Positions 1 to 12,865 of a stretch of 12,865 bases of DNA are shown one piece after another. Every line of letters starts with the position of its first letter. Within the stretch, counting starts at the first letter, position 1. Source of the DNA: Archangiaceae bacterium (GTDB lineage Bacteria; Myxococcota; Myxococcia; Myxococcales; Myxococcaceae). The notes under the pieces are model-generated. The model was not told the origin of the DNA, made no database searches, and worked only from the letters and a program-made list of their open reading frames with translations. Position numbers and translations under genes: made by a program. The stretch is taken from contig JAYVCD010000229.1 of NCBI GenBank assembly GCA_043750125.1, positions 1 to 12,865 on the forward strand, given 5' to 3'.

Positions 1-1095
1 GAGCGGGCCACCTACGCCGAAGTGAAGGCGGTCCTCGAGAAACATGGCAAGGCGGTGAAAGACGCCGACCCGACCGCGCTGACCCTCGGGCCGGCGGCGT
101 GGGGTTGGCTCGAGTATTTCGACAGCGCTGCATTCGAGCGCGCCGATGCGGGGGTCGACTTCGTTCCGTTCTATCTGCAGCAGGCCAAGGCCTACGAGGT
201 GGCCAACAATCGCCGCATCCTCGACTACCTCGACATTCACGTTTACCCCCAGGCCGAAGGAGTCGCGGTGGATGCCGGCACCGCGCCGATGACCAACGAG
301 ATGCGCCTGCGTTCGACCCGAATTCTCTGGGACCCGAGCTACACGGTCGAAAGCTGGGAAGCATGTTGCTACGGCGGGGTGATCAACGCCATTCCGCGGA
401 TGAAGGAATGGGTCGCGAAGAATTACCCCGGTACCAAGTTGGCCATCTCGGGTTACGGCTGGGGCGTCCTCGATACGCCCAGCGGCGCGCTGGCCCAGGT
501 CGATGTCCTCGGAATCCTCGGTCGGGAAGGAGTCGACCTCGCGACGCTCGAAGACGCCCCCGCGGTCAATGGCCTTGGAGAAGACGCCTTCAAGCTCTAC
601 CGGAACTACGACGGCGCGGGCTCGAAGTTCGGTGACACGTCGATTCGCGCGCGCTCGAGCGATGAGCTGCTCGCGTCGTTCTCTTCCTTCAGTGGGAACA
701 AGGTGACGACGGTCCTGGTGAACAAGAATCCCAGCAGCCCCACTGCGGCGACCCTCACCTTCACTGGCATGGGGCAAACCGGCCCGTACCGCGCGTTTCG
801 ATTCGGAGCAGCCGCACGGCTCACTCCCGCCGGCGTCGGGGCGGTGGACAACGGCGCCCTCACGCTCACCTTGCCGCCCTACAGCGCGACCCTGGTCGAG
901 TTCGTACCGGTGGGCGGCGTCGGCAATGCCGAAATTGAACCCGACGCGGGGACTCCGGGCCCGACCGACGGAGGATCGACGGTCAATCCCCCCGTCACTC
1001 CGGGAGGAGGCTGCAACTGCAACCAGATCGACTTCGGGCTGGTGTCCTTCGGCCTGCTGGCGCTGTCGGGACTCGCGCGGCGCCGTCGGGCATAG
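1..1095 (+). CDS. Glycoside hydrolase family 44-like (endoglucanase/xyloglucanase-like) protein, 5'-truncated, with C-terminal beta-sandwich, Pro/Gly linker and MYXO-CTERM-type anchor
   Basis: Frame is open from base 1 (ERATYAEV...), so the start lies outside the window. GH44-like motifs: GPAAWGW, RILDYLDIHVYPQ, RLRSTRILWDPSY.ESW, IPRMKEWVAKNYPGTKLAIS, ALAQVDVLGILGREG, AFKLYRNYDGAGSKFGDTS, VLVNK. Stop TAG at 1093-1095. Confidence 0.85.
   Translation, partial: ERATYAEVKAVLEKHGKAVKDADPTALTLGPAAWGWLEYFDSAAFERADAGVDFVPFYLQQAKAYEVANNRRILDYLDIHVYPQAEGVAVDAGTAPMTNEMRLRSTRILWDPSYTVESWEACCYGGVINAIPRMKEWVAKNYPGTKLAISGYGWGVLDTPSGALAQVDVLGILGREGVDLATLEDAPAVNGLGEDAFKLYRNYDGAGSKFGDTSIRARSSDELLASFSSFSGNKVTTVLVNKNPSSPTAATLTFTGMGQTGPYRAFRFGAAARLTPAGVGAVDNGALTLTLPPYSATLVEFVPVGGVGNAEIEPDAGTPGPTDGGSTVNPPVTPGGGCNCNQIDFGLVSFGLLALSGLARRRRA
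1003..1095 (+). other. MYXO-CTERM-type C-terminal sorting signal
   Basis: GGGCNC motif, hydrophobic stretch FGLVSFGLLALSGLA, then RRRRA-stop, preceded by a low-complexity PDAGTPGPTDGG linker. Confidence 0.8.
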
Positions 1096-1171
1096 CGGGG
1101 CCTGCTGAGTTCAGGTCCCGGCGCTGACGTTCGAGGAGCGAAGGTGCAGTGGATTGCACCTCGCGCCGGAC
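1096..1171. terminator. Stem-loops between convergent genes (possible bidirectional terminator or 3'-end structure)
   Basis: CGGGGCCTG (1096-1104) pairs with CAGGTCCCG (1112-1120) with one G-U pair. AGGTGCA (1142-1148) pairs with TGCACCT (1155-1161). No U-tract on either strand. Confidence 0.4.
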
Positions 1172-1187
1172 TGGATGGACCGCGAGG

Positions 1188-1973
1188 CTAGCGGCGGCTC
1201 TTCTTCTTCGCGGGCGACTTCTTCGCGGCTTTCTTCGAGCCAGCTTTTTTCGACCCGCTCTTCTTCGAGCTCGCTTTCTTCGAGGCGACCTTCCGGGGGG
1301 CGGCATTCTTCGACCCCGCCTTCTTCGGCCCCTTGCTGCTCGAAGGCCTCTTCGCGGCCGCCTTCTTCTTCGGCTTCCGCGCCGCGAGCGTCTTCTTGGC
1401 ACGAGCGACGAACTTCTTCACTGCGCTGGCCGCCTTCTTCGCTGTCTTACGTACCGAGCGGGCCGCTTCATTCGCGCTCTTCTGCACCTGCTCAGCCGCA
1501 TCACCGATCGCGTCGCCCGCGGCCTCGGCGGCATCACTCACCGCGTGCCCCGCCTGGTTCAGCTTCGCCCGCGCCGACTTTGCGTACTCGACCATCGGCT
1601 CAAAGTAGTGCTCTTCCCAACCTTGCCGATGGCTTTCTTCCTGGCCACTGGGAAGATTCGAGTGCCGCACCGTGACCATCGTCCCCTCTCCTTGAGGGTC
1701 GAAGAGGATTTCCACCGTCGAGTCTGGATCCGACTCAAGGAATTCCGTCGTCCGCCAGGCTTGTACAATTCTCGAAAAGGGCTCTTTTTGAAGCGTCTTT
1801 CCCGAGATGTACCCCTCCCAGGCGGTGAAGGTGTCATCGGCCTCGTTGTAGGTGGCGGTACTGCCCGTCATCTGACCGTGCTCTGAGGCTGACAGCCATG
1901 CCTTGTAGAGGGCTTCAGCACTTGCCGGCACAATCCGCGACACTTCGATCAACTCGCTCATTTGAGGGTCCAT
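1188..1973 (-). CDS. SRPBCC/Aha1-like (activator of Hsp90 ATPase homolog 1-like) domain protein with Ala-rich helical linker and Lys-rich histone-H1-like tail
   Basis: N-terminal ~130 aa show the SRPBCC pattern: LYKAWL..HGQMTG, FTAWEGYISG, PFSRIVQAWRT.EF....DSTVEI.F, T.VTVRHSNLP, GWEEHYFEPM. C-terminus is K/A/S-rich. Start is ATG 1973 or ATG 1961. Confidence 0.85.
   Translation of the reverse strand: MDPQMSELIEVSRIVPASAEALYKAWLSASEHGQMTGSTATYNEADDTFTAWEGYISGKTLQKEPFSRIVQAWRTTEFLESDPDSTVEILFDPQGEGTMVTVRHSNLPSGQEESHRQGWEEHYFEPMVEYAKSARAKLNQAGHAVSDAAEAAGDAIGDAAEQVQKSANEAARSVRKTAKKAASAVKKFVARAKKTLAARKPKKKAAAKRPSSSKGPKKAGSKNAAPRKVASKKASSKKSGSKKAGSKKAAKKSPAKKKSRR
1201..1290 (-). repeat. Degenerate ~15-nt coding repeat (xxSKK/xxAKK pentapeptides)
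   Basis: Recurring TTCTTCG units on the + strand encode VASKK-ASSKK-SGSKK-AGSKK-AAKK-SPAKK on the minus strand. Confidence 0.75.
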
Positions 1974-1985
1974 GAGAAAGGGGGG

Positions 1986-2014
1986 TTCGCAGCGGCGCGG
2001 ACTCTACTCATAAT
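1986..2014 (+). promoter_or_regulatory. Candidate sigma70-type promoter for dacB
   Basis: TTCGCA (1986-1991), 17-nt spacer, CATAAT (2009-2014), in the AT-richer 49-bp divergent gap. The -35 match is weak. Confidence 0.45.
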
Positions 2015-2022
2015 CAGGTTTC

Positions 2023-4215
2023 ATGAGTCCCTTCGCGTTGGTGATGGCGTTTGCGCTGGCTGCTGCTCCCCCTTCGCCCGGCGCGAAAGAGAAAGAACGC
2101 GACCAGCTGCGCAAGGTCATCATCGGAGTGATCGAGCGTTCTCCGCTGAAGAATGCCCGCATCTCAGTTCAAGTGCGCAGCCTGGACGATGGAAGCGTGG
2201 TCTTTGCTCAGGGCCAGGACGAGCTGCTCAACCCCGCCTCGAACGTGAAGCTCTTCACCGCCGCCGCCTCGCTGGCGAAGCTCGGCCCGGACTACCGCTT
2301 CGAGACCGAGTTCCTCACCGACTCTGATTCGCGCAACGGAATGACCCGCAACCTCTACGTGCGCGGCCGCGGAGATCCGACCATCACCACCGAGCGGCTC
2401 TACGGAATCGTCAGCGAGCTGGTGCACGCGGGCCTCAAAGAGGTCGGCGACGTGGTGGTCGATGACGCCTGGTTCGATGCGGCCCGCGAGGCGCCCGGCT
2501 TCGATCAGGAAAGCGGCGACCGCGCCTACCTGGCTCCGACCGGCGCGTTGTCTTTGAATTGGAACACGCTGGGCATCTACCTGCGGCCGGGCGAGCGCGA
2601 GGGCGCAGTGGCCACCGCCGAGCTCGAGCCGCCTTCTGAATACTTCACCCTGTCCTCGCAGCTTCGAACCGGCAGCAAGACCCAGCGCCGCTTCGTGGTC
2701 GGCACCGAGCTCGACAAAGATCGCATTCACCAGAAGGTGAGCGTCAGCGGCTTCGTCCCCATCGACAAGGGCGCCTGGAGCGTGTGGAAGAAAGTCGAGC
2801 AGCCCGCTCTGTATTTCGGCTGCACCTTGAAGAGCCTGCTCATCCAGCGCGGGCTGAAGGTGAAAGGCCGGGTCCGAAGCGCGATCGTGCCTCCTGGAAC
2901 CAAGATGCTGCACATCGCCGCCAGCGAGACGCTCGACATCGTGCTGAAGAAGATGAACAAGCACTCTTCGAACTTTGTCGCCGAGCAGCTGATCAAGACC
3001 CTCGGCGCGGAAGGGAAAGGGGCGCCCGGAACCACCGCGCACGGAATCGAGGTGGTCGAAGAGTTTCTCGAGCGCGACGTGGGGATGCGGCGCGGCAGCT
3101 ACGTGATGCGAAACGGGTCGGGTCTCAACGACACCAACCGCTTCTCTGCCGCGCAACAAAACGTGCTGCTCAAGTACATGTGGGACCGCTTTCCCCTCGC
3201 GCCCGAGTTCCTGAGCTCGCTGGGCATCGCGGGCAAAGACGGCACGGTCAAATACCGCTTCGAAGGCACCGACGCGGTCTGGCGCCTGCGCGCGAAGACC
3301 GGAACCCTGGAAAACGTCTCTGCCTTGTCGGGCTACGTGCAGGCCGTCGGCGGTGAACGGTTCGTCTTCACGGTGCTGGTCAATGACTTCCCCGGCCGGG
3401 TCAGCACCGTGCTGCAGCACATCGATGCGGTCGGCGCCGCGGTGGCTGCGACCGGCAGCAGCGGCGGGCCTTCGAGTGCGCTCGCGGCCTTGACCCCACT
3501 TTCGGTCGTCGGCCCGATGGAAGAGCTCAAGTCCCGAATGAGGATCTACGCCGCGGTGGCGATCAAGGCCGACAAGCGCAACGGCCCGTTCCTGCGCACC
3601 AGCTGGCGCACCGAGAAAGATCCTGCGGTCCGGGCGCTGATTGCCGAGGCGCTCTACCAATCTGATGCGCGCGAGGCCGCTTCGACCCGAATGCTGCTCG
3701 ACAGCGTCGCCGCCGGGGAAGAAGTCTACGGGCGGCTGAAGCGGGCAGCCAGAGAGCTGGGGGTGGAGACTCCGATGATCGGCAGCCTGGTCGAGCTGGC
3801 CGCCACCGGCAGCGCAGAGGCGCTGGCGCGGTTGTATGAGCTGACCCGGGCCAGCAACGGAGACGAGGCGGCCGAGAAGGCGATGGCCGATGCGCTGGCG
3901 ATCGTCGCCAACGAGGCGCCCCGCGAGCTGTTGCTGTCGTTGAAGGTCGCGTCGACCGCCGATCGCGAAGCCACCCTCGAAGCGCTCGCCGAAGGGCTGG
4001 TCCGCGCCGGCAAGCCCGACGCGCCGCTGTGGGCGCAGCTCAAAGAGCTTCAGGGTTCTCCCGACGCCAACACCGTCGACTTCTCGCGCCTGGTCGAGAT
4101 GCAGCTCTCTCAGAAGATCGCCGAAGCCAAGGCGCCCGCGCTTCACGACGGGGGGCTGTCCACCACCGTGACGCCTCCGGGGTTGATCAACACCCAACCT
4201 TCGCCCGGCGGCTGA
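2023..4215 (+). CDS. dacB: D-alanyl-D-alanine carboxypeptidase/endopeptidase (PBP4, peptidase S13) with C-terminal helical extension
   Basis: Signal peptide; catalytic SxxK (PASNVK, SNVK at 2239-2250), SxN (SSN, 2965-2973) and KTG (AKTGTL, KTG at 3295-3303); also LGPDYRFET, GRGDPT, NGSGL, SALSGYV. Confidence 0.95.
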   Translation: MSPFALVMAFALAAAPPSPGAKEKERDQLRKVIIGVIERSPLKNARISVQVRSLDDGSVVFAQGQDELLNPASNVKLFTAAASLAKLGPDYRFETEFLTDSDSRNGMTRNLYVRGRGDPTITTERLYGIVSELVHAGLKEVGDVVVDDAWFDAAREAPGFDQESGDRAYLAPTGALSLNWNTLGIYLRPGEREGAVATAELEPPSEYFTLSSQLRTGSKTQRRFVVGTELDKDRIHQKVSVSGFVPIDKGAWSVWKKVEQPALYFGCTLKSLLIQRGLKVKGRVRSAIVPPGTKMLHIAASETLDIVLKKMNKHSSNFVAEQLIKTLGAEGKGAPGTTAHGIEVVEEFLERDVGMRRGSYVMRNGSGLNDTNRFSAAQQNVLLKYMWDRFPLAPEFLSSLGIAGKDGTVKYRFEGTDAVWRLRAKTGTLENVSALSGYVQAVGGERFVFTVLVNDFPGRVSTVLQHIDAVGAAVAATGSSGGPSSALAALTPLSVVGPMEELKSRMRIYAAVAIKADKRNGPFLRTSWRTEKDPAVRALIAEALYQSDAREAASTRMLLDSVAAGEEVYGRLKRAARELGVETPMIGSLVELAATGSAEALARLYELTRASNGDEAAEKAMADALAIVANEAPRELLLSLKVASTADREATLEALAEGLVRAGKPDAPLWAQLKELQGSPDANTVDFSRLVEMQLSQKIAEAKAPALHDGGLSTTVTPPGLINTQPSPGG

Positions 4216-4227
4216 GCGGCGGAAAGG

Positions 4228-5325
4228 TCAGCCGCCCTGGCTGATCAACCCGCTGCGCTTGAGCCAGAAGCCCGCGGCGAGCACGGCCAACATTCCGAAG
4301 GGAATCCACGCGGCCGCAGCGATCGGAAGATGGCCCGCCAGCGCCAGCCCTTTGCCGACCACCATCATCGCCCACATCGAAATCGCGATCGCGAAGCCCT
4401 CGACCAGCGCGCTGGTCAGCTGTCCTTTGCGCCCGGGCCGCAAACCCAGGCCGAGCGCCAACAACGTTCCTGCAAATCCGGTCAGGGGGTACGCGTAGCG
4501 GTTGTGCAGCGCGAGCAGGTGCTTTCCCACCGGCTGGCCCACTTCGCGACGGGCTCGAATCTGCTCGAGCAATTCTGCGCGCCGCAGGTACTCGGGGCGC
4601 CCCGCCTGCACCACCAGCACCTTGCGTGGAAAGTTGAGCTGAAGCTGGGTGTGGGGGACCTGCTCGAGCGTCACGTCGGCCTCGAGCGGAAAGTGACGAA
4701 TCTGCGCCGCCGACAGGTCCCACTGGTTGCCTTCGACCCACGTCATCCGTTCGGCATCGATGCGCGAGACCAGCCGGAAATCTTCGCTGAGCTTGAAGAT
4801 CGACACCCCGACGAAGCCGTCCTTCGCGTCGCCCCCGCTGACGTGAAGCACCTCGTTCCCCCGGCGGAACCATTGGGTCGGGCGGTAGTAGGTGTACCAG
4901 GCGTTCCACCCGCTGTTGAACCGCGTCACTGCCAGGTCGTCCACCCTCGCGCCCGCGTACGTCACCACCGTCTCGTCGAAGGCGAGCAGCAGGCCGGCCG
5001 CGACCAACGCCGAACCTCCAATCGGCAGGTAGAGCGCCGACGGTCCGAAGGTCAGCGCCCGCATCGCGGTGATTTCTCCCCGCTTGCTCAACGTGGCGAT
5101 CGCGGCGCCGGCCGCGAGCATCATCGCCGGAGGTCCCAGCAGCCCAATCGCCACCAGCGATTTGTTCCAATACATCTGCGCCACGTCGAGCAGCGCGTGG
5201 GCCATGAACAGCTTCACCCGATCTGAAAAGTCCGCGACGACGAACACCGCCAGCACCACCGCCAGCATCGCGAGGAAGTAGGTCAGGTACAGCCGCAGCA
5301 CGTAGAGGGTGAGGGTACGGCTCAT
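4228..5325 (-). CDS. lptG: LPS export ABC transporter permease LptG
   Basis: Real start is ATG 5325 (MSRTLTLYVLRLYL), overlapping the lptF stop as ATGA. Contains the LSKRGEITAMRALTF coupling helix, 3 TMs, a periplasmic beta-jellyroll region, HNRYAYPL and 3 more TMs. The upstream part of the 759-aa ORF is an out-of-frame extension over lptF. Confidence 0.88.
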   Translation of the reverse strand: MSRTLTLYVLRLYLTYFLAMLAVVLAVFVVADFSDRVKLFMAHALLDVAQMYWNKSLVAIGLLGPPAMMLAAGAAIATLSKRGEITAMRALTFGPSALYLPIGGSALVAAGLLLAFDETVVTYAGARVDDLAVTRFNSGWNAWYTYYRPTQWFRRGNEVLHVSGGDAKDGFVGVSIFKLSEDFRLVSRIDAERMTWVEGNQWDLSAAQIRHFPLEADVTLEQVPHTQLQLNFPRKVLVVQAGRPEYLRRAELLEQIRARREVGQPVGKHLLALHNRYAYPLTGFAGTLLALGLGLRPGRKGQLTSALVEGFAIAISMWAMMVVGKGLALAGHLPIAAAAWIPFGMLAVLAAGFWLKRSGLISQGG

Positions 5326-6434
5326 CGAATCGTGCCTTCGCGGTTGGCGCGCACCATCGCCCAGCCCCCCAGCGCGAAGAAGACGAGGTTGGCGACCTGC
5401 CCGGCGAGAATGGGAGGCAGCTGGCCCCGCGCTCCCAGCCCCGCCGCAATCTGCATCACCACGTAATACAGGACGTAGCCGACGATGCTGAGCAGGATTC
5501 CCCGGCCCCGCCTCGTCCCGCGCCCTCCGAGCGCGAGCGCCGTTGCCAACAACGCGAACGCCAGTGGCATCAGCGCTCGGCCCACGCGGGCGTGGAAGGT
5601 GACGAGGTAGGGCAGGGGGTTGGGGTCGGTGGTGGCCGCCTCGAGCAGCTGGGTGGGCGTCAACTCTTCTTGCGGACGCTTGAAGGTGTTCTTGCCCATC
5701 GCGCCCTCGACGCTCAGCACCATCGCCCCCTGCTCGAAGTCCGCGACCGCGTAGTCCCCCTGGCCCGGGTTGGCGCGATGCAGGTTCCCCCCGCGCAATA
5801 GCAGCCGCACTTCGTCTCCGGCGCTCTCGGGCACGAGGTGACCTTCCCGGGCGAGCAAGAGCTGGGGCGCGGCGGGATCCCGGCTGTCGTGGATCAGCAC
5901 GTTCTGCCAGACGCCATTGGGCAGGACCCGCTCGGTGTAGAGAACGAAATTCGCGATGTCGTCGTAGAAGATCTCGGGGCGCACATCGCCCATCACGTTG
6001 CGTTTGATCAGCTCGGTGGCGGTGGCAGAGACGGCCCGCATTCCCCATGGCTCGAGCGTCCAGGTCACTGCCAGCGATGCCACCGCCAGCACCGCCGCCA
6101 GCGACATCGGCCACGCCAGCAACTTCCAGGGCCCGATTCCCAGCGCCCGAATCGCGGTCAGCTCGCCGTCTTCGGACAGCCGGCCCAGCCCGAGCAGAAT
6201 CGCGAGCAACAAGGCAATCGGCATCGCCTGAAGCAGGAAGTGGGGGCTCAAGAAGAAGATGAAGCGGAGCAGATCGATCGCGCTGACCGCCGACCCCAGC
6301 AACAGCTCGGTGCCCCGCAGAAAGGACATCGCGAGAAAGAGAAAGAAGAAGAACACCAGCCAGTTCGCCAGGGGCACCAGCACTTCGGCCAGCACGTAGC
6401 GGGCGAGCAGGCGGCTGCTGGGCACGCGGCGCAT
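5322..6434 (-). CDS. lptF: LPS export ABC transporter permease LptF
   Basis: LLARYVLAEVL, MPIALLLAILLGLGRLSEDGELTAIRALGIG, FHARVGRALMPLAFALLA, YVLYY. First gene of a tandem LptF/LptG pair. Start uncertain (ATG 6434, GTG 6425 or TTG 6461). Confidence 0.9.
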   Translation of the reverse strand: MRRVPSSRLLARYVLAEVLVPLANWLVFFFFLFLAMSFLRGTELLLGSAVSAIDLLRFIFFLSPHFLLQAMPIALLLAILLGLGRLSEDGELTAIRALGIGPWKLLAWPMSLAAVLAVASLAVTWTLEPWGMRAVSATATELIKRNVMGDVRPEIFYDDIANFVLYTERVLPNGVWQNVLIHDSRDPAAPQLLLAREGHLVPESAGDEVRLLLRGGNLHRANPGQGDYAVADFEQGAMVLSVEGAMGKNTFKRPQEELTPTQLLEAATTDPNPLPYLVTFHARVGRALMPLAFALLATALALGGRGTRRGRGILLSIVGYVLYYVVMQIAAGLGARGQLPPILAGQVANLVFFALGGWAMVRANREGTIR

Positions 6435-6463
6435 CGTCGCGGCGCCGGCCCACAAGCGCAAGG

Positions 6464-7864
6464 TTGGCGCGGCAACCCGAGTGTAATCTTCCCCACTCTT
6501 TGCTCACCCGAAACCAAAAGGCCGCTGCGATCGCGATCTTCGTTGCCGCCGGCGCGCTGCGGTTATGGGCGATGTCGGGCGAGACGATTCACGATTGGGA
6601 TGAGGCGTACCACGCACTGGTGGCCAAGCACCTCGCGGTCCACCCTCTCGAGCCGACGCTCTACGACGACGCCGCGCTGCCTTACGACGACGGTGCCTGG
6701 AGTCGCTCGCGCATCTTCCTGAACAAGCCTCCGCTGGCCCTGTGGTTGATGGCCGCGTCGATTCGGGTGCTGGGCGCGACAGTCTTTGCGCTGCGGCTTC
6801 CCTCGGCGGTGCTCGATCTGCTGGGGCTCTGGCTCACCTTCGCGATCGGCCTGCGACTGTTCGGGGTGCGGGTCGCGCTGGGGGCGATGGCCCTTCACGC
6901 GGGCCTGGGAAACGCGCTGCTGTGGATCGGAGGGGTCCATGCGACCGACCACGTCGACATTCAGCTCGCCTTCTGGGTCGAGTTCGCCGCGTATGGAATC
7001 GTTCGCCAACAGCAGGGCTCGGGGCGGTGGACCTGGGTCGTCGGACTTGCGACCGGAGCGGCCCTGCTCACCAAGTCCGCGCCCGGCGCCTTGCCCCTGC
7101 TGTTGCTCGCGGCCTTCGGCGGCAAGGGGTTCAAAGAGAACGCCCGGGCCGCGGTGCTCGCCGCGACTCTCGCGCTGGCGATCGCTGCACCCTGGAACAT
7201 CTACCTGCGCGCGCGGTGGCCCGGGCTGTCGGCGAATGCCGCGCACGCGCAGCTCTCTCATCTGTGGTCGGTGTGGGAAGAGCATGGCGGCCCGTTCTAT
7301 TTCCACCTCGAAAAGCTGGGGCAGCTGCACGGGGTGCTCGCCGCGATCGCGGTGGTGTGGTTCATCGCGACCGCGGTGCAATCGAAAGACGCCGGTGCGC
7401 GGATGATTGCGTTTTGGTGGGTGGCTCCGGCGGTGCTGTTCAGCTTTTCGGCCACCAAGATGCCCGGCTACCTGGGGATCGCGTCCCCCGCGGTCTGCCT
7501 GATGACGGCGGCGTTCGCGGTCGCAGCCTTCGAGCGCTACCGGCCCTGGGTCCAGGGGGTCGCCGCGGCGGTGGTGGTCTCGGCGGTGGTGACCGATGGG
7601 CGCGAGCTGCTTCGGCTGGGTCGTTCGTCGCCCGACGCGCAGCAGTTCGCGGCGACGATGCGCGCGCTGCCCCCGCGGACCATCGTGCTCGAAGTCCAGC
7701 CCGCGATTCAGGCGATGTTCTTCGGGGCGCACGCGGCGTACCGCGATTCCTGGAGCCCCGAGCAGCGCGCCTCGGTCGAGCGCGCCGGCTACCCGCTTCG
7801 CATCGCGTCCTGCGACGGCGGGGAAGGGCTGGCGTTGCCCCCCGGGTTCTGCGCTCCACCCTGA
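6464..7864 (+). CDS. ArnT/PMT-like GT-C fold membrane glycosyltransferase (GT83/GT39-like)
   Basis: TM1 followed by WDEAYHALVAK, FLNKPPLALWLMAAS, FALRLPSA, DHVD, GAALLTKS, APW, HGGPFYFH, FSFSATKMPGYL; multiple TM segments. Start uncertain (TTG 6464 or TTG 6500). Substrate unknown, so arnT is not assigned. Confidence 0.85.
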   Translation: MARQPECNLPHSLLTRNQKAAAIAIFVAAGALRLWAMSGETIHDWDEAYHALVAKHLAVHPLEPTLYDDAALPYDDGAWSRSRIFLNKPPLALWLMAASIRVLGATVFALRLPSAVLDLLGLWLTFAIGLRLFGVRVALGAMALHAGLGNALLWIGGVHATDHVDIQLAFWVEFAAYGIVRQQQGSGRWTWVVGLATGAALLTKSAPGALPLLLLAAFGGKGFKENARAAVLAATLALAIAAPWNIYLRARWPGLSANAAHAQLSHLWSVWEEHGGPFYFHLEKLGQLHGVLAAIAVVWFIATAVQSKDAGARMIAFWWVAPAVLFSFSATKMPGYLGIASPAVCLMTAAFAVAAFERYRPWVQGVAAAVVVSAVVTDGRELLRLGRSSPDAQQFAATMRALPPRTIVLEVQPAIQAMFFGAHAAYRDSWSPEQRASVERAGYPLRIASCDGGEGLALPPGFCAPP

Positions 7865-8013
7865 AGCTTCCCTCATCGATTGACCTTCCGCCGCGTAGCC
7901 ATTGGCGACGGGCGGCTTGGCGGGCACGGTGCAGCCCAGGGGAGCTGAAATCCAGGAAGCTGGACCCAAATCGGCCAACGTTGCCGAACCGGGATCTGCA
8001 CGGATGGGACCCG

Positions 8014-9435
8014 CTATGGGACCTTGAGCAGCTTTCCGATCGTCATCGGCGAGGTGTTCGACAGGTGCGAGTAGTCCAACCCCATCGACTTGAGCAGCGT
8101 GGCGTGCACGTCTGAGGGCCGAACCGAGAAGCCGTTGACCTGGTCCACCGCTCCGCTGGTCAGGTCGAACTTCTGCGCCTGCATTCCGATTTCAGAGCTG
8201 GCCCCGAAGACGGTTCCGCCCTTCAGGCCAGGGCCTGCGAGCAGACAGCTGCCGGTGAGGTGGTGATCTCGACCGTCGCGCGGGTTGAGCATCGGGGTGC
8301 GCGAGAACTCGCTGAACGTCATCAGCGAGGTGCATTCCCAGTACGACTTGGTCGTGCCCGGCACGGTCTTCGACTTGAGGTAGGAAATCAGCCGCCCCAG
8401 CGCGTCGAACCCTTCGGCCAGCGACACCGACTGCGCGCCGGCCTCGTCAAAGTGGTCGTCGAGGTTGTCGGCCAGCGTCACCGCCACCACCTGCGAAATG
8501 CCGTTGGTGATCGCCTGGGCGGCGAGCGCTGCCTTCGCCTTCGACGAGTTGAGCTCGGTCGCCGGGTTCAGGTTGAACGCTGCGAACAAGTCGGTGACCG
8601 ACTGGTTCGGGGGAGGATTGCTGAACTGGAACAGCGAAGACGCCACCGAGTTCGTCATCTTCCGCGCCTGGCCCCGGCTCGAACGGAACGCGGCCACCAG
8701 GCCGGTCGCGTCGTACCCGTGGGCTTCACAGGTGTCGGAAGCCCCTTCGAAGTTGATCAACGCCGTCTCGCTGCCGGCGAGGAGTATCGGCGCCTGCACC
8801 TGGGGGTTGAGCACGGTCCGAACGTCGGTGGCCGAGTTGACCCGCGTCGGGCTCGCGAATGCGGGGAACCCGTCGTTGTACGACTCGACGTTGATCGCCA
8901 GGTTCGGCAGGTCGAGCGTGCTCATCGTCTGGCCGGTGACGACGGTGTTCAGCGAGCTGCCGTTCGCGGTCAGGCCGCGGGGGAACTTTCCGGTCAGCAG
9001 GTAGCGCCGGCCGACCTCGTGGGTCAGGGTGTCCATCGACATCCCGCGCACGATGCACAGGTCGGCCGCGTGCGCCGTCATCACCGAAGGCACCGCCGGG
9101 CCGAAAGACAGGCCACCGACCATCTGCTTGCCGGTGCCCCCCGTCGCCGTCATCACCGCGTTGACCGCCGGGTCCTGCGCGGCCATCTCGGTGTAGGCGG
9201 GGTAGATCCCGGTGGTCGGCGCCTTGCCGGCGACGAACTTGTACTGGCTTTGCGTCGCATCGCGCGGGTCGAGCGCCTGCAGTTGGTCCCACCCCCCGTT
9301 GAAGTAGACGAGCAGCAGGAACTTCGGGTCCGGCGGTTGGGCCAGGGCTTCACCCAACAGCGAGCTGCGAAGCATCACACCGCCTCCGAGGAGGCCGGCG
9401 ATTTCGAGGAAGGTGCGGCGGTTGGTCCGGGGCAT
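8014..9435 (-). CDS. DUF1501 family Tat-exported protein
   Basis: Twin-arginine signal NRRTFL...ALA; motifs LLVYFNGGWDQLQALDP, LCIVRGM...LTHE, LDDH, TSLMTFSEFSRTP, GRDHH, LLAGPGLKGGTVFGAS, DVHATLLKSMG. SD-like GAGGA at 9445-9449. Confidence 0.9.
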   Translation of the reverse strand: MPRTNRRTFLEIAGLLGGGVMLRSSLLGEALAQPPDPKFLLLVYFNGGWDQLQALDPRDATQSQYKFVAGKAPTTGIYPAYTEMAAQDPAVNAVMTATGGTGKQMVGGLSFGPAVPSVMTAHAADLCIVRGMSMDTLTHEVGRRYLLTGKFPRGLTANGSSLNTVVTGQTMSTLDLPNLAINVESYNDGFPAFASPTRVNSATDVRTVLNPQVQAPILLAGSETALINFEGASDTCEAHGYDATGLVAAFRSSRGQARKMTNSVASSLFQFSNPPPNQSVTDLFAAFNLNPATELNSSKAKAALAAQAITNGISQVVAVTLADNLDDHFDEAGAQSVSLAEGFDALGRLISYLKSKTVPGTTKSYWECTSLMTFSEFSRTPMLNPRDGRDHHLTGSCLLAGPGLKGGTVFGASSEIGMQAQKFDLTSGAVDQVNGFSVRPSDVHATLLKSMGLDYSHLSNTSPMTIGKLLKVP

Positions 9436-9447
9436 GGCGCGTAATCC

Positions 9448-10191
9448 TCAGTACAGGTGGTACTCGGGGGCGGTGAGCAGCGCGACGCACACCGTGCGCC
9501 AACCCTCGGTGACATGGGCTTGAGTGAGAGCGCCTGTTCCTTTGGCCGCTTTCACCGATTCATCGAACAACGTGCGCAGCGCAGCAATCGGCTGATCATC
9601 GGTAGCCGCCACCTTCATTCCGTGGAAGGCCAGCCGCAGGTACCGCAGGTTCGCGTCGACGCCGGGCTTGTTCGAGGCCACCGTGTCGGTGAGGCCGACG
9701 AACTTTTCAATCGACCGGATCGCCATCGTCGGCTGCGCCACGTCGACGACCAGCGCGCGGTTGCAGGCATCGCGCGCCATGTCGCCCATGAACTTCACGT
9801 ACAGCGGAGAGGGCTCGAAGTTCTCGTCGACCACCACGATGTAGTCCGGCTCGCCCAGGGTGACCGAACGGGCATCGAACCCGTTCACCCCGCCCACCTT
9901 CCAGGTCTCACCGCCGAGGATCACGGGCAGCGAGGCGCGAAGTTGCCGCACCGACATTCGCTGCGCGCCGCCCGAGAGGGCTCCCCCGAGGACTCCGCCG
10001 CCGCCCGAGCCACCCGAACCGCCCCCGGACCCTCCGCCCATTCCTCCAATCGGAGGGTGGTCCAACGGCATCACCGGGCCCGTGTTGCCCAGGTTCAGCG
10101 AGGGGTTTTGATCGGCGGGTTGCACCGGAGGCGTGCTGCACGCCCCCAACAACACCGTCGCAGCAGCCATCAAGCCAGCGAACGTTTTCAT
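9448..10191 (-). CDS. Uncharacterised lipoprotein with Gly/Ser linker; C-terminal domain resembles the distal part of DUF1553/DUF1595-type proteins
   Basis: MKTFAGLMAAATVLLGAC lipobox (Cys18); Gly/Ser linker at 9967-10047; QRMSVRQLRASL and terminal GWRTVCVALLTAPEYHLY. ATGA overlap with the upstream gene; SD GGAGGG at 10196-10201. Confidence 0.8.
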   Translation of the reverse strand: MKTFAGLMAAATVLLGACSTPPVQPADQNPSLNLGNTGPVMPLDHPPIGGMGGGSGGGSGGSGGGGVLGGALSGGAQRMSVRQLRASLPVILGGETWKVGGVNGFDARSVTLGEPDYIVVVDENFEPSPLYVKFMGDMARDACNRALVVDVAQPTMAIRSIEKFVGLTDTVASNKPGVDANLRYLRLAFHGMKVAATDDQPIAALRTLFDESVKAAKGTGALTQAHVTEGWRTVCVALLTAPEYHLY

Positions 10192-11870
10192 CGGACCCTC
10201 CGGTACTGCGGCAACGAAACCATCTGCTCGACCAACCAGGGCAGGCTGTAGCCATTCGTCCTGAAGCCGTCGGCCAGCGTGGTCAGCAGCGGCAGCTCTT
10301 CGAGCTCAGCGCCAATCACGTGCATGTCGCGCTTCACCAACTGAGAGAACATGCGCTTGACCGAGCAGCGGGCAAACGTGCCATCGGCGATGATCTCGTT
10401 CGCGCGCTTCTTCGGGCCGGCCGCGAGCGCGGCGGCGATGGTGGGGTGAGCGGCGTCGGCGTACTGGTACGGGAGCAGCGCGCCCGGGTTCGAGTCGTCG
10501 TTGTCGGTCACGTAGAACCGACCGCAGAAGGCCGAGCTGCTGCCCTTGCACCCGGCGGACATCCGGGGGAATGCGGCGGACGCGAGCACTGTCGTTCCTG
10601 CCTCGGCGAACTGCCCGAACCCGGCCGCGAGCGGCTCGAGAATCCGGTGGCAGTAACGGCAGGTGCAGCGGCCGGTGAGATCCGTTCCACTCGACAAGCA
10701 CGCCGGAGTGCCCGTGCCCGGCGACTCGATGCTGGACGGAGGCGTGAAGCTGTCGCACTCGAAGTCGATGCGGAACCGGTTGGCCCGGCCGCGGTTGGTC
10801 TGAAACCTGAGCAGGTAGGCGGGCAGGGTGACGACGCCGGAGTGCAGCTTGGCCGAGGCCTCGCCGCTGGCGGGATCATTGCGGTCGATCTCGTGCCAGG
10901 TGGTGTCGGTGAAGTCGAAGTTGCCCGAGTCTTCACTCACGTCGGGAATGGCGTAGATCCGCGACAGGCTCAAGTCGTAGGACATGAACCGCTTCCAGTA
11001 GGAAATCGGGCCGTTCACGTCGGCCTTCGACGAGAGCAACAGGTCGGTGTACGGCTTGCCGCCGACGGTCACTTTGTCGATCGACCGACCCAGCTGCTCG
11101 CGCAGCGAAGTGGTGATCGCGTTGGCGACCATCGCCGCCGGGCCGTAGCAGAAGCGCAGGTTCGCACCGCAGCCGCACGCTTTCTGCCCATTGGCCGCGA
11201 CATCGCCGCACGAGACGGTCTTGGTCCCAATCACCACGGTGGGAGTCTCTTGCGCATCGAAGGCGCAGACCTTCACCATCGAAGTCGGGGTGGGATCCCA
11301 GTAGGGGTGAACCAGCCGGTACCCTTCCTGGTAGACGGTCTTTGCGCCCTGAACTTCCTTGTAGACGCTGGCCGAAGCGGGGTCGATTCGGAATTGGCCG
11401 GGGAAGGCGGGGTCGAAGGTGGTCTGCTCGAAGTCGCCGCAGCCGCGCCCATTGGTGACGGTCGTCAGGTCCGGCTCATTGCGGTAGTTGAGCTTTCTGC
11501 CCGCGCTGCCGAGCATGTACGCGGTCGAGCCCGGGGTCTTCAGCGCCGTCAGCTGCAGCTGCGCGTTGACGTTGTTGAGCTTGACGTTGCTCACGTTGGG
11601 CCAGAACAACTCTTCGTGGTACCGGCGCATCACCACCCGGAAGTCGTCGGTGGTCAGAAACGCTTTCACCTGGGTCACCGGCACGGTGCTCTGCGAGTCG
11701 AGCGCGTTGTACTCGGCGAAGCTCGGCACCCGCCCTCGCAAGTCGAGCGAGAGCCGACGCAGCAGTTGGTACTTGTCGACCTCGTGCTGCGCATCGCACG
11801 TCGCGGGAACGGGTTCTGCGATTGCGCTGCTGGCAATCAGTGACAGCAGCAACACCTTTGTCTTTGTCAT
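10188..11870 (-). CDS. Secreted Cys-rich protein with one CxxCH heme motif; DUF1549-like N-terminus and DUF1588/DUF1585-like C-terminus
   Basis: Start ATG 11870 (or adjacent GTG 11873) overlaps the upstream TGA; SD GGAGG at about 11883-11887. Sec signal MTKTKVLLLSLIASSAIA; QLLRRLSLDLRGRVP..AEY; HSGVVTLPAYL; CRYCHRILEPL (CRYCH at 10647-10661); FARCSVKRMF; 15 Cys counted. Confidence 0.82.
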   Translation of the reverse strand: MTKTKVLLLSLIASSAIAEPVPATCDAQHEVDKYQLLRRLSLDLRGRVPSFAEYNALDSQSTVPVTQVKAFLTTDDFRVVMRRYHEELFWPNVSNVKLNNVNAQLQLTALKTPGSTAYMLGSAGRKLNYRNEPDLTTVTNGRGCGDFEQTTFDPAFPGQFRIDPASASVYKEVQGAKTVYQEGYRLVHPYWDPTPTSMVKVCAFDAQETPTVVIGTKTVSCGDVAANGQKACGCGANLRFCYGPAAMVANAITTSLREQLGRSIDKVTVGGKPYTDLLLSSKADVNGPISYWKRFMSYDLSLSRIYAIPDVSEDSGNFDFTDTTWHEIDRNDPASGEASAKLHSGVVTLPAYLLRFQTNRGRANRFRIDFECDSFTPPSSIESPGTGTPACLSSGTDLTGRCTCRYCHRILEPLAAGFGQFAEAGTTVLASAAFPRMSAGCKGSSSAFCGRFYVTDNDDSNPGALLPYQYADAAHPTIAAALAAGPKKRANEIIADGTFARCSVKRMFSQLVKRDMHVIGAELEELPLLTTLADGFRTNGYSLPWLVEQMVSLPQYRRVR

Positions 11871-12865
11871 CACGGCTGCATCCCTCCGGCGACCCACTTG
11901 AGGACCACCGCGTAATCAGCGGCGGACAACACTTCGCTATTGGCGGGCGGCATCGGAGCGACGCCTTCCGCTTTCAATCGTTTGATCACCAACGGTGCGT
12001 AGGTTTTCGTGACCGCGTAGTCGTTGAAGTTGATGATCGGCGAGCTCTGCGCCCCGGTGAGGTGGCAGCTGTTGCAGTGCGCAGCCATGAACGGCTTCAC
12101 GTCGGTCGCGAAGGAAACCGGCTGGCCGGTGGCGAGCTTGATCAACACCGCGGCGTCGAGCGCGAACGTGTCGCCGGCGGCATCGACCTGTAGGCCCCGC
12201 GCGCGCGGACCGGCGAGGTCGCCAAAGGTCTTGAAGCTCGCGCCCTCGAGGCGGGCCACTTTTCCCCCGGCCGCAATCAACACCCCGCCCAGCGCGCTGA
12301 CCACGTCGTCGGCCGCGACCACCGCGGACCCTGCGGCCGCCAGCGTGCGGCGCTTCACTTCTCCGGACTTCAGCCGCTCGTACAGGCCGGTGGTGGTGGC
12401 GAGCATCACCGACCCGTCGTCGGTGCGGCTCCACGCGTTCACGGTGCCGATGTCCCGGGCGATCCAGGTGGCCTTGTTTGCCCCGAGGTCGACCAGGAAG
12501 GCCTGGTTTTTGGCGACCACCACCGCCTGGTCCGGGCCCGCGCCGACGGCCAGGCTCGCGATTCCCAGGGGCCCGAGCTTCGGAAACTCGATCTCGACCG
12601 CGCGCATCATCGAGGACTTCACGTGTTGGATCCCCGTGCTCGTCGTCAGCCACAGCTCTTCGGCCGCGCCTTCTGCGTACCCGTCCACCGCCGTCACCGT
12701 CAGCCCACTCAAATCGGTCGAGACCGGCGACTTGAGCAGCCGCCCGTCGAGCACGTGGAACAGGCCACCGCCCGCCACCACCCACAGGCCATTGGCCCCC
12801 CGGCGGCCGACGAACCGAACCGGGCCGGTTTCCATCACTTCGCCCGGCGCGCCCACCGGGACCGC
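11870..12865 (-). CDS. Beta-propeller-like repeat protein with C-terminal monoheme class I cytochrome c (planctomycete cytochrome c-like), 5'-truncated
   Basis: Frame is open to the window edge. Repeats GLWVVAGGGLFHV, ELWLTTSTGIQHV, SVMLATTTGLYER, GVLIAAGGKVARL. Terminal VSFATDVKPFMAAHCNSCH (CNSCH at 12062-12076)...PMPP...LSAADYAVVLKWVAGG. Confidence 0.82.
   Translation of the reverse strand, partial: AVPVGAPGEVMETGPVRFVGRRGANGLWVVAGGGLFHVLDGRLLKSPVSTDLSGLTVTAVDGYAEGAAEELWLTTSTGIQHVKSSMMRAVEIEFPKLGPLGIASLAVGAGPDQAVVVAKNQAFLVDLGANKATWIARDIGTVNAWSRTDDGSVMLATTTGLYERLKSGEVKRRTLAAAGSAVVAADDVVSALGGVLIAAGGKVARLEGASFKTFGDLAGPRARGLQVDAAGDTFALDAAVLIKLATGQPVSFATDVKPFMAAHCNSCHLTGAQSSPIINFNDYAVTKTYAPLVIKRLKAEGVAPMPPANSEVLSAADYAVVLKWVAGGMQP

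What the first reader, a model, noticed from the sequence alone, without database searches (positions are those of the whole stretch)
8014..12865. Uncharacterised exported heme-c/DUF1501 operon of at least four genes: candidate extracytoplasmic redox enzyme complex
Seen: four co-oriented genes joined by TGATG (11870) and ATGA (10188-10191) overlaps and a 12-nt gap, the last three each with an SD-like site. Two products carry a CxxCH, one has a lipobox, one has a Tat signal. Established: DUF1501 genes regularly sit beside DUF1800 or DUF1549/DUF1553 genes, and I know of no assigned function for them; Tat export usually means a folded, cofactor-loaded protein. Inference: a stoichiometric membrane-anchored complex in which the DUF1501 metallo-subunit and the heme-bearing Cys-rich subunit form the core, the lipoprotein tethers it, and the propeller-cytochrome provides substrate binding and electron relay. 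The operon may extend beyond the right edge. I cannot verify that it is undescribed.
Basis: partly seen in the sequence, partly recalled or inferred. Interest (0 to 1): 0.8.

Follow-up and report, generated by a model that had tools for sequence, protein, structure and literature searches.

The report
Split haem–metalloenzyme operon of myxobacteria
Four adjacent genes, kept together across many myxobacteria, encode an exported phosphatase-fold protein, a haem-motif protein split in two and a cytochrome-like lipoprotein that likely form a membrane-anchored enzyme of still unknown chemistry, a variant of a long-unexplained planctomycete gene module that can be tested in the lab bacterium Myxococcus xanthus.

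Summary
Observation confirmed. The order A (propeller plus cytochrome c), B (Cys-rich, CxxCH), C (lipoprotein), D (Tat, DUF1501) is conserved. B-C-D stood in 63 of 63 sufficiently long D-selected loci, and A is usual but not obligatory. The operon starts at A, which lacks about 84 codons here and is a lipoprotein in most relatives.

B and C are halves of one 'planctomycete cytochrome' protein. Natural B-C fusions exist, and profile alignments put B and C in order B-C in DUF1549/DUF1553 proteins and C-B in DUF1592-type proteins, which points to a circular permutation. D models as an alkaline-phosphatase/NPP fold (Z 19.3) with invariant metal-type residues and probably His at the nucleophile position. 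Cysteine bookkeeping predicts a B C25-D C236 interchain disulfide.

The electron-transfer idea was published for the planctomycete module in 2012, and this scan noted similar cassettes on other DNA. No function was found in print. The M. xanthus paralogue MXAN_1001-1005 is co-regulated and higher in starvation and early predation.

Verdict: new variant of a known kind.

The parts
11870..12865 (-). Gene A, 5'-truncated (about 84 codons missing): beta-propeller-like region plus C-terminal class-I-like cytochrome c domain (CNSCH 264-268, conserved Met305 in PMPP); a lipoprotein in most relatives
   Evidence: Cytochrome_CBB3 23.8 bits, below cut-off 27; profile hits to propeller proteins, weak hit to cytochrome c6 E 0.066
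10188..11870 (-). Gene B, 560 aa, Sec-type signal; helical PSCyt/PSD-type core with one CxxCH (404-408), a disulfide-rich beta insert (about 95-245), invariant R360/R362, and one predicted unpaired Cys (C25)
   Evidence: (AlphaFold2 pLDDT 95.9)
9448..10191 (-). Gene C, 247 aa lipoprotein (LLGAC18, Gly-rich linker, 170-aa domain with two invariant Cys); the other half of the PSCyt/PSD protein
   Evidence: (PSD5 weak in 8 of 18 members)
8014..9435 (-). Gene D, 473 aa, Tat signal, DUF1501; alkaline-phosphatase/NPP/sulfatase fold; invariant D50, H139, C236, D326, H328, E376, R379, R389, D390, H391
   Evidence: (pLDDT 94.6)
11868..11872 (-). TGATG stop-start overlap between A and B
   Evidence: overlap type conserved
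10188..10191 (-). ATGA stop-start overlap between B and C, at the point where fused relatives are continuous

Best explanation
The four co-inherited genes likely build a lipid-anchored enzyme outside the cytoplasm, in which D is predicted to be the catalytic metal-binding subunit and B plus C are the two halves of its predicted haem-c partner. D would fold and load its metals in the cytoplasm and leave by Tat. B would leave by Sec, receive haem c and disulfides, and reassemble with lipoprotein C, which supplies the anchor. B C25 and D C236 would lock the two subunits by a disulfide. With His instead of Ser/Thr/Cys at the inferred nucleophile position, D would not use the covalent intermediate of its hydrolase relatives. 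The mechanism I think most likely is metal-site binding and oxidation of an anionic (phosphate- or sulfate-bearing) breakdown product, with electrons passing to B's haem and on to A's His/Met-type cytochrome and the respiratory chain, used for scavenging when nutrients are short or prey is attacked. Shown: gene content, conservation, B-C unity by fusion, D's fold as a model, co-regulation of the M. xanthus paralogue. Inferred: binding, disulfide, haem and metal loading, redox chemistry, substrate.
For: Co-inheritance: C directly before D in 78 of 80 D-selected loci (two misses at contig ends); B-C-D in 63 of 63 with at least 4.2 kb upstream; an A-type cytochrome beside it in 61 of 63, upstream in 29 and downstream in 32. 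C-selected loci from other families: B in 35 of 36, D in 33 of 36 (misses at contig ends), A-type in 26 of 36 (40 of the 76 listed matches were fetched). B-C fusions: L291-L293 (with an extra N-terminal CxxCH) and L294 (beside a Tat DUF1501 gene). Profile matches to both PSCyt/PSD families. D fold: Z 19.3, rmsd 3.3, 249 aligned to NPP 7mw8; 51 Foldseek hits at E<=0.001, the listed ones sulfatases, NPPs and kin. Ten invariant residues in 123 of 123. H139 starts a helix and lies 10 residues before the G of LLTG, the spacing of the NPP motif seen in 10 fetched NPP-like proteins (that this Thr is the nucleophile is recalled). Cys count of B is odd in 124 of 138 and 67 of 68; 391-402, 372-502 and 234-241 covary; fusions without an adjacent D lack C25; C25 and C236 are both present in 67 of 68 pairs; the D of L304 has C236 as its only Cys; L294 lacks both. 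The genome encodes two cytochrome c assembly proteins. MXAN_1001-1005 move together in csgA and mrpC mutants, rise at 2 h of predation and are higher in buffer than in medium (supplement rows).
Against: All named structural relatives of D are hydrolases, transferases or mutases, none an oxidoreductase. The profile alignment of D to NPP-like proteins failed (best E 0.014), so the nucleophile assignment rests on motif spacing and secondary structure. B has no conserved Met, only H85 and H343 as candidate sixth ligands, and model coordinates could not be inspected. A is absent from some loci. No substrate clue among neighbours. Expression data concern the paralogous subfamily (B about 29%, D about 37% identical), the changes are modest, expression is flat through development and lower in an ahpC mutant. 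Seven full-length B homologues lack a Cys near position 25 and their D partners could not be checked. Related genomes are not independent samples.
Confidence: 0.4

Rival explanations
1. D is a non-redox metallo-hydrolase (phosphodiesterase-, phosphatase- or sulfatase-like, using metal-bound water), and B/C/A anchor it, select the substrate or gate it by redox state.
For: Best fold matches are NPP, PafA and sulfatases. Acidic and His ligands are retained. The paralogue is higher in nutrient-free buffer. PSCyt genes neighbour sulfatase genes in Verrucomicrobia (PMC5615132, passages).
Against: No sulfatase or NPP nucleophile motif in D. A second, His/Met-type cytochrome is kept beside the core in 61 of 63 loci and in two different positions, which is hard to explain without electron flow.
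Confidence: 0.27
2. The complex is not catalytic. It is an envelope scaffold, receptor or metal/haem-handling assembly in which D binds metal or an anionic ligand and the haems sense redox or gas.
For: The nucleophile appears replaced. B's helical module weakly resembles phycobilisome linker domains and the RsaA N-terminal domain (Z 3.2-4.2; profile E 0.012), and a 2026 paper notes a DUF1800-ApcE likeness (PMC12981691, passage). The paralogous operon includes an FG-GAP repeat protein. The genome holds 19 PSD5 and 9 DUF1501 matches, as expected of a diversified receptor family.
Against: The structural likeness is within the range the tool calls uninformative. A full set of active-site-type residues is invariant in D. 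Expanded paralogue sets are just as typical of substrate-specific enzymes.
Confidence: 0.2
3. B's CxxCH is not a haem site but part of its disulfide or metal network; only A is a cytochrome, and it is loosely linked.
For: B has 15 Cys, the motif sits in CxCxxCH, and no cytochrome fold was matched. A is dispensable in some loci.
Against: C404, C407 and H408 are invariant in 138 of 138 while the flanking C402 is lost together with C391 in 46. The same motif aligns with the CxxCH of the Cys-poor DUF1592-type proteins.
Confidence: 0.1

Closest known systems
DUF1501 + PSCyt1/PSCyt2/PSD1 (DUF1549/DUF1553) module of Planctomycetes, Verrucomicrobia and Lentisphaerae (Kamneva et al. 2012, PMC3542564)
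   Same: Tat-signal DUF1501 gene beside a CxxCH-bearing PSCyt/PSD gene; a four-gene form with a cytochrome-plus-propeller (PSCyt1/WD40) protein; same proposed role; function unknown.
   Different: Here the PSCyt2-PSD1 homologue is split into a secreted B and a lipoprotein C, B has a disulfide-rich insert and scores below the Pfam cut-offs, A has propeller before cytochrome, and the hosts are myxobacteria and their phylum relatives.
DUF1592-type proteins (PSD3-PSD5-PSD4-PSCyt3-PSD2) with DUF1552/HXXSHH partners
   Same: Closest profile match: B's C-terminal half 99.3% probability, E 1e-20, CxxCH aligned; C to their N-terminal part 88%, E 3e-6. NCBI names the M. xanthus B 'DUF1585 domain-containing protein'.
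   Different: Order is C then B in one chain; the partner here is DUF1501, not DUF1552 (the DUF1552 pairing is from recall and earlier scan notes).
Alkaline phosphatase superfamily (NPP, PafA, sulfatases)
   Same: Core fold (Z up to 19.3) and conserved Asp/His/Glu residues at active-site-type positions.
   Different: 10-16% identity to the best matches; no Ser/Thr/Cys nucleophile motif; obligate haem-motif partner genes.
M. xanthus DK1622 MXAN_1001-1005
   Same: B, C, D and an A-type cytochrome lipoprotein with the same invariant residues.
   Different: Paralogous subfamily in order B-C-D-A2-E with an FG-GAP protein; B has a larger insert (25 Cys); no main-text mention found.

Membership tests
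DUF1501 (PF07394) | Pfam score above gathering cut-off | tested here: met
   98.2 bits vs 27
DUF1501-PSCyt module (Kamneva 2012) | Tat-signal DUF1501 gene adjacent to a gene for a PSCyt/PSD-related CxxCH protein | tested here: met
   RRTFL in D; B and C homologous to PSCyt2-PSD1 by profile, 96.5%, 96.3% and 66.7% probability
PSCyt2-PSD1 (DUF1549/DUF1553) proteins | PSCyt2 and PSD1 above Pfam cut-offs in one polypeptide | tested here: not met
   B PSCyt2 21.3 bits vs 29.8, no PSD1 hit; split over two genes. Fused relatives L291 and L293 pass the PSCyt2 cut-off.
DUF1592-type (PSD3/5/4-PSCyt3-PSD2) proteins | Domains in order PSD3-PSD5-PSD4-PSCyt3-PSD2 in one chain, above cut-offs | tested here: not met
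   B PSCyt3 13.4 vs 27; C no Pfam hit; gene order B then C
Alkaline phosphatase superfamily | alpha/beta core fold | tested here: met
   On the AlphaFold2 model: Z 19.3, rmsd 3.3, 249 residues; 68 chains at Z>=8
Sulfatases / NPP phosphodiesterases | C/S-x-P-x-R or T-x-P-N-H nucleophile motif before L-x-T-G | tested here: not met
   D reads T-H-E-V-G-R-R-Y-L-L-T-G there; H139 in 123 of 123; no Sulfatase or Phosphodiest Pfam hit
Alkaline phosphatase superfamily | Residue-level match of the metal ligands | tested here: inconclusive
   Candidates invariant, but the profile alignment failed and the fold search gives only ranges
Class I cytochrome c (domain of A) | N-terminal CxxCH and distal conserved Met | tested here: met
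   C264, C267, H268, M305 invariant in 28 of 28; Pfam Cytochrome_CBB3 23.8 bits, below cut-off 27
c-type cytochromes (A and B) | Covalently bound haem | not testable with these tools
   Only motif conservation and presence of assembly genes
Stable multi-subunit complex | Physical binding of D to B/C | not tested

The most novel reading that the evidence does not exclude
DUF1549/DUF1553 and DUF1592-type 'planctomycete cytochromes' are circular permutants of one haem protein of unsolved fold, and the myxobacterial split form marks the permutation point. With a disulfide-linked DUF1501 subunit it forms the first alkaline-phosphatase-fold oxidoreductase: a His-substituted metal site wired to haem c. 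MXAN_1001-1005 would be the tractable handle on a module present in tens of copies per genome.
Probability: 0.3. Interest if true: 0.85.

Novelty: new variant of a known kind. Interest (0 to 1): 0.5.

Why it matters
DUF1501/PSCyt modules were described in 2012 as abundant in planctomycetes and verrucomicrobia, and no function turned up in my searches. This one genome has 9 DUF1501 and 19 PSD5 matches. The split operon links the two big PSCyt/PSD families, names residues to mutate (D H139, D326, H328, H391, C236; B C25, C404/C407/H408, R360/R362; A M305) and has an expressed, co-regulated paralogue in genetically tractable M. xanthus. That makes a long-open question directly testable. It is not a new kind of system by gene content, and the scan has met relatives before.

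Tried and rejected
Complex prediction (B with D) was not available; nothing was folded, so binding is untested. No RNA holder was listed for the window. Sequence searches of solved structures with D, its profile, and the B and C profiles gave nothing significant. Fold searches with the B model gave no clear match (Foldseek none at E<=0.001; best Z 4.2); this does not show a new fold, and the 541-residue model was not searched by domain. NCBIfam had no family for A-D. The D profile aligned to NPP-like proteins without significance, and the sulfatase set was too small to build (1 sequence passed the filter). A first B-versus-PSCyt2/PSD1 comparison used one template only and was redone with ten. 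B and C profiles against D served as negative controls (E 0.36-0.37). The viral contig scan with the D alignment found no relative, so the phage-borne trios in earlier notes were neither confirmed nor refuted. Neighbour clustering found no conserved fifth gene for this subfamily. No sigma-70 promoter or terminator match. No main-text mention of MXAN_1001-1005 or their RS tags. No hit in the supplements of the OMV proteome paper PMC4158809 (identifier format not checked). The supplements of the lipoprotein paper PMC3222651 were unreadable and may bear on localisation. Rejected: longer operon to the right; developmental-stage-specific role; peroxide defence (paralogue down in an ahpC mutant, not significantly changed with PexR). 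Inter-protein coevolution was not attempted, since 68 paired rows in a few clades are too few.
Full report
Observation. The window is the whole contig C229 of a 6.17 Mb, 89% complete genome. Four minus-strand genes occupy 8014-12865: A (12865-11870, cut at the contig edge), B (11870-10188), C (10191-9448) and D (9435-8014). D is a DUF1501 protein (98.2 bits). B has only sub-threshold PSCyt2 and PSCyt3 hits, A a sub-threshold cytochrome hit, and C none. NCBIfam names none of them. No other contig continues the right edge.

Conservation. B has relatives in 20 of 41 related genomes, 561 proteins in the word-index search and 1968 cluster representatives. A scan with the D alignment found 449 relatives; the best 80 loci were kept, nearly all titled as myxobacteria. 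In them C lies directly before D in 78 of 80, the two misses being at contig ends. All 63 loci with at least 4.2 kb upstream are B-C-D. Of these, 29 have A upstream, 32 have a related cytochrome lipoprotein downstream (usually followed by an FG-GAP gene), one is cut off and one (L070) has none. A search with the C profile matched 52 of 151 genomes in 10 families of the phylum. I fetched 40 of its 76 listed matches, all outside the window's family: 36 split loci had B in 35, D in 33 and an A-type gene in 26, and 4 were fusions. Five of the 36 show frame breaks. The gene before A is on the opposite strand in 24 of 28 loci and no fifth gene is conserved. The operon therefore starts at A, and about 84 codons with a probable lipobox are missing here. 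These genomes are related, so the counts are not independent.

B and C are one protein in two genes. Members of the B alignment weakly match PSCyt2, PSCyt3, PSD2, PSD1, PSD4 and DUF1800, and members of C match PSD5. Against a profile of 17 DUF1592-type proteins from the same genome, C aligns to columns 6-145 (88%, E 3e-6), B's N-terminus to 161-235 (E 0.002) and B's C-terminal half, CxxCH included, to 242-497 (99.3%, E 1e-20). Against ten PSCyt2-PSD1 proteins, B's ends align to 4-68 and 226-307 (96%) and C's end to 433-484 (67%, E 5e-5); the two templates match each other in permuted order (87%, and E 0.0015 for the displaced piece); controls against D gave E 0.36. The two families thus look like circular permutants, with the B/C gene boundary at the joint. 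The C-side matches are the weaker ones. Natural B-C fusions exist: L291-L293 (704-730 aa open frames, with an extra N-terminal CxxCH) and L294 beside a Tat DUF1501 gene. B folds confidently (pLDDT 95.9) without a clear solved relative.

D. The model (pLDDT 94.6) matches the alkaline phosphatase superfamily: best Z 19.3 to NPP 7mw8, then PafA, ENPPs and sulfatases. D50, H139, C236, D326, H328, E376, R379, R389, D390 and H391 are invariant in 123 of 123 sequences, and the same motifs recur with few changes in the D proteins from other families. H139 opens helix 139-148 and lies ten residues before the G of LLTG, the spacing of the NPP motif in ten fetched proteins. That this place holds the nucleophile is recalled knowledge, and a direct profile alignment failed, so the assignment is an inference.

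Cysteines. B's total is odd in 124 of 138 and 67 of 68 sequences; 391-402, 372-502 and 234-241 are gained and lost together. Fusions with no adjacent D lack C25 and keep an even set. C25 and D's C236 co-occur in 67 of 68 pairs and in the further loci, where one D has C236 as its only Cys. L294 lacks both. The simplest reading is a B-D interchain disulfide; homodimer disulfides or a haem ligand are not excluded.

A. C264, C267, H268 and M305 are invariant in 28 of 28; the profile hits propeller proteins and, weakly, cytochrome c6. The genome encodes cytochrome c assembly proteins.

Model organism. The downstream-cytochrome subfamily is MXAN_1001-1005 in M. xanthus DK1622. I found no main-text mention. 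Supplement rows seen: log2 +1.2 to +1.8 for four of five genes at 2 h on S. meliloti and 0 at 6 h (PMC9548883); all five +2.1 to +2.4 for csgA and -1.2 to -1.5 for mrpC (PMC11980068); MXAN_1001 at 9-29 FPKM in medium against 170-696 in buffer (PMC5857379); +0.9 and +1.0 on C. crescentus (PMC11804543); flat over 96 h of development (PMC6791715); -1.3 and -0.8 in an ahpC mutant (PMC12754779). This shows a real, co-regulated operon with a lean towards starvation and early predation. It concerns a paralogue about 29-37% identical.

Mechanism. The best reading (0.4) is a lipid-anchored haem-coupled metallo-oxidoreductase: D catalytic, B+C the haem partner and anchor, A an accessory electron acceptor. 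Rivals are a redox-gated hydrolase (0.27), a non-catalytic scaffold or sensor (0.2) and a haem-free B (0.1).

Prior knowledge. Kamneva et al. 2012 (PMC3542564; passages and section 22 read) described DUF1501 with PSCyt1/PSCyt2/PSD1, a four-gene form with a PSCyt1/WD40 protein, and proposed electron transfer plus a Tat enzyme. The 2017 Verrucomicrobia paper (PMC5615132, passages) links PSCyt genes to carbohydrate-binding domains and sulfatases and says their function is unknown. PMC5122149 (passages) finds DUF1501-DUF1800 beside bacterial chitin synthases. PMC12981691, PMC6653060 and PMC11495043 (passages) assign no function. Searches for the family names and accessions returned no functional study; the library omits most subscription papers. 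Earlier notes of this scan describe similar cassettes on other DNA; a search for a permutation note found none, nor did a sequence look-up with B.

Verdict. A real, conserved operon and a new variant of the known DUF1501-PSCyt module. The additions here are the split/permutation link, the fusions, the predicted disulfide, the His substitution and a tractable paralogue. Interest 0.5.

Noticed in passing
G000:C31:39976-41541 (-): One open frame strings together a short piece resembling a subfamily-2 B, most of a subfamily-2 D with an internal in-frame deletion, about 95 aa of the FG-GAP gene and an unrelated tail: a collapsed remnant or mis-assembly of the paralogous operon.
   Followed up: partly
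own genome, many contigs: 19 PSD5/DUF1592-type and 9 DUF1501 matches, plus further distant B-like CxxCH genes beside D-like genes (C19, C348, C29, C165).
   Followed up: partly
L291:192-2369, L292:2962-5151, L293:1746-3857: Fused CxxCH-B-C proteins with no DUF1501 gene detected next to them in the stretches fetched; their N-terminal CxxCH domain is short and only weakly like cytochrome c7.
   Followed up: partly
L089:4466-5065 and L094:3804-4394: A divergent DUF420 gene precedes the subfamily-2 operon in 25 loci and a haem oxygenase gene in 15; may be plain synteny among close relatives.
   Followed up: no
L079 / L027 (one locus): A-B-C-D is followed by a second complete B gene.
   Followed up: no
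L278, L281, L284, L285, L287, L309-L311, L313: In other families an FG-GAP gene like MXAN_1005 lies beside the operon on the opposite strand, so it is a recurrent fifth partner in two arrangements.
   Followed up: no
L034:5372-6520: A 13-CxxCH multihaem protein gene lies directly upstream of a B-C-D operon in the same orientation.
   Followed up: no
window 10191-11813, B model: Weak but repeated likeness of B's helical module to phycobilisome linker domains and the RsaA N-terminal domain.
   Followed up: partly
window 1-7864: Ordinary neighbours: GH44-like glycoside hydrolase with a myxosortase-like tail (1-1095), AHSA1 protein with Lys/Ala-rich tail (1188-1973), PBP4 carboxypeptidase (2023-4215), lptF/lptG pair (4228-6461), PMT_2 glycosyltransferase (6464-7864). 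In L021 an lptG-like gene also lies downstream of D.
   Followed up: no
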